From: Acidobacteriota bacterium
GTDB lineage: Bacteria > Acidobacteriota > UBA6911 > RPQK01 > JAJDTT01
Assembly: GCA_965263035.1 (NCBI GenBank)
Contig: OZ253580.1
Location: 2,304,001 to 2,368,000, forward strand
Length of the DNA stretch: 64,000 bases
Direction: 5' to 3'
In this document: piece by piece, positions 1 through 64,000 of the stretch
How the letters are laid out: every line of letters starts with the position of its first letter
Position numbering within the stretch: the stretch's first letter is position 1
Position numbers and translations under genes: made by a program
The notes under the pieces: generated by a model
Told to the model about the DNA's origin: nothing
Database searches by the model: none
Seen by the model: the letters and a program-made list of their open reading frames with translations, nothing else

Positions 1-632
1 ACTTCGTCGGGCGCAGGCGGCAGACCGATCAGGTCGAAGTAGGCGCGGCGAATCAGCGTGGGACGATCGGCCTCCTGTGCCGGACGAAACTGCTTCTCGT
101 GCAGCGTGGCGAGGACGAAACGATCAATGGGCGAGTCCCGCCACGCGGCCTCATCCGGACCTGCCGCGGACACCTGAGGCGGATCGACAGGACGCAGCGG
201 GCGGAAGGCCCAGTGGCGGCGTCCTGATTCGAGATCCATCTTCGCCGTGTCAATGGCCTTCGCATCTCTCGGATCGGGCGCGCCGAGGGCCACCCATTTG
301 ACGAAGTCAGCGATGACCTGGTCGGGCAGTTTGCCGCCCGGCGGCATCTGCAGGTTGGGGTCGGTGTAGTTGAGAGCGTCGATCAGCATCGACTGATCGG
401 GTCGCCCCGGCACGACGACGGAGCCCCGCGCCCCGCCCCGCTCGACACCCTCCCGCGTGTCCAGCTGCAGCTTCCCCATCAGCATTCCCGTGCCGGCGGC
501 CTCTGCCGAGTGACACTGATAGCAGCGCTCCGCCAGCACCGGACGGATCTTCTTCTCGAAGAAGTCGATACGGTTTTGACCGGGTTCCTCGGGGGCTCCG
601 AGCAGACTGAGGGCGATTACGAATAGGATCAC
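1..632 (-). CDS. PSD1/planctomycete cytochrome c domain protein (DUF1549/DUF1553 type); N-terminal part, runs off the window
   Basis: Manual translation from GTG at 632 gives a signal-like segment, then IDFFEKKIRPVLAERCYQCHSAE (CxxCH), typical of this family. Not in the ORF track because the stop lies outside the window. Confidence 0.8.
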   Translation of the reverse strand, partial: MILFVIALSLLGAPEEPGQNRIDFFEKKIRPVLAERCYQCHSAEAAGTGMLMGKLQLDTREGVERGGARGSVVVPGRPDQSMLIDALNYTDPNLQMPPGGKLPDQVIADFVKWVALGAPDPRDAKAIDTAKMDLESGRRHWAFRPLRPVDPPQVSAAGPDEAAWRDSPIDRFVLATLHEKQFRPAQEADRPTLIRRAYFDLIGLPPAPDE

Positions 633-716
633 GCGACTACCTTGGGCTTGTACTCGAAATCCTATTCGGATTGTAGAAGGAAATCCACCGAGCGAACGGA
701 CGTGTGCCTTGGTCCC

Positions 717-1589
717 TCAGTAGGTCCCAATCCCCAGCACATCCTTCTCCCAGGGTGTCAGTCGTTTGATCTGTTCGGGAGAAAGAGCGCGAACCTCCGT
801 GTACTCGGGGATGGTCTCCTCGAGACCCAGCAGCTTTCGCATTTCCGGGAGGAGACGATCTTGCACGCTCTGCGGGATGACGCGGGCGTTGTCGATCATC
901 CCTTTGACCCACCAGCGATGAAAAAAGGCCAAGATGGAATGCCGGTCGTGGTTGCTACGGTTGATGCCGCTGGCGTGCCAAAGCGCCGCATCCCAGACGA
1001 TGGCCGTACCCGCGGGAACAGTCGCTTGGTGGGATCCCGGGTAGTCCGCATCCGGGTCGGGGATCCGGCAAGATTTGTGAGTGCCGGGCCAAACCAGCGT
1101 AGCGCCGTTTTCGGCTTTGAAATCCACAACCGCCCAGGCGACATTGATTGCCATCGGGTAGTGCCTGCCGTCCTCGAAGGGCACGATGCTGAACGGAGAC
1201 CGGTCGGCGTGAATCTGAAACCCGCGCCCGGGTTCCCTGCCCTCGCTGGGTCGAATCGAACGCGCCGTCGTATCGTACAGAACCATATCCTCACCCAAGT
1301 AGTCACGGCACACGGAGAGGACCGCCGGGTTCAGGTAGAACGTTTCGAAGCAAGGGTGCTTGCCCACGATACAGTGGGCGGACCAGCAGTGCTCAGACGA
1401 AGTTCCCAGCCGCAGAGCGATTTCGCTCTCCCGTTGGTAGATATCTTCGGCCGCCTGAATGGCTGGAGCAAAATACTCGGCGTCGAGAGCGTCCGGGATG
1501 ATCGTGTAACCGTGCTCCTCAAGTTCTCCAACGTGGAACTCTCGTTCCGACGGCGTTAGTTCTCTACCGCTCGAGAAGCTGCTCTTCAT
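717..1589 (-). CDS. Phytanoyl-CoA dioxygenase family (PhyH-like) Fe(II)/2OG oxygenase
   Basis: HxD motif (IHAD), NGAT..PGTH and LWHASG.N motifs. Confidence 0.85.
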   Translation of the reverse strand: MKSSFSSGRELTPSEREFHVGELEEHGYTIIPDALDAEYFAPAIQAAEDIYQRESEIALRLGTSSEHCWSAHCIVGKHPCFETFYLNPAVLSVCRDYLGEDMVLYDTTARSIRPSEGREPGRGFQIHADRSPFSIVPFEDGRHYPMAINVAWAVVDFKAENGATLVWPGTHKSCRIPDPDADYPGSHQATVPAGTAIVWDAALWHASGINRSNHDRHSILAFFHRWWVKGMIDNARVIPQSVQDRLLPEMRKLLGLEETIPEYTEVRALSPEQIKRLTPWEKDVLGIGTY

Positions 1590-1687
1590 AAATCATGCCC
1601 CACAAACCGTTCTGGAAATGCCACTGCTTGGCAGCGTCTGCGTTAGTTAACCAGCCTACTACACGATTTCCTTCTCGAAAACACGCA

Positions 1688-1710
1688 GAGATGGTGACTG
1701 TCCCCTTCTC
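1688..1710. repeat. 23-bp imperfect palindrome, cassette-boundary motif copy A
   Basis: GAGATGGTGACTGTCCCCTTCTC; one of five co-oriented copies. Confidence 0.85.
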
Positions 1711-1777
1711 GCGCGCGCGGGTGACCCGCCAGATCCGCGCTCACGTCCGGTGACGTCCGCCAGCGCCGGCGGCCGCT

Positions 1778-2653
1778 TTATGGACCGGCCCGCCGCGATC
1801 GCGGGAGTGCCAGCGCCACGCCGCCAAGAATCAGCACGGAGGAGAGCACGAGCCGAAACGTGACGGACTCTCCCATGATGAGCACGCCGCCCGCCGCGGC
1901 GATCACGGGTACGGACAGCTGCACTGTGGCCGCGAAGGTCGCGGTGAGGCCGCCCAGCACCGTGTACCAGATCGCATAGCCGGCCCCCGACGCCAGCGCG
2001 CCGGAGGTGACGGCGAGCAGCGCGCCGGCAGGCGTGATCTCGAAGTCTCCCACGCTCAGCAGGCTGACTACCGCGACCATCGGCACGCTGCGAACGAAGT
2101 TATCGCGGGTTTCTCCCAGCGGGTCCGTAGCACCGCGGCCGTGAAGCGAGTACAGCCCCCAGGCGATCCCGGCCACCGCCATGAGCACGCTGCCCGTGGG
2201 AGACGGCGCCGTCACGCCCGGCAGCACCAGGTACGTCATGCCGCCGAGTGCGGAGGCCAAGCCGATCCACTGCAGCAGACGAGGGCGCTCACCGGAGACC
2301 AGGCCCGCGACGAGCATCGTGGCCTGCACCGCGGCAAAGAGGATCAGCGCGCCCGTGCCGGTCGTGAGCGTGTTGTACGCGAAGGAGAACGGGACCGCGT
2401 AAAGGAACAGGAGCGCCGCGGAGAACCAGCCCGCCCTGCGCGGCGTGCGCGCTCCCCGCCGCACGGCGTTGATGGCCGCGAGGGCCAGCGCCCCCGACAG
2501 CAGACGAATCGCGGAGAAGCTGGCCGCGTCGATCTCCCCGCCCCCGAGCGCCGCGCGGCACAGGACCGAGTTGGCGGCGAAGGCGACCATCGCCGCCGTC
2601 GTCAGGAGGCTGACGTACCTGACCCGCGCCACGGCGTCAGACGTGGCCACCAT
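1778..2653 (-). CDS. DMT/EamA family transporter
   Basis: About 10 hydrophobic helices with two EamA-like repeats; the true start may be slightly downstream. Confidence 0.85.
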   Translation of the reverse strand: MVATSDAVARVRYVSLLTTAAMVAFAANSVLCRAALGGGEIDAASFSAIRLLSGALALAAINAVRRGARTPRRAGWFSAALLFLYAVPFSFAYNTLTTGTGALILFAAVQATMLVAGLVSGERPRLLQWIGLASALGGMTYLVLPGVTAPSPTGSVLMAVAGIAWGLYSLHGRGATDPLGETRDNFVRSVPMVAVVSLLSVGDFEITPAGALLAVTSGALASGAGYAIWYTVLGGLTATFAATVQLSVPVIAAAGGVLIMGESVTFRLVLSSVLILGGVALALPRSRRAGP

Positions 2654-3126
2654 CGATCCACGTGCAGTAAATAGGTTTCGTATGATCCTCCGAATCTTTG
2701 ACGAAGTGTCGGCTCCTCATAGAACAGCACATTCAGGTGGAACGCCACCAGCATCACCCCTGCGTACGCGAACAGGCGGGCCTGGCCGAAGAGCAACGCC
2801 TGCCCTGAAATGATGATCAGCACGGAGACGTACATTGGGTTTCGCACGAACCGATAGAGGCCGGACGCCACCAGCACTTCGGTCTGCGCCACCGGTGCCG
2901 GTGTGCCACGCCCCTCAAGAACGAAGCGGGCGAAGCAGTCCAGCAGGCAGGCCAGGCCCGCCGCGACCGCCGCGACACCCACTACCCGCTCGCCCGGTAG
3001 CCCGAGCAGAGGTGGCTGCATCGTCCAACCGACCAGTGCGAACGGGCCGACGCCGGCAACGACAGCGGGAGCGACCCAGAAGAAGACGAACGACCCCACG
3101 ATCGCACGCGTACGTGTGCCCTTCAC
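2602..3126 (-). CDS. Isoprenylcysteine carboxyl/phospholipid methyltransferase family membrane protein
   Basis: GRGTPAP, LVASGLYRFVRNPMY and EEPTLRQRFG.SY motifs. Confidence 0.85.
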   Translation of the reverse strand: MKGTRTRAIVGSFVFFWVAPAVVAGVGPFALVGWTMQPPLLGLPGERVVGVAAVAAGLACLLDCFARFVLEGRGTPAPVAQTEVLVASGLYRFVRNPMYVSVLIIISGQALLFGQARLFAYAGVMLVAFHLNVLFYEEPTLRQRFGGSYETYLLHVDRWWPRLTPWRGSGTSAS

Positions 3127-3322
3127 AAACCCGTCATGAAACCCTGGGAGTCTGGCAGGTGATGTCCAGGCGGCTTCGCGCCTGTTGTCGTGCGCCGCCT
3201 GTGAGACTTCGCATGCAGTCTCGTCCCCCGTTCAGCATACCGGCACTCGCGCCAATTCTTAATTCTTTATAGCTTGATGGTAGTGCTATCAAGGAGAAGC
3301 CGTTCCCTCGGAGGAAGGGAAT

Positions 3323-3345
3323 GAGGTGGTGACTGTCCCCATTTC
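3323..3345. repeat. 23-bp imperfect palindrome, copy B
   Basis: GAGGTGGTGACTGTCCCCATTTC. Confidence 0.85.
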
Positions 3346-3431
3346 GTCCGCGGTCCGTTCTCAGATCTCCCACCGCCATCTCATTTGACCCGCAATCTCG
3401 AAGAGTGTATGGCTATTCATTGGCTTCAGAT

Positions 3432-4415
3432 ATGAGACACATCGTTGTTCTGCTGGTTTCTGCCCTGGCTTTTTTCGGTATCGGGACGGCTTGGTGCGAG
3501 GGGGCCGGGTCCGGGAAGCCTGATCCGGACGGCATCGGGCGCTTCTTCCTGGTCTCGTCGGAAGGGCTCTACATCGTCGAATCCGATGGCCGCTGTTCCT
3601 GGTCATTCACCGTCCCTCCACTCGACGGACAATCTCCCGGCGAGTTCGACGACCTGATCTACGACGGCTGGGCTCTCACCAACGGAAATATTCTCTACGG
3701 GACGCATCGCTATGTGCGAGAAATAAATCGCCAAAAGCAGACGGTGTGGGAGTACCGTGTCGAAGGAAAGAACAAGGTCAAGACCTGCCTGCCCTTGCCC
3801 AACGGCCGGGTAGCGGTGCTCAACAGCCAGGAGCAGGCCATTCTTGAATTGGAATCGGGGACCGGACAGGTCCTGCACCGGATCCCCGTTCCCGCTGAAG
3901 GAACACTCCATACCCGCTACAACCTCTTGCGTCGAACTCCGGAGGGAAACTACCTGGTCGCGCTGCGTGCCGAGGAGAGATTCGTGGAAGTGGATTCCGC
4001 CGGCAGGATCCTCCGCTCCCTGCCGGTCCCGAGTCTGCCTGCCCTGGCCCTGACGCTGAGCGACGGCACCACCCTCTGCAGCGGCCGCTTCGGCCTGATC
4101 AGGTTTGATGCGAACGAAAAAGTGACGTGGAGCTTCACCCCTGAGGATGCGGCGCCCCACTTCCCACTGTTGATCGCAGTCGGGATAGTGGAGCTGTCCG
4201 ACGGCCGATTGCTGGTGGTGAACTCCGACTGGCATTACCAGAAACCGGGTGAGAATCGTGTGCAGCTCTTCATCACGGATTCCTCGAAGGACGTTTCGTG
4301 GACTCTTCCGGTGACCGCCTTCGACGGCTGGAAGCGGGGAGAGATCGAGCCCAAGACGGGTCTGCTTGAACATCGAGCCGGGGTGGTCCAGCTGCTGGGC
4401 CCTGACATTCCCTGA
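3432..4415 (+). CDS. Secreted beta-propeller-like hypothetical protein
   Basis: Signal peptide MRHIVVLLVSALAFFG; repeated LxNG/LxDG..W blade-like motifs. Confidence 0.65.
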   Translation: MRHIVVLLVSALAFFGIGTAWCEGAGSGKPDPDGIGRFFLVSSEGLYIVESDGRCSWSFTVPPLDGQSPGEFDDLIYDGWALTNGNILYGTHRYVREINRQKQTVWEYRVEGKNKVKTCLPLPNGRVAVLNSQEQAILELESGTGQVLHRIPVPAEGTLHTRYNLLRRTPEGNYLVALRAEERFVEVDSAGRILRSLPVPSLPALALTLSDGTTLCSGRFGLIRFDANEKVTWSFTPEDAAPHFPLLIAVGIVELSDGRLLVVNSDWHYQKPGENRVQLFITDSSKDVSWTLPVTAFDGWKRGEIEPKTGLLEHRAGVVQLLGPDIP

Positions 4416-4454
4416 CCGTATTCACGGGTCTTCGTACCCTGGAACCGACCTCGC

Positions 4455-4477
4455 GAGAACGGGACTGTCCCCTTTTC
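4455..4477. repeat. 23-bp imperfect palindrome, copy C
   Basis: GAGAACGGGACTGTCCCCTTTTC. Confidence 0.8.
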
Positions 4478-4537
4478 GACTGTCCGGATGTAGAGACCTG
4501 CGACTTGTGACTTCTCGTTGAAGTTCAGCTCACTGGA

Positions 4538-5659
4538 TTACCGCGGCTGCAGCTTCACCCGCCAGAGCTCGAGACACTCACCCGACTGGTAGAGAATCAC
4601 GTTGGGCTCGACTTCGAAGATTGTCGGATAGGCCATTCTCCGGGAATAGTCGGCTACCGTGGTGGCAAGCCAGCCCTTTCCGGTGCCATCAGCATTGATT
4701 GCCAGTTGGCATTTCCTTCTCTGATCTTCTTGGCTCCAGTCCGTATTTTTCTCCCCGTGGCGCTGTACCAACTGGCCATAGGCTAGCGCCAAGCGCCCAT
4801 CCTTCAGCCTCAGCAGATAGGGGTCGACCCCAGGGCCCAGGCCCATGTCGGCGGGTGGGCTCCAGGTTCTTCCGCCGTCGCCGCTCCAGCTCGCCACCAT
4901 GGGCGAGTAGTGGCCGGTCCGCATCACGGCCAGCATCCGGCCATCGTCCAGCGGAAGCAACGCCCACTCATTGAATCCCTCCGTATCATCCTCCACCCCG
5001 GCACGCGGAGCGGCTACGGTGGAAAAGTATCGCCAGGTGTCTCCCTGATCGTCGGAGCGCATCAGGAAAGACCTCATCTTGGAGGGAGTCTCCATCTTGC
5101 TTCGAGGGTCGGTTGTCGGCATGTTGTCCTGCTCGAAGCTACCAATCATGCAGGCCAGCAGGGTCCCATCCGGCATCTCTCGAATGCCCCGATGGAAGAA
5201 GATGGCCGAGCTCTTCTGGCCCTTGACTTCCGAGAAGTCATCGTCGGGAACGGATCCTGCCTCCGGCATGATGAGGACCGTTTCCTTCTTCTCTACTGTC
5301 TTCATCCCGTCGCGGGAACGCCACATTCTCCCCACGCAGCGACCCGCCTCCCGACAGGTCACGTTCCAATAGAAGCCTAGGAACAGTCCCTTTCTCCAGA
5401 ACAAGGAGGTCAGCTTCTCGGCGAACAGGTACGAGCCAAACGGGGGATCGGACTCATCCACCGGCCAAAAATACCTGCCCCCATCGTTACTCTTGAGCGC
5501 CCCGTAGACATAGATGGTTCCATCCGGAGCCTGGACCGCCCTGGGATGACGACATCTGGCTGCCGTCACCTGCACATCCAACTCTGCCGCTGCCTGAATC
5601 ATGACCGGGGTCATGGTGATGAATGCCAGCAAATGGAATCCTCTCCGAACCTGCAGCAT
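4538..5659 (-). CDS. Secreted BNR/Asp-box repeat protein (sialidase-like glycoside hydrolase)
   Basis: Asp-boxes SNDGGRYF, SRDGMKT, SDDQGDTW, SGDGGRTW; signal peptide. Confidence 0.8.
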   Translation of the reverse strand: MLQVRRGFHLLAFITMTPVMIQAAAELDVQVTAARCRHPRAVQAPDGTIYVYGALKSNDGGRYFWPVDESDPPFGSYLFAEKLTSLFWRKGLFLGFYWNVTCREAGRCVGRMWRSRDGMKTVEKKETVLIMPEAGSVPDDDFSEVKGQKSSAIFFHRGIREMPDGTLLACMIGSFEQDNMPTTDPRSKMETPSKMRSFLMRSDDQGDTWRYFSTVAAPRAGVEDDTEGFNEWALLPLDDGRMLAVMRTGHYSPMVASWSGDGGRTWSPPADMGLGPGVDPYLLRLKDGRLALAYGQLVQRHGEKNTDWSQEDQRRKCQLAINADGTGKGWLATTVADYSRRMAYPTIFEVEPNVILYQSGECLELWRVKLQPR

Positions 5660-5742
5660 TTCATTTACCTCCTAATCCAGGTTGGGAAGGCGAAGTTTGC
5701 GTCGGCGGCTGTCACAGGCGCATGACTCTGCCGGAAGGTCGA

Positions 5743-5765
5743 GAGAAGGTGACTGTCCCCTTCTC
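5743..5765. repeat. 23-bp imperfect palindrome, copy D
   Basis: GAGAAGGTGACTGTCCCCTTCTC. Confidence 0.85.
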
Positions 5766-5916
5766 ATCTATACGAGAGCAACTCCTGGAGATCCTCGGCC
5801 GTCAGTCTCTCGGCGGAAGCGACCGTCTCGCGCACCTCAGAGAGCCGTGTTTCTCGACCGCCGGATAGTGCCTTGAGGACCGGTAACATCAACATTTGAA
5901 AGTCAGGAACGGGCAT
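5764..5916 (-). pseudogene. mrr: Truncated Mrr restriction protein (start of the Mrr N-terminal domain only, 50 aa)
   Basis: Manual translation MPVPDFQMLMLPVLKALSGGRETRLSEVRETVASAERLTAEDLQELLSYR* matches the typical Mrr N-terminus; GGGAG RBS upstream; stops at palindrome D. Confidence 0.75.
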
Positions 5917-6241
5917 CGGTCGTACTCCCTGCTATCGACCCAATCGTTTGCCGGGGCTGGACACGCTCAACAATCCGGCGGCCAGACTCGATTTCTTCCC
6001 GCCGCAGTTCCCAAGTCTTCTGCAGGTTCATCCAGACCTGCGGAGTCGTCCCAAAGTAGCGCGCCAGGCGCAATGCCGTGTTGGCGGTCACACCCCGCTG
6101 TCCATTCAGGATCGCTGTGATTCGATTCACGGGCACGTCCAGCGCTTTCGACAGCGCATTGGCCGACATGCCAAGCGCGTCTAGTTCGTCCCGCAAGATC
6201 TCTCCCGGATGCACCGGTCGCATCCTATTCTTGAAACTCAT
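5903..6241 (-). CDS. higA: HigA family antitoxin (XRE HTH)
   Basis: MRPVHPGEILRDEL...TALRLARYFGTTPQVWMNLQ; start at ATG 6241 after GAGGAG. Confidence 0.92.
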   Translation of the reverse strand: MSFKNRMRPVHPGEILRDELDALGMSANALSKALDVPVNRITAILNGQRGVTANTALRLARYFGTTPQVWMNLQKTWELRREEIESGRRIVERVQPRQTIGSIAGSTTDARS

Positions 6242-6254
6242 CGCCTCGATCTCC

Positions 6255-6340
6255 TCAGTGATAATCCACGATCTCGACTTCGTAGGGCCCATCAACGCCC
6301 AGCATATTAACGACCACGACCGGAGGATGCTGTACAACGG
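6255..6340 (-). pseudogene. higB: HigB toxin C-terminal remnant
   Basis: DGPYEVEIVDYH* ends 14 nt before higA; a YSI motif lies upstream in another frame; 5' part missing. Confidence 0.7.
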
Positions 6341-6745
6341 CTGCCGCCCCATGGCGGTGGTGGTGAAAGGCTTGAGCAACGATGCGGAGAAAATCGGTCT
6401 AACCGAGCATCGCCTCTGGCTTGCAGCGGTGATGCACCTGCGGCCGGTCGGCCTCGACACGGATCTTTATGACCGAGACAAGACAGACGGGTCAATTCCA
6501 TACGTGAGCGCCCATGTCTTTGGTCCTGGATTCAACGTATCAGTGGAGTACTCGGGGCAGTGCCATGCAACCGCAAGGGGGAAATGTGGCGGGATTACAG
6601 AGTAGGGCATATGCTCCCCGGAGCAGCAGCTGGAACGCTTCGCTGCGGCGCCGCCCAAGTCGTCCTCGCGCCGCTGAACTCCCTCATCTTTAGGTTTCGG
6701 GAGGAGTCCCTGCGAGTGAAGGAAGAAGATTGCCGCCGCCGCTGA
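6327..6745 (+). pseudogene. Degraded hypothetical gene (frameshifted) occupying the place of the higB 5' end
   Basis: Protein-like stretch MLYNGCRPMAVVVKGLSNDAEKIGLTE...VSVEY, then a C-terminal-like piece in another frame; family not identified. Confidence 0.35.
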
Positions 6746-6771
6746 GCCAAGAGAAGGCGAGGATCGGGAAA

Positions 6772-6794
6772 GAGATGGTGACTGTCCCCTTCTG
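6772..6794. repeat. 23-bp imperfect palindrome, copy E (closest to ssrA)
   Basis: GAGATGGTGACTGTCCCCTTCTG; flanking sequence can extend the hairpin to about 6751-6812. Confidence 0.85.
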
Positions 6795-6892
6795 AAGACT
6801 CCGGTCCTTCTCGACTCAAAATAAAAATGTCCGAAAGGAGAGCAAGAGTTGAGAGTATGACCGCCCCAGAGAAAGGGAAGGACGTGAGGGAC

Positions 6893-6928
6893 GCTCGTCG
6901 CTCCGGGGACCTTCCCGGAGAGACGAGT
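6893..6928 (-). terminator. GC-rich hairpin just 3' of tmRNA
   Basis: CTCGTC-G-CTCCGG...CCGGAG-A-GACGAG inverted repeat 15 nt after the CCA; no clear U-tract. Confidence 0.5.
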
Positions 6929-6942
6929 TGTGCTTGGAAGGA

Positions 6943-7298
6943 TGGTGGAGGCGGTGGGAATCGAACCCACGTCCGGAAGCCTTCGGCGGCAGAATCTACA
7001 TGCTTATCCAGTTTCCCGATCCGATCCAACTGGCATGGAAACTGGAAAAGCCGCCAGCCGAACCGTCCCTCATCAGGGTCTCAGTCCCTCGCCGAGGGAG
7101 GGGCAAGGAACTGACAAGCCCGCTGAAATGACGCCCCGAACCTCCCTGCGGGCCTGAAGGCCGGAACGACCGCGTTAATTACGCGGCGAGTGCGAACTCA
7201 TCGTTGGCACTTGATGTTTTTACCACGGTTTTACGAGGTGGTGGCACCTCGACATGCATCTACGACCTCAACTACTCCCGTCGAATCCAGTCGCCCCC
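6943..7298 (-). ncRNA. ssrA: tmRNA (SsrA); tag peptide ANDEFALAA* at 7208-7179
   Basis: 5' GGGGGCGACTGGATTCGAC and 3' GGACGTGGGTTCGATTCCCACCGCCTCCACCA; G3-U acceptor pair; 356 nt; canonical tag ending ALAA. Confidence 0.97.
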
Positions 7299-7320
7299 CT
7301 TTCCTAGTCCTTATCCTATC

Positions 7321-7350
7321 AAGACGGCGGTTAGCCCGGTGCGGTTGCAA
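7321..7350 (-). promoter_or_regulatory. Putative ECF-sigma promoter of ssrA
   Basis: TTGCAAC-N17-CGTCTT ending 22 nt before the mature 5' end; near-identical to the site upstream of the ECF sigma gene. Confidence 0.55.
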
Positions 7351-7490
7351 AAAAGATTGGCGGCCCCGACGCTTTGTGAATCCTACTCGGCTCCTCATAC
7401 GCCGGATTCCGCCGGTGAACGCTCGCCGTAGTTCGGGTCGGGACTCCGAATCGGACGAGCCGCCGGCCTCCAGACTGCTATCATCTTCCT

Positions 7491-8108
7491 GTGCTCAAGA
7501 TCGGACTCACCGGCGGGATCGCCTGCGGCAAGAGCTTTGTCCTGAACGACTTCCGCCAGTTGGGAGTGCAGTGCATCGATGCCGACGAGGTGGCCCACCA
7601 GGTCATCCTTCCCGGCGAGCCGGCCTACCGGGACATCGTGGAACACTTCGGGACCGGGATCCTGGGAGACGATTCCGCCATCGATCGCCGGAAGCTGGGC
7701 GCCGCCGTCTTCGGCGACGAACGGCAGCGGCGGCGGCAGCGCCTGAACCGCATCGTCCACCCCCGAATCCATCAGGAGTTGGACCGCCGGTTGTCCCGTT
7801 TGGCGGAGGAACCAGGCTCGGAGCCGGCCCTGGCCATGGTGGACGCCGCTCTCATGGTGGAGACGGATTCCTACCGGAAATACGACTACATGGTGGTGGT
7901 CTCCTGCCGCCCCGAACAGCAGTTGGAACGCCTTCTGGGGCGGGAAGGGCTGACGAGACGGGAAGCCCAGGCGAGAATCGACTCGCAGATGCCCATCGCG
8001 GAGAAGGTCCGGTTCGCCGATTTCGTCATCGACAACAGCGGGGATCGGGCCCGGACCCGGGCCCGGACCCGGGAGGTGCACCGGCAGCTCCTGAAACTTG
8101 CCCGGTGA
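7491..8108 (+). CDS. coaE: Dephospho-CoA kinase
   Basis: IGLTGGIACGKS P-loop; IDADEVAH; RIDSQMP. Confidence 0.95.
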   Translation: MLKIGLTGGIACGKSFVLNDFRQLGVQCIDADEVAHQVILPGEPAYRDIVEHFGTGILGDDSAIDRRKLGAAVFGDERQRRRQRLNRIVHPRIHQELDRRLSRLAEEPGSEPALAMVDAALMVETDSYRKYDYMVVVSCRPEQQLERLLGREGLTRREAQARIDSQMPIAEKVRFADFVIDNSGDRARTRARTREVHRQLLKLAR

Positions 8109-8123
8109 GGAGCTTCGTCACCG

Positions 8124-8375
8124 GTAGGAGCGGCGGCTTTCTTGCCGCCGACAGGGGGGCAGGGGGGACGGAGTCCCCACTTTACACTTTCCCTCCTCTA
8201 CACTTTTCGGCCACCGAATCGCATAGCGGCAATGAAGAGCAGGCGGCAAGAAAACCGCCTTTCCCAATGGGCGATTAGAAATCGCCCCTCCTAGCAGACG
8301 ACAAGAAAGTCGCCACTCCCAGTGGGCGATTAGAAATCGCCCCTCCTGTGGGCGACAAGGATGTCGCCCCTCCTA
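8124..8375. repeat. REPIN-like composite repeat (GGAG-type REP pair plus tandem 26-28 nt hairpin units)
   Basis: AGGAGCGGCGGCTTTCTTGCCGCC, conserved spacer, inverted partner, then 4 tandem GGCGA(C/T)(A/T)AGAAA(G)TCGCCCCTCC-like units; homologous to 20320 and 46312. Confidence 0.85.
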
Positions 8376-9809
8376 GCGCCGGGATAGCAGCCAACCGAAT
8401 CCCAGGGTCCCCCAGATCAACCCGTGCTCGGCCAGCCGGGTCCAGGTCCACCAGATCTCCGGAAGCCGCTGGTACTCGAAGTGGAAGCTGAGGTAGTAGA
8501 GACCGGCCGCGCCCGAGAGAGCGACGACGGCGGGCGCCGTCAACGCGAACCGTGAAGTCGCGGGTAGCAGCGCCGCCAGAACCACGGCGTACCAGGGAAA
8601 AGGCGCGGGCAGGAGGAGGAACCAGAACAGCAGGACCCACTGGCAGACCCCGATCAGCTCCACCGGCGATCCGGGGGACCGGAGGCGGACCCAGGGCACA
8701 GCCACGGCGATGACCAGGATCAGGATGCCGCAGGCGAGCCGAGGCTGGGGGAGCAGATACTCCAACAGGTCGAAGGCGCCCTGGTTCATCGTCCAGCGTT
8801 CCGCGTAGCTCCTGAGACCTTCGGTCAACCGATCCAGGCCCAGCGGCGAGAAGGGCAGGTACCCCAGCACGAGCCCCATCAGAGACCCGGCCGCGAAGGT
8901 GACGGCCTTCTTCCCGCCCGAAACACGCGAGACGAACCGGAAAGCGGCCGGCAGCAGGAGGATGGGATACAGCTTGGAGAGCACGCCTCCGGCCATAGAT
9001 CCGGCCGCGGCCAGGAGCCAGGGCCAGCCCCCGCGAACCTGCATGCGCTCCAGACTCAAAATGAGAAGCACCACGAAAAAGGCGGGCAGGATGTCCAGGT
9101 GGACCGAATTGGTGACCTCCTTCAGCACCAGCGGGTTCCAAGCGTACAGGAGCACCCGGGACGGGGAAGAGCCCAGACGGGTGAGCAGCAGGACGATCAG
9201 CCCGATGAGGGCCAGGTCGACCAAGGTGAAAAGAACCCGGAGTCCGGTCCAGTTCCAGCCGCCCAATAGACCTCCGACGGCGAACGCCGCCTGAGCCGCC
9301 GGAGGGTAGAGGGTGGGGATCTCGGCGTACCCGATGCGGGAGATCACCTCCTGAGCCTGGGGGTCCGACAGCGCCCGTTCCAGAGGCTCCGGAGGAAGAA
9401 GCGACAGCTCCAGAGGCGATTGCTGGTAGGGATTCACGCCCGCCGACAGCACCTGTCCGTCCAGCACGTAGCGATAAACGTCGTTTTCCTGAATCAGGCC
9501 GGAGGGGAACAGCAGGAGGCGGGCCGCCAGGGCCGTCGCCAGGATCAGGAGAAGCGGCGCTTGGCGATCCCGCCTGCGGAGCTGAAGGTAGCCCAGGAAA
9601 AAACCGGTCCAGGCGCAAGCGTAGAGCAGGACGAAGGTCAGGATGGGACGGTCGGCATGCCCCTCGCCGTAGTCGAATTGGAAGCTGAGCCAAGTCCAGC
9701 CGGCACAAGAGAGAATGATCAGCAAGGAAGCCGCCGGCCAGGTTCCGCGCCTCCAACCGGCCGGCTTGTCCTCTACGGATTCGTGATCCTCGGCCGGCAG
9801 TCCTTTCAT
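8373..9809 (-). CDS. Membrane glycosyltransferase (GT-C/GT87-like)
   Basis: [10 protein letters not shown]...GVNPY, PTLYPP and YAWNPL motifs; polytopic; 4-bp overlap with uvrA. Confidence 0.75.
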
Positions 9810-12607
9810 CCAGCCAGAACCTGGCGCAGGGCATCACCGGTATAGGAGCCGGTAAACCCGGCCACCGTTTTCGGCGGACCGGTGCAGACCACGGTGCCGC
9901 CGGCCCTCCCTCCGCCGGGCCCCAGATCGATGATCCAATCGGCGCTCTTGACCACCTCCATATTGTGCTCGATGACGATCACCGTATTCCCCACCTCCAC
10001 CAAGCGGTGGAGAATTTCCAGAAGCCGTCTCACGTCCTCGAAGTGAAGACCCGTCGTGGGCTCGTCCAGAATGTAGACGGTGTTCCCGGTCGCCCTCCGA
10101 TTGAGCTCGCTGGCCAGTTTCACCCGTTGGGCCTCTCCTCCCGAAAGAGTCGTGGCCGACTGGCCCAGCCGGATGTATCCGAGCCCCACCTCCAACAGGG
10201 TGGTCAGACGGGACTTGATGGTGGGGATGTTCTCCAGGAGCTCGCAGGCCTCCTCCACCGTCATGCCCAGCACGTCCGAGATGGAATAGCCGCGGTAGAG
10301 AATGGCGCGGGTCTCCCGGTTGTACCGGGTGCCGGCGCAACTCTCGCACACGACGTGGACGTCGGGCAGGAAGCTCATCTCGATCTTGCTCAATCCGTTG
10401 CCCCGGCAGGCTTCACACCGGCCGCCCCGCACGTTGAAGCTGAAACGTCCGGCCTTGTAGCCCCGGGACCGGGACTCGGGCAGAAGGGAAAAGAGTTGCC
10501 GGATGGGAGTGAAGACGCCGGTGTAGGTGGCCGGGTTCGACCGCGGGGTGCGGCCGATGGGCGACTGGTCGATCTCGATGACCTTGTCCACGTGCTCCAG
10601 GCCCCGGATCTCCCGATGGGGACCCGGCTCCGCGAACGAACCGTAGAGCTCCCGGCTCAGGGCGCGGTGGAGCACTTCGCTCACCAGCGACGACTTGCCC
10701 GAGCCCGAAACTCCGGTCACCAGGACCAGCCGTCCCAGCGGGAAGCTGACGTCGATGTCCCGGAGGTTGTTGTGGGTCGCGCCCAGGACTTCGATGGACC
10801 GGGGCTCTCCGGCGTGGCTCCTTTCGGGAGGCTCGATCCGGCGGGTTCCCCGAAGGTAGGCCCCAGTCAGGGAATCGGGATGGTCCAGAATCTCCTGGAG
10901 GCTGCCGGCGGCCACCACCTGCCCCCCGTGGCTGGCCGCGCCGGGTCCCAGGTCCACCACGTAGTCGCCGTTGCGGATGGTCTCCTCGTCGTGCTCCACG
11001 ATGAGGATCGTGTTCCCCAAGTCCCGGAGCTGGCGCAGGCTGGCCAGCAGACTCGCCACGTCCCGGGGGTGAAGGCCCACGGAGGGTTCGTCCAGGACGT
11101 AGAGGACGCCGCGGAGCCGGGAGCCCACCTGGGTGGCCAGTCTCACCCGCTGCGCCTCCCCGCCCGAGAGCGAAGCCGCCTTCCGGTCCAGAGTCAGGTA
11201 GGAGAGGCCCACTTCCAGCAGAAACCGGACCCGGTGGCGAATCTCTTCCAGGACCGGTCCGGCAATGGACTCCTGGCGGGGGCTGAGGCGGATGGCCTCC
11301 AGAGCGGGCAGACACTCGTCCAGCGGCATCCGGCAGTATTCGGAAATGGAGCGGTCCTGTATGCGCACCGCCCGGCTCTCCGGACGAAGCCGGCTTCCCT
11401 CGCAGACCGGACAATCCCCCTCGACCATGAAGCTGAGGAGCCGCTGTTTTCTCTTATCGCTTCCGGTGGCCCGGAGCTTCTTCTGGAACCACGGCTCCAA
11501 CCCCGGGAAGCGCGCCGTATAGGTGAGTTCCCCGTAGCGGAAGAGAATCGGTTTTTCGAGACCCGCACGCAGGGCCTGCCAGACGCGGTCGGGATACCGC
11601 CGGAGAGGGACTTCGGGATCCAGGGAGTAGTGCTCCAGGAGGGCTCGCAGAGATTCTTGCAAGAACCGTTTGAGGTCCTGGTCGGGCAGTTCCAGCGAAA
11701 GGGTATCGACGGTGGCGTCCCGGTCCGGGATCAAGCGCCTCAAGTTGACGCGAAGCTGAATCCCCAATCCCTCGCATTCGGAACAGGCGCCGAAACGGCT
11801 GTTGAAGGAGAAGCTGCGAGGCTCCAACTCCGGCATGCTGATTCCACACTGGACACAGGCGGCCCGTTCCGAAAAGAGCAGATCGGATCCGCCGAAGGGA
11901 GCGAAGGCCACCAACCCGTCCGCCATCTCGACGGCGTGTTGAACCGAATTCCGGATTCGGCCCCGGGCCTCCTCCAGAACCTGAAGCCGGTCCACGACGA
12001 TCTCCACCGTGTGGTTCTTCCTCTTGTCCAGTTGCGGAGGTTCCTCCAGGTACTCCATGAATCCGTCCACCCGCGCCCGCAGGTATCCCTCCCTGCGGTA
12101 CCGCTCGAACAACTTCTTGAATTCGCCCTTCCGATCCCGGACCAGAGGAGCCAGGATCATGCCCCGTTTTCCCGGCGCGTCCGCCAGGATCTGCGAGACG
12201 ATCTGGTCCACCGACTGGCGGGTGATGGGGCGGTCGCAGCGCGGGCAACTGGGCATGCCGATGCTGGAAAAGAGGAGCCGCAGGTAGTCGTAGACTTCGG
12301 TGATGGTCCCCACGGTGGAGCGGGGGCTCCGAATAGTGGTCTTCTGCTCGATGGAGATCGCAGGCGACAGCCCTTCGATGGAGTCCACGTCCGGCTTCTC
12401 CATCTTCTCCAGAAACTGCCGGGCATAGGTGGAGAGAGATTCGATGTAGCGCCGCTGTCCCTCGGCGTAGAGGGTGTCGAAGGCCAGGCTCGACTTCCCC
12501 GAACCGCTGAGGCCGGTGATGACGGTGATCCGGTTTCGGGGGAGGTCCAGATCGACGTTCTTCAGGTTATGCTGCCGGGCGCCGCGAACGGAGAGGAGGT
12601 CGGTCAC
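9806..12607 (-). CDS. uvrA: Excinuclease ABC subunit A
   Basis: GARQHNLKN; two Walker A motifs ([18 protein letters not shown]); LSGGEAQR twice; zinc fingers. Confidence 0.98.
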
Positions 12608-12617
12608 TATCTAAGAG

Positions 12618-12649
12618 AAATCCCAAATCCCAAACGATAAATCCCAAAC
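12618..12649. repeat. Heptamer tandem repeat directly upstream of uvrA
   Basis: AAATCCC AAATCCC AAACGAT AAATCCC AAAC. Confidence 0.7.
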
Positions 12650-12790
12650 GGAAGACCGGAAACTACAGGAGGCCTGATCATGTTCGCCGCCGGTGGGCAC
12701 GTAGGGGGCCCTCTTTCGTTTGCTGAAGCGGGGTGACTATCTGGTCACCCATTCGCCCATGCTCGCCTGATCCAATGGCGGCTTGGGAGA

Positions 12791-12814
12791 TCGGCGGTTG
12801 GAAACCGCCGCTCC
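12791..12814. repeat. Single GGAG-type REP
   Basis: TCGGCGGTTGGAAACCGCCGCTCC hairpin, related to the 8124 family. Confidence 0.6.
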
Positions 12815-12830
12815 ACGCCGCCGCTCCTGG

Positions 12831-14234
12831 TCAAGGCACCCGCAGGCGGTAGGTCCGGAGCTGGCCTCCCCGAAGATAATGGAGAATCAGAAATCCATCC
12901 ACCCCCGTCTGCGAGGACCTCTGCAGATCGACCGTAGATGCTACGGAGTGGCCGTTGACCCGGATCAGGATATCTCCGCTGCGGAGACCCGCCCGGTAAC
13001 CGATGCTTTCGATCCCCACCGATTTCACCCGGAGTCCTCTCTCGATCGGGCCCGAGGCCCCAACCATTCCATCCGGCACCCAGGGATCGACGACCAGTCC
13101 CAAACCGGTTGGAACCGGCACCAGCACCCTCTGTAGAAACATCTCTTCGATCAGACGGCCGCCGGCGGCGGCGGGCAACTCCATCCGCCAAGCCAGATGC
13201 GAATGCAGAGGGGGTCTCGGCGCCAAGGTGGCCTCGACTTCCCGGGTGACGCCTCCCCGCCGGATCACCAGATCCAGCCGCGATCCCGGCTCCCTTCGGC
13301 GGATGGCCTCCAAGAGGCCCTCCAGCGACGGAGCTTGCCGCTCCGCCACTTTCAACACCACGTCCCCCGACTGGAGTCCTGCCCTTTCCGCCGGGCTCCC
13401 AGGTTCGATTCCATCGATCTGCGGCCCGTCTCCGCCTGCTCTCACGTAGACTCCCAGCCAACCCGAACGAACGTGACCGTTTCTGGACACCACCTGCCGG
13501 GCAGACTGCCGCACCAACGACCAGGGCAGAAGCCGGCAGCTGAGACTCCGCCCCAGCGGATGACGGCTCACGCGTGTCACCAGACCCAAGACCTGTTGGT
13601 TGTGGTCCAGCAGGAACCCACCTTCCCAGAGGCCCGCCTCGTGGGGCACTTCCCGAGGTCTCAACAGGACCGTCCTCTCGGGGCTGATCTGCTCCGGTTC
13701 CCAGCGGAGAATCTTGCAGGAGAGGACGTTCCAGCCAGACTCTCCGGCGTAAGCCATGCGGACCTGTGTCGGGTTGGCTTCGCTCGGCGCCGGCAGAGCC
13801 GGCCGAAATGGACCGGCGTGTTCCAGAACCGCCAGACTCATCCGCTCGTCCACCCCCACCAGCCGAAGCGGGGCCTGGTCCGCCGCTCCCGGTCTCAGAA
13901 CGATCTTCACGGCAGGATGGTCCAGATCGACCCCGTGGCTGCCCAGATAGGAGACGATGTGCCCGGAGTCGAGAAAGGCCCCTTCCAGCAGGATCTTCTC
14001 GTGCACCTGGACCTGGGGCACCATCCCGTCCCGGTAGACGACGCCGTGGAAACGACGTCCCATGGAGAGCCGGACCATGGAATCCTGGACCGGTTCGGGT
14101 GGTGCCGCCTCAGCGGCGGCGGAACTGGCCAACGCCAGCACAACCAGCACCGCCGCCATCGGTGCAGCCGGAGGAAGGGTCAGGCGTTTCAAGGGATTCA
14201 GGAGTCTGGTGGCGCCGAATAAGTTGGAGGCCAT
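12831..14234 (-). CDS. HtrA/DegP-like protein with a degenerate trypsin domain and two PDZ domains
   Basis: RSGWLGV, PGSPAERAGLQSGDVVLKV and RAGLRSGDILIRVNG PDZ motifs; signal-like N-terminus; start uncertain. Confidence 0.75.
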   Translation of the reverse strand: MASNLFGATRLLNPLKRLTLPPAAPMAAVLVVLALASSAAAEAAPPEPVQDSMVRLSMGRRFHGVVYRDGMVPQVQVHEKILLEGAFLDSGHIVSYLGSHGVDLDHPAVKIVLRPGAADQAPLRLVGVDERMSLAVLEHAGPFRPALPAPSEANPTQVRMAYAGESGWNVLSCKILRWEPEQISPERTVLLRPREVPHEAGLWEGGFLLDHNQQVLGLVTRVSRHPLGRSLSCRLLPWSLVRQSARQVVSRNGHVRSGWLGVYVRAGGDGPQIDGIEPGSPAERAGLQSGDVVLKVAERQAPSLEGLLEAIRRREPGSRLDLVIRRGGVTREVEATLAPRPPLHSHLAWRMELPAAAGGRLIEEMFLQRVLVPVPTGLGLVVDPWVPDGMVGASGPIERGLRVKSVGIESIGYRAGLRSGDILIRVNGHSVASTVDLQRSSQTGVDGFLILHYLRGGQLRTYRLRVP

Positions 14235-14313
14235 GAAACCGAAGCGAACCACAAGCATCCACAAACACAAATTCGTCACCGGGGGAGCGGTGAGAAACAC
14301 GGATCAGGGGTTA

Positions 14314-14351
14314 GGCCTGCGCCGCAGAAATTGGTCTACCGCGCAGACTCC
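14314..14351. mobile_element. Minimal 38-bp derivative of MITE family 1 (fused ends)
   Basis: GGCCTGCGCCGCAGAAATTGGTCTACCGCGCAGACTCC equals the two termini of the 161-bp element joined at TCTAC; flanked by TA. Confidence 0.75.
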
Positions 14352-14905
14352 TAGTGGCTGACCCGTTGCCAGTAGAGCCCGTGATGCAGGCCGCTGGTAC
14401 GCACCTCGACGGTGCGGGGCACCCGCACCAGAACCGGTGTTCCGGAAGAGTCTTCCGCGCGGAGTTCGATATAGGAGGATGACACCGGCTGGTCTTCCTT
14501 GACCCAACGATGAAGGTCTTCCCGCTGGGAGCGGTTCCGGACCCAATCCCGGGGACTCTGCGACCGCCGCGACTCCACGACCGGGCTCTCACCGCCGCCG
14601 GAAACCTCCGCCGACTGTGATGGAACCAGAACCCCGCTGGTCACGAACAGCATCACCGAAGCCAACCCCCGTAGAACCAGACGCTCCAAGTCACCGCCGG
14701 ACATGAAACCTCCCGCAATCTTGCGGTAGAAGTCCGGCGGCGCCTTCACCCCCTGTCTGAGTGAGCGGTTCATTGTCTCCAGCGCCGCCAGATCCTCATA
14801 GAGTCCGCGGCAACCGGAGCATTCATGAAGGTGGGCCAAGACGCTGGCCTGCTGGACGTTCGTCCCCTCGTCCAGCAGCTTTTCTTCGATCTCCCGGCAG
14901 TTCAT
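14351..14905 (-). CDS. Zinc-finger (HxxxCxxC) transmembrane anti-sigma factor
   Basis: MNC...HLHECSGC; one TM-like segment; overlaps the sigma stop codon. Confidence 0.8.
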   Translation of the reverse strand: MNCREIEEKLLDEGTNVQQASVLAHLHECSGCRGLYEDLAALETMNRSLRQGVKAPPDFYRKIAGGFMSGGDLERLVLRGLASVMLFVTSGVLVPSQSAEVSGGGESPVVESRRSQSPRDWVRNRSQREDLHRWVKEDQPVSSSYIELRAEDSSGTPVLVRVPRTVEVRTSGLHHGLYWQRVSH

Positions 14906-15486
14906 AAAAACCTGGAAAGCTTGTCTCGAAGCAGCCGCTTGGCCCGGTGGAGCCTCGATTTTACGGTCCCCACCGAAAGGTTCAACACGGTGCCCGTTTC
15001 CTGCAGCGATAGCTCCTGGACCTCCTTGAGAACGAAGACCAGGCGATAGCGCGGGGGCAACGAGTCGATGGCGGTACGCAGCAACCGAGCCTTCTCCTTG
15101 CTCCCCAGATCGGCTTCGGGTGAAGGCCGGTCGTCACTGACCTGGATTTCCGTTTCTCCCTGTTCGGAGTTACCGAAGAGCCGCTGGGTCAGAAAGAAAC
15201 CCCGCCGCTTTCTCCGCCGCATCTCGTCCAGGGCGAGGTTGGTGGCGATCTTGTAGATCCAGGTCGAGAACCGGTAGTTGCCCTTGTACCGGTGAGCGTG
15301 GCGGAAGACTCGGATGAACGTTTCCTGCGAGAGGTCCACCGCCTGATCGTAGTCGCGGATGAGATTGTAGATGTAGTTGACCAAACGGTCCTGGTAACGG
15401 TCTACCAGAACCTGAAAGGCGTACTCATCGCCTTTCAGGTAGGCGACGATGAGGGCGTTATCGGCAAATGTCAGAGTGCCGGCCAA
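14902..15486 (-). CDS. ECF RNA polymerase sigma factor (RpoE/SigW-like)
   Basis: DLSQETFIRVF, FSTWIYKIATN, GTVKSRLHRA; TTG start with GGGAGG RBS. Confidence 0.93.
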   Translation of the reverse strand: MAGTLTFADNALIVAYLKGDEYAFQVLVDRYQDRLVNYIYNLIRDYDQAVDLSQETFIRVFRHAHRYKGNYRFSTWIYKIATNLALDEMRRRKRRGFFLTQRLFGNSEQGETEIQVSDDRPSPEADLGSKEKARLLRTAIDSLPPRYRLVFVLKEVQELSLQETGTVLNLSVGTVKSRLHRAKRLLRDKLSRFL

Positions 15487-15509
15487 GTGTTCAACCTCCC
15501 TAATTAACT

Positions 15510-15539
15510 AAGACGGCAGGAAATGCCAATTTGTTCCAA
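15510..15539 (-). promoter_or_regulatory. Putative autoregulatory ECF promoter
   Basis: TTGGAAC-N17-CGTCTT upstream of the RBS; AAC and CGTC are typical ECF -35/-10 cores. Confidence 0.65.
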
Positions 15540-15639
15540 CTAAATTTCATTTCGAGTTGAATTCCTGCCTCCAGCCGCCCGTGTCATCCCTGGCCCAACC
15601 TGCCTTGGGAATTCGGCGGCAAGAAAGCCGCCGGTCCTG

Positions 15640-18231
15640 TCACTTGGCTTCATACCAGGATCGCCCCACGGCCATGTCCACCTTCAGCGGCACCTGCAGG
15701 GAAGCCACCTCTTCCATCTTCTCCCGGACCAGTTCCCGGACTTCGTCCATCTCCGCTTCCAGCACCTCCACCACCAACTCGTCGTGCACCTGCAGAATGA
15801 GCCTGCTTGAGAGCCCTCTCCGGGAAAGGGACCGGTGAGTCGAGACCATGGCCATCTTGATCAGGTCCGCGGCCGTGCCCTGGATGGGGGCGTTGATGGC
15901 GGTCCGCTCCCCGAAGCTCCTGAGGTTCCAGTTCTTGCTCTTCAGTTCCGGGATCTGGCGGATACGACCGAAAAGGGTTCGCACATACCCCGTCTCGTAA
16001 GCCTCCGCCAGAGTCGATTCCGACCAGCGCTTGATGCCCTGGTAACGCTGGAAGTACTCGTCGATGAGACGCTTGGCTTCCCACCGTCCGATCTCCAAGT
16101 TCCGAGCCAGGCCGAAGGCGCTGACCCCGTAGAGGATCCCGAAATTGATGATCTTGGCGTAGCGGCGCCGTTCCCGGGGACTCAGATCGGTGCTCTCCCC
16201 CAGGACCTCGGCGGCCGTCCGCTCGTGGATATCCTCTCCCTGGCGGAATGCGTCCACCAGGACCGGATCCTCGGAGAGGTGTGCCATGACTCTGAGCTCG
16301 ATTTGCGAATAGTCGGCCGCCAGCAGCCAATATCCCTCTTCGGCCACGAAGGCTCGCCGGATCTCCCGGCCCAGATCGGTCTTGATGGGGATGTTCTGGA
16401 GGTTGGGGTTGCTGGAGGAGAGGCGCCCCGTCGCCGCCACCATCTGGTTGTAGGAGGTGTGGATCCTGCCGGAACCGGGGTCGACCAGTCCGGGCAGCGC
16501 GTCCAGGTAGGTGTTCTTCAGCTTCGTCTGCTCCCGGTACTCGAGGACGCGTTCGGCGATCTCGTGCTCGCCGGCCAACCGTTGCAGCACCTCGACTCCG
16601 GTGGAGAAGTGTTTCGCCTTGGGCGTCTTCTTGGGGGGAGGGAGTCCCAGTTTCTCGAACAGGATCGCCCCGAGTTGCTTGGGCGAGTTGAGGTTGAACT
16701 TCTCGCCGGCCAGTTCGGTGATGCGGTCCGCGAGGACCTGGATCTCCTGGCCCATTTGGCGCGACATGGACTCCAGCATCTCCCGGTCCACCTTCACCCC
16801 GGCGGCCTCCATGTCGGCCAACACCTGCACCAGGGGAATCTCCACCTCGAGGAGCAGATCCTCCAACCCGTGGGTCCTGACCGCCGCCTCCAGCACGCGG
16901 AAGAGCCGAAGGGTCAGGTCGGCCGACCGGGCCAGCAGCTCCTCCTCGTCCGGGAAGAGGCCCGCTTCGGACTCGCTCAGCCGGGTCTGGAGACGCTGGG
17001 TCGCCAGACGCTTCAACGAGAAGTCGTTCTGGTTGGGAGTCAACAGGTAGGCCATGAGGCGCGTATCGGCGAACTCGGACGTCAGCTGCCACCCCCGGGT
17101 CCGAGCCAGCATGAGCAAGGGCTTCAAATCGTGAATGATCCACCGTTTGGGTCGATTCAAGAGGGAGAGGATCCGGTCGGAGCCTCCCTTCAGGAGATCC
17201 CCACTCAAGTGGATCCCCTTCCCCTGTCCCATCGAAACGCCGACGCCCCGCACAGGCTCCCCTTTGGCGCCGGGAAGCAGCGCCAATCCGGCCTCGGCGC
17301 CTTCCAACCGGGTCAGGAGGGCGTCCAGCTGCGAGCCGCTCTCGAATCGCTCGTACTCGCCTCCGGCCGCCTCCGGTTCGGGTAGGAACTCCTCCAGCAG
17401 TCTGGTGAAATTCAGCTCCAGGAAGAGCTTCCGGCCCTCGGCCGGATCCGGTTCCGCGACCCTGAGGGTCTCCAGGTCCAGATCCAGCGGAATCCGGTCG
17501 TACATGGTCACCAGTTCGCGGCTCTGCCGGACCACGGCTTCGTTCTGCTGGAGACTCTCCCGATAGGTCTTGCGCCGGACCTCGTCCCTGTGGGCCAGCA
17601 GATTGTCCAGATCCCCGTAGCTCCGGAGCAGCAGCGCGGCGCCCTTCTGGCCGATTCCCTTCGCGCCCGGGATGTTGTCGGAGGTGTCGCCGACCAGGCT
17701 CAGGAAGTCGCCCAGTTGCTGAGGCCTGACTCCGAACTTCTTCTCCACCTTGGCCGCGTCGAATCGGGTCATGGTTCGCGTATCGAGAATGGTCACGCCC
17801 GAGTCCACGATCTGGAAAAGGTCCTTGTCGACGGTGACGATGACCACCTCCAGACCGTTTTTCCCCGCCTGCCGGGTGACGGTGGCGATAATGTCGTCCG
17901 CCTCGTATCCCGGGTGGGAGAGCATGGGCACCCGAAAGACCCGGCACACCCGATGGAGGTAGGGGATCTGCCGCGACAGGTCTTCCGGCATGGGTGGCCG
18001 GGTCGCCTTGTAGTCGGGAAACTGCTCGTGCCGAACCGTGGGCCCGGGAAGATCCATGGCCACGGCCAGATAGTCCGGCTTCTCTTCCTCGACCAGCTTG
18101 CGCAGCATGCTCGTGAATCCGAAGACGGCGCCGGTGGGAAGCCCCTCCCGGTTGGTCAATCTCCGGATGGCATAGTACGCCCGGTAGAACTGGGACATGC
18201 CGTCGATGATGTAGAGGCGTGGAGCCGGCAC
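15640..18231 (-). CDS. polA: DNA polymerase I
   Basis: 5'-3' exonuclease motifs (YEADD, GDTSDNIPG); motif A DYSQIELR; motif B KIINFGILYG; motif C QVHDEL. Confidence 0.98.
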   Translation of the reverse strand: MPAPRLYIIDGMSQFYRAYYAIRRLTNREGLPTGAVFGFTSMLRKLVEEEKPDYLAVAMDLPGPTVRHEQFPDYKATRPPMPEDLSRQIPYLHRVCRVFRVPMLSHPGYEADDIIATVTRQAGKNGLEVVIVTVDKDLFQIVDSGVTILDTRTMTRFDAAKVEKKFGVRPQQLGDFLSLVGDTSDNIPGAKGIGQKGAALLLRSYGDLDNLLAHRDEVRRKTYRESLQQNEAVVRQSRELVTMYDRIPLDLDLETLRVAEPDPAEGRKLFLELNFTRLLEEFLPEPEAAGGEYERFESGSQLDALLTRLEGAEAGLALLPGAKGEPVRGVGVSMGQGKGIHLSGDLLKGGSDRILSLLNRPKRWIIHDLKPLLMLARTRGWQLTSEFADTRLMAYLLTPNQNDFSLKRLATQRLQTRLSESEAGLFPDEEELLARSADLTLRLFRVLEAAVRTHGLEDLLLEVEIPLVQVLADMEAAGVKVDREMLESMSRQMGQEIQVLADRITELAGEKFNLNSPKQLGAILFEKLGLPPPKKTPKAKHFSTGVEVLQRLAGEHEIAERVLEYREQTKLKNTYLDALPGLVDPGSGRIHTSYNQMVAATGRLSSSNPNLQNIPIKTDLGREIRRAFVAEEGYWLLAADYSQIELRVMAHLSEDPVLVDAFRQGEDIHERTAAEVLGESTDLSPRERRRYAKIINFGILYGVSAFGLARNLEIGRWEAKRLIDEYFQRYQGIKRWSESTLAEAYETGYVRTLFGRIRQIPELKSKNWNLRSFGERTAINAPIQGTAADLIKMAMVSTHRSLSRRGLSSRLILQVHDELVVEVLEAEMDEVRELVREKMEEVASLQVPLKVDMAVGRSWYEAK

Positions 18232-18310
18232 AACTCTTCGATTTTATCAGCCGACAGCAGAAGTCGTCGCGTCATCCATCCCGCGCCGGGTCCCGGTGGA
18301 CGGTGACGAA

Positions 18311-18337
18311 GGGCGGCCACACAAGGGCTGCCCCTAC
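18311..18337. repeat. GTAG-type REP
   Basis: GGGCGGCCACACAAGGGCTGCCCCTAC. Confidence 0.65.
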
Positions 18338-18377
18338 GTCGCCTCAATTCTTGCGGGGCGAGGGTTGGTCCCTTACG

Positions 18378-19109
18378 ATGGCTTCCATGTCCGCGCTGGC
18401 TTGCGTCAATGCGATCTGGCGGGTCCCACTCATTCTGTCTCTCACCGCCATCATGGCGTCGCTGAGCCTGATTCTGTCAGTGGCCGACGAGGGGGGGGAA
18501 CGGCAGAGTTGGTGTGCGCGATCATGGAGCCGGATGATCCTTCGGATCTCCCGGGTCCAGGTCCAGGTTCGAGGACTGGAGAAGCTGGACCCGGGGGGCG
18601 CGTACGTCTTCGCCGCCAACCACCTGAGCATGTTCGACATCTTTGCCTTCCTGGGCTGCCTCCCCTTCGACTTCCGGTTCGTAGCCAAGTCCTCCCTGTT
18701 CCATTGGCCGTTTCTGGGATGGCATCTGAAACGAGCCGGATACATCCGCGTGGATCGCCTGCACCCTCGGCAGACGCTGCGGGCCTTCCGGACCGCGGGC
18801 AGCCAGATCCGTTCCGGCGTCTCCATGGTCATCTTTCCCGAGGGGATGCGGACCTGGGGCAAAGGGGTCGCTCCCTTCAAGCGGGGAAGCTTCCTGTTGG
18901 CCCGCCAGACGGGCGCGTCCATCGTCCCCGTGACCATCGTGGGATCTCATCGCCGTCTGCCCCGGGGATCGGTGTTGATCCAGCCGGGGAAGATGGAGAT
19001 GATCATCCACGAGTCCATCCCAAGGGGCCGCTACCGCAACCTGAAGCTCGACGCCCTGGCCCGGCAGGTCCGGCGGACCATCGTCGAGAGCTACCAGCAG
19101 GTCGGGTGA
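18378..19109 (+). CDS. plsC: 1-acyl-sn-glycerol-3-phosphate acyltransferase
   Basis: NHLSMFD (NHxxxxD), FPEGMR and FKRG motifs. Confidence 0.88.
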   Translation: MASMSALACVNAIWRVPLILSLTAIMASLSLILSVADEGGERQSWCARSWSRMILRISRVQVQVRGLEKLDPGGAYVFAANHLSMFDIFAFLGCLPFDFRFVAKSSLFHWPFLGWHLKRAGYIRVDRLHPRQTLRAFRTAGSQIRSGVSMVIFPEGMRTWGKGVAPFKRGSFLLARQTGASIVPVTIVGSHRRLPRGSVLIQPGKMEMIIHESIPRGRYRNLKLDALARQVRRTIVESYQQVG

Positions 19110-20305
19110 GAAAAGTGACGAACGATCCTCTGATCCGGCGAATCCAGGATTCTCTCAACCACCTCCGAGTCCCGGCTTGGCTCTTCTACGACTTCCGCTT
19201 CACCGACCCGCTCGCCAACCGGATCCTGGGGATCCCGGAGTCCCAACATTCCACCAGGCGCTGGTTCTACCTGGTCCCCGCCCAAGGGACCCCCACCAAG
19301 CTGGTGCACCGGATCGAGTCCTCCATGTTGGATCACCTTCCCGGCGAGAAGCTCGTCTATCTGCGGTGGCAGGATTTGAGGTCGGGACTCGAGGAGATGC
19401 TGAACGGCTTCTCCAGCCTGGCCATGCAATATTCTCCCGAAGGGGCCATACCCTATGTCTCCAAGGTGGACGCCGGTACCGTCGAACTGGTCCGCAGCCT
19501 GGGCAAGGCGGTGACCTCGTCGGCCGACCTGGTCCAATCCTTCGAGGCCGTCCTGACCCCGGAGCAACTTCGGGAACACCACCGGGCATCCCGGGCCATC
19601 TCCGCCATCGTCCTGGATGCCTTCCGCTTCGCCTCGTCCGCGATCCGGCGGCGCGGAACCTCCAGCGAAGCGGAGGTCCGCGACTACATCCTGGGACGAT
19701 TCCAAGACCGGAATCTGGTGACCGATTCGGCCCCCATCGTGGCGGTCAACCAACACAGCGGCGACCCCCACTACGAGACCGCTTCCGGAAAGGTCACACG
19801 GATCGGACGAGGCGACCTGCTTCTCATCGATCTCTGGGCCAAGACGAACCAACCCCGGTCCGTCTTCGCCGACATCACCTGGACCGCCTTCTTCGGAGAG
19901 ACGCCGGACGAACGGATGAGGCAGGTGTTCGAGGTGGTCCGCCGGGGACGGGACGCGGGAGTCGAGTTCCTGCAGCGGCGCCGGGGCGAAGGCGATCTGC
20001 CGGAAGGCTGGGAGGTCGACGACGTGGTGAGAGGGACCATCGTCGATCTGGGGTTCGGAGAGGCCTTCGTCCACCGCACCGGTCACAGTCTGGGAGAGGA
20101 GATCCACGGCAACGGAGTCAACTTCGACAACCTGGAGACCCACGACACACGGCGTCTGATTCCGGGGGTCCTCTGCACCATCGAGCCGGGAGTCTACCTG
20201 GACGACTTCGGGATCCGGAGTGAGATCAACGTCTACATGGGGGAAGAAGGACCCGAGGTCACCACGCCGTTGCAGGACGGGATCGTCTGTCCGGACGAAG
20301 AATGA
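19106..20305 (+). CDS. M24 family (Xaa-Pro) metallopeptidase
   Basis: HRTGHSLG, TIEPGVY, GIRSE; GTG start overlapping the plsC stop. Confidence 0.9.
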   Translation: MRKVTNDPLIRRIQDSLNHLRVPAWLFYDFRFTDPLANRILGIPESQHSTRRWFYLVPAQGTPTKLVHRIESSMLDHLPGEKLVYLRWQDLRSGLEEMLNGFSSLAMQYSPEGAIPYVSKVDAGTVELVRSLGKAVTSSADLVQSFEAVLTPEQLREHHRASRAISAIVLDAFRFASSAIRRRGTSSEAEVRDYILGRFQDRNLVTDSAPIVAVNQHSGDPHYETASGKVTRIGRGDLLLIDLWAKTNQPRSVFADITWTAFFGETPDERMRQVFEVVRRGRDAGVEFLQRRRGEGDLPEGWEVDDVVRGTIVDLGFGEAFVHRTGHSLGEEIHGNGVNFDNLETHDTRRLIPGVLCTIEPGVYLDDFGIRSEINVYMGEEGPEVTTPLQDGIVCPDEE

Positions 20306-20319
20306 GGAGCTGTCCCATC

Positions 20320-20507
20320 GGGCGGGCGGCGACTTTCTTGTCGCAGAGGGGCGGCGACTTTCTTGTCGCAGAGGAGCGGCGGCATCCTTGCCGCCGACAG
20401 GGGGGGTCTTGGGGGGACGGAATCCCCACTCTACACATTGCGGCAAGACGAGCAGGCGGCAAGAAAGCCGCCTGTCCCAGTGGGCGACAAGAAAGTCGCC
20501 CCTCCTA
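20320..20507. repeat. REPIN-like composite repeat, copy 2
   Basis: Tandem GGCGGCGACTTTCTTGTCGCAGA units, GGAGCGGCGGCATCCTTGCCGCC, shortened spacer, inverted units; lies between convergent genes. Confidence 0.85.
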
Positions 20508-20516
20508 ACCGCTCTG

Positions 20517-21569
20517 TCAGACCACCTTGGCGCCGACGGGGATGTCGAAGAATTTGGCGCGGGGGCTGGACTTGAGGCTGTCGTGGATGAAGCAGACATG
20601 GGTGCACCAGCAGGCGTCCTTGACGATCTGGTCCGTCTCTTCCCGCACCGCCCGTGAAGAGTACGCCCTGCGGAAATCGAAATTCACGTCCCTGAGATTC
20701 AGGATCTTCTCCCGCAGCTCGCAGGCGCGGAGGTCGCCGTTGTAGTCCACCACCAGGATGGTCCTGCCCGCCGTGCAGGGCATGGGCCAGGAGTCGGAAG
20801 CCTCGAAGTTCCGCTCCTGGAGCGTGTAATGGAAGTAGATGGTCTGGGTGTAGTAGAGCTTCTTGAGCCAACCCCGGAGGCTTCCCCCCTTGCGGCGGGC
20901 CAGCTTGCGGCCGTAGTGCTCGTGGATCGGCTTGACACTCCGGTAGAAATCGCCCAGGCCCCGGCGCGTGATCCGCTTCAGACCCGGGTCCTTGGCCTCG
21001 CCCCGGATCACCTGGAAGTAGTGTCCGTTCAGATCCAGGTTCCGGGCCAGCCACCACCCCAGGTCCTCCAGCTCGTCGATGTTGTCGGCGGTGACGACCG
21101 AGTTCACGTGGACTCTCACCCCGGAGAGGGGAGACTCCCGGTCCGTGACCAGCCGGATGGTCTCCAACGCTTGCTCGAAGTTGCCGGGAACGCCCCGGAT
21201 CCGATCATGAGTCGAGGCGAACCCGTCCAGCGCCAAATTCAGATTCACCTCCATCCCGGGTAGTTCCCGAGAGGTGTACTCCATCAGCTCCAAGGTCCTC
21301 TCGGCGAAGAGTCCGTTGGTGGGAAGGTTCAGGGTGCGCACCCCGTTGCGGTGATAGAACATCCCCAGGATTTCCGCCAGGCGGGGACGCATCATCGGCT
21401 CGCCGCCCGAGAGCCAGAGCTCGTGGAAACGGGGCATGCCGGCCGACAGAGCTTCGATCTCTTGGAAGGTCAGGTCCCCGGGACGATTGAGGTCCTCCCA
21501 GTAGAAGCAGGTCTCGCAGCGAGAGTTGCAACGGCTGGTGACGAACAGGATCAGGGTGTTCAGATCCAC
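20517..21569 (-). CDS. Radical SAM protein with a C-terminal Cys-rich (SPASM/twitch-like) region
   Basis: CNSRCETC, SGGEP, C..G...ACE...CWCTHVC. Confidence 0.88.
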   Translation of the reverse strand: MDLNTLILFVTSRCNSRCETCFYWEDLNRPGDLTFQEIEALSAGMPRFHELWLSGGEPMMRPRLAEILGMFYHRNGVRTLNLPTNGLFAERTLELMEYTSRELPGMEVNLNLALDGFASTHDRIRGVPGNFEQALETIRLVTDRESPLSGVRVHVNSVVTADNIDELEDLGWWLARNLDLNGHYFQVIRGEAKDPGLKRITRRGLGDFYRSVKPIHEHYGRKLARRKGGSLRGWLKKLYYTQTIYFHYTLQERNFEASDSWPMPCTAGRTILVVDYNGDLRACELREKILNLRDVNFDFRRAYSSRAVREETDQIVKDACWCTHVCFIHDSLKSSPRAKFFDIPVGAKVV

Positions 21570-21603
21570 GGTACTTCCGTTGTACAGGAAGCCGGGGACC
21601 CGA

Positions 21604-22812
21604 TCAATCCAACACCCGCGTCTCGGTGGGAGAGACCATGCGATAGGTGATTCCCCGCCAGCGCAGGTTGCGGGTCGAGAGCGATCCCACCATTCCCGCC
21701 ACCGTGACCAGATTGGCCAACGGTCCCCAGCAGGTGTAGGGGATGAGCAGCCAGCCTTTCGGGAGCGCTGCCTCGGGAAAAAGAACCGACACGGCCCGAA
21801 TCCGGAGCCAGGCCTTGACGGCGCCCGCTATCAGAATTGCGGCGACCAGGACCGCCAGCGCCACCGACCGGGGGTCCGGACCGTAGAGGTGGAGGCTGGT
21901 CCGGGCCCAGGCGCCTCCTCCCCACACGACCACCAGATACACCAGTTGGGTGGCGAATGCGGCCCGCCAGAGATTCGGATGGTAGACCCGGGTGATGGCC
22001 AACTGACGGCGGCTCCAACCCAGGAGTTCCAGGAGGCTCGCGTCCTCGTGGGAAAAGCTCAGGCACCGGGGTTGGAAACGGATGGTTCGGCCGCTGGCTT
22101 TCACCGCGCGGCTCAACGAGAGATCGTCGCTCAGGGTATGCTGCCAGTGGTCCGCGACGGAGCAGGAGTCGAAGACCTCCCGGCGGATCGCCATGGCCCC
22201 TCCCCACGCAAAGTAGCAGTTCCCCTCACCCATCAGGGAGGCGATGCCTGCGTTCCAGACCGATCGCAGGACCGATCCGAATCCCCCCTTCTGGGGGAGG
22301 TACCAGCGATATCCGGTGCTGGCTCCCACCTCCGGATCCTCCAGGGGCGCCACCAGATGGCGGAGCCACAGGGAGCCGGGCCGGATGTCCGAGTCGCCGA
22401 AGACCAGGACCCGGTCCCGGCGCCGGAGGTGGTCCAGCGCATGGAGCAGGTTGTGGACCTTCTGGCTTCTGCCCCGGGCTTTCCCCGAGAACAGAAGCCG
22501 AACATCGGGGCGGGAGCGGCGGTCCAGCAGGGACCGGATCACCGGCACGGATGGGTCGGCTTCGTCATCGGTGACCAGGAGCAGTTGCCAATCGGGATAC
22601 TCCAGATCCAGGAAGGCGGCCAGATTCCGGTCCAGACCCGGGTCCAGACCCCGGCAGGGAACGATCAGGGTCAACGGGGGCGCATAGGATCCCGGAACCG
22701 CCTCCGAGGCCTTTCGGAACAGCCGCAGAAACCGGAAGCCTCCCCGTAGCGAGTGGAGCCCCTCGAGCAGGGAGAGGAGAGCCAGGAAGATGAGCCAGTC
22801 CGGCGGTTGCAC
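21604..22812 (-). CDS. Glycosyltransferase family 2/21 (ceramide glucosyltransferase/HpnI-like)
   Basis: KVHNL, FGDSD, LSDD and W..RQ motifs; N- and C-terminal TM helices. Confidence 0.82.
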   Translation of the reverse strand: MQPPDWLIFLALLSLLEGLHSLRGGFRFLRLFRKASEAVPGSYAPPLTLIVPCRGLDPGLDRNLAAFLDLEYPDWQLLLVTDDEADPSVPVIRSLLDRRSRPDVRLLFSGKARGRSQKVHNLLHALDHLRRRDRVLVFGDSDIRPGSLWLRHLVAPLEDPEVGASTGYRWYLPQKGGFGSVLRSVWNAGIASLMGEGNCYFAWGGAMAIRREVFDSCSVADHWQHTLSDDLSLSRAVKASGRTIRFQPRCLSFSHEDASLLELLGWSRRQLAITRVYHPNLWRAAFATQLVYLVVVWGGGAWARTSLHLYGPDPRSVALAVLVAAILIAGAVKAWLRIRAVSVLFPEAALPKGWLLIPYTCWGPLANLVTVAGMVGSLSTRNLRWRGITYRMVSPTETRVLD

Positions 22813-22843
22813 GTCGAGATGTCCGGTACGGAGTAAAGCGGGT

Positions 22844-23254
22844 TTACGACCCGGACATCTCCAGCAACTGCTGCCACTGGGTATCGGACACGGGCATGAC
22901 CGAGAGCCGGGGAAGCCGGACCAGGATGAAACCGGAGAAACGAGGGTCCGCCTTGACCTCTTTCAGAGTGACCGGCCGGTCCAGCCGCTTCCGTGCTTCC
23001 ACGTCCACCACCGTCAGCTTGGGATCGTCCTTCTCAGGGTCGGGATAGGGGGACGAGACTACATCGGCGATGCCGATGATGGCCCGGACCCGGCCCGTGT
23101 GGTAGATGAAGACCTGATCCCCGAAATCCATCTGGTTCAGATGCTTCAATGCCAGACGGTTGGACACGCCGTCCCAAATCGTGCACCGGTCCCTTTCCAG
23201 ATTCTCGTAGGAATAGTCCTTGGGCTCGGTCTTGAGCAACCAGTTCTGAGCCAT
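22844..23254 (-). CDS. EVE domain protein
   Basis: WLLKTEP...WDGVSN...FIYHTG...RLSVMPV. Confidence 0.92.
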   Translation of the reverse strand: MAQNWLLKTEPKDYSYENLERDRCTIWDGVSNRLALKHLNQMDFGDQVFIYHTGRVRAIIGIADVVSSPYPDPEKDDPKLTVVDVEARKRLDRPVTLKEVKADPRFSGFILVRLPRLSVMPVSDTQWQQLLEMSGS

Positions 23255-23296
23255 GCTTCTCCTCTCGAAACCGCGAATTCCGTTCCCTGCCGGGAT

Positions 23297-23755
23297 TCAT
23301 TTTATGGGTGGACCGGCAACCCAGTCGTAGCCGATCTCGGGGTCGTCGTGCGGGATCCGCCCCTCGTCGCCGGGGTCGTAGACGCGGGACGTCACATACA
23401 GCAGGTGGGCCGGGCCGGCCAGACACTTGCAGCCGTGCGCCACGCCGGGCGGAATCCCCAGGAGGACCGGAGGATATCCGTCGCCCATGAACAACTCCAG
23501 GGTCTCCCCCCGGGTGGGAGAATCGCTCCGCCGGTCGTGCAGAGCCACCTTGAGGACGCCGCCCGCCAGGTACCACCAATCGGTCTGTTTGTTGTGGACG
23601 TGCCAAGCCTTGGCCACTCCGGTGTACATGAGGCTGTGGCTCCACTGTCCGAACCCCTCCCGGAAGTGATCGTCCGTTACCCGGAGGATCTCCCGAAAGA
23701 AGCCCCGGCTGTCGGTGTGAGTCACCAGCTCCGTGACTGAAACGCCTGCGATCAA
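23297..23755 (-). CDS. dTDP-4-dehydrorhamnose 3,5-epimerase family cupin
   Basis: DSRGFFRE, KAWHVH, IPPGVAHG. Confidence 0.85.
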   Translation of the reverse strand: MIAGVSVTELVTHTDSRGFFREILRVTDDHFREGFGQWSHSLMYTGVAKAWHVHNKQTDWWYLAGGVLKVALHDRRSDSPTRGETLELFMGDGYPPVLLGIPPGVAHGCKCLAGPAHLLYVTSRVYDPGDEGRIPHDDPEIGYDWVAGPPIK

Positions 23756-23789
23756 AGGACGCGCATCCTTTCTCCGGCGAACCGGATGT

Positions 23790-24518
23790 CTACCGCGTAC
23801 CCAGCACCCTCAGGGTGCCGCCCCGGCTGAGGGTGTATCCCGGAGGGAGGGACTCCTCCACCTTGGCTCGAAATCCCGTCACCTTCCAGCCCTGCTCCGC
23901 CAGACGCCCCAGGATCTGGGCGCGGACCCGGGGACGATCCTCCGCATTCAGGTAACACGTCAACACCGAATCGCGGCCCTCCTCCTGAGGACGCCCGAAG
24001 AGGTAGTCCGCTGCCGCCAGACAGACGTCATCGTCCTCGTCCTCCAGAAACAGCCGCACCGTCTCCAGCAATTCGGGCGAATGAATCTGTTCCAGCGATC
24101 GGATCAGCTGGGTCTTGGGCTCGGAGCTGGCCGGAGGGTATTCCCAATGGTAGCGGAGGATCTCGTCGATACGAGCCGCCAATTCCTCGCTGGGGAGGAT
24201 CTCCTGAAGCGCCCGCAGGGGCCAGTAGACCTGCCGCTCCCGCTTCAAGAAGGTGAGCAGTGGGGGGAGGGCCCTCCGGTCCAATCGGATGATCCAGGAG
24301 AGCAACTCCTCCTTTTCATCCTGGTCCCGGATCAAGGGGGACGTACTGATGGCAAACCGGTCCATGAGCGCCAGCAAGGCTTCGGGTGTGCCCATCTCGT
24401 ACAGGCGCCGGGCGGCATTGACCCGGACGGCAGGATCCCCGTGAGGCTCCTTCACCTTCTTGCGCGCCCTTCTGATCTGTCTCTCCGGCGATCCGCGGAG
24501 AAAGGAAAGCAAATCCAC
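23790..24518 (-). CDS. HEAT-repeat hypothetical protein
   Basis: Helical repeats such as DPAVRVNAARRL and DEDDDVCLAAADYL. Confidence 0.65.
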   Translation of the reverse strand: MDLLSFLRGSPERQIRRARKKVKEPHGDPAVRVNAARRLYEMGTPEALLALMDRFAISTSPLIRDQDEKEELLSWIIRLDRRALPPLLTFLKRERQVYWPLRALQEILPSEELAARIDEILRYHWEYPPASSEPKTQLIRSLEQIHSPELLETVRLFLEDEDDDVCLAAADYLFGRPQEEGRDSVLTCYLNAEDRPRVRAQILGRLAEQGWKVTGFRAKVEESLPPGYTLSRGGTLRVLGTR

Positions 24519-24692
24519 GTTGCTAGTCTACCAGTTGACCCGACGTCCGGTCCCAAGAATTGGCGGGGCCGGCGCAACTTGAAAGATTTCGAATTCAAGA
24601 CCTAACATAGCTCTCTGGTTACGTTCAACCGGAGCCATTCCGCACGGTCGCGGGAACGGGGATGCGCCGGATCCGGCCATTCCGGGAGAGGC

Positions 24693-25673
24693 ATGAGAGC
24701 GGTCCTGATCCAGAAACCCGGAGGTCCGGAGGTGCTTCGCCTGGGTGAGGTCCCCAACCCGGCGCCGGCTCCCGGGGAAATCCTGGTCCGGATCCGCGCC
24801 ACCGCCCTGAACCGGGCCGACCTGCTCCAACGGCAGGGCCTCTATCCGCCCCCTCCCGGCATCCCTCCCCAGATCCCCGGTCTCGAATTCGCGGGGTCCG
24901 TGGAAACGGTCGGCCCAGGGGTCGCCGAATTCCAGCCGGGACAGCGAGTCATGGGCCTGTTGCCGGGTGCGGGCTATGCGGAGAAGGTGGTCACTCCAGA
25001 GCGCTTGGCGCTGCCCATACCGGACCATCTGAGCTTTCAGGAGGCGGCGGCCATACCCGAGGTCTTCCTGACTGCCTTCGACGCCCTCCAGCTGCAGGGC
25101 GGCCTGGGACCGGGACAGACCCTGCTGCTGCATGGGGCCGGAAGCGGCGTCGGAACCGCGGCTCTTCAGCTGTGCCGCCTGACCGGAGCCTCGAGCATCG
25201 GCACGTCCCGATCCCGGGCGAAACTGGACCGCTGCCTGAAGTTGGGGCTGGATCACGCCGTTCTCACGGAACGCGGGGACTTCCGGGAAGCGGTGCTCGA
25301 GTTGACCGGAGGGAAAGGGGTCGACTTGATCCTGGACATGGTCGGCGCGGCCTATCTGGAGCAGAATCTCTCCTGTCTGGTTCCCCGGGGGCTGTTGATC
25401 CTGATCGGGTTGCTGGGTGGACCTTCGGCCCCCATCGACCTCTCCCGGATCCTCAAGCAAAGCCTGCGGATTCGAGGCACGGTCCTGCGTCCCCGTCCGG
25501 TGGAGGAGAAGATTCGGCTCAACCGGAAATTCCGGCGCCGGATCCTGCCCTGCTTCGACAGCGGAGTTCTCACGCCGATCATCGACCGGGTGTTTCCCCT
25601 GGAACAGGCAGCCGAAGCGCACGCCTATATGGAGTGCAACCGGAACTTCGGGAAGATCGTGCTTTCCGTCTGA
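24693..25673 (+). CDS. NAD(P)H:quinone oxidoreductase, PIG3 family (MDR)
   Basis: LNRADLLQRQGLYPPPPG, GLEFAG, HGAGSGVG, GKIVL. Confidence 0.92.
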   Translation: MRAVLIQKPGGPEVLRLGEVPNPAPAPGEILVRIRATALNRADLLQRQGLYPPPPGIPPQIPGLEFAGSVETVGPGVAEFQPGQRVMGLLPGAGYAEKVVTPERLALPIPDHLSFQEAAAIPEVFLTAFDALQLQGGLGPGQTLLLHGAGSGVGTAALQLCRLTGASSIGTSRSRAKLDRCLKLGLDHAVLTERGDFREAVLELTGGKGVDLILDMVGAAYLEQNLSCLVPRGLLILIGLLGGPSAPIDLSRILKQSLRIRGTVLRPRPVEEKIRLNRKFRRRILPCFDSGVLTPIIDRVFPLEQAAEAHAYMECNRNFGKIVLSV

Positions 25674-25705
25674 GGAAAGAGAAAAGACAAGATCGGCGGC
25701 CGGTC

Positions 25706-27106
25706 TCAGGTGCGCACCAGGGAGACCACGTTTTCGATGTGGTACGTCTGGGGGAACATGTCCACCGGGCGCACGCTCACCACTCGGTACCGCTGGGCCA
25801 GGATCTTCAGGTCGCGGGCCTGGGTGGCAGGATTGCAGCTGACGTAGACGATCCGCTCCGGCGCCAAGTCCAGAATGGACCGGCAGGTGTTCTTGTGCAT
25901 GCCGGCGCGGGGCGGGTCCACTACCAGGACCTCGGGTCTTCCCTGGCGGAGAATCAGGTTCCGGTTCAGCGCCTTGGCCGCATCCATGAGTACGAAGGTG
26001 CAGTTCCGGATCCCGTTGGAGACGGCATTGGCTCGGGCGGCGGCGATGGCCGTCCCGTGATTGTCGATGCCCACCACCTTCTGGCAATCCCGGGCCAGGA
26101 ACAGCGCGATGGTCCCGATCCCACAGTACAGGTCGTAGACGATCTCATGGCCGGTGAGACCGGCATACCGCCGCACCACGTCGAACAGGTTCCGGGCCTG
26201 GGAAGTGTTGGGCTGGAAGAAAGTCGTGGGGGCGATCCGGAAATCCAGGTCACCGATGCGCTCCCGGATGACGCCGGCGCCGTGGTAGACCACTTCCTCC
26301 TGGCCCGAGGCCACCGGCGAAAGGGTCTCGTTGATGCTGTTGACGATGGTGGTGATCTGGGGAAACTCACGCAACAGTTCGGCACACACCAGCTTCATGC
26401 GGTCCGGGCGCTGCCGGCGAGTCACCAGATTGACCATGAAGTCGCCCGTGTTGGAGCCGATTCGGATCACCAGGTTCCGAAGATATCCTTCACCCGAATA
26501 ACTGCTGTAGGCTTGCCAGCCCTCCTCCACGGCGAGTCTTCGGACCCGATTGACCACTTGGACGCTGACCGGGCTCTGGAGAAAACAGACCTCCAGATCC
26601 AGGATCTTGTCGTGACGCTTGGGAAGGTGAAGGCCCAGGGCGAATCCCTTCCTGAGCGGCGCTCCGCTCCGGATCTCCTCCGGCATCAACCAGCGGTTGG
26701 GGCCGAAGGTGAACTCCATCTTGTTGCGGTAGTAGAAGACGTTGGGAGAGGGCAACGTGGATTTCACCTCCACGCCGGTGATCCCGCCCAGGTGTTGCAG
26801 CGTCTCCTCCACCTGCGCCCGCTTGAAGGAGAGTTGGCGCCGGTAGTCCACGTTCTGACAGCTGCACCCTCCACAGGTGCCGAAGTAGCGGCAGGCCGGC
26901 GCGACCCGGCAGGGAGACAGCTCCAGCACCTCCTCCACCACGGCTTCCGCGTGCTGGCGTTTCTTCTTGACGACCCGGGCCCGGACCCGGTCTCCGGGGA
27001 CCCCGTTCCGGACCAGGATGACGAACCCGTTCCGGCGCGCCACCGAGACCCCCTTGTAGGCGGCCGACTCGACATCCAGCTCCACAATATCGCCGCGGCT
27101 CAACAT
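25706..27106 (-). CDS. rlmD: 23S rRNA (uracil-C5)-methyltransferase RlmD
   Basis: TRAM domain; C..FGTCGGC; FFQPN, DLYCGIG, DPPRAG, YVSCNP, DMFPQT. Confidence 0.92.
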   Translation of the reverse strand: MLSRGDIVELDVESAAYKGVSVARRNGFVILVRNGVPGDRVRARVVKKKRQHAEAVVEEVLELSPCRVAPACRYFGTCGGCSCQNVDYRRQLSFKRAQVEETLQHLGGITGVEVKSTLPSPNVFYYRNKMEFTFGPNRWLMPEEIRSGAPLRKGFALGLHLPKRHDKILDLEVCFLQSPVSVQVVNRVRRLAVEEGWQAYSSYSGEGYLRNLVIRIGSNTGDFMVNLVTRRQRPDRMKLVCAELLREFPQITTIVNSINETLSPVASGQEEVVYHGAGVIRERIGDLDFRIAPTTFFQPNTSQARNLFDVVRRYAGLTGHEIVYDLYCGIGTIALFLARDCQKVVGIDNHGTAIAAARANAVSNGIRNCTFVLMDAAKALNRNLILRQGRPEVLVVDPPRAGMHKNTCRSILDLAPERIVYVSCNPATQARDLKILAQRYRVVSVRPVDMFPQTYHIENVVSLVRT

Positions 27107-27136
27107 GACGCTTCCCCCGATTCCGGGAGGTGATCA

Positions 27137-27266
27137 TAGCAGATGGGCCCGCCGGACAAGGCGCGGTGAGGGAACATATTCGACCCTATGTGACCGAGCC
27201 GCAACGCAGTCCGCGCACGATGCAGACCCGGTCGAATGCCGCGACGACTTCTGCCACGGGCTGTTA
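27137..27266. mobile_element. MITE family 2, partially deleted copy
   Basis: About 120 nt near-identical (reverse complement) to part of 41685-41852. Confidence 0.8.
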
Positions 27267-27356
27267 ATGTCGTGTGCCACTTCTTCCGGCGTCCTCCATC
27301 CCGCATTGGCCGGCACCCGTGGCGACTTTCAAATCAGAGTGCTAAGGTGTAAAGCT

Positions 27357-28439
27357 ATGATTTCCCATTCCTTCGCGACACGTTACGGCAGACTCTCCAG
27401 GATTCTTTCGGGGCGCTGGGCCACGGGCTTGATGCTGATCTGGCTCCTCCTGCTGCCCAGTCGAACGGCGGCTGCCCGTACCCTGGACATCTACTTCATC
27501 GATGCCGAGGGAGGTGCTGCGACTTTCATCGTCACTCCTCTGAAAGAATCGATCCTCATCGACACGGGATGGAGGAGAGAGGACGGCCGGGACGCCAAGA
27601 GAATCGAGACCGTGGCCCGCGCGGCCGGTCTCGAACGCATCGACTATCTGGTCACGACTCACTTTCACGGGGACCACTACGGAGGAATCGGACGCTTGGC
27701 GCAGTTGATCCCCATCGCCAACTTCCTGGATCACGGGCCCATGGACGAACTCAAAGAGGACTCTCAATTCCCCCTCTTCTACACCGAGTACATCCGGGCC
27801 ACCCGGGGCAACCGGCAGCGGATCCGGCCTGGAGAGACGATCCCCCTCCGGAGCCTTCAGGTGCCTCTCAAACTCCTCTGCGTGTCTGCCGCCGGGGAGA
27901 CACTCAAGGGCGAAGGCCCCTCCAATCCGGCCTGCGGGAAGCTCACCCGGAAGAAGGAAGACACCACTGACAATGCCAGGAGCGTGGGCCTGCTCCTGAG
28001 CTACGGAAAGTTCGAGTTTCTGGATCTGGGCGACCTGACCTGGAACGTGGAATCGCGCCTGGCCTGCCCGTCGAATCTGCTGGGGCAGATCGATCTCTAC
28101 CAGACCACGCACCACGGACTGGCCAACAGCAACAACCCGGTCCTGGTCTCCGCCGTCGCCCCGCAAGTGGCCGTCTTCAACAACGGCTCCCGCAAAGGGG
28201 CCGCTCCGGAGGTCTTCTCGCTACTGAAATCGCTTCCCTCCGTCGAGGGGATCTTCCAGGTTCACAAGAACCTGGATTCCGGCCCGGACGGCAACGCCCC
28301 CGAGGATTACATCGCCAACCTGGGAGGCGACGAGGGCTGCGCCGGGCACCTGCTGAAGGTGTCGGTGAGCGCCGACGGTTCCACCTACACCGTCACCAAC
28401 GGCCGCAACAACGTGAGTCGGACCTTCACGAGCCGTTGA
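27357..28439 (+). CDS. Secreted MBL-fold metallo-hydrolase (ComEC/Rec2-like domain)
   Basis: THFHGDHYGG, LGDL and HHG motifs; start uncertain. Confidence 0.85.
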   Translation: MISHSFATRYGRLSRILSGRWATGLMLIWLLLLPSRTAAARTLDIYFIDAEGGAATFIVTPLKESILIDTGWRREDGRDAKRIETVARAAGLERIDYLVTTHFHGDHYGGIGRLAQLIPIANFLDHGPMDELKEDSQFPLFYTEYIRATRGNRQRIRPGETIPLRSLQVPLKLLCVSAAGETLKGEGPSNPACGKLTRKKEDTTDNARSVGLLLSYGKFEFLDLGDLTWNVESRLACPSNLLGQIDLYQTTHHGLANSNNPVLVSAVAPQVAVFNNGSRKGAAPEVFSLLKSLPSVEGIFQVHKNLDSGPDGNAPEDYIANLGGDEGCAGHLLKVSVSADGSTYTVTNGRNNVSRTFTSR

Positions 28440-28479
28440 GCCGAACGGAACCCACGTTCCCGCCGATTTTCTTCGCCAA

Positions 28480-28626
28480 GATCAGAAACGCCGCCTTGGG
28501 CGTCCGGAAGAACGAAAGCTGGGGGGTAGGGAAGGGCAGTTCTGGATGTCTCCCGACTTCGACCAGGAAGACGAGGAGCTCACGGAGCTGATTGAGAACC
28601 CGAAGATCTTCCCGGATGAAGAGTGA
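28480..28626 (+). pseudogene. C-terminal remnant of a Phd/DUF2281-like antitoxin
   Basis: ERKLGGREGQFWMSPDFDQEDEELTELIENPKIFPDEE*; no in-frame start codon; no toxin follows. Confidence 0.55.
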
Positions 28627-28650
28627 AAATCGGAGCCTTGCGTGAACCGC

Positions 28651-29769
28651 TCAGGCTTCCGATTGGGGCACGGCGAACGGTTCGAGGGACAGCGAGGTCG
28701 GGCTGTTCGTCAGCAGTTGTGACATCAGGAGACCGGAAGCGGGGGCGAGCAGGATTCCGTTGCGGTTGTGCGCCGTGGCGACGTAGAGGTTCTCGAATTC
28801 CGGGAGACGGCCCAGGAAAGGTCCACCCCGGCGAACGGCCGGCCGCAGACCGGCCCATGAGGTCACGAAGGTGGCATCCGACAGGCCCGGAGCCACGTGA
28901 GAGGCCCAGTCGAGCAGTTCGAGGACCCCGTGTACGGTGCTCGTCTTGTCGAAACCGACCGCTTCCTCGGTAGCGCCCACCAAGAGCTTTCCATCGCTTC
29001 TCGGCACCAGGTAGTGGCCGTTGTTGTTCACGACCTGACCGAGTTTTCCCGGCAGCGACTCCAGGAGCACGATTTCGCCCTTGGAGGAGTAGACGGGCAG
29101 GTTCACTCCCACCCGGTTGCCCACCAGACCGGACCAGGCGCCCGTGGCCAAGACGATGCTTCCCCCTTGGATTCGATCCTCGGGAGTCAGAATGGCGGTC
29201 ACGCGTCCGGACCGGACCTCCATGTCCACCACCGGACTATGCTCCACGATTCGTGTTCCCAGCCGTTGGGCCGCCAGCGAAAGCGCCCGCACCAGGCGGG
29301 GAGGCCGGATCGAGCCGTCTCCGGGGAAACGGATCGCAGCCCGGGTCTCCCGATTGAGCGCCGGCTCCAGCTCGAACAGGTCGGACGGCTCCAGAAATTC
29401 GACCTCGATACCCGTCAGAACGGCCCCTCGATAATAGTTCCTGGCACTCTGGATCCCTTCCTCGTCCAGAAAGACATGAATGCCGCCGGTGGATCGATAC
29501 TCCGGGTCCACTCCGCTCAGCTCTACGAGCTCCTCGACCAGAGCCTCGAACAGGTTCCGGCTCAACGTCGCCAAGCGCTCGTAGGGATGGGTACTGGCGG
29601 GATGTCCATGGGGCAGGATGCCGGCGGAAGCCCAGGAAGCTTCCCGTCCGACCCGGCCCCGCTCCAGAAGCAGGACCGAGACTCCCTCTCTGGCCAGATG
29701 GTAAGCGACGGCGCAGCCGATGACTCCCGCGCCGACGACGATGACGTCCGCCGATTTCGATTTCACCAT
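28651..29769 (-). CDS. thiO: Glycine oxidase ThiO / DAO family FAD oxidoreductase
   Basis: GAGVIG, EASWASAGIL, WAGLRP, H.RNGILLAP. Confidence 0.85.
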   Translation of the reverse strand: MVKSKSADVIVVGAGVIGCAVAYHLAREGVSVLLLERGRVGREASWASAGILPHGHPASTHPYERLATLSRNLFEALVEELVELSGVDPEYRSTGGIHVFLDEEGIQSARNYYRGAVLTGIEVEFLEPSDLFELEPALNRETRAAIRFPGDGSIRPPRLVRALSLAAQRLGTRIVEHSPVVDMEVRSGRVTAILTPEDRIQGGSIVLATGAWSGLVGNRVGVNLPVYSSKGEIVLLESLPGKLGQVVNNNGHYLVPRSDGKLLVGATEEAVGFDKTSTVHGVLELLDWASHVAPGLSDATFVTSWAGLRPAVRRGGPFLGRLPEFENLYVATAHNRNGILLAPASGLLMSQLLTNSPTSLSLEPFAVPQSEA

Positions 29770-29870
29770 GGATTGAAGGAGTTTATTCTAAGTGCATATG
29801 CAAAAAACCGCCACTGAGCGCGACCCGGGTCGCATCCTGCCTGAAGCCGGCGCCATCGGCTCGGACGAGA

Positions 29871-31358
29871 TCAACTCCAGATCAGAGGTAACCACCAGTT
29901 GGCCGCCGCGAACAGCAGGATGGCGAAAGCCAGGTTCAGGGCCAGCCCGGCACGGATCATCTCGCCGATCCTCAGGTGTCCCGATCCGAAGACGATGGCA
30001 TTGGGCGGGGTGGCCACCGGAAGCATGAAGGCGCAGGACGCCGCAGTGGTGGCAGCCAGCATCAGCGGGTAGGGCTCCTCCCCGGTGGCGGCGGCGAGCG
30101 CCGCCATGATGGGGATGAAGATGGTGGCCGTCGCCGTGTTGGAGGTGAGCTCGGTCAGGAAGATGACCACCAGAATCGCCGCCAATACCAGCACGGCATG
30201 AGGAAACCCTTGCAAAATCGACAACTGGTCGGCCATCCAGGCTCCGAGGCCCGATCCCTGGATCCCCTTGGCCAGGGCCAGCCCTCCGCCAAACAGGATC
30301 AGCACTCCCCAAGGGATCTGCTTGGCGTCGGACCATTCCAAGAGCTTCGGTTCCCGTGCCGAGAGCGCGAACAGCAGGAGCGCCCCCAGGATGGCGATCA
30401 TGGTGTCGCTCACGTCCTCGAGACCGATCCGATCGAACCCGTGGGGCCAGAGGCCACGCAAGATCCAGAGGCCGGCCACGGAGACGGAGATCAGGAGCAC
30501 CCTCCTCTCCGCGGTGCTCATCGCTCCCAGAGAGGCGATTTGCCGCCGAATATGGCTGCCGGCGGAGTCGGAACGGGGCTCGCGTCCCAGGGGACAGGCC
30601 ATCCGGGTCAGGTAGAACCAAGCCAGGGGAACTCCCACGGCCACCAGGGGAACTCCGTAGAGCATCCAGTCCAGGAAGGTCACGGTCCGGCCCATGTTGG
30701 ACTCGAGATAGCCCACGAGTATGGCGTTCGGAGGACTTCCCACGATGGTTCCCAGCCCTCCGATGGAGGCCGCGTAGGCCACTCCCAGCATCAGGGCCTT
30801 GCCGAAGTTGGACCCGGCGGCCCCGCCCGGACCCTGCACCTGGGTCGCGACACCCAGGGCGATGGGAACCATCATGACCACGCACGCCGTGTTGGAGATC
30901 CACATGGAGAGGAGCGCGGTAGCTGCCATGATGCCCAGCACGACCCGGCGGGGGTCCAGGCCGAACAGCCCGACGGCCCTGAGGGCGACGCGACGGGCGA
31001 GGCCCGACTTCTTGAATGCCGCCGATATCAGGAACCCGCCCAGGAACAGGAAGATGACGGGATGGCCGTAAGAGAGGGTCACCTCCTTGGCGGGCACCGC
31101 TCCGCTCGCGGGAAACAGGACGATGGGGAGCAGCGCGGTGGCCGGAAGCGGAATCGCCTCGGTCATCCACCAGCAGGCCATCCAGAGAGCCGCGGCCCCG
31201 ACCGCCAGAGCCTCGGCCTTCATGGTTCCCTGCCCCAGCCAAAGAACGCTCAAGAAGAGCACGGGACCCAGGACAAGCCCCATCCACCGGACCCATCCGG
31301 ACCCGGCACCGGCCTGGTCAGGGGCCGATCCGGAGTCTGAAACCTCCTGGTTTTTCAT
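29871..31358 (-). CDS. DASS/SLC13 sodium-coupled anion symporter
   Basis: SMWISNTA, GSPPN, TELTSNTAT, FMLPVATPPNAI. Confidence 0.93.
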   Translation of the reverse strand: MKNQEVSDSGSAPDQAGAGSGWVRWMGLVLGPVLFLSVLWLGQGTMKAEALAVGAAALWMACWWMTEAIPLPATALLPIVLFPASGAVPAKEVTLSYGHPVIFLFLGGFLISAAFKKSGLARRVALRAVGLFGLDPRRVVLGIMAATALLSMWISNTACVVMMVPIALGVATQVQGPGGAAGSNFGKALMLGVAYAASIGGLGTIVGSPPNAILVGYLESNMGRTVTFLDWMLYGVPLVAVGVPLAWFYLTRMACPLGREPRSDSAGSHIRRQIASLGAMSTAERRVLLISVSVAGLWILRGLWPHGFDRIGLEDVSDTMIAILGALLLFALSAREPKLLEWSDAKQIPWGVLILFGGGLALAKGIQGSGLGAWMADQLSILQGFPHAVLVLAAILVVIFLTELTSNTATATIFIPIMAALAAATGEEPYPLMLAATTAASCAFMLPVATPPNAIVFGSGHLRIGEMIRAGLALNLAFAILLFAAANWWLPLIWS

Positions 31359-31503
31359 GGGGTTCGCTTCCGAATCGAAAACTTACCAGTTCCGGGCCGG
31401 GATTTCCCGCCCGATTCGCAGAACCCCTGAATGAAGACTTGAGACGACCACAGCGGCGGTTGTCTCCAGGTTTAGCGGACTCTCCCGTTCTTCCCCCCCG
31501 GAT

Positions 31504-31528
31504 TCGGGGGTTGGAAACCCCCGCTCCT
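31504..31528. repeat. Single GGAG-type REP variant
   Basis: TCGGGGGTTGGAAACCCCCGCTCCT. Confidence 0.6.
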
Positions 31529-31598
31529 GCATCGCTTGCGGGAAACGCATTCCCGGTAATACCCTTTGACTGCGAATCTCCCGAATGAGGTCTCCATC

Positions 31599-32954
31599 AT
31601 GAAGAACCCTGAATTCCGTTCGTTCCGGCTCGCAGCTCGCGTTCTCAGCGCTCCTCTGGCCTGCCTCTGCCTGGTCTGGGCGGTGTTGGCTCCCCAGGTC
31701 GTGCATGGTGAAGACTGGCCACAGTGGAGAGGACCCGCACGGGATGGAGTCTGGCGGGAGACCGGGATCGTCTCAGAACTCCCGCAGGAGCTGAACTTCA
31801 AATGGAGGATGGAAATCGGTCAAGGTTACGCTGGGCCGGCGGTGGTGGGAAACCGGCTCTACATTACCGACCTGGTGTCGGCGGCAGATGACCAGACGTC
31901 CGCCGGCAGCCGGGAGCGGGTACTCTGCATGGACGCCGGGACCGGCGCCACTCTCTGGAAGCACGAATACGCCCGCGACTATGAGATCTCCTACCCGCAA
32001 GGACCTCGCGCCACTCCCACCGTCCACCAGGGCAAGGTCTACACCCTGGGGGCCATGGGGGACCTGCTCTGCCTGGACGCCGCCACCGGAAAGGTCCTGT
32101 GGTCCCGGAACTACATCCGGGATTTCGGCGCCCAGGCGCCTGTCTGGGGGTTTTCCGCCGCTCCTCTGGTGGACGGCCGGAAACTCATCGTGATCGCCGG
32201 AGGGAACGAGAACCGTTGCGTCCTGGCCCTGGACAAGGAGACAGGCCGCGAGATCTGGCGATCGCTGGAAGCCGACGAACCGGGCTACTCGGCGCCGGTG
32301 ATCTTTCAGTTCGGCGGCGCCCGCCAACTCGTCATCTGGAATCCGAAGGGACTCTACGGGCTCGATCCGGAGACGGGCCAAGTCTATTGGAGCCGGGAGT
32401 TCCCCGTCCGGAACGGACTCACCCTGGCCACGCCCATCTTCGATCCCGACCGGAATCTCCTCTTCGTGAGCGCCTTCTACGACGGTCCTCTCATGATGCG
32501 CACCCGTTCGGAGCAACCGTCGGCGGCCCTGCTCTGGAAGGGCAGGAGCACCAGCGAAATCGAGACCGACGGCCTGCACTCCCTCATGTGCACGCCGGTC
32601 CTGGACCGGGGTCATCTTTACGGGGTGGACAGTTACGGTCAGCTTCGCTGTCTGGACGCGCTGACCGGACAGCGGGTCTGGGAGACGTTGAAAGCCACGG
32701 GAAAGGGACGCTGGTGGAACGCCTTCCTGGTGCGGCACCAGAACCGGTTCATCATCCTCAACGAGCAAGGAGAGATGATCTTCGCCAGGCTCTCTCCCGA
32801 AGGCTACCAGGAGACGAGCCGGACCACCCTGATCGAACCGGTGGTTCCCATCCAGAGACGTCTCACCGTCTGGTCCCACCCTGCGTTCGCCAACCGGTCC
32901 ATCTACGCCAGGAACAACCGGTCGATCGTCTGCGCCGATCTGTCCGCCCGCTGA
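31599..32954 (+). CDS. PQQ-binding-like beta-propeller repeat protein
   Basis: DWPQWRGP.RDG; repeated LDA.TG..W; WSHPAFAN. Confidence 0.88.
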   Translation: MKNPEFRSFRLAARVLSAPLACLCLVWAVLAPQVVHGEDWPQWRGPARDGVWRETGIVSELPQELNFKWRMEIGQGYAGPAVVGNRLYITDLVSAADDQTSAGSRERVLCMDAGTGATLWKHEYARDYEISYPQGPRATPTVHQGKVYTLGAMGDLLCLDAATGKVLWSRNYIRDFGAQAPVWGFSAAPLVDGRKLIVIAGGNENRCVLALDKETGREIWRSLEADEPGYSAPVIFQFGGARQLVIWNPKGLYGLDPETGQVYWSREFPVRNGLTLATPIFDPDRNLLFVSAFYDGPLMMRTRSEQPSAALLWKGRSTSEIETDGLHSLMCTPVLDRGHLYGVDSYGQLRCLDALTGQRVWETLKATGKGRWWNAFLVRHQNRFIILNEQGEMIFARLSPEGYQETSRTTLIEPVVPIQRRLTVWSHPAFANRSIYARNNRSIVCADLSAR

Positions 32955-32974
32955 GGCGCTGCGTCCCCCGAAAC

Positions 32975-34282
32975 CTAAGTCACCAACCGCGTCGACCAGT
33001 GGTCCCGATACTCCCGGGTCAGCAGGGCGTTGGCCTCCGGGTCGTCCGTGATGGTCTCGGTGGCGGGATCGAACGAGTAGCTGCCCCGGGTCCGGCCGGC
33101 GATGTTCCCCAGGTGGCAGAGGGAGGTCGACAGGTGGCCCACCTCCGCGTCGCAATTGGGCGTTTCACGGGTCCGGATACAATCGATGAAGTTGGCGTAG
33201 TGTTCCCGGCCGCGCCGGTTCTCGGCCAGTTCCTGTCGAACCAGCCGGTTCCGGGAATCGTAGATGCGGAAGCCGTACGTGCGGTGTCCGTCGAAGTAGC
33301 CGGAGACCGCCTTGCCTTCGGTGCCGTAGACTTCCACGCCGTTCTGGCCGTTGTTCATCTTGTAGCTGTTCCAGAGCCGCATTTCGTACTGGATGACCGT
33401 GTCCTCGTAATCGAAGACGACGGTCTGGGTGTCGGGCGTCTGCTGGTCGTCGTCGAAGTAGAGCTTGCGACCGGCGCCGGTGACGTGTCTTGGCAGACCC
33501 GCCTTCATCACCCAGCGCGCCACGTCGATCCAATGGACACCGTCGTTGCCTATGTCTCCGGCCCCGTAGTGCCAGTGCCAGTTGACGGTGCCGTTGTAGT
33601 GGTTGCGGTTGAAGGGGAGCACCGGGATGGGACCGTTCCAAAGATCGTAATTGATCCCGGCCGGGACCGGTTCGTCCTCCTTGTGGCCGATGTTCCGGCG
33701 CTTCTGGGTGTTCCAGACCTTGGCCATGAGCAGGTCGCCGATCTTGCCCGACTGGCAGTACTCGATGAATCGGTGGGTGTTGGGACGGCTCCGGGACTGG
33801 GTCCCCACCTGCACCACCCGATCGTACCTGCGTGCTGCCTCCACCATGAGGCGGCCCTCACGGACGTTGTGGGAGACGGGCTTTTCCACGTAGACATCCT
33901 TGCCGGCTTCACAGCAGAGAATGGTTCCGGGAGCATGCCAATGGAGGGGGGTGGCGATGACGACCGCGTCCACCGACTTGTCGTCCAGAACCCGCCGGAT
34001 GTCCTCCTCCATCTTGGGGCGTTTCCCCTGGGTTTCCTCCGCGATCTTGAAAGCGGGCCCCACCACGTTCTGGTCCACGTCGCAGATGTAGGCCAGATCC
34101 ACGTCGGGCATCTCGCCGAAATACCGGGTCAATACCGGGCCGCGGCCCCGGACGCCCATCATGGCCACAGTCACCTTGTCGTTGGCCGAGACCCGCTTGC
34201 GGCCGCCCAAACCGGCTGCAGCGGCCGATCCAATCGCCGCCCCGCCGGCCAAACTCGCACCGAGAAAACTTCGCCTGTTCAC
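32975..34282 (-). CDS. Tat-exported Gfo/Idh/MocA oxidoreductase
   Basis: NRRSFL Tat motif; ATPLHWH; VYVEKP. Confidence 0.9.
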   Translation of the reverse strand: MNRRSFLGASLAGGAAIGSAAAAGLGGRKRVSANDKVTVAMMGVRGRGPVLTRYFGEMPDVDLAYICDVDQNVVGPAFKIAEETQGKRPKMEEDIRRVLDDKSVDAVVIATPLHWHAPGTILCCEAGKDVYVEKPVSHNVREGRLMVEAARRYDRVVQVGTQSRSRPNTHRFIEYCQSGKIGDLLMAKVWNTQKRRNIGHKEDEPVPAGINYDLWNGPIPVLPFNRNHYNGTVNWHWHYGAGDIGNDGVHWIDVARWVMKAGLPRHVTGAGRKLYFDDDQQTPDTQTVVFDYEDTVIQYEMRLWNSYKMNNGQNGVEVYGTEGKAVSGYFDGHRTYGFRIYDSRNRLVRQELAENRRGREHYANFIDCIRTRETPNCDAEVGHLSTSLCHLGNIAGRTRGSYSFDPATETITDDPEANALLTREYRDHWSTRLVT

Positions 34283-34390
34283 GGAATTACCTCCTGGTCA
34301 GGATGGATGAAATACTAGGTTTTGGATATCATCCTTTGCTCTGAGAAGCAAGGCGACGGACCCATCCATGGGCAACGATTGGGACGTAAG

Positions 34391-34537
34391 AGAGCACCCA
34401 CAAGGGGTGCCCCTACGGTGACGCCGCCGGGCTCGAAGATGCGTAGGGGCGCACCCTTGTGGTCGTCCTCGGGCGGCGGACGTGTCGATGGAGCCAAGGT
34501 TGAGATGTAGGAGGGCACCCACATGGGGTGTCGCCAC
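34391..34537. repeat. Cluster of three GTAG-type REPs
   Basis: AGAGCACCCACAAGGGGTGCCCCTAC, GTAGGGGCGCACCCTTGTGG.., AGGGCACCCACATGGGGTGTC.. Confidence 0.75.
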
Positions 34538-34563
34538 GGGAGCCGGGTTGGCGTCTGCAGGTC

Positions 34564-35148
34564 ATGATGCATGATATCCCTGAAGGAGCCATAGTCCGAT
34601 GTGAGTGGGCGGTGGGGCATCGGCTTCTCGCCGAGTATCACGACCGGGAATGGGGGGTTCCGGTGCACGACGACCGGAAGCTGTTCGAGTTTCTGGTTCT
34701 GGACGCCTTTCAGGCCGGGTTGAGCTGGCTGACCATTCTCAAGAAAAGAGAGAACTTTCGGGCAAATTTCGACGGGTTCGATCCGGAGCGGATCTGCCGA
34801 TACGGCGAGGACACGATCGCCCGGCTGCTCCAGGACCCGGGGATCATTCGGAACCGGCTCAAGGTGAAGGCTACGGTGAGTAACGCCCGCTGCTTTCTGA
34901 GGGTCCAGGAGGAGTTCGGGTCCTTCGACCGGTACATCTGGCAGTTCACCGGCGGCCGGACGCGCGTCAACTCCTTTCACAGTCAGAGCCGGATTCCAGC
35001 CAAGACCCGTCAATCCGAAGCCATGAGCCGATCCCTCAGGAAGCGGGGGTTCCGCTTCGTGGGGCCCACCATCTGCTACGCTTTCATGCAGGCCGCGGGC
35101 ATGGTGAACGACCACGTCACCGGCTGTTTCCGCTACGGACAACTCTGA
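34564..35148 (+). CDS. tag: DNA-3-methyladenine glycosylase I
   Basis: RC.W, YHDREWG, QAGLSW, IIRNRLK, FVGPTI, NDH...C. Confidence 0.95.
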   Translation: MMHDIPEGAIVRCEWAVGHRLLAEYHDREWGVPVHDDRKLFEFLVLDAFQAGLSWLTILKKRENFRANFDGFDPERICRYGEDTIARLLQDPGIIRNRLKVKATVSNARCFLRVQEEFGSFDRYIWQFTGGRTRVNSFHSQSRIPAKTRQSEAMSRSLRKRGFRFVGPTICYAFMQAAGMVNDHVTGCFRYGQL

Positions 35149-35168
35149 GCCGGAAGCGGCCCCGACGG

Positions 35169-36227
35169 CTATTCGACCAGCGTTCCCAGCGAGATCTGCA
35201 GCACCAGGTAGACCACGTAAATGAGCAGCAGCGGGGCGCCATACCATCTCTGGAAGTAGCCCCTGGAGGAGGCCCGGAAGATGAAGATCCGGAACAGGAC
35301 CAGGATCCCCAGCATGAAGGGGAGGTGGACGTAGAGGAGGATCTGGGGCAGCGAGGCTCCCGCCTCCACCACCGGCAAGGGGGCAGCAACGGCCGAAAAA
35401 CCGACCACGAAGAGGACGTTGAGCACATCGGCGCCGATGATGTTGCCCACCAGCAACTCATTGTGCCCCCGGCGGATGCTGGTCATGCCGATCACCAGCT
35501 CCGGAAGCGAGGTCCCGAAGGCGACCAGCGTCGCGGCGATCACGACCTTGGGGATGAACCAGTGGTTCTCCGCCAACTCGATCACGCTGCAGATGAGGAC
35601 CCGGCTGGAGAACAGCACCAGGACCAGGCCGCCCAACACTCCGATCCAGAGCCGGACCGTACCCTGGGACGCGTCACCCGCCTCGCTGCCCATCTGGGCC
35701 GCCAGCTCGGGATGGCCCCGGCTCCAGCGAACCGAAAAAAAGAGATAGGCCGCCAGCAGCAGTACGAAGAGAAGTCCCATCGTTCGGCCGATGACGGCCT
35801 CGTTTCCCGCGACCCTGTAGACGCCCCAGCAAACGAGCACCAGAAACAAACCGGAGCCGAACTGGACCCAACCCTGGCGGTTGAGGATGAACCGATCCGC
35901 CGGAAGCCGGGACAGAAGGCACCCCAGGCCGAAGATCAGGCCCGAGTCGACGATGATGGAGCCGACGGCGTTTCCCAGGGCCAAGCCCGGTTCACCGGAC
36001 CAGGCCGCCACCACCGAGACCGCGCACTCGGGACTGGTGGTCCCGAGAGAGACGATGGTGGCCCCCACCACTATCTTGGGGACACCTAACCCCTGGGCGA
36101 TCCCCGAGGCCCCCACCACCACCAGATCGGCCGCTTTGACCACTACGGCCACGGCCGCCGCCAAGAGCAACAGCAGCGCCCACTGGGGCAGACCGGAGAA
36201 CCACGCTTCGGGAATCAAGTATTCCAA
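35169..36227 (-). CDS. Ca2+/Na+ antiporter (YrbG-like)
   Basis: Alpha repeats GTTSPE and GTSLPE. Confidence 0.9.
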   Translation of the reverse strand: MEYLIPEAWFSGLPQWALLLLLAAAVAVVVKAADLVVVGASGIAQGLGVPKIVVGATIVSLGTTSPECAVSVVAAWSGEPGLALGNAVGSIIVDSGLIFGLGCLLSRLPADRFILNRQGWVQFGSGLFLVLVCWGVYRVAGNEAVIGRTMGLLFVLLLAAYLFFSVRWSRGHPELAAQMGSEAGDASQGTVRLWIGVLGGLVLVLFSSRVLICSVIELAENHWFIPKVVIAATLVAFGTSLPELVIGMTSIRRGHNELLVGNIIGADVLNVLFVVGFSAVAAPLPVVEAGASLPQILLYVHLPFMLGILVLFRIFIFRASSRGYFQRWYGAPLLLIYVVYLVLQISLGTLVE

Positions 36228-36334
36228 ATCGCTGCTCCTACCTCACCGCCTCTTTCTGCAAACCGCCTTATGTTCCGGTTCCGGCGCCGGAAACTCAAGG
36301 GTGCGTTCCCGAAAGTGACTCCAGCCCTCGCCTG

Positions 36335-36495
36335 GGAGTCTGCGCGGTAGAAATGATCGTAGCGAGAAAGCGGGGAATCGAGGCCGGATTTTCTCGATTT
36401 GGAGGTGCATAGTCGTTCTATTCGCCGAGAAATCGGGGAAATATGGACCGATTCTACCGCTTTCGCAGTAGCTCAATTTCTGCGGCGCAGGCTCC
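36335..36495. mobile_element. MITE family 1, full-length copy (161 bp)
   Basis: Terminal inverted repeats GGAGTCTGCGCGGTAGA...TCTGCGGCGCAGGCTCC; near-identical to 41524-41684 (inverted). Confidence 0.88.
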
Positions 36496-36609
36496 TAGGC
36501 CCGAGCATCGCCACCCACCGTCTTGGCCGTCGCAAAGGAGATTGGGCGGGCATCGTAGTAGACTGGGCAGAGACATCGCCGAACCGTTCGAGGGAGGAGA
36601 AAACGGGCC

Positions 36610-37929
36610 ATGAAGGAGCAATCGAATCGACGGTCATTCCTGAAGCGCGTGGGAATGGGAAGCCTGGCCGCGGCCGCGGCTCCGGCCATCATCCGGGCAA
36701 GGTCCTCCCACTCCCGGCTCCGTCTGGCCGGCGTGGGAGTGGGAGGCAAAGGATGGACCGACCTGGGCGAGTGTGCCCTGGGCCACGACGTGGTGGCCAT
36801 CTGCGACGTCGACGAGCGTCGGCTGGAACGGGCCGCACACCGTTATCCCGGCGCCAGGAAGTACACGGACTGGCGCAAGCTCCTGGAGCAGAAGGACATC
36901 GACGCCCTGACCATCTCCACCCCCGACCACATGCACGCACCCGTCACCTTTCAGGCCCTGTCCCTGGGCAAGCACGTGTACACGCAGAAACCCCTGACCC
37001 ACTCGGTCTACGAGGCGCGCGCCCTGACTCGATTGGCGAAGGAGAAGGGCGTCGTGACCCAGATGGGCATCCAGCATCACTCCCTGGCTCCTTTGAGGAC
37101 GGGTGTCCAAGCGGTCCGGGACGGGGTCATTGGAAAGGTCCGGGAAGCGCACGTCTGGACCAACCGTCCCGGGACCTACTGGAGACAGGAAATCCAGCGT
37201 CCATCCTGGAGCGATCCGGTGCCCGATCACGTCCACTGGGACCTGTGGCTGGGCGTGGCTCCCGAAAGGCCGTATGTGGACGGAGACGTCTACCATCCCT
37301 TTCACTGGCGGGGGTGGTGGGATTTCGGCACCGGTGCTCTGGGAGACATGGGCTGCCATCTGATAGACCCCGCCATCAATGCCCTGGAGTTGGGCCCCCC
37401 ATCCACGGTCTGGGCAGAGGGCACCGATCCTCTGCCGGAGAGCGGTCCCCGCTGGTCCATCGTCCACTACGAGTTTCCGGGCACCCGGCACACGACGCCG
37501 ACCCTGCCCCTGACCTGGTACGAAGCGGGGATGCGGCCGCCTCGCCAGCTCTACGGCGCCCCCGATGACTGGCCCGGCTGGACCAACGGGAATCTGCTGA
37601 TCGGTGAGAAGGGAAACCTGCTGATGGGCGGGGGCCAACGTCCGATCCTGTTCCCCGTAGAACGTTTCGCCGACTACGTCTTCCCCACCCAACCGGACGA
37701 GAGTCACTACACCCAATGGGTCAACGCCATTCTGGGAAAGGACACGGCTTCCACCGACTTCTCGTACTCGGGGCCGCTGACGGAAACGGTGCTGTTGGGG
37801 AACGTGGCCTTCCGAACCGGCAAGAAATTGAAGTGGGACAGCGCCAATCTGAAGGCGGCCGGAGTCCCCGAGGCGGACCGGCATCTGCATCGTCCCTACC
37901 GCAAGGGCTGGGAAACGGGAGGTCTCTGA
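36610..37929 (+). CDS. Tat-exported Gfo/Idh/MocA oxidoreductase
   Basis: NRRSFLK; STPDHMH; YTQKP; GALGDMGCH. Confidence 0.9.
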   Translation: MKEQSNRRSFLKRVGMGSLAAAAAPAIIRARSSHSRLRLAGVGVGGKGWTDLGECALGHDVVAICDVDERRLERAAHRYPGARKYTDWRKLLEQKDIDALTISTPDHMHAPVTFQALSLGKHVYTQKPLTHSVYEARALTRLAKEKGVVTQMGIQHHSLAPLRTGVQAVRDGVIGKVREAHVWTNRPGTYWRQEIQRPSWSDPVPDHVHWDLWLGVAPERPYVDGDVYHPFHWRGWWDFGTGALGDMGCHLIDPAINALELGPPSTVWAEGTDPLPESGPRWSIVHYEFPGTRHTTPTLPLTWYEAGMRPPRQLYGAPDDWPGWTNGNLLIGEKGNLLMGGGQRPILFPVERFADYVFPTQPDESHYTQWVNAILGKDTASTDFSYSGPLTETVLLGNVAFRTGKKLKWDSANLKAAGVPEADRHLHRPYRKGWETGGL

Positions 37930-37942
37930 GTTCCGTTCCGAC

Positions 37943-38488
37943 TCACCCCGCCGGAAAGGCGCCGGTCCGCTTCAGCCGTTCGACCTGGTCGTAGTGGCGG
38001 TCGGTGTGGAACCGGAGAAATTCCAACCGCTGGTAGGCGTCCAGGGGTCCCGACAGGTAGTGCAGATCCAGCACCTGGGACGGGTCCAGTCCCGACAAGA
38101 CCTGGGGGAGACGCTCCAGAGTCGACTGGCAAGCTTCGTAGCGGGCGATCCAATAGGACAGGGGGCCCTCCGCCACGGGGTCGGTCTCGGCCATGGCCAT
38201 CTCCTTGGGCTTCCAGGTCCTGGCGATCACTTCCTCGATGGGCAGGCCCCGGTGGACCGGTTCGCCGACCTGGAAGGGCACTCCCCGGCCCAAGGCTTCG
38301 GCCGCCAGCCAGATCCGCTGGACACCCCTTTGCTCCGACAGGACCAGGTGCTCGATGTGCGCCTGGACCGACCAGCCGTCGGCCGCCGCCTTGAAGGTGG
38401 CCTGAGCGGCCGTCAGTCCCCGGTTGGCGTCGATGATCCGGCGCCGCGCGGCATCCGACGCCTCGATTCGCTCAAGAATCCGATCCAT
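37943..38488 (-). CDS. DinB family protein
   Basis: WSVQAHIEHL...FHTDRH. Confidence 0.8.
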   Translation of the reverse strand: MDRILERIEASDAARRRIIDANRGLTAAQATFKAAADGWSVQAHIEHLVLSEQRGVQRIWLAAEALGRGVPFQVGEPVHRGLPIEEVIARTWKPKEMAMAETDPVAEGPLSYWIARYEACQSTLERLPQVLSGLDPSQVLDLHYLSGPLDAYQRLEFLRFHTDRHYDQVERLKRTGAFPAG

Positions 38489-38522
38489 GATTCACCTCGA
38501 TCTGCACGGTGGAAAACCGGCA

Positions 38523-39611
38523 TCAGTTGGCGGCGTCTCCCAGTTCCTCCAGAAGACCCTTCATCAACAGCGGCCAGACCAGGGTCGCGTCGGCGTGGAC
38601 CTCGGCGTAGCGTCCGCCCTCCTCGGGGGAGACGAATTTACCCCAGCTGACCCCTTCCGTATAGCTGCAGCCCGAGAGCCCGCCCCAATGATCCGGTTCC
38701 GGACAGATGCGGACGCCATACCGAAAACGGGGCGGCGGATGGCGGACCCCCAGGCGGTTCGCGGCCACCTCGAAGTAGGGGCCCACCTGCTGCGCCCAGT
38801 TCCGGGGGACTCCGCCGCCGATGGTGAAGATCCCCAACCGCGGCGCGGCGTCGGCGAACCGAGCGTACTCCTGCAGGTCCAGGAACGGATTGAAGGGAGG
38901 CACGGCCCGGAAGATCTCATCCGGTTCGGCCGTTTCCCGGCCCTCCGGAGAGGCCCGCATCTCCCTTTCCATGGCCCAGTTGGCAAGATCCAGACCGATT
39001 TCGCTGTCGGTAAAGGCGGGTATGAACACCGGGACGGCGCGGCGGAAGGCGCTGGCGAGAATGCCCGGCCCCCGATCCGCCTCGCTCAGCCGCCGGCCCA
39101 GGGACCGGCAAAGTCCGGCCGACGACCAGATTCCCTCCTCCGGCTCCTCCTGGCTCAGGACCGAGTGCAGCAGGTTCTCCACGTCGTCCAGGTTCCGCTC
39201 CATCTCCAGGGTGTCGTAGATCCGGTTGTAGCCCCGGCGGTAGAGGAACTCGTCGGAATGACGGCTCTCGTAGCGATAGTGGACCAATCCCAGAGACTCG
39301 GTGAGCCCGTGGGCGATGAGGGCGCCGGTGGCGACCACCGCGTCCACCCAACCCCGGTCCAGCATGCGGCAGATGATCTGTCCCTGCTTGGCCACGGTCA
39401 TGGCCCCGGAGACGGTCAGGACCACACGGCACTGCTCGTCCCGGATCATCTCCAGGAGAACCTGAAAGGCTTCGCCCAGATTCCGTCCTCCGAAGGCGGT
39501 CCGGGACATGGCCCGAAGCAGTTCGGAAAAGGTGTCGATCTGCTCTATGGGAAGGCTCTCGATGGGGACCAGGCCATCGGATCTGCCGTCGCTGCGCTGG
39601 CGGCTGCTCAT
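38523..39611 (-). CDS. Deoxyhypusine synthase-like protein (probable homospermidine synthase)
   Basis: NRIYD, PAFTDSEIG, GGGVPRN, GGLSG...EGVSWGK, ADAT. Confidence 0.9.
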   Translation of the reverse strand: MSSRQRSDGRSDGLVPIESLPIEQIDTFSELLRAMSRTAFGGRNLGEAFQVLLEMIRDEQCRVVLTVSGAMTVAKQGQIICRMLDRGWVDAVVATGALIAHGLTESLGLVHYRYESRHSDEFLYRRGYNRIYDTLEMERNLDDVENLLHSVLSQEEPEEGIWSSAGLCRSLGRRLSEADRGPGILASAFRRAVPVFIPAFTDSEIGLDLANWAMEREMRASPEGRETAEPDEIFRAVPPFNPFLDLQEYARFADAAPRLGIFTIGGGVPRNWAQQVGPYFEVAANRLGVRHPPPRFRYGVRICPEPDHWGGLSGCSYTEGVSWGKFVSPEEGGRYAEVHADATLVWPLLMKGLLEELGDAAN

Positions 39612-39643
39612 GGTTCAGCCAAGTCTACCAGGAGCGAAAAATC

Positions 39644-39665
39644 GTAGGGGCGACCCTTGTGCCCG
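39644..39665. repeat. GTAG-type REP (partial)
   Basis: GTAGGGGCGACCCTTGTGCCCG. Confidence 0.55.
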
Positions 39666-39811
39666 TTCACATGATCGCGATGCACTGGAGGTGCGACTGC
39701 GAATCGGGGAACCGACGGGGAGAGACAACCAGGGATAGACGCTGTACCATGAGTCCAGTGCGGGAGGCTTCTCCCGCCTTCTCCCGTGGATTCCAACTGG
39801 AGGTTCCTCCC

Positions 39812-40777
39812 ATGCCCTCATTGAAGGTTTCGTTCCTGCCGCTGGTCTTGGCGACGGTGCTCCTCACGTCCACCCTGCCGGCGACGCCCGACACGATCAA
39901 GAAACCTCTGACCCCGCGACAGGTCATGGAGCACCTGGAGGGGCCCATCTTTTCACTGGTGCTGCCCTTCGACACGGAGGGGAACGTGGATCACGGCGCC
40001 ATTCGGAAGATGATCTCCAACGCCATGAAATACGGCGTCCGGATCTTCAACATGACGGGCGGGAACACCAAATACGACTGGACCTCCTACGACGAGATCA
40101 AGGCCGTGACCCGGACTTTCGTCGAGGCGGTGGGCGATCGCGGCATCAGCATGGTCTGCACCAACAATTTCTGGAATTCCCGGTTGATCGACTACCTCCG
40201 GTACGCCGAAGGGCTGGGGGCCGATGCCGTGGAGGTGCTGGCGCCGAAGATGCCGGAGGAGGATATCGTCGAGTATTTCCGGACCGCCGCCGCCAACACC
40301 CGGATGGCCATCTCGGTCAAGAACGTCGGACTCAAGGACAAGACCTGGCGCAAGCTCCTGGAGATCGACTCGGTGGTGGCCATGAAGGAACACGACATCC
40401 GGGAGTACATCTTCCTGGAAGCCAAGTTCGCGGACCGGCTCCGGGTCTACAGCGGCGGCAGCATCTACCGCTTCCTGGCGGCGGCTCCCTACGGCGCCAA
40501 GACCTACTTCGACATCTACGCCATCATCGCCCCCTGGATCGCCAAGGAGTTCTGGGAGGCCTACCAGGCCGGGAACATGGAAAAATGCTACGAGATATCG
40601 AAGAAGTACGACGTCCCCATCATCGAGGCCTTCAGCCTCCCCTTCTTCCACGGCGCCCTGGAGTACTTCGGGCTCGCCAAGCGCCATCTGCGGGCTCCCA
40701 TGAAGCCGTATACCGACGAGCAGATGGGTGAGGTGAAGGCGTTCTTCGAGTCCCTCGGATTGTTCCCGCGGGAATAG
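39812..40777 (+). CDS. DHDPS/N-acetylneuraminate lyase family protein with a signal peptide
   Basis: LPFDTEGNVD, AEGLGADAV, AMKE (Schiff-base Lys position); GGAGG RBS. Confidence 0.75.
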   Translation: MPSLKVSFLPLVLATVLLTSTLPATPDTIKKPLTPRQVMEHLEGPIFSLVLPFDTEGNVDHGAIRKMISNAMKYGVRIFNMTGGNTKYDWTSYDEIKAVTRTFVEAVGDRGISMVCTNNFWNSRLIDYLRYAEGLGADAVEVLAPKMPEEDIVEYFRTAAANTRMAISVKNVGLKDKTWRKLLEIDSVVAMKEHDIREYIFLEAKFADRLRVYSGGSIYRFLAAAPYGAKTYFDIYAIIAPWIAKEFWEAYQAGNMEKCYEISKKYDVPIIEAFSLPFFHGALEYFGLAKRHLRAPMKPYTDEQMGEVKAFFESLGLFPRE

Positions 40778-40791
40778 GGAATATTGTCGAC

Positions 40792-41133
40792 CTAGGTTCC
40801 CAGGAGGACGGCGAGTCCACTCAACACCTCCCGGACTCTCTCCGGTGACAGCCGCCCGATGCGTCGGTCCAACTGGCTTCGATCGACGGTTCGAAGCTGA
40901 GAAACGTTGACGACACTGGACCGGGGAAGTCCACCTTCCCCATGGTCAAGACGCACATTGCCCGGCATTGCCCCGAGTCGGAGATTTGATGTAATCGCCG
41001 CTACGACGGTAGTAGAGATGGCGCTCCGATTAAACCGGTCATGTGGAACTACCAACGCAGGTCGTCTCCCTGCCGGTGCCGAACCCTTGTGGGTGCCAAA
41101 GTGCAGCCAATAGATCTCGCCTTGGCGGATCAC
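40792..41133 (-). CDS. mazF: MazF/PemK toxin
   Basis: QGEIYW, RRPALVV, AAITSN, SVVNVSQLRTVD. Confidence 0.93.
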   Translation of the reverse strand: MIRQGEIYWLHFGTHKGSAPAGRRPALVVPHDRFNRSAISTTVVAAITSNLRLGAMPGNVRLDHGEGGLPRSSVVNVSQLRTVDRSQLDRRIGRLSPERVREVLSGLAVLLGT

Positions 41134-41387
41134 CAACTCTCATCGCTCCAATCGGTTCCGACGACGTCCAAAGCGGCCGCCCCACTTACCTGCTCCCGCC
41201 TCAACTCAGGGTCCGCAAACAACTCATCCAGACACTGGGTCACCTCGGCGTCACGCCGAGCCTGCACGGCTTCCTCCAACACTTGCGTGATAAAACGATT
41301 TCTGGACTCCCGGCGCATACGGGCCATGCGGTCGAGTTCCATGAGCAGTTCCGGGGGAAGGGCAATCGCAGTCTTACGTAGGGGCAT
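41130..41387 (-). CDS. RHH (CopG-like) antitoxin
   Basis: KTAIALPPELL.ELD..A.....SRN; acidic C-terminus; GTGA overlap with mazF. Confidence 0.85.
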   Translation of the reverse strand: MPLRKTAIALPPELLMELDRMARMRRESRNRFITQVLEEAVQARRDAEVTQCLDELFADPELRREQVSGAAALDVVGTDWSDESW

Positions 41388-41523
41388 ATTGTGACTCCTA
41401 TTTGGTAGCAATATAGAGAATACCGAAATCTTTGCCACGACTCAAAGTCACCGTTTACGGTTATGTGCACCATCGCCCAGCGTACTTGTCGGTTCCAGCC
41501 GGAAGTCTCAGGATGTCGCCTAG

Positions 41524-41684
41524 GGAGCCTGCGCCGCAGAAATTGATCTACTGCGAAAGCGGTAGAATCGGTCCATATTTCCCCGATTTCTCGGCGAATA
41601 GAACAACTATGCACCTCAAAATCGAGAAAATCTGGCCTCGATTCCCCACTTTCTCGCTACGATCATTTCTACCGCGCAGACTCC
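41524..41684. mobile_element. MITE family 1, full-length copy (inverted)
   Basis: GGAGCCTGCGCCGCAGA...TCTACCGCGCAGACTCC; TAG on both flanks. Confidence 0.88.
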
Positions 41685-41852
41685 TAGCAGCCCGTGGCAA
41701 AAGTCGTCGCGGCATTCGACCGGGTCTGCATCGTGCGCGGACTGCGTTGCGCCTCGGTCACATAGGGTCGAATATGCTCCCTCACCGCGCCTTGTCCGGC
41801 GGGCGCAGCCCCGGTCTCGGCGCTACGCGGGACTTTCACCACGGACTGCTAG
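41685..41852. mobile_element. MITE family 2, full-length copy abutting MITE 1
   Basis: Terminal inverted repeats TAGCAGCCCGTGGCAAAAGTC...GACTTTCACCACGGACTGCTA; second copy at 27137. Confidence 0.85.
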
Positions 41853-41935
41853 CAGGCGCGTGATCGACGCAGCCAGCGATTCTTCCAGCGGGCTGCTATC
41901 ATTGGCGCTCTGATCCCCATAATGGAGCATCGCCT

Positions 41936-42412
41936 ATGCTTCCCCGTTCCACTTTTCTGAAGACTCCTCTGGTTTTCCTGTTGTCGGCGGCTGGTCTGGG
42001 TTGCGGCGGCGGAGACGCCGCGACCGAGGCGGAGCAGGAGGCTCGCGAAGAGGCATTCCGGCAGTCGATGTCGGGAGTCGTGCTGGAAGGATTCTTCACC
42101 GTCGGCGACGGCGCCAAACTGCGGGAGGAAAGGTACGAGATCGCCAAGGTCTCGAAGCTGGGCGGAGATATCTGGGTCTTTCAAGCCCGGATCCAGTACG
42201 GCAGCCGAGACGTCACGGTGCCGGTGCCGGTGCGAATGGAATGGGCGGGCGATACGCCGGTCCTGAGCCTGACCGAGGTCGCCATCCCCGGACTGGGCAC
42301 CTTCACGGCACGGGTTCTCTTCTACGACGACCAGTACGTGGGCGTCTGGCGCCACGGAGAAGTCGGCGGGCTGCACTTCGGGCGGATTGCTCCCGGCCCG
42401 AACTCGGAATAG
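41936..42412 (+). CDS. Hypothetical lipoprotein
   Basis: Lipobox-like GLGC after a hydrophobic stretch; beta-rich domain. Confidence 0.7.
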   Translation: MLPRSTFLKTPLVFLLSAAGLGCGGGDAATEAEQEAREEAFRQSMSGVVLEGFFTVGDGAKLREERYEIAKVSKLGGDIWVFQARIQYGSRDVTVPVPVRMEWAGDTPVLSLTEVAIPGLGTFTARVLFYDDQYVGVWRHGEVGGLHFGRIAPGPNSE

Positions 42413-42421
42413 GGTCACCCC

Positions 42422-43465
42422 ATGTCGAGACGGATTCGGGTGGCGGCCGGCAGCATCCGGGACCCCAGCGACGACATTCTGACCTTCGCGTCCCAACTGG
42501 GCTGCAGCGGCATCATTCTCAACACGCCCAACCTCAGCGGACGGCCTCCCTTCGGATCCAGCCGGATCGGGTCCACTTACTGGAAAAAGCCGGGAGACAA
42601 CGTGGCCCCTGCCCATTGGGACTACCTGGAGCTGCTGCAGTTGCGGACCCGGGTCGAGTCGTACGGCCTGCGGCTGGAGGGCATCGAGAACACTCCCCTC
42701 CATTTCTACCAGAAGTGCATTCTGGGCCTGCCGGGCCGCGACCAGGAGATCGAGAACTACCAGGAGACGATCCGCAATCTGGGCCGGTCGGGGATCCCCA
42801 TACTGGGCTACCACTGGATGGCCAACAGCGTCTGGCGCACCTCCAAGAGCGAGCCGGCCCGGGGCGGCGCCCGGACCAGCGTTTATGATCACGAGCTGGG
42901 CCGGAACGCTCCCCTGAGCTTCGACCGGGAGTACTCCGAGGAGGAGCTCTGGGCCAACTACGGGTACTTCATCCAGGCGGTCCTGCCCATCGCGCGGGAG
43001 GCGGGCGTCACCCTGGCGCTCCACCCCGACGACCCGCCGGTCGATTCCCTGGGAGGCGTAGCCCGGATCTTCCGGAACCTCAAGGGCTTCCGGCGGGCCA
43101 TGGAAGCGATCGCCCCCGAACCCAACCACAAGCTGGACTTCTGCATGGGGACCTGGGCCGAGATGGGAGTGGATGAGATGTTCGCCGGTCTGCGCTACTT
43201 CGGCGAGCGGGGCCGGATCGCGTACGTCCATTTCCGAAACGTGCGCGGCGCCGTGCCCTGCATCACCGAGACCTTCATCGACGAGGGGGACGTGGACGTG
43301 GTGGAGGTGATGAAACTGCTGGTGGAGATCGGGTTCGACGGTTTCATCATCGACGACCACGTCCCGGAGATGGACGGGGACACGCTCTGGTCACACCGGG
43401 GGCGTGCCTACGCCACCGGCTACATCAAGGGGCTGCTCCGGGCTGTCGAATCCATGACGGCCTGA
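42422..43465 (+). CDS. uxuA: Mannonate dehydratase family protein
   Basis: LALHPDDPP, DFCMGT, VHFRNVRG, ETFIDEG, DHVP. Confidence 0.88.
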   Translation: MSRRIRVAAGSIRDPSDDILTFASQLGCSGIILNTPNLSGRPPFGSSRIGSTYWKKPGDNVAPAHWDYLELLQLRTRVESYGLRLEGIENTPLHFYQKCILGLPGRDQEIENYQETIRNLGRSGIPILGYHWMANSVWRTSKSEPARGGARTSVYDHELGRNAPLSFDREYSEEELWANYGYFIQAVLPIAREAGVTLALHPDDPPVDSLGGVARIFRNLKGFRRAMEAIAPEPNHKLDFCMGTWAEMGVDEMFAGLRYFGERGRIAYVHFRNVRGAVPCITETFIDEGDVDVVEVMKLLVEIGFDGFIIDDHVPEMDGDTLWSHRGRAYATGYIKGLLRAVESMTA

Positions 43466-43478
43466 CCCTGAGAAAAAC

Positions 43479-43506
43479 GTAGGGGCACCCCTTGCGGGTG
43501 CTCTCT
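43479..43506. repeat. GTAG-type REP
   Basis: GTAGGGGCACCCCTTGCGGGTGCTCTCT between convergent genes. Confidence 0.7.
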
Positions 43507-43531
43507 TCCAGCTCATACGGAGGGATGCGCT

Positions 43532-44623
43532 TCAGCTCTGTACAGCAGCGATACGGCCGGTCCGGGCCGATTCGTAGATGGCTTCGATGATGGCCACCGC
43601 CTTCCGGGACTCGGGACCGTCCAACAGGAAACTGTCGTCTCCCTCCAGCCAGTCCACGAACCCACCGATGTTCCCGGTGTGGAGGCTGTAGTCGATGGCC
43701 ATGGGATCGGCGGCTCCCCCGCCGCTACGGGTCTCCTCGGAGAAACGCCGGCGCAAACCTTCGTCCCCGGCCTGCTCCTCGTCGAAGGCCCAGGTGACGA
43801 GCTCGTCTTCCAGCACTTCCGCGGTCCCGCCCCTCCCCGCCAACTGAAGCCGCTTCAGCGAGCCGGGAAACATGGAGGTGGCCCCCAGGATCTGTCCCAG
43901 GGCGCCGCCGCGCAGACGCAAGACGGCCACCGCCGTGTCCTCCACTTCGATCAGGTTGGGGTCGTGACCCCGCTTGGCCGTGAAGGCGAAGATCTCTCGA
44001 ACCGGATTGACCCCCGGGGGCAGATCCGGGATGGCGGCCGAGGCCAGCCACTGGGCCGCGTCGACCCCGTGGATGGACTGGTTCATCATGGCGCCGCCGC
44101 CGTCCAGGTCCAATGTCCCCTGCCAGCGATCAGGCGCGTAGTAGGCGTCATCACGCCACCAGGGCACGTAGGCGTTGACCACGGCCAAGTCGCCGAAGCG
44201 GCCCTGGGCAGCGGCTCCGTGAACCACCCGCAGCACCGGGTTGAATCTCTGGGGAAAGATCCCTCCCAACCGGATCCCGCTCTCGCGGGCCACCTGGATC
44301 ATCCGGTCCACCCGCCGGACGCTGATCTCCAGGGGCTTCTCGCAAAGGACGTGAATACCGCGCCGGGCGCACGCCTCCAGTGGCTCCAGGTGAAACCCGC
44401 TGGGGGTGGCGATGGTGACGAAGTCGGGACGGGCCTCGTCCAGGAGTTCTTCGTAGTCCCGGTACCAGCGGCAGCCGAAGCGGTCGGCGAAGGCCTGTCC
44501 TTTGGCCTCGGTCCGGCAGGAGCCGGCCACCAACTCCAGGTTCTCCAACTCGCCCATGGCCAGGGCATGAATGTCGGCGATGGCGCCGACACCGATGATC
44601 GCCGCCCGGTAGGTCTTGCCCAT
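43532..44623 (-). CDS. Gfo/Idh/MocA oxidoreductase
   Basis: IIGVGAIA, ATPSGFH, LCEKP, GGGAMMNQSIH. Confidence 0.9.
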   Translation of the reverse strand: MGKTYRAAIIGVGAIADIHALAMGELENLELVAGSCRTEAKGQAFADRFGCRWYRDYEELLDEARPDFVTIATPSGFHLEPLEACARRGIHVLCEKPLEISVRRVDRMIQVARESGIRLGGIFPQRFNPVLRVVHGAAAQGRFGDLAVVNAYVPWWRDDAYYAPDRWQGTLDLDGGGAMMNQSIHGVDAAQWLASAAIPDLPPGVNPVREIFAFTAKRGHDPNLIEVEDTAVAVLRLRGGALGQILGATSMFPGSLKRLQLAGRGGTAEVLEDELVTWAFDEEQAGDEGLRRRFSEETRSGGGAADPMAIDYSLHTGNIGGFVDWLEGDDSFLLDGPESRKAVAIIEAIYESARTGRIAAVQS

Positions 44624-44650
44624 GTCTCTTGTCTCCGAAGGACGTGGTCC

Positions 44651-46306
44651 CTATTGAGCCGGGGCCTGGTCGATCCAGGGGTAACCCAATATCAGCCCCG
44701 CCAACGCGAGCAGAGGAATCAGGCAGACGGCCATCTTCAAGAGGATTTGTTGCCTGGAGTCATCCGGCTTCATGAACTTGCAGGCGACAAGGCCCGCAAG
44801 CAAGTTCGCTCCCAGTGCCGTCGGTGAGATCCACTGGAAGCTGATGGCGGTGGTCTCCAGGCCGGTGCCCGCGGCCAGCACTTCGTAGAAGCTTCCGGAG
44901 AATGCGACGAGGACAGCGGTCGTGACCCCGTAGATGGTGCCCACCAGCACTCCGGCGGCCCGTGCGAAGGGAACGAACATGGCGAAGAAGAAGAGGCCGA
45001 AGACAGGAGTCACCAGCAGATTGGTGGTGCGTTGGGTCATGGCCGTGAAGTTTCCGGGAACATGTCCGATGAAGGTGCTTCCCACCACGACGATGGCGCC
45101 CACGGTGAGAGCCAGGATCTGGGCCCAGCGGACGTGCCCTTTCTCCGTCTTGGGCTTCAGGCCGAACCGGTCCACGAAGTCGGTCATGATGACCGCGGTA
45201 ATGGAATTCACTCCCGAGTCGATGCTGGACATGGCCGCGGCGAACATGGCGGAAACCACCAGACCGGTGACGCCCGGCGGCAGGTGGAAGGAGACGAAGC
45301 GGGGGAAGATCTGATCGCCGTTCGTGACCAGGCTCAGGCTGGCCGGAAGCTCATCCGGCCGCTGCTGGAAATATCCCATCAGCGCGAATCCCACCAGCAC
45401 CAGGGTCCCGGCCACTAAGGTGCCGGCGCCCATCTGGGTCAGGTAGGCCTTCTTGGCGGCCCGCGCGTCTCGCGTGGCCATGAATCGCTGGACCGAAACC
45501 TGGTCTCCACCGGCCGTGCAGATCTGCCAGAGGCTGGCGCTGAGTATGGTCCCCAAGACGGTGACCCGCATCCTGGGGTCGAAACTGAACACCGGCTGGG
45601 CGTCCCAGGTGGGCTGCCAACTGGTGGGAAACCAGCTGAATCCTCCGAGTTCGTAGGTCACCAGGCCGATCACCAGCCAGGCCCCGCCGAACAACAGGGT
45701 GAACTGGAGGAAATCGGTGATGACCACCGCCCCCAGGCCTCCCAGAGAGGTGTAGATCACCGAAACGAAACCGGTGACCAGAACCACCAGCGGGATCCAC
45801 TCGTCCCCCACGCCCAACATGACCGTCATGGCCTTGGCGGCGATGTAGACCAGCAGGGACATCCAGACCAGGCGCATGGCGATGAACAGGACCGATCCCA
45901 GCAGCCGGATCCCCAGACCGAGCCGTTCTTCCAGCAACTCGTAGGCGCTGGTGACCCGCTGGCGCATGTAGAGGTTCAGCAACACCCTGGAGACGACCAG
46001 GAACGCCACCGGGTAGGCGCAGAGGTTGGCCACGGTGGCCACGGGCCCTTTGGCGATGGTTTCTCCCGGCATGGAGAGATAGGAGATGGTGCTCAGCAGC
46101 GTGGCGAAGAGGGAGATGCCCACCAGGAACGGGTTCATGGCCCCGCTGCCCACGAAGTACTCGCTGGTGTTCCGCTGCCGGCGGGAGAAGTAATAGCCCA
46201 GGCCGATGGTCGACGAGGCGTAGGTCGCGACGATCAGCCAGTCGATGAGGGTCAGTCCACTTTGTCCAGAGGGGTCCATGGCGTTTGCGGTCCCGAACTC
46301 TACCAT
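44651..46306 (-). CDS. Sodium:solute symporter (SSS family)
   Basis: SLFATLLSTIS, SAYELLEERLG, DQVSVQRF, FAAAMSSIDSG. Confidence 0.92.
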   Translation of the reverse strand: MVEFGTANAMDPSGQSGLTLIDWLIVATYASSTIGLGYYFSRRQRNTSEYFVGSGAMNPFLVGISLFATLLSTISYLSMPGETIAKGPVATVANLCAYPVAFLVVSRVLLNLYMRQRVTSAYELLEERLGLGIRLLGSVLFIAMRLVWMSLLVYIAAKAMTVMLGVGDEWIPLVVLVTGFVSVIYTSLGGLGAVVITDFLQFTLLFGGAWLVIGLVTYELGGFSWFPTSWQPTWDAQPVFSFDPRMRVTVLGTILSASLWQICTAGGDQVSVQRFMATRDARAAKKAYLTQMGAGTLVAGTLVLVGFALMGYFQQRPDELPASLSLVTNGDQIFPRFVSFHLPPGVTGLVVSAMFAAAMSSIDSGVNSITAVIMTDFVDRFGLKPKTEKGHVRWAQILALTVGAIVVVGSTFIGHVPGNFTAMTQRTTNLLVTPVFGLFFFAMFVPFARAAGVLVGTIYGVTTAVLVAFSGSFYEVLAAGTGLETTAISFQWISPTALGANLLAGLVACKFMKPDDSRQQILLKMAVCLIPLLALAGLILGYPWIDQAPAQ

Positions 46307-46311
46307 TTTGG

Positions 46312-46531
46312 TTCGGCGGCTTTCCAGCCGCCGAACAGGAGCGGCGGCTTTCTTGCCGCCGATTAGGGGGGAGGGGGGACGGAGTCCCCACTTTACACTT
46401 TCCCCCCTCTACACTTCCCGCCCACCGAATCGCCTAACAACACGGAAGAGCAGGCGGCAAGAAAGCCGCCTGTCCCAGTGGGCGACAAGAAAGTCGCCCC
46501 TCCCAGCAGGCGACAAGAAAGTCGCCCCTCC
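46312..46531. repeat. REPIN-like composite repeat, copy 3
   Basis: Same architecture and spacer as 8124-8375, with 2 tandem right-hand units. Confidence 0.85.
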
Positions 46532-46618
46532 GGCCGCCCTCCCAAGAAGGCCACAGGGGTTGCCGGTGCTGGTAGACTGTCAGTTTTCGTCCCGGGTCAA
46601 TCCCGTAAAGATTTCTTC

Positions 46619-48250
46619 ATGACGGAAACGTCCAACAGGCCTTCTTCGCCGCGGCAGCCCCACCCGATACATCCCCTGGTCGATCTCTGGACCATTGCCT
46701 GGCCCACCGTCCTGACCATGACCAGCTACACGGTGATGCACTTCGCCGACAAGCTCATGTTGGGGCAGGTGGGGCCGGTGGAGGTGGCCGCCCAAGGGAA
46801 TGGCGGCATCTGGGCGTTCACTCCCATGGCCTTCGCGCTGGGTCTGTTGACTGTGGTCAACACTTTCGTGAGCCAGTCCCGAGGAGCGAACCGCATCCAG
46901 GACGCCCCTCGATACGGCTGGGCCTCACTCTGGCTCAGCGGCGGGATGTGGGTGCTGCTGATGCTTCCCTACGCCCTATTGCTGCAATACGTTTTCCCGT
47001 GGGTCCACGCCGCCCAGCGGGACGAGATTCGACGCGGGTTGGAGGGCGCTTCGGAAGCCGGACTCCTCTCGGTGCAGGCGGACCTGGCGCAGTTGGACAC
47101 TCTGATTCGCATGGAGACCCAGTACGCACAGATTCTCCTGGCCGGATCGATCCTGCTCCTGATCAGCCGAGCCCTTCACCACTATTTCTTCGGGCTCCAA
47201 CGCCCCAAGGTGGCCACCGTCTCCGCCATTTGCGGAAACGCGACCAACGTATTGGTCAACTACGCGCTCATCTTCGGACATCAGGGCGCACCTGGATGGG
47301 GTCTGCCGGGCATCCCCGGGCTGCCCGCCCTGGGTTTGACGGGAGCAGCCCTGGGAACCATCGCCGGTACGTTGGTGGAGTCGGTGATTCCGGTGGTCCT
47401 GTTCCTGGGGCCTTCCATGAACCGGGAGTTGCAGAGCCGGCGCCAGTGGAGACCCCGGAAGGATGCCATTCTGGACCTGCTCCGGATCGGGGTCCCGGCC
47501 GGTATCCAGGTGGGAAACGAAATCGCCTGTTGGGCCATCTTCATGACCCGGCTGGTGGGCGTTTTTGGAACCTACCACCAGACCGCGGGCTGGATCTCCA
47601 TCACCTACATCCATCTCAGCTTCATGCCGGCCCTGGGCCTTTCGGTGGCGGTGACCTCACTGGTGGGCAACTACAAGGGTGCGGGGCAGCCTGAGGTGGC
47701 GGCGGCACGAGCCCGGCTGGGAGTCCTGGTGGGCCTGATCTACATGACCCTGTGCGGAGCCTTCTTCTACGTTTTCCGCTATGAGTTGGTGTCCATCTTC
47801 GTGGGCGGACTCCATCTGGACGCCGCCGAGGCCCGGCAGATCGTGGAGATCGGCGCCACTCTCATGATCTGCGCCGCCATATTCCAGGCCTTCGACGCCT
47901 TCGGGATCATCTACACGGGCGCCCTCCGGGGCGCCGCCGACACGCTCTGGCCCAGCGCCGTCGCCATCTCCTACAGCTGGACCTTCATTCTGGGCGGCGG
48001 ATGGCTCATGACCCGGTACTATCCCCAGCTCGAATCGGTGGGTCCCTGGGTGGCTGCGACGGTATACATCATCCTTCTGGGCGTGACCATGGCCTACCGT
48101 TTCGAATCGGGCCGCTGGCGCTCGCTGCGGATTCTGGAGCCGACGAAGCAGGATGCCGCCCGGATGGCTCCGCTCAGCCCCACGGCACCGGTTTCGGAGC
48201 CGGGAGCCGCCGTGGTAGACATCGCCGAGGAAGTGGGTCGCGTCGACTGA
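46619..48250 (+). CDS. MATE family efflux transporter
   Basis: DKLMLGQVG, VNYALIFG, GALRGAADT; about 12 TM helices. Confidence 0.9.
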   Translation: MTETSNRPSSPRQPHPIHPLVDLWTIAWPTVLTMTSYTVMHFADKLMLGQVGPVEVAAQGNGGIWAFTPMAFALGLLTVVNTFVSQSRGANRIQDAPRYGWASLWLSGGMWVLLMLPYALLLQYVFPWVHAAQRDEIRRGLEGASEAGLLSVQADLAQLDTLIRMETQYAQILLAGSILLLISRALHHYFFGLQRPKVATVSAICGNATNVLVNYALIFGHQGAPGWGLPGIPGLPALGLTGAALGTIAGTLVESVIPVVLFLGPSMNRELQSRRQWRPRKDAILDLLRIGVPAGIQVGNEIACWAIFMTRLVGVFGTYHQTAGWISITYIHLSFMPALGLSVAVTSLVGNYKGAGQPEVAAARARLGVLVGLIYMTLCGAFFYVFRYELVSIFVGGLHLDAAEARQIVEIGATLMICAAIFQAFDAFGIIYTGALRGAADTLWPSAVAISYSWTFILGGGWLMTRYYPQLESVGPWVAATVYIILLGVTMAYRFESGRWRSLRILEPTKQDAARMAPLSPTAPVSEPGAAVVDIAEEVGRVD

Positions 48251-48275
48251 GACGCCGTCTGAGTGACGGTTGCGG

Positions 48276-49466
48276 CTACCAGTCGCCTTGCGCCAGGAAA
48301 CGGCAGATCCGCTCCATGGCCGGTTCCAGAACCGAAAAGCCGGGAGCCGTACAGACGCGGAAGCTGCCGCCTCCCCCGCGGCCGAAGGCCACTCCCGGAG
48401 CCACCGCCACCTTGCACCTGCGGAGGAGCGCCAAGGCGAAGTCGAAGGAATCTTCCAGACCCTGGACTGCGGGGAACACGTAGAAGGCTCCCGCCGGCTT
48501 CGCCACCGAGACCGAGTCCAGAGAAGCCAGGGCCTGGAAACAGTACTCGTTCCGCTCCTTGAGTTTCTCCACCATCTCCGGGATCCCGTCGTCCCGGTGG
48601 CGGAGCGCCAATTCACCGGCCCGCTGGATCATGGAGGCGGCATGGGAAACGATGAACTCGTTGATCTGGGTACCCTTGGAAATGAAGTCCCGGCGCGAGA
48701 CCACCCATCCCAGCCGCCAGCCCGTCATGCAGTAGCTCTTGGAGAAGGATTGGGCCACCACCACCGCGTCGGACCGATCGGCGATCCGCAGGATCGAAGG
48801 GGCCGCCTCGCCGTGGTAGTAGATGCGCTCGTAGACTTCGTCGGCCAAAAGCCACAAGCCGTTGCGCCGGCAAAAATCCAGCAATCGCTGCTGGTCCCCC
48901 GGGGACGCCACCCAGCCCAGGGGATTGGAGGGGGAGCTGTAGATGAGCAGCCGGGTCCGAGGTGTCAGGGCGGACTCCAGAGCGTCGAAATCGGGAACGA
49001 AACGGCCTTCCCGGCTAAGAAAGGGCACTTCCCTGGGGCGGCCGCTGAAGAGACTCACGATGGCGGCCGCGTTGGGCCAGTTGGGAGTCAGAATCAGCGC
49101 CTCGTCTCCTGGATTCAAGAGGCACCGGATCGACAGGTTGAGGGCCTGGACGCCTGAAGCCGTCACCAGGATCTCCGAGGCGGGGTCCAGCCGAACCTGA
49201 TGGAGCTCGAGATACTTTTCGGCCAGGGCTTCCCGCAGACTGGGCAGTCCCGAGTTTTCGGTATAGAAGGTGTAGCCCTCCGCCATGGCCCGACTCGCCG
49301 CCGCCTTGATGAATTCGGGTGTGGGCATGTCCGACTCGCCGAACTGGAGCCGGATCACTCCCTCCATGGTGAAGGCCACGTCCGCCAGCTCCCGAATCTG
49401 GGAGGGTTTTACCTGAAACACGCTGGAAGCCAGACCGATGCCGGCGCCGGATCTTTCTTTCTGCAT
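48276..49466 (-). CDS. PLP-dependent aminotransferase class I/II
   Basis: PSNPLG, DEVYE, SFSKSYCMTGWRLG. Confidence 0.93.
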   Translation of the reverse strand: MQKERSGAGIGLASSVFQVKPSQIRELADVAFTMEGVIRLQFGESDMPTPEFIKAAASRAMAEGYTFYTENSGLPSLREALAEKYLELHQVRLDPASEILVTASGVQALNLSIRCLLNPGDEALILTPNWPNAAAIVSLFSGRPREVPFLSREGRFVPDFDALESALTPRTRLLIYSSPSNPLGWVASPGDQQRLLDFCRRNGLWLLADEVYERIYYHGEAAPSILRIADRSDAVVVAQSFSKSYCMTGWRLGWVVSRRDFISKGTQINEFIVSHAASMIQRAGELALRHRDDGIPEMVEKLKERNEYCFQALASLDSVSVAKPAGAFYVFPAVQGLEDSFDFALALLRRCKVAVAPGVAFGRGGGGSFRVCTAPGFSVLEPAMERICRFLAQGDW

Positions 49467-49562
49467 TTTTCGGGGCCAGTCTACTACGGCAGCGCGGGTC
49501 GTGAGTCAAACCAGCAGATTGACAGAACGCCCCTCCTGGTCCAGGCTTCGGGTCAATCCAAA

Positions 49563-50237
49563 ATGGAGATTTTTGCCGTTTCCCCATCCTGCCGGAGAAT
49601 GGGCCTCCACTCTCGTGCAATTCTCTTCCGGGAGGTCTCGATCCGGCCCTCGCCCCCCGACTTCCAGGAGCGGGTCCGCCGGGTCGCGGTGGATCTTCGA
49701 TCTCGTTTTCCCACCCCCCGGTCGGTCCGGGAGTCGGCCCCGATGGTGGAACTGCATTCCATCTTCAGAAAGGTGGGTGTCAACCCCCGTAAGCTGCAGC
49801 CCTCCTGTGAAAGGCTCGTGCAGTTGGCCCTGAAGCGGGGCGCCATTCCGGCCATCAGCAACTTGGTGGACAGCTACAATCTGGTGAGCCTCAGGTGGAA
49901 CTGCTCCTTGGGAGCCCACGATCTGGACCGCCTTGCGCTTCCGGTCGAGCTCCGGTTCGCGACCGGAGACGAAACCTTCGTTCCTCTGGGCAGCCGGGAG
50001 CCGGAACCCTTCGGCCGCGGCGAATTCGGGTATGTGGACGCCCAGAATCGCTTGATCTGCCGTCTGGACGTCCGCCAGGCCGACTTCAGCAAGATCACGC
50101 CCGACACCAGTAACGTGCTGCTCATCGTGGGCGCCACCCGGGCTCTGGACCCCGGTGACGTGGATCGGATCCTGGCCGAGACCGTGGACCGGGTCACGGA
50201 AGCCTGTGGAGGCCACGGCCAGATCCTGGCGGAATGA
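49563..50237 (+). CDS. Stand-alone B3/B4 (PheT-like editing) domain protein
   Basis: PS.E.L, ISNLVDSYNLVSL, GAHDLD, GDETFVPLG. Confidence 0.82.
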   Translation: MEIFAVSPSCRRMGLHSRAILFREVSIRPSPPDFQERVRRVAVDLRSRFPTPRSVRESAPMVELHSIFRKVGVNPRKLQPSCERLVQLALKRGAIPAISNLVDSYNLVSLRWNCSLGAHDLDRLALPVELRFATGDETFVPLGSREPEPFGRGEFGYVDAQNRLICRLDVRQADFSKITPDTSNVLLIVGATRALDPGDVDRILAETVDRVTEACGGHGQILAE

Positions 50238-50243
50238 TCGGGT

Positions 50244-51077
50244 ATGACCAGCTTTCGAGATTTCGAGCACGAACGGTGGCAGGAGGCCGTCGAGACCTAC
50301 GCCGGCTTCTGGGCCGGCCTGACCCGCCAGACCGTCCGTCCTCTGTTGGACGCTCTGGAGATCTCCCCGGAAACCCGCCTCCTCGACGTGAGCTGCGGAA
50401 CCGGGCACGTCGCCGCGGCGGCGGCCTCGATGGGAGCCTCGGTGGTCGGGATCGACTTCTCCAGCGTCATGCTGTCTCGAGCCCGCGGCCTCCACCCCAC
50501 TCTGGACTTCCGGCTGGGCGACGCCGAGGAACTGGAATTCCCGGATGAGAGCTTCGATGCCGTCGCCGTCAACTTCGGCATGCTCCACTTCCAACATCCC
50601 GAGCGAGCCCTGGCCCAGGCCCACCGTGTGCTCCGCCCGGGCGGACGAGCCGCCTATACGGTCTGGGCGCCTCCGGACCAGTCCCGGGCCTTCGAAGTCG
50701 TCTACGGCTCCATCCGCGATTACGGCACCCTGGAAGTCCCGTTGCCACCCGGGCCTCCCTTCTTCCGGTTCAGCGACCCGGAGGAGTCGCGCCGTATTTT
50801 GTTGGAAACCGGGTTCCAGGAGCCGCGAATCGAGTCACTACGGCTGACGTGGCGAGTGCCTTCGGCGCGAGCCCTCCTGCGGGCGTTCGAGGAGGGGACG
50901 GCCCGCACCGGTCCCACGTTGTTGGCGCAGAGACCGGAGAACCTGGTCCACATTCGCAGCGCCGTCCTGGAGCGGGCTTCGGCCTACGAAGGCGATGGTG
51001 GACTGGAGGTCCCCATGGTGGCCGTCCTCTGCCGGGGACGAAAGGAGAGTGGCTCATGTTTCGCAGACGATTCCTGA
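50244..51077 (+). CDS. Class I SAM-dependent methyltransferase
   Basis: LLDVSCGTG, GDAEEL.FPDESFD, RVLRPGG. Confidence 0.9.
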   Translation: MTSFRDFEHERWQEAVETYAGFWAGLTRQTVRPLLDALEISPETRLLDVSCGTGHVAAAAASMGASVVGIDFSSVMLSRARGLHPTLDFRLGDAEELEFPDESFDAVAVNFGMLHFQHPERALAQAHRVLRPGGRAAYTVWAPPDQSRAFEVVYGSIRDYGTLEVPLPPGPPFFRFSDPEESRRILLETGFQEPRIESLRLTWRVPSARALLRAFEEGTARTGPTLLAQRPENLVHIRSAVLERASAYEGDGGLEVPMVAVLCRGRKESGSCFADDS

Positions 51078-52819
51078 AGGGCACCCTGGCCGGCCTTGCC
51101 GCCGGATCGGGCCGTCTGACTCGGACTCGAGGCCAGAACCCGCCGCCGGGTTCCCAGGCCGCGGCCGCGGATGCCATCCAACTCTCCCCGAGGCATTTGG
51201 CGGCGGTGAACCGGCGGAGGCGGGTGGCCAAGAACTTCGATGTCCTCTTGGTGGACCCGGACCGGTACCCGAGCGTCGACGCCCTTCTGGAGCACAGGTT
51301 CGCGTTCATCGACGATCCCGGCTCCTGCATCGACAGCGTCTGGTGGAACTGGGGCGAAGGGAACGTGGTTCCCTATCCGAGCGAGTTCCTGCCCAGGTAC
51401 AACCAGCCCGGGTTCCAGCGTTGGCTCCGGGAAGGGGTGGACATCGTCCGAATCTTCCAGGACGAGACCCGAAAGCGGGGCCTGGAGGTGTTCTTCAGCC
51501 ACCGCATGAACGGGTCCGACAACGATCCCCAGTACATCCCCGGACGCGGCACCATCATGGACGACATGAGCCGGCAGAACCCCATCCCACTCAAGCAACA
51601 GCATCCCGACTGGCTCCTCCCGGCGCCCTGGAACCCCAACGGGTACTGGAACTACGCCGTTCAGGGGGTCCGCGACTACGTCTTCCGAAAAATGAAGGAG
51701 GTCGCCGAGGCGTATGAGTTTGACGGAATCGAGCTGGACTTCGCCCGAATGAGCATCCTCTTTCCGGAAGGCCGGGCCTGGGAAAACCGATCTCACCTGA
51801 CCGAGCTGATTCGAAGGCTGCGCCTCATGACGCTGCAGGTGGAGCGCCGCCGGGGACGCCCTTTCCTGCTGGCGGCGCGGGTTCCGGAGAACCTGATGGG
51901 ATGCCATTTCGACGGACTGGACGTGGAGACCTGGATCCGGGAACAGCTCCTGGACCTGGTGGTCCTGGGATGCAGGAACTTCCAGGTGGACGTGCCCGCC
52001 TTTCGAGCAGAGGTGGGAGACCGCCCCATCAAGCTCCTCTGCGCCCTGGACGAGCACCACGCCTCGGACGGTTACGCGGCCGCGCCCATCGAGGTGCTGC
52101 GGGGGGTCTGGTCCAACTGGTACCACCAGGGCGCCGACGGGCTTCAGTCCTTCAATTTCAAGTACGCTCCGGACCCCGGCGAACTGCACTGGCCCAAGCA
52201 CCGGCAGGCCTTCCGGGAGATGGGCGAACCCGGGAGGCTCCGCTTTCTGGACAAGACCTTCGTGGTCCAGCGCCGGGGCGGGGGTCACGGTCCCAGCGTC
52301 ATCCCCGACCCTCACGAGTGGACGACACCCACCCTCTTCTATTTCAACACCAATTTGATGGCCCCCCTGCCGGCGCCCCTGGACAACGCCGGGCGTACGG
52401 CGACGCTGCTCACCCTCTACGTGGGAGACGATGTTCCCGGCGTCTCGGACCGGGTCTCCCTCCTGCGGCTCAGGCTCCTGCTGAACGACCCGGAGGCGGC
52501 GGACGCGCCGGAAGCCGAGAAGATCACTCCGGTTCAGGTCCGGGACAGGATCGTTCCCGAACGCGTGGGCGGTCCTGGTCCGGCACCGATCCGGACCAGT
52601 CCCCCGCGGCGCGGCGTCGAGGACCGGATCCGCGTCCGTCTGAACAACCTCCCCCTGGGTCCGGGCAAGGTGCGCTCCGGTTGGCTGGAGTACCCGGTGC
52701 GGCCCAACCAACTGGCCGGCGGCGAGAATCTGGTGGACGTCCGGGTGACGGGACGGCCGACCGGATGTGTCTCGCCGATCCTGGTCGAGAAGCTGGAACT
52801 GGATGTGAAGTACGGGTGA
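51056..52819 (+). CDS. Tat-exported putative glycoside hydrolase (GHL10/DUF187-like TIM barrel)
   Basis: RRRFLK Tat motif; HPDWLL, WNYA...VR, FDGIELDFAR. Confidence 0.65.
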   Translation: MFRRRFLKGTLAGLAAGSGRLTRTRGQNPPPGSQAAAADAIQLSPRHLAAVNRRRRVAKNFDVLLVDPDRYPSVDALLEHRFAFIDDPGSCIDSVWWNWGEGNVVPYPSEFLPRYNQPGFQRWLREGVDIVRIFQDETRKRGLEVFFSHRMNGSDNDPQYIPGRGTIMDDMSRQNPIPLKQQHPDWLLPAPWNPNGYWNYAVQGVRDYVFRKMKEVAEAYEFDGIELDFARMSILFPEGRAWENRSHLTELIRRLRLMTLQVERRRGRPFLLAARVPENLMGCHFDGLDVETWIREQLLDLVVLGCRNFQVDVPAFRAEVGDRPIKLLCALDEHHASDGYAAAPIEVLRGVWSNWYHQGADGLQSFNFKYAPDPGELHWPKHRQAFREMGEPGRLRFLDKTFVVQRRGGGHGPSVIPDPHEWTTPTLFYFNTNLMAPLPAPLDNAGRTATLLTLYVGDDVPGVSDRVSLLRLRLLLNDPEAADAPEAEKITPVQVRDRIVPERVGGPGPAPIRTSPPRRGVEDRIRVRLNNLPLGPGKVRSGWLEYPVRPNQLAGGENLVDVRVTGRPTGCVSPILVEKLELDVKYG

Positions 52820-52820
52820 G

Positions 52821-52858
52821 TTGACAGTTCTGTATCTAAATTGGATACTATCGTATCC
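52821..52858 (+). promoter_or_regulatory. Sigma70-type promoter overlapped by two inverted repeats (putative operator of the mod regulator)
   Basis: TTGACA-N17-GATACT; GTATC-N7-GATAC and GGATAC-TATC-GTATCC directly before ATG 52859. Confidence 0.65.
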
Positions 52859-53890
52859 ATGCGAAACAGTCTGTCCCGCCGCCGTCGCCGCCTGGACTGG
52901 TCCCAGCAGGAGCTGGCCCGGCGCTCCGGCCTCTCCCGCGCCGCCATCAGCGCCGTCGAGACGGGACGGGTCATTCCTTCCACGGCAGCCGCACTCTCGC
53001 TGGCCCGCGCTTTCGACTGCTCCGTGGAGGAACTCTTCAGCCTGGGAGAGATCGACGGACGGCGCGTTCGCTGGGCCTGGGAGCCCCGGCGCCAACGCGG
53101 ACGATTCTGGCAGGCGAGAGTCGGCGGCAAGACTCTGGTCTTTCCCACCGAGTGGACGCTGGCGGGCAGCCTGCGCCACGACGGCGTCTACGGAGAGAAG
53201 AACCTCGAGCTGACCCGGACCTCGGATCCGGAGAAGACCCTGGTCCTCGCCGGGTGTGACCCGTCGGTGGGTCTGCTCTCCGCCCACGTTCGGGCCGATT
53301 GCGGTCTGCGGGTCCTTCCCCTGATCCGCTCCAGCCGGGAAGCGATCCGGCTTCTGGCACGGGGCCTGGTGCATGCCGCCGGCCTTCATTTCGACCATGC
53401 CGAGAACCTCCGCGCGTCCCGTGAGGCCCTGGGCGAGAACTTCCACCTCGTCCGCGTGGCACGCTGGGAGGCGGGCGTGGCTCTGGACCCGGCTCAGAAG
53501 GCCGTTTCGATCCGGGAAGTCCTGGCCTCGAACCTGCGCTGGGTCGGCCGCGAAGAGGGTTCGGCGGCCCGGCAATGCCTGGATCAGATCCTGGGATCGG
53601 GGGAGAAGCCCACCGGCTACCACCACACGGCCCGCGATCATCACGGAGTCAGCGAGACCATTCGGACCGGCTGGGCCCAGGCCGGGATCTGCGTCCGCCT
53701 GCCGGCACAGGAACGGGGCCTGCGCTTCCTCAAGGTCCGGGAGGAGAGCTACGACCTGTGCTACCGGGCCGACCTGGAGTCCACGCTTCCCATACGGAGT
53801 CTCGTGGAGGTCCTCCGCTCCCGGTCCTATCGATACGATCTGCAGCAACTTCCCGGCTACGAAGCCGTCGGCGCCGGCGACCGGATATAG
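52859..53890 (+). CDS. XRE-HTH plus PBP-like (molybdate-binding) domain transcriptional regulator
   Basis: WSQQELARRSGLSRAAISAVETG; LAGCDP, REEGSAAR, EESYDL; directly upstream of modABC. Confidence 0.85.
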   Translation: MRNSLSRRRRRLDWSQQELARRSGLSRAAISAVETGRVIPSTAAALSLARAFDCSVEELFSLGEIDGRRVRWAWEPRRQRGRFWQARVGGKTLVFPTEWTLAGSLRHDGVYGEKNLELTRTSDPEKTLVLAGCDPSVGLLSAHVRADCGLRVLPLIRSSREAIRLLARGLVHAAGLHFDHAENLRASREALGENFHLVRVARWEAGVALDPAQKAVSIREVLASNLRWVGREEGSAARQCLDQILGSGEKPTGYHHTARDHHGVSETIRTGWAQAGICVRLPAQERGLRFLKVREESYDLCYRADLESTLPIRSLVEVLRSRSYRYDLQQLPGYEAVGAGDRI

Positions 53891-53893
53891 CTA

Positions 53894-53999
53894 GGAGTCT
53901 GCGCGGTAGAAATGATCGTAGCGAGAAAGTGGGGAATCGAGGAAATATGGACCGATTCTACCGCTTTCGCAGTAGATCGATTTCTGCGGCGCAGGCTCC
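53894..53999. mobile_element. MITE family 1, internally deleted copy (106 bp)
   Basis: Both terminal repeats intact, 55 nt missing internally; C-TA[element]TA-G flanks. Confidence 0.88.
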
Positions 54000-54018
54000 T
54001 AGGGCAGCGCAACCTCTC

Positions 54019-54879
54019 ATGCAGAAACGCTCCCTCCCGACCTGCTTCCGTGTCGTTGCCGCAGTACTAATGGTGGCCGCGGCGGCCGCCTGCGGCGCCC
54101 GTGAAGGGAGTCCACCCTCCGTCCTCTTTTTCGCGGCGGCCAGCACCCAGGAAGCTGTCCGGGAGATCTGCAGCCGCTTCGAGGCCCGAAGCCAGGTGCC
54201 GGTGACCCTCAACTTCGCCGCCTCGTCGACCCTGGCGCAACAGATTCTGGCCGGCGCCGGAAGCGACCTCTTCCTCTCCGCCAACGTTCGATGGGTGGAG
54301 GAGGTCATGACGCAGGGCCTGGGTTCCCGGCGGCGGGATCTGTTGGGAAACAAGCTCGTAGTCATCGCCCCGGCGGCGAGCAGCCTCCAGATTCGGAAAC
54401 CGTCGGACCTGCTGGATTCAAGAGTCGCCCGGCTGAGTCTGGCCGATCCCGAGGGCGTCCCGGCAGGAATCTATGCCCGGGAGGCCCTGATGCGCCTCGA
54501 CCTGTGGCGGTCTCTCGAACCCAAGGTGGTGCGCACTTCCGACGTCCGCCAAGCCCTGTTCTTCGTCGAGCAGGGAGAGGTGGAGGCCGGTATCGTCTAC
54601 TCCACCGACCTGCGCATCTCGGAAGCGGTTCGATCCGTCCTGGAACTGGACCCCACCTTGAGTCGGCCCATCGTGTACCCATTGGTCCTCTTGGAATCTC
54701 CCGGCGAGGCGGCCAGACGCTTTTTCGAATACCTCCTCTCGCCCGAATCCGTTGAGGTCTTTCGACGTTACGGGTTTTCGATCCTTCAAGACCAGGCGAC
54801 CAGACTACAGTCCGGGCTTCCGGCCGACCGGCAACCTCCCGTAAAGGCGGATGGAACGACAACGGGAGTCCCATGCTGA
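54019..54879 (+). CDS. modA: Molybdate ABC transporter substrate-binding protein
   Basis: FAAAS, NFAASSTLAQQI, DLFLSAN, VPAGIYA, GIVYSTD. Confidence 0.93.
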   Translation: MQKRSLPTCFRVVAAVLMVAAAAACGAREGSPPSVLFFAAASTQEAVREICSRFEARSQVPVTLNFAASSTLAQQILAGAGSDLFLSANVRWVEEVMTQGLGSRRRDLLGNKLVVIAPAASSLQIRKPSDLLDSRVARLSLADPEGVPAGIYAREALMRLDLWRSLEPKVVRTSDVRQALFFVEQGEVEAGIVYSTDLRISEAVRSVLELDPTLSRPIVYPLVLLESPGEAARRFFEYLLSPESVEVFRRYGFSILQDQATRLQSGLPADRQPPVKADGTTTGVPC

Positions 54880-55559
54880 CCGAACCGGAGTGGAACGCCG
54901 TGGTGACGAGCCTAAAGGTGGCCACCGCTTCCGTGGCCCTGGGCCTGCCGTTCGCCATCGGCCTGGGCTACTTCCTGGCTCGCTGGAGGTCGGCCGGCAA
55001 GTGGATCGTGGAGACGGTGGTAAACCTTCCCCTGGTGTTGCCGCCGGTGGTCACCGGCTACCTGCTCCTGCGTCTGATGGGACGAAACGGTCCCTTGGGC
55101 CAACTGCTGGACGAGTGGCTGGGTTGGCGCGTCATTTTCACCTGGTACGGCGCGGTGGCTGCGGGCGCCATCGTGAGCTTTCCGCTGATGGTCCGTACGA
55201 TTCGGGTTTCCTTCCGGAGCGTGGACACTCGCCTGGAGGAAGCTGCCCGAAGTCTGGGCCGGAGCCGTCTTTCCACCTTCTACCGGGTCAGCCTTCCGCT
55301 GGCCCTGCGGGGAATCGTGGCCGGCTCGGTCCTGGGCTTCGCTCGAACCCTGGGCGAGTTCGGCGCCACCATCATGGTGGCCGGCAACATTCCGGGACAG
55401 ACCCAGACCATTCCCACCGCCATCTACTCCCTGGTTCAGAGCCCGGGAGGAGTGGAGCGGAGCACCCGCCTGCTGCTGGTATCGATCCTGCTGGCCTGCG
55501 TCACGCTGGCGGCCAGCGAGATCCTGGAACGGAGGCGAGAACGCCATGAGTTATCTTGA
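54873..55559 (+). CDS. modB: Molybdate ABC transporter permease
   Basis: LPLVLPPVVTGYLLL; EAA loop; FARTLGEFGATI. Confidence 0.95.
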   Translation: MLTEPEWNAVVTSLKVATASVALGLPFAIGLGYFLARWRSAGKWIVETVVNLPLVLPPVVTGYLLLRLMGRNGPLGQLLDEWLGWRVIFTWYGAVAAGAIVSFPLMVRTIRVSFRSVDTRLEEAARSLGRSRLSTFYRVSLPLALRGIVAGSVLGFARTLGEFGATIMVAGNIPGQTQTIPTAIYSLVQSPGGVERSTRLLLVSILLACVTLAASEILERRRERHELS

Positions 55560-56214
55560 CTTCCAGGCCAGCCACCGATTCTCCACCGGATTCCGTCTCC
55601 AGGCCGAGTTCGAGACGGACCAGTTGGTGACGGCTCTCTGCGGCCCCTCCGGAAGCGGGAAGACGACGATTCTGGAGATGATCGCGGGACTGAAGCAGCC
55701 CCAGCGGGGTCGTATCGAAGTCGGCCGCAAGGTGGTCCTGGATCGGCAGCGGCGAATCATGGTGCCGCCCGAGCGGCGGCGAATCGGGTTCGTCTTCCAG
55801 GATCGCCGGCTCTTTCCCCATCTCACCGTGGGGCGAAACCTGCAGTTCGGTCAGGGTCCGAAGGAGCCGCCGGGAACCGGGATCCGGTTCGACCGGCTGG
55901 TGGAGGTCCTGGATCTGGGGCACCTGCTGAAACGCTATCCCCGCAACCTTTCGGGCGGGGAGCAGCAACGGGTGGCGTTGGGCCGGGCCCTGCTGATCCA
56001 CCCGGAATTCCTGCTCCTGGACGAACCCACGGCCGCCCTGGACGAACCCCTGCGGGACCGCATCCTGGACTACATCGCGCGGGTCATCGAGGAGTGGCGG
56101 ATCCCCACCCTGATCGTGAGTCACGTCCGGGAGGCCGTCCTCCGGCTGGCCAGCCGAACCATCCTGCTGAAACAGGGCAGAATCGTGTCTTCCGGCTCGG
56201 CGTCGTTACTGTAG
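55546..56214 (+). CDS. modC: Molybdate ABC transporter ATPase (short form without TOBE domain)
   Basis: GPSGSGKTT, LFPHLTV, LSGGEQQRVA, LLLDEP. Confidence 0.9.
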   Translation: MSYLDFQASHRFSTGFRLQAEFETDQLVTALCGPSGSGKTTILEMIAGLKQPQRGRIEVGRKVVLDRQRRIMVPPERRRIGFVFQDRRLFPHLTVGRNLQFGQGPKEPPGTGIRFDRLVEVLDLGHLLKRYPRNLSGGEQQRVALGRALLIHPEFLLLDEPTAALDEPLRDRILDYIARVIEEWRIPTLIVSHVREAVLRLASRTILLKQGRIVSSGSASLL

Positions 56215-56366
56215 AAGAGGACGAAAACGGCCGGGCCTGAAGTGAGGAATCAAGAACTCCCCTCTCCCTCGCTGCAACCGCCGTTTCGCAAGATCGACTC
56301 TTTGGGACAATGGCGTATACTAGCGGATACGAACATCGCTCGAACGTGCTTTCCAAGGAGATCGTT

Positions 56367-56987
56367 ATGAAATCTCTCCCCGAGGGCTACTTCGCCGCAC
56401 GAGGCCTCCGCGAAACTTCATTTGAATCGCTGAACCAGGCCCTGATGATCGTTCTCGAACAGATGGAGACGACTGTCTATGGCGACGCCACTCAGGAACT
56501 GACGGCCGCGGAGCAAGCCGTCCTTCGTCAAGGCGGTTTGACCCTGGAACCCCAGCCGGGACCGGATCCACTGGCCAAAACCGTCGTCAAATATGCCGCC
56601 ATCGTCGCACGGAGCCTCTCCAGCAAGGCCGTGAGCCGCAGGCTCGGACTGAGCCCGGGCCGGATTCGGCAGATGATCGCCGAGCGATCCCTGTACAGTT
56701 TCCTGATTGGCCGCCACAGGTACATTCCGGATTTCCAGTTCCAGGGTAACCGGTTGGTGCCCAATATCGCGGCAGTCAACAAGGCGCTCCCGCATGATCT
56801 GCACCCTGTCGAGGTGTACAACTGGTATCACCTGCCGAACCTCAATCTGTTCCTCGATGAGAACATCGATGACACCGTCAGACCCCTGGATTGGCTGAAG
56901 GGAGGATACGACGCTGAGCGGGTGGTGTTCCTCGCCAACAGCATGGACGGGCAACATGGCCAAGCTTCCCAGGACACCAGACCGTGA
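56367..56987 (+). CDS. Putative antitoxin/DNA-binding partner of the RES toxin
   Basis: Central HTH-like LSSKAVSRRLGLSPGRIRQ, IPDFQF, C-terminal PLDWL; overlaps the RES gene. Confidence 0.7.
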   Translation: MKSLPEGYFAARGLRETSFESLNQALMIVLEQMETTVYGDATQELTAAEQAVLRQGGLTLEPQPGPDPLAKTVVKYAAIVARSLSSKAVSRRLGLSPGRIRQMIAERSLYSFLIGRHRYIPDFQFQGNRLVPNIAAVNKALPHDLHPVEVYNWYHLPNLNLFLDENIDDTVRPLDWLKGGYDAERVVFLANSMDGQHGQASQDTRP

Positions 56988-57594
56988 ATATCTCCGACGA
57001 CTTCCTCCCAGCCTGATTTCCCTACCCACCGGGACCCTGCTACACCGAATTTACCGGCGCGGCGGTGACCATCCGGCCCAATGGCCCGATTTCAGACATT
57101 TTGGACCTACTGTCGCTCGCTTCGATCATCAAGAGCGCGACGGCACGGGCCGAGCACACGTCCACACGCGGGGAATCCTCTATCTTGCCACCGATGTTCC
57201 GACCGCATTGGCGGAAGTCTTTCAGAAACGACGCACCGTCAATCGGACCCGTCTGCAGCCCTGGCTGGTGTCGTTCACGCTGGCCAACGACCTGTCACTG
57301 CTCGACCTGACGGGCACTTTCTGCGTCCGAGCCGGAGGTTCCATGAAACTGGTCAGCGGACCGCCCATCTTCGCACAAAACTGGTCGCGTGCATTGTACG
57401 AATGCTACGAGGACATTCATGGCCTCTACTACCCCTCTTCCCTTACCAACCGGCCTGTGATCGCACTCTACGAACGCGCCCTCTCCGTCATTCCGTTCCC
57501 GGATACGCCCGTCTTCCACCGCGAGTTGAGCAGTGCCCTGCTGATTGAACCTTTGCGAGACGCATGCCAGGAAATCGGTTACGACTTCTTCTGA
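56956..57594 (+). CDS. RES domain protein (NAD+-targeting toxin family)
   Basis: R (RFDH), E (ALAEVF), S (GLYYPSS), ALYER. Confidence 0.88.
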   Translation: MAKLPRTPDREYLRRLPPSLISLPTGTLLHRIYRRGGDHPAQWPDFRHFGPTVARFDHQERDGTGRAHVHTRGILYLATDVPTALAEVFQKRRTVNRTRLQPWLVSFTLANDLSLLDLTGTFCVRAGGSMKLVSGPPIFAQNWSRALYECYEDIHGLYYPSSLTNRPVIALYERALSVIPFPDTPVFHRELSSALLIEPLRDACQEIGYDFF

Positions 57595-57644
57595 TCGGTG
57601 ACGGCGGTAGGTGCGCCTCCTCGGGAGGTGCCGTATCGGAAGGG

Positions 57645-59318
57645 TCATTCTGACTGAAACTGGAAGGAATAGAACTTGCCGTTGCGCAGGTGGAAACGGA
57701 GTTGCACCGGCTGGCCGGCCAGATTCGACAGGTCGGCCGATCCACCCCAGGAAATCGGCTGGCCGGCCACGGTGCGGGTGACCGGTTCCATATCCTCCAG
57801 ACCGTAGCCCTCCAGTGGTTCACCGTCGGAGTCCAGCACCTCCACCCGCAGGGACGAATGGTGGTCCACACCGGCCGAGCCCTTCTGTGAGTCCTCGAAG
57901 CTCACCAGCAGTCGGTTTCCCTCGAAGATCAGGGGACGGGTGATCATCGTCCCCGGATTGGGACCGGCGTCCAGCGAGACGAAGCCGTCCAGGGGTAGGG
58001 TGGCCAGACCCACCGCCGCCTCGGCGTTCTCCCCTTCCGCAAGGAGGTCCTCCACGCCGTGGCGCCAGTTGACACCCAGGTAGTAGAACCAGATCTTGCC
58101 GTCGTGCACAAGCGGCTGCCGGACGTAGACGCACCCGTCGTCCCAGGTGCCGTTGGCCCCCAAGGGAATGTAGGGACCACGGTCCGGGAGGCGCTGGAAC
58201 TCACGGCCGTCGCGGCTGTAGGCGAAATGGCTCTCCATGGTCAGACTATTGGTCCGGAACGCCCAGGGAAAGCCGAGGTAGATTCCTTCGTAGAGCAGTG
58301 CCGGCATGCCGTAGAACTGAAGGTCCACCGGATCCACCGAATCGGGAATCAGGGCCGGCTCGATGGGAGACCAGTGGATGAAATCTTCGCTCGCCGAGAA
58401 CCCGATGGTCCGCTTCCGGATTCGGCCCGCGCGGGGCGCCAGTTGATCCGGCGTATGGGAGGGCAGGCTGGCGGCTCTCACTTCGGGTGGAATGCCGTCG
58501 TAGGCGGCGACGGCCTCCCCGTAGTCCTTCCATCCCGGCCGCAGATAGGCCACGTACTTCTTCCGGGAAGGGTCCCAGCCCAAGACGGTGTGGGTGTCGC
58601 TCGTCCCCACCATGACCGGGTTGCCCGGGTACTCTTTCCAATCCAGCCCGTCTGCAGAAAAGTAGAGGCAGATGCCCGTCTGTCCGTTCGCCGCCCGGGC
58701 GTACCCCAGGGCCTTGTAGCGGCGGGCCGGATCCTGCTCACGATGGTCCCGGAACGCGTTGGGCGCACGGCCCGAGTTGTAGAGTCCGCCTTCGGAGCGG
58801 ACCGACATGTCTGAAATGATGTTGTTGCGGTTCGAGCCCTCGAACTCCGCCAGGCCCAGTTCGGGTCTTTCCCAGTGAACCCCGTCGCGGGAGACGGCAT
58901 AGCAGGTAAGATCCAGTTCCTCCCGATAATTGCTGGCCCGAAGCAGACTCTCATACTCCTCCAGCGGTCCGGAAGGCCGCTGGGCCGTGATCAGGCTGGG
59001 GACGTACCACATCTTGAAGAGGACGTCCTCGGGATCGTAGATGACGGAACTCACGGAGGCGAAGTTCCCTTCCCACTTGCGCTCCGGCCTCAACACCGGT
59101 CCTCCCGGATGCTTGACCGGCCGGTTCAGGACTCGGGAGATGGACGCCGTGGACTCCACGACGTGGTCGTCGATGAAAAGCTGCTTGCCGGCACCGATGC
59201 GGATCGGCTCCCGTTCGGGAGACGGGTGCGACGAACATCCGGCCAGTCCAGCCACGATGAGCCCGAGGGCAGCCGCCAGAAAAGGGTTCCCCAAATTGCT
59301 TCTCCCGTTACAGGTCAT
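57645..59318 (-). CDS. Lipoprotein, five-bladed beta-propeller glycoside hydrolase-like (GH32/43/130-type fold)
   Basis: LAGC lipobox; KQLFIDD, SRDGVHW, SADGLDW, DGFVSL; start inferred. Confidence 0.7.
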   Translation of the reverse strand: MTCNGRSNLGNPFLAAALGLIVAGLAGCSSHPSPEREPIRIGAGKQLFIDDHVVESTASISRVLNRPVKHPGGPVLRPERKWEGNFASVSSVIYDPEDVLFKMWYVPSLITAQRPSGPLEEYESLLRASNYREELDLTCYAVSRDGVHWERPELGLAEFEGSNRNNIISDMSVRSEGGLYNSGRAPNAFRDHREQDPARRYKALGYARAANGQTGICLYFSADGLDWKEYPGNPVMVGTSDTHTVLGWDPSRKKYVAYLRPGWKDYGEAVAAYDGIPPEVRAASLPSHTPDQLAPRAGRIRKRTIGFSASEDFIHWSPIEPALIPDSVDPVDLQFYGMPALLYEGIYLGFPWAFRTNSLTMESHFAYSRDGREFQRLPDRGPYIPLGANGTWDDGCVYVRQPLVHDGKIWFYYLGVNWRHGVEDLLAEGENAEAAVGLATLPLDGFVSLDAGPNPGTMITRPLIFEGNRLLVSFEDSQKGSAGVDHHSSLRVEVLDSDGEPLEGYGLEDMEPVTRTVAGQPISWGGSADLSNLAGQPVQLRFHLRNGKFYSFQFQSE

Positions 59319-59457
59319 GCGGCCCAGTCTATCGCGCCAACGTGTCCGGAGGTGGAAGCCGGGATGGGAACAGAGGGCATCGTTCCGATCGCTGGGAAAA
59401 GCGTGACGCCCTTGCCACGGGCCGGCGAGCATGTTGGCATTGAACCGAGGTGATTCC

Positions 59458-61479
59458 ATGAACATCATGAACGCTTTTCGCCTGTCCCCTCCTCGGGTTT
59501 CCCCGGCGACCGCCGTCAGAGGCGAGCCGCGGATTGGATTCCTCCGGCTCCCGGTTCTCCTCCTCTTCCTGCTCGCCTCCTGCGGTGGGAATTCGGTCCG
59601 GGAGTCGCGGCACTGGCTCGAGTTGGAAAGCGACGGACTGACACTCGGCATCGGCCGGGACCTGTCCCTCTCGGTCTACTACGATTCGGAGGCCTTACCC
59701 ACCTGGCGATCGATGGCACCCAGCGTCGAGATCCGCACCTCGACTCCCCAGGGCGACGGCGATCCAGCGATACTGAGTTGCACGGAAGCGGCCCAACAAC
59801 ATGCCGAACCCTACCGGGAGGGCGAACTGGAAGGCTATCGGGTCCGTCTGAGCGGCTGGAAGGAGACGGACGCCGTCCTGGGGTGCGACCTGGCGCTGGA
59901 CCGGGAGGGGCGCCTCCACGTCCAGATATCGCAGGCGGGGGGCGAAGACACCATTCGCGAAGTGCTGGACCTGTACACGTTGGCCCTGGAGCCGGACCCA
60001 TCGTCCTACCTGGTGGTCCCCTGGGGCTCCGGATACATGATCCGGTCCGACTCCCCCGGTCCGGTGACGCTCACCGGCCTTCTGGGCGCCGAGTACAGCA
60101 TGCCCCTGTTCGGACTGGTGGCGGGCGACCGTTCGGCCTACCCGATCGTCGACACCTGGTGGAACGCGGCCGTCCGCGTGGATCACGATCCGGGCCGGCA
60201 CTCCCGGATCGCCCTGGACTGGAAGGCCTCGCTGGACCGTCTGAGCTATCCTCGGCGGGCCGTCTGGAGCTTCGAGCGGGGAAAAGACCACGTGGACCTG
60301 GCCAAGGCCTACCGCAGGCACGTGGAGGCCACCCGTCCCCTGCCCTCCCTGAGCACTCGAATGGCCTCCGATCCCGGCTTGAAACGATTCCTCTCGGGGA
60401 TCGAATACCGGCTCATAGAGTGGAACCCGGAGCACCACCCGCAGGTGCTGGACAACATCCGCCGCTTCCAAGCCGCCGGCCTCGCGGTCACCTTCTTCCA
60501 TCCCAAGTGGCCGGCCGGAGAGAGGACGCCGGCCGGCTGGCAGGAGTACCTGAGAGCAGAGCCGATGGTGGCCGGGGGCTGGCCCGCGGCCCGCCGGCTG
60601 GAAGAACAGGTCCACTCCCTGGGGTGCTCCGTCAAGTTCTTCGTCATGCCCCACGTGTTCCATGAGGACGCACCCTGCTACGACCCTTCCAAGCTCAGCG
60701 GCGTCCAGTTCCCCCGGTTCAGCGACGGTTACGCGTTGGAAGCCCTAAAGGCCCTGCTGGATCACGTCCAAGCCAAGGGATTGAGAATGGACGCCCTCTA
60801 CTTTGACGGCCACGCCGCCCACCGCGGGCACTCGGAACACCGATCCGCGGAAGGCCCCATCAGCCGCCGCAAGACCTACGAGACCCAGGTCGAGACGTTC
60901 CGCGAAGCCCGGCGGAGAGGAATCGTCCCCGGCGCCGAGTTGGCCCGTTTCTGGTGCATGGGCGAGAGCGACTACTTCTTCTTCACCGACTGGTCCCGGG
61001 ACCGGCTCCGGGAGGGCGAACCGATCCCTCTGTTCCAGCTGGCTTTCAACGACTGCTACGTGGCCCACTTCTCGGGCGGAGGCTACTATTTCGCCCCCAA
61101 ATACGACTGGTATGCCGACCGCCACCCCCGGCTCTACGAGCTCATGTACGGGGCCATGCCCTCGCACAACTGGCTTCCCGGGGGAGAAGGCCTGATCGAA
61201 AAGCACCATTGGGAGACCGACGCCATGAAACGGCGGCTGGAGTGGCTCCGTCTCTGGCACACCTATTTTCAGGCAGTGGGTTACGCCGAAATGACCAGCC
61301 ACCAGTTTCTGAGCGACGACCGGACCCTGCAACGCGTCGAGTACGCCAACGGCGTCACGGCCGAATTCGATCTGGCCCAGGGCCGGTTTCGAGTCGAAGG
61401 AATCGAGGGGATCAATGAGGGCTGGCAGGAGCCCCCGGTTATCGTTCCGATAGCTGGAGAAGGAAAGAGAAAAGAGTAA
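59458..61479 (+). CDS. Lipoprotein, putative glycoside hydrolase (GH101/GH129/DUF5696-like)
   Basis: LASC lipobox; YSMPLFG, H.DLAKAYR, LYFDG, EMTSHQFL...LQRVEYANG. Confidence 0.6.
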   Translation: MNIMNAFRLSPPRVSPATAVRGEPRIGFLRLPVLLLFLLASCGGNSVRESRHWLELESDGLTLGIGRDLSLSVYYDSEALPTWRSMAPSVEIRTSTPQGDGDPAILSCTEAAQQHAEPYREGELEGYRVRLSGWKETDAVLGCDLALDREGRLHVQISQAGGEDTIREVLDLYTLALEPDPSSYLVVPWGSGYMIRSDSPGPVTLTGLLGAEYSMPLFGLVAGDRSAYPIVDTWWNAAVRVDHDPGRHSRIALDWKASLDRLSYPRRAVWSFERGKDHVDLAKAYRRHVEATRPLPSLSTRMASDPGLKRFLSGIEYRLIEWNPEHHPQVLDNIRRFQAAGLAVTFFHPKWPAGERTPAGWQEYLRAEPMVAGGWPAARRLEEQVHSLGCSVKFFVMPHVFHEDAPCYDPSKLSGVQFPRFSDGYALEALKALLDHVQAKGLRMDALYFDGHAAHRGHSEHRSAEGPISRRKTYETQVETFREARRRGIVPGAELARFWCMGESDYFFFTDWSRDRLREGEPIPLFQLAFNDCYVAHFSGGGYYFAPKYDWYADRHPRLYELMYGAMPSHNWLPGGEGLIEKHHWETDAMKRRLEWLRLWHTYFQAVGYAEMTSHQFLSDDRTLQRVEYANGVTAEFDLAQGRFRVEGIEGINEGWQEPPVIVPIAGEGKRKE

Positions 61480-61626
61480 AGAGTGAGGAGGAGTGCTCGC
61501 TTAGCAAGGAAAAGAGCGGAAAAACGATAATGTCGAGGGGACTGGAGCCAGTCTCACCCGATGCCCTGTCTTTTCGATGACATTGCGGGCCCGTGGCAAG
61601 CCGCGTAGTTCCTTACGCCCCGCTTC

Positions 61627-64000
61627 TCACTGTCCTTCTTCCCTTTCCTTGCTATTTTCTCTTTCCTCTTTCCTCAGTGCTTGTAGTTCCTCCCCCGGCG
61701 ATCTCCAACGCCGGGTCGTCAACGGTTCATAGATTTCATAACCCGGGCCATAGCCGGCACTCTCCGTGCCGATCACGTACTGGTAATCCAGTATGAACCG
61801 CATGAGGTCGGCCATCTCCCGGGGGGTGACGTTCTCTTCCAGACCTTCGGGCATGAGCGACTTTCCGGTGGCCCGCATCTCCAGGATGTCCTTGCGCAAC
61901 ACCGTGTTCTGAACGTCTTCGCCCTCCACCAGCGTGATGCTCTCCGAATTCTGGTCGCTGATGATTCCGGTGAAGAGCCGCCGTTGCCGGTCGGTCACCA
62001 CGTACTGGAGATATTGGGGCTCCACCAACCGGTTCGGGTCCAGGATATTGGTGAGAAGCGGATCCGTGTCCTTGTAGGAGCCCGTGATCAGGTTGGGCCC
62101 TACCAGGTGCTCCGTGGTGGAGAGGCGGTGGCACTTGATGCACTCGCGGCGGTAGACCGCCTCGCCGTGAACCGGGTCCCCCTCGAGGGTCAAAGCAACT
62201 TGGTAGTCGGCCAAGGCCTGCTGCCGAGTGCCGGCCGTCCGAGAGGCGAAGATGCTCTTGGCCTGATCCCGGATCGCCTCGTCGTCATGGTTCATGAGGA
62301 GTTCGCGGCGGCTGGAGTTGAGCTGGCTGGAGGCGACTCGCTCTTCCCGAATCGCCTGGAGCAGGGCACGGGTCCAGTGCCTCCGGGAAAAGAGGCTGGT
62401 CAGGACCCGGCTCCGAACGTCGGGCGTCTGAGCCATCCAATCCTGCAGCAGGATGTCGGCGATTTCGGGATCATCGTGACGCTCCAGGGCTTCGATCCCG
62501 GCGAAATGCACGGCCTGGGTCTGGCTGGAGTCGACAAGTTTGGCGAGAGAGTCCCGAACTTGGGAGAAGCCGCCGTGAGCCAGAAGTCGGATCGCCTCCA
62601 GACGCTCCTCCTCGGGGACCGACTCGTCTCCGGCGGCCTCCGCGACTCGTTTCATTAGATCCCGGATCATTCGGGTTGCGGGCCCCGGAAGACCTCGGAG
62701 TTGGGAAAGGGACCGATTGGAGATGGCCAGACCCTCTGCCAAGCCGGTGACCACAATCTGCTGCATCCGCATGCGATCGGCCAGGGAGGTGTGGGTGGCC
62801 GCCGTCCCGGCGAGCCGCCGGATCTCCGACGCATGGTTGCGGGCACCCACGGTGCGGGCCAGAGGCTCCAGCCAGTCCCCGGCCTCCGCCTTGGCGACGA
62901 AGCCGTCCGACTCCAACAGCCGGACGAACAGGCGATCGGCGATTTCGCTACTGGAACTCAAGACGGCGTTCCGAGTCCAGCGGTCGCCCGAGTCCCGCTC
63001 GGCGATCCGGACCAGTCCGGAAATGGGCCGGCGGTCCCGAACCTGGCCCAGTGCCAACGCGACCCGCAGCCGCACTTTGGGGTTGTCGTCTTCGGCCAGC
63101 GCCAGCACCCTCCGGAACAGCGACCGGGAGCGGCCGAATCGGCGCTCGGCCAGCTGCACGGCGTGAACCCGGACTCCCGGTGACGGGTCCGATAGAGCCT
63201 GGACCAGATGGGCTTCCTTCAGGGCACCGAGTCCGTTCAGGGACCAGAGGGCGTGCATCCGGGCCAGCGGATTCTCGCTCTCGTTCACGAGCCGGACCAG
63301 ATCGGGCACCGCGGACTGGTCCTGGCGTTCGAAGATGAGCCGGTGGGCCGTTTCCCGCCACCAGCCTCCCGGGTGCTCCAGGTGACTTACCAGTTCCCGG
63401 GTCGAAGCCTCGCCCAGACGCGGCCGCGGCGGGACCTGGAAGCCGGCCGGCTCCAACCGGTAGACCCGGCCATGGTCCTGCCCCCGGGTGAAGTCCAGAT
63501 GTTTGACCACACGGGCAGGGACGTGGGCCGCCTCGATCAACTCGCGGTACATGTCCAGTATGTAGAGCGTTCCGTCGGGCGCATTGACCGAGTTCACCGG
63601 CCGAAACCAGTTGTCGGTGGACCGGACCATCTCGACGTTCTCCGGCTCCCCACGCACCGACCTGAAGCTCACTCCGTCCTCCTCCAGGACCCGCCGGTGC
63701 AGCAGGTTGGCGGTGTTGGCGCCGATGAAGAGGCTTCCCCGGTACTGCTCGGGATAGGCGTGCCCCCGGTAGATCTGCACTCCGGCGCCGGCGGTCTGGT
63801 AGTCGTGCCCCACTCCGGCGCTTCGATTGCTCCGCCCGGCGAAGACGCGGCGGGCTTCCCGGATGGTCCGCCACAGCTCGACGGGACTGATCTTGTAGAC
63901 TCGAGTCTGCCCCTGCACCAGGGGATTCACCTCCAGGGAGCCGTGTCCCTCCCAATGGAAGCCGTGCAGATCGAAGAACAGATAGGGGTTGCGCTGCAGG
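61627..64000 (-). CDS. PVC-type heme-binding membrane-associated dehydrogenase-like protein; 5' end outside the window
   Basis: WFRPVN...PDG.LYILDMYR, HEAT repeats, CIKCH, GPNL, SLMPEGLE; the frame stays open to the window edge. Confidence 0.88.
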   Translation of the reverse strand, partial: LQRNPYLFFDLHGFHWEGHGSLEVNPLVQGQTRVYKISPVELWRTIREARRVFAGRSNRSAGVGHDYQTAGAGVQIYRGHAYPEQYRGSLFIGANTANLLHRRVLEEDGVSFRSVRGEPENVEMVRSTDNWFRPVNSVNAPDGTLYILDMYRELIEAAHVPARVVKHLDFTRGQDHGRVYRLEPAGFQVPPRPRLGEASTRELVSHLEHPGGWWRETAHRLIFERQDQSAVPDLVRLVNESENPLARMHALWSLNGLGALKEAHLVQALSDPSPGVRVHAVQLAERRFGRSRSLFRRVLALAEDDNPKVRLRVALALGQVRDRRPISGLVRIAERDSGDRWTRNAVLSSSSEIADRLFVRLLESDGFVAKAEAGDWLEPLARTVGARNHASEIRRLAGTAATHTSLADRMRMQQIVVTGLAEGLAISNRSLSQLRGLPGPATRMIRDLMKRVAEAAGDESVPEEERLEAIRLLAHGGFSQVRDSLAKLVDSSQTQAVHFAGIEALERHDDPEIADILLQDWMAQTPDVRSRVLTSLFSRRHWTRALLQAIREERVASSQLNSSRRELLMNHDDEAIRDQAKSIFASRTAGTRQQALADYQVALTLEGDPVHGEAVYRRECIKCHRLSTTEHLVGPNLITGSYKDTDPLLTNILDPNRLVEPQYLQYVVTDRQRRLFTGIISDQNSESITLVEGEDVQNTVLRKDILEMRATGKSLMPEGLEENVTPREMADLMRFILDYQYVIGTESAGYGPGYEIYEPLTTRRWRSPGEELQALRKEERENSKEREEGQ

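Follow-up and report, generated by a model that had tools for sequence, protein, structure and literature searches.

Co-oriented REP-like palindromes linked to a multicopy RAYT-like transposase mark the turnover of gene modules beside the tmRNA gene of an Acidobacteriota bacterium

The window analyzed here is a 64,000-nt stretch of an Acidobacteriota genome (G000; assembly GCA_965263035.1, contig OZ253580.1, positions 2,304,001 to 2,368,000). Near its left end, five copies of a 23-nt imperfect palindrome, designated REP, delimit gene modules on the flank of the tmRNA gene (ssrA). The arrangement is as follows.

1..1687, minus strand: module M0 (C0), the end of a PSCyt/PSD1-type gene and a PhyH dioxygenase gene (717-1586)
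1688..1710, plus strand: REP copy 1 (GAGATGGTGACTGTCCCCTTCTC), between the PhyH-family gene and the EamA gene
1711..3322, minus strand: module M1 (C1), an EamA transporter (1778-2650) and a PEMT/ICMT-type methyltransferase (2602-3123)
3323..3345, plus strand: REP copy 2, between the divergent PEMT/ICMT and propeller genes
3346..4454, plus strand: module M2 (C2), a putative secreted propeller (3405-4412)
4455..4477, plus strand: REP copy 3, between the convergent propeller and BNR genes
4478..5742, minus strand: module M3 (C3), a BNR_2 repeat protein (4538-5656)
5743..5765, plus strand: REP copy 4, exactly the family consensus, its 3' edge abutting the stop of the truncated mrr gene
5766..6771, minus strand: module M4, an mrr fragment (5767-5916), an HTH_3 gene (5906-6460), and unassigned DNA
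6772..6794, plus strand: REP copy 5, which closes the array 148 nt short of the tmRNA 3' end
6943..7298, minus strand: tmRNA gene, tag ANDEFALAA

A first-pass annotation of the window had reported these five co-oriented copies and none elsewhere in it, and two motif scans agree. A search for GGKGACTGTCCCC with at most one mismatch returned five matches in the 64-kb window, at 1693, 3328, 4460, 5748, and 6777, all on the plus strand; among 100 shuffled windows the average was 0.64 matches and the highest count 3, and none reached five. A position-weight scan (score of at least 12) recovered the same five 23-mers and no sixth. As the annotation had also stated, and as can be read directly from the 23-mers, the core GAC-T-GTCCCC is invariant across all five, and a T at position 8 faces a C at position 16 in four of them; copy 3 lacks this mismatch because its position 8 is G, and a partial core repeat, GACTGTCC, comes after it. 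All five copies lie between Pfam-supported open reading frames, and the distance from the last copy to ssrA, previously put at about 150 nt, was measured at 148 nt. The module labels assigned earlier fit for the EamA, methyltransferase, BNR, and HTH_3 genes, for the propeller (a weak, Mala_s_1-like match of 27.6 bits), and for the mrr fragment, which covers positions 1-43 of the 87 in Mrr_N, but the proposed HigB remnant was not found.

The array is real and co-oriented, as first described, but it is not private to this locus. The five copies are the last of 19 plus-strand copies that occupy 30 kb of the genome (2280740 to 2310772), a row that extends 24 kb upstream of the window and ends at the tmRNA gene. 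Across the genome, 100 copies were found at up to five mismatches, compared with 3 in a reversed-genome control; the family comprises about 100-135 copies. The first-pass annotation had named a motif scattered at random in both orientations, like an ordinary REP, as grounds for rejecting its idea, and half of this applies: both strands are used genome-wide (55 plus, 45 minus). Of 135 copies, 87 lie in 14 clusters (random mean, 7), and neighbors less than 2 kb apart face the same way in 53 cases and opposite ways in 3 (20 and 1 for neighbors less than 500 nt apart). At the tmRNA flank of eight genomes, 99 of 109 copies are co-oriented. This co-orientation extends over kilobases and is independent of gene direction and replichore.

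Family members share an invariant core and differ in their arms, and the T8/C16 mismatch is present in 76 of 100 copies; in a position-by-position profile, conservation does not extend beyond positions -1 to 23. About 86% of the genome is coding sequence, and 88 of 100 copies are intergenic. As an intergenic, near-palindromic 23-mer of which, in G000, either strand is predicted to fold into a modest hairpin (-4 to -8 kcal/mol), the repeat could in principle be a functional host site between acquired genes, for example an operator for a dimeric regulator, a terminator, an insulator, or a site for a nucleoid protein. Such a role is very improbable. The repeat has no fixed place relative to gene starts or ends (27, 23, 22, and 16 copies in the four configurations) and carries no T-run, its sub-variants are cluster-specific, and it co-occurs with a transposase rather than with a regulator. 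In genome G023, moreover, it forms dense tandem arrays with a spacing of 30-200 nt.

The transposase in question is a RAYT-like Y1/HUH protein of 311 amino acids, encoded by four gene copies elsewhere in G000 and by 3-12 copies per genome, with a C-terminal extension of about 130 residues. The HUH residues H63 and H65 and the tyrosine Y162 are invariant in 21 homologues, and JGI gives homologues the name RayT. The protein spans positions 3-145 of the 146 in the NF047646 REP_Tyr_transpos model, with a score (46.8 bits) below the cut-off of 80, and the G023 copy matches Pfam Y1_Tnp at 36.6 bits (cut-off, 23). In structural comparison, the predicted model (pLDDT 66.8) comes closest to the E. coli RAYT in complex with a REP hairpin (4er8), with a weak E value of 7e-3.

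Two lines of evidence tie this enzyme to the repeat. All four RAYT genes of G000 have an opposite-facing variant of the motif upstream and a same-facing variant downstream, and the G023 RAYT gene shows the same inverted flanking; the flanking repeats share with the array type only the common core GACTGTCCC(C)TT, and their left arms differ. In addition, the motif and a close RAYT (71-85% identity) occur together in all 10 motif-bearing genomes, which are all nine genomes of the genus and one from another family, although these genomes are related and the counts are not independent. The pair occurs in none of 31 other relatives, where the best RAYT identity is 58%, and the exact 16-mer is multicopy in only those 10 among 137 genomes of the class. 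The palindromes are thus REP-like and tied to a multicopy Y1/HUH transposase of RAYT-like type whose genes lie elsewhere in the genome, an enzyme whose existence had been guessed from the window alone. With 85% identity to G023 and 56% to the sister genus, the RAYT appears, on sequence comparison, to have been transferred between families. The G023 repeat has a left arm that is neither complementary nor symmetric and does not fold (0 kcal/mol), which indicates that the hairpin may not be the recognized feature.

The rows of co-oriented repeats around variable modules raise the question of a true integron or of an attC cluster without integrase (CALIN). This identity was rejected, its residual probability being negligible: the best match to the IntI model TIGR02249 scored 78.7 bits against a cut-off of 265, which 0 of 20 matches reached, and positions 1-7400 of the window contain no RYYYAAC...GTTRRRY pair, compared with 0.84 expected from shuffles. 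attC sites are roughly 55-140 nt long, far above the 23 nt found here. The earlier exclusion of attC and dif sites was therefore correct, but the accompanying idea of integron-style cassettes was not borne out. By a crude gene caller, 21 of 66 modules contain no gene, 23 contain one, and 22 contain two to five, and the relative orientation of module genes is random (45 same, 43 opposite). Integron arrays and CALINs resemble the present arrays in their rows of co-oriented, site-like repeats, each tied to a module on one side, in the gain, loss, and reordering of modules between relatives, and in having a folded single strand as a plausible substrate. They differ in possessing IntI, attC architecture, attI, and a common promoter, and in carrying mostly single, promoterless, one-way ORFs rather than modules of zero to five genes in either direction; here, many arrays per genome are accompanied by dispersed single copies.

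Comparison of the ssrA flank among relatives, as the first-pass annotation had proposed, revealed module gain, loss, and reordering, with homology ending at or near the motif. M0 is conserved beside the array in 7 of 8 other genomes of the genus, its homology stopping at 1707-1712, at REP copy 1, and the tmRNA gene is the fixed right-hand border in 8 of 8 genus genomes compared. Single modules are present or absent across eight congeneric genomes. M1 was not found in G004, and M3 was not found in G006, which has only paralogues at 65-68%; M4 is absent from the corresponding position in G005, whose modules also stand in a different order from those of G000. Four other genomes carry an extra 1.06-kb module (C5), with a REP on each side, between M1 and M2, and one to five additional modules lie between M2 and M3 in other genomes. 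Similar turnover occurs at an array at 5.55 Mb and at "singleton" sites. The median distance from a homology end to the nearest repeat is 36 nt, compared with 429 nt for random positions, in genomes whose relatedness makes the turnover counts non-independent; against an intergenic-only null in G000, 15 of 24 ends lie within 50 nt of a repeat, where 25% is expected. The repeats mark where relatives differ through gain, loss, duplication, and reordering of modules 0.03-6 kb in size. Such differences of entire gene blocks at the repeats hint, from sequence comparison, at integron-like gene swapping.

A simpler model would hold that the REPs are passive, a selfish repeat that spreads into the spacers of fast-evolving regions rich in foreign DNA and merely marks intergenic DNA, while turnover results from homologous recombination after transfer, from IS elements or integrases, or from slippage between short direct repeats. 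This model is rather unlikely. In its favor, the family is genome-wide and in both orientations, and the arrays contain IS110 and DDE transposases, toxin-antitoxin genes, and integrase fragments. In the G000 array, 22 of 46 distinct homology ends fall inside called genes, away from repeats, so that much of the turnover takes place elsewhere. The G023 arrays look like tandem amplification of units of about 200 nt, and other REP families show clusters reiterated along with their flanking DNA (PMC3733652). Other observations weigh against the RAYT-based explanation given below. Modules are heterogeneous, with genes facing either way, and deletion can arise between 23-bp direct repeats without a dedicated enzyme. 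The repeats beside the RAYT genes have differing left arms, and the repeat of G023 does not fold. The HTH part of M4 is multicopy across the genus, and the HTH module is repeat-flanked in just 3 of 12 places examined; one array gene has copies elsewhere without repeats. Fine mapping of crossovers gave mixed answers. Among joints in assembled contigs, no REP-to-REP joint or excised circle was seen, the joints being repeat artefacts with sides of 20-26 nt. Passive spread, in turn, leaves unexplained both the 53:3 co-orientation over kilobases and the asymmetry described below. It also sits poorly with Pseudomonas, whose variable and mobile regions are REP deserts (PMC3390384), the opposite of the pattern here.

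The two sides of the repeat are not equivalent. The left flank alone is conserved 140 times and the right flank alone 64 times, and homology and repeat are separated by a median of 2 nt on the left side but of 16 nt on the right. Homology of the left flank reaches the repeat, whereas a variable zone and tandem "stutter" scars lie on its 3' side: extra right-half copies occur downstream at 22 of 96 copies and upstream at 3. In the window, the mrr gene is truncated exactly at the 3' edge of REP copy 4, and a near-identical strain (X1) has a polymorphic 21-nt tandem duplication that starts inside REP copy 5. The module that stays joined to a repeat is the one to its left (5'), and the unstable zone lies within about 20 nt of the repeat on the 3' side.

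The same asymmetry bears on a tyrosine recombinase acting on double-stranded DNA, an explanation that is very improbable. Read as 8-7-8 (GAGAAGGT / GACTGTC / CCCTTCTC), the repeat resembles a core site that would have a 7-bp overlap with the central T providing polarity, and modules would be exchanged, in the manner of pdif sites, by an integrase that is Xer-like or multicopy. The invariant core with variable arms and the T at the center of 94 of 100 copies fit this reading, as does a Phage_integrase gene (81 bits) that ends at the first copy of the 5.55-Mb array and is present as fragments inside a 1.94-Mb array. Yet this integrase belongs to a multicopy mobile family and adjoins one array only, and no full copy was found in G004, G005, G008, or G023, all of which have arrays; the asymmetric left arm in G023 and the one-sided scars also speak against it. 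The pdif/Xer sites of Acinetobacter plasmids, short palindromes with an 11-6-11 organization and alternating orientation that bound modules varying between replicons, are likewise short palindromic module borders, but the repeats here are 11-1-11 and co-oriented.

Among known systems, REP/RAYT pairs (E. coli TnpA-REP, PDB 4er8; Pseudomonas REPINs) share a short, imperfect, extragenic palindrome in about 100 or more copies, a Y1/HUH gene between inverted repeat copies, and a lineage-specific repeat sequence that tracks the enzyme. Classical REPs, however, form inverted pairs (BIMEs or REPINs), and here single, co-oriented copies concentrate in variable rather than stable regions, with gene-size modules turning over between them. 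The RAYT, too, departs from that pattern in being multicopy, in its 311-residue length with a long C-terminal extension, and in its apparent transfer between families. A GTAG or CGTC tetranucleotide tag marks two REP superfamilies (PMC3733652); neither occurs in the repeat profile. IS200/IS605 elements and PATEs share the Y1 HUH fold, subterminal structures on one strand that imply co-oriented ends, and the lack of inverted terminal repeats. The unstable zone 3' of the repeat agrees with IS200/IS605 polarity but not with its two-end anatomy of different hairpins at the left and right ends. Each module here has one repeat, the passengers are unrelated host-type genes, the enzyme has twice the length, and the flank profile of the repeat showed no conserved target tetranucleotide or flank word of that type. 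Finally, IS26 translocatable units (PMC4196232), in which one repeat and its adjacent DNA insert beside a resident copy, would likewise produce direct-repeat arrays with cargo, but the repeat here is a noncoding 23-mer and the trans-acting enzyme is of a different superfamily.

Taken together, the best explanation, with a probability of roughly 0.6, is that the palindromes are a REP-type family of the multicopy RAYT, that single co-oriented copies form arrays, and that the repeats mark module turnover, with cutting by the RAYT as the presumed cause. In the proposed mechanism, the RAYT would recognize one strand of the repeat and nick directly 3' of it. Two cuts at co-oriented repeats would free a piece consisting of a module and its repeat, presumably through single-stranded intermediates and circles, and this piece would insert by rejoining 3' of another resident repeat. 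Serial insertions would automatically yield rows of co-oriented repeats, a topology like that of integron cassettes or IS26 translocatable units.

More generally, these arrays may represent a second, independent gene-cassette platform, in which a trans-acting HUH/Y1 RAYT would catalyze cassette movement, with 23-nt REPs serving as single-strand recombination sites and module-plus-REP units being excised and re-inserted 3' of resident REPs. This broader reading is tentative and somewhat doubtful. If it is true, several integron-like arrays would exist per chromosome, one of them anchored at ssrA, and one relative would also have them on a contig of plasmid size. Ordinary genes would be captured, shuffled, and discarded by the arrays, and RAYTs and REPs would gain a concrete role in genome plasticity.

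Five co-oriented palindromes do lie near the tmRNA gene, as the first-pass annotation had reported: at no more than one mismatch, GGKGACTGTCCCC has five matches in the 64-kb window (1693, 3328, 4460, 5748 and 6777, all on the + strand), compared with a mean of 0.64 in the shuffled window, where none of 100 shuffles reached five. The T8/C16 mismatch is present in four of the five copies, and in an Rfam scan the gathering score was reached by tmRNA only.

1688, 3323, 4455, 5743 and 6772, + strand: full units of the 23-nt imperfect palindrome, by sequence inspection
6943–7298, − strand: tmRNA gene, 148 nt beyond the last repeat copy

Of the module contents that had been named, Pfam supports EamA with PEMT/ICMT, the propeller (weakly), BNR_2, and an Mrr_N fragment with an HTH_3 gene, whereas the supposed HigB remnant was not found. 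The mrr gene retains its first 50 codons and breaks off precisely at the 3′ boundary of copy 4, which marks this truncation as a joint at the repeat and not as the mere insertion of one. A near-identical strain known from assembled sequencing contigs (run X1; ~99% identical over the stretch) carries a 21-nt tandem duplication that starts at 6781, in the core of copy 5, and extends 8 nt beyond the repeat.

The window copies are the last five in a row of 19 + copies, which runs from 2280740 to 2310772 of the studied genome (G000), a single 6.198-Mb contig of 62.1% GC in which the window covers 2304001–2368000. The consensus GAGAAGGTGACTGTCCCCTTCTC has 100 copies in this genome at up to five mismatches (55 +, 45 −) and 89 at up to four, compared with 3 and 0, respectively, in the reversed genome. 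A weight-matrix scan at a score of at least 12 yielded 135 copies after de-duplication; at the same threshold without de-duplication, both strands counted, there were 214 matches versus 7 in the control. Conserved bases occupy repeat positions −1 to 23, with none outside. The clustering and co-orientation for which a whole-genome scan had been proposed hold for neighbouring copies, but the family as such is genome-wide and on both strands. Same-facing and opposite-facing neighbour pairs number 20:1 at distances up to 500 nt, 53:3 up to 2 kb and 73:10 up to 10 kb, and 14 clusters of at least three copies hold 87 of the 135 copies (random placement: mean 7, maximum 21). Three further arrays in the genome are:

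1943251–1958970, − strand: repeat array, 10 copies
4263586–4271181, + strand: repeat array, 6 copies
5548266–5558912, − strand: repeat array, 13 copies

GC content is 58–59% in three of four arrays, and their contents include toxin–antitoxin genes, IS110 and DDE transposases, and many family-less proteins. Inter-repeat modules number 66 and span 25–6011 nt, with a median of 1049 nt; no gene was called in 21 of them, one in 23, and two to five in 22. Upstream of the window, the array includes two tandem DUF1501 genes (2298697–2302188; 92% identical), each preceded by a repeat, and the pair adjoins a PSCyt/PSD1 gene that extends into the window start.

The shared orientation does not follow replication-strand bias: the arrays do not change direction at the turning points of cumulative GC skew, near 2.85 and 5.8 Mb, and a single replichore holds both the 1.94-Mb array (−) and the 2.28–2.31-Mb array (+). 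Nor does repeat orientation go with the direction of genes (45 face the same way, 43 the opposite way) or with their ends, and the four gene-end configurations around repeat copies are all represented (27, 23, 22 and 16). Gene calls from a crude caller of our own place 88 of 100 copies between genes, in a genome with ~86% coding sequence.

The family is narrowly distributed. At up to one mismatch, the 18-mer GGTRACTGTCCCCTTCTC occurs in all eight other genomes of the genus, with 8–69 copies each, and 0–2 times in 31 other relatives, the exception being G023, a genome from another family, where 50 copies form dense co-oriented arrays. Among 137 genomes of the class, an exact 16-mer is multicopy in the genus and G023 only; three further genomes have single matches, and backward-pattern controls gave two single matches. 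These tallies take in one unpublished genome (G016) among those without the motif. In the congener G007 (~6.4 Mb in total), whose second contig measures 6.29 Mb, the plasmid-size first contig bears at least eight exact 16-mer copies, a co-oriented repeat row at 122730–128493, and integrase-family fragments; this contig could be a transfer vehicle of the system.

Gain, loss and reordering of modules at the ssrA flank, which had been suggested as a check, were seen across eight genomes of the genus, with homology ends enriched near repeats. In these genomes, a search with window positions 1–7400 recovered the relative order of the first four window modules (M0–M3, also termed C0–C3) with extra modules in between; M1 was not found in G004, nor M3 in G006. 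The distance from M3 to the tmRNA gene ranges from 1.2 to 62 kb. The arrays of the studied genome and G005 have their borders in common (left, a TPR/AhpC gene; right, the tmRNA gene); between them, modules are 85–92% identical and all in the same orientation, their order is changed, and other DNA takes the place of M4. On the tmRNA side of the studied genome and seven relatives, 99 of 109 copies point in the array direction, and the module strings differ by single modules present or absent. Four genomes, for example, have module C5 between C1 and C2 with a repeat copy on either side, where the studied genome has a single copy; C9 precedes C1 in G006 and G007 and follows it in G001; and C11 shifts relative to C12 and C13. 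Turnover is similar at the 5.55-Mb array, where GFO and TumE modules adjoin in four relatives and are separated by two extra modules in the studied genome. Two apparently singleton repeat sites are also variable, one being empty in G001 and holding one to five co-oriented copies in other genomes. A search for modules in common between arrays of the studied genome found only local duplications. Behind C2 in G005, a 3.4-kb insertion (contig positions 2326651–2330022; loci L016/L017) seemingly splits a repeat, with the left arm GAGAAC on one side and a core remnant on the other; it looks like an IS targeting the repeat.

Quantitatively, the median distance from a homology end to a repeat copy is 36 nt (694 ends), compared with 429 nt for random positions, and 54% of ends versus 9% of random positions fall within 50 nt. 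Against an intergenic-only null in the studied genome, 15 of 24 intergenic ends fall within 50 nt of a repeat, compared with 25% expected; of 46 distinct homology ends in its array, 22 lie inside called genes.

According to PMC3390384, classical REPs mostly form inverted pairs, and variable and mobile regions are REP deserts; REP head-to-tail dimers, as well as clusters reiterated with flanking DNA, are also on record (PMC3733652). REPs are placed in stable genome parts, and their RAYTs are presented as vertically inherited (PMC3390384; 10.1101/119735) and typically single-copy (10.1101/119735). Here, in contrast, single co-oriented copies form arrays in the most variable regions, whole modules differ between species at the repeats, and scars are one-sided. 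With moderate confidence, we regard the array organisation as unusual, integron-like and a mark of module turnover.

A true integron was rejected, in agreement with the first-pass annotation, which had excluded an attC-based one: the best IntI score in the studied genome is 78.7 bits against a cut-off of 265, and window positions 1–7400 contain no attC-type core pairs. A tyrosine recombinase beside the 5.55-Mb array is also an unlikely array enzyme, as it belongs to a multicopy mobile family; the array-bearing G004, G005, G008 and G023 hold only fragments of this family. Its ~334-aa members in the studied genome (5547290–5548480, 2087369, 3683196 and 5656001) are 84–92% identical, the first of these runs up to the first repeat of the 5.55-Mb array, and the 1.94-Mb array contains fragments at 1945378 and 1954619.

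The Y1/HUH, RAYT-like enzyme that had been guessed at does exist in the genome. A Pfam Y1_Tnp search first gave two short genes, which were set aside because the repeat flanks neither; a different, 8-4-8 hairpin does. This second hairpin family, GGGGGACA-nnnn-TGTCCCCC, has ~17 dispersed copies in the studied genome (for example at 99669, 302090, 1666458 and 2013118, all outside the window; also at 1058–1080 and 1795–1817 of fetched locus L001). Similar hairpins flank the short Y1_Tnp gene at 3478135 in direct orientation, and this family, which has the GTCCCC word in common, is perhaps an IS200-like or REP system of its own.

The relevant RAYT was reached only through G023, in which a gene for a 311-aa Y1_Tnp protein has an opposite-facing repeat upstream and same-facing copies downstream. 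Four genes in the studied genome (800924, 1560688, 1832165 and 5961195) are 81–85% identical to it, and repeat variants flank all four: the opposite-facing GGAAAAA(C/T)AGACTGTCCCCTT lies 143–495 nt upstream of each and a same-facing variant, mostly CGAGACTGTCCCTTTC, 175–300 nt downstream. Genomes of the genus have 3–12 matches each at 71–80% identity; elsewhere, the best identities are 44–56% in the sister genus and 58% in G017, another relative. Residues H63, H65 and Y162 are invariant. The protein matches NF047646 (REP_Tyr_transpos) at 46.8 bits, under the cut-off of 80, and JGI annotates its homologues as RayT. An AlphaFold model (mean pLDDT 66.8; residues 30–130 good) has as its best structural match 4er8, in which the E. 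coli RAYT is bound to a REP hairpin, and the ISDra2 and ISHp608 transposases come next, none at an E value of 0.001 or better; a PDB sequence search gave no significant match. We assign repeat and enzyme to the REP/RAYT family with high confidence.

The junctions themselves are polarised. When 70-nt flanks of all + copies were compared by local homology with every other genome (693 comparisons), the left flank alone was conserved next to a copy in 140 and the right alone in 64; both were conserved at the same copy in 47, both at different copies in 25, and neither in 417. A stricter 40-nt global test, over-strict near indels, found 7 conserved and no recombinant junctions. On the left, homology runs to a median of 2 nt from the repeat (≤3 nt in 51 of 98 cases); on the right, the median gap is 16 nt (≤3 nt in 18 of 70). 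Furthermore, for 22 of 96 copies in the studied genome, the right-half word recurs in the 30 nt downstream; the upstream count is 3, and inverted words number 1 downstream and 5 upstream. The extra words are 12–21-nt tandem duplications, from GTCCCC to 1–10 nt past the repeat; G003 shows extreme stutter. The bulk flank statistics point to an exchange on the 3′ side of the repeat. The trailing repeat variant of C2, its TTTTC right arm included, stays with C2 regardless of the next module, and the C2/C18 case suggests an exchange at the left edge.

The simplest model for co-oriented rows is that a piece carrying one site is inserted repeatedly beside a resident site, the insertion topology of integron cassettes and IS26 translocatable units. 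Based on the RAYT link and the one-sided scars, the RAYT would nick the strand that carries the repeat, immediately 3′ of it; a pair of these cuts would free a module plus its repeat, and rejoining at another repeat would insert it. In G023, a dispersed ~200-nt non-coding unit has the repeat as its 3′ end, in keeping with the idea of a body-plus-repeat unit. At contig positions 1420000–1490000 of this genome (L018–L021), this unit A has a GC-rich hairpin near its 5′ end and occurs in tandem arrays, alternating with a second unit.

On these genomic comparisons, RAYT-driven cassette movement is plausible. Short-repeat deletion together with ordinary recombination could explain part of the pattern, and several observations weigh against the RAYT model: many homology ends lie away from repeats, the G023 repeat is unable to fold, RAYT-proximal variants have just the core in common with the array type, and crossover mapping is ambiguous, both at C2/C18 and at copy 2300228, which resembles a hybrid of two G005 copies. 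Genes from the arrays also occur without repeats. The HTH_3 (HigA-like) gene of M4 (window 5906–6460) is multicopy across the genus, at 83–90% DNA identity and in many unrelated contexts; of 12 places fetched, only 3 are REP-flanked (one inverted) and 5 lack any REP across the ~9–10 kb fetched, so that a travelling REP cassette is not supported for this module. A gene for a 509-aa protein likewise also occurs without repeats, and one copy, at 5557340–5558860, lies in a repeat array; the protein has no Pfam family and belongs to a large paralogous family (dozens of 65–75% DNA matches per genome, e.g., 6149528–6151039). Logan contigs demonstrated no deletion or circle joint: joints at 1710>5740, 1713>5739, 1714>5741, 3309>6771, 3342>5743 and 4478>5742, with sides of 20–26 nt, are repeat artefacts, because contigs break at the repeat, and lend no support to deletions or circles.

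The role of REPs and RAYTs for or against their hosts has been debated since the discovery of REPs. No description of co-oriented, RAYT-linked module arrays was found in the full-text literature searched, which takes in few subscription journals. If the RAYT moves units of module plus repeat, the arrays would represent a HUH-based, integron-like system of gene capture and, with a short site, one protein and several arrays, a tractable model. If it does not, the arrays are still a clear case of REPs as preferred breakpoints in the turnover of genome islands.
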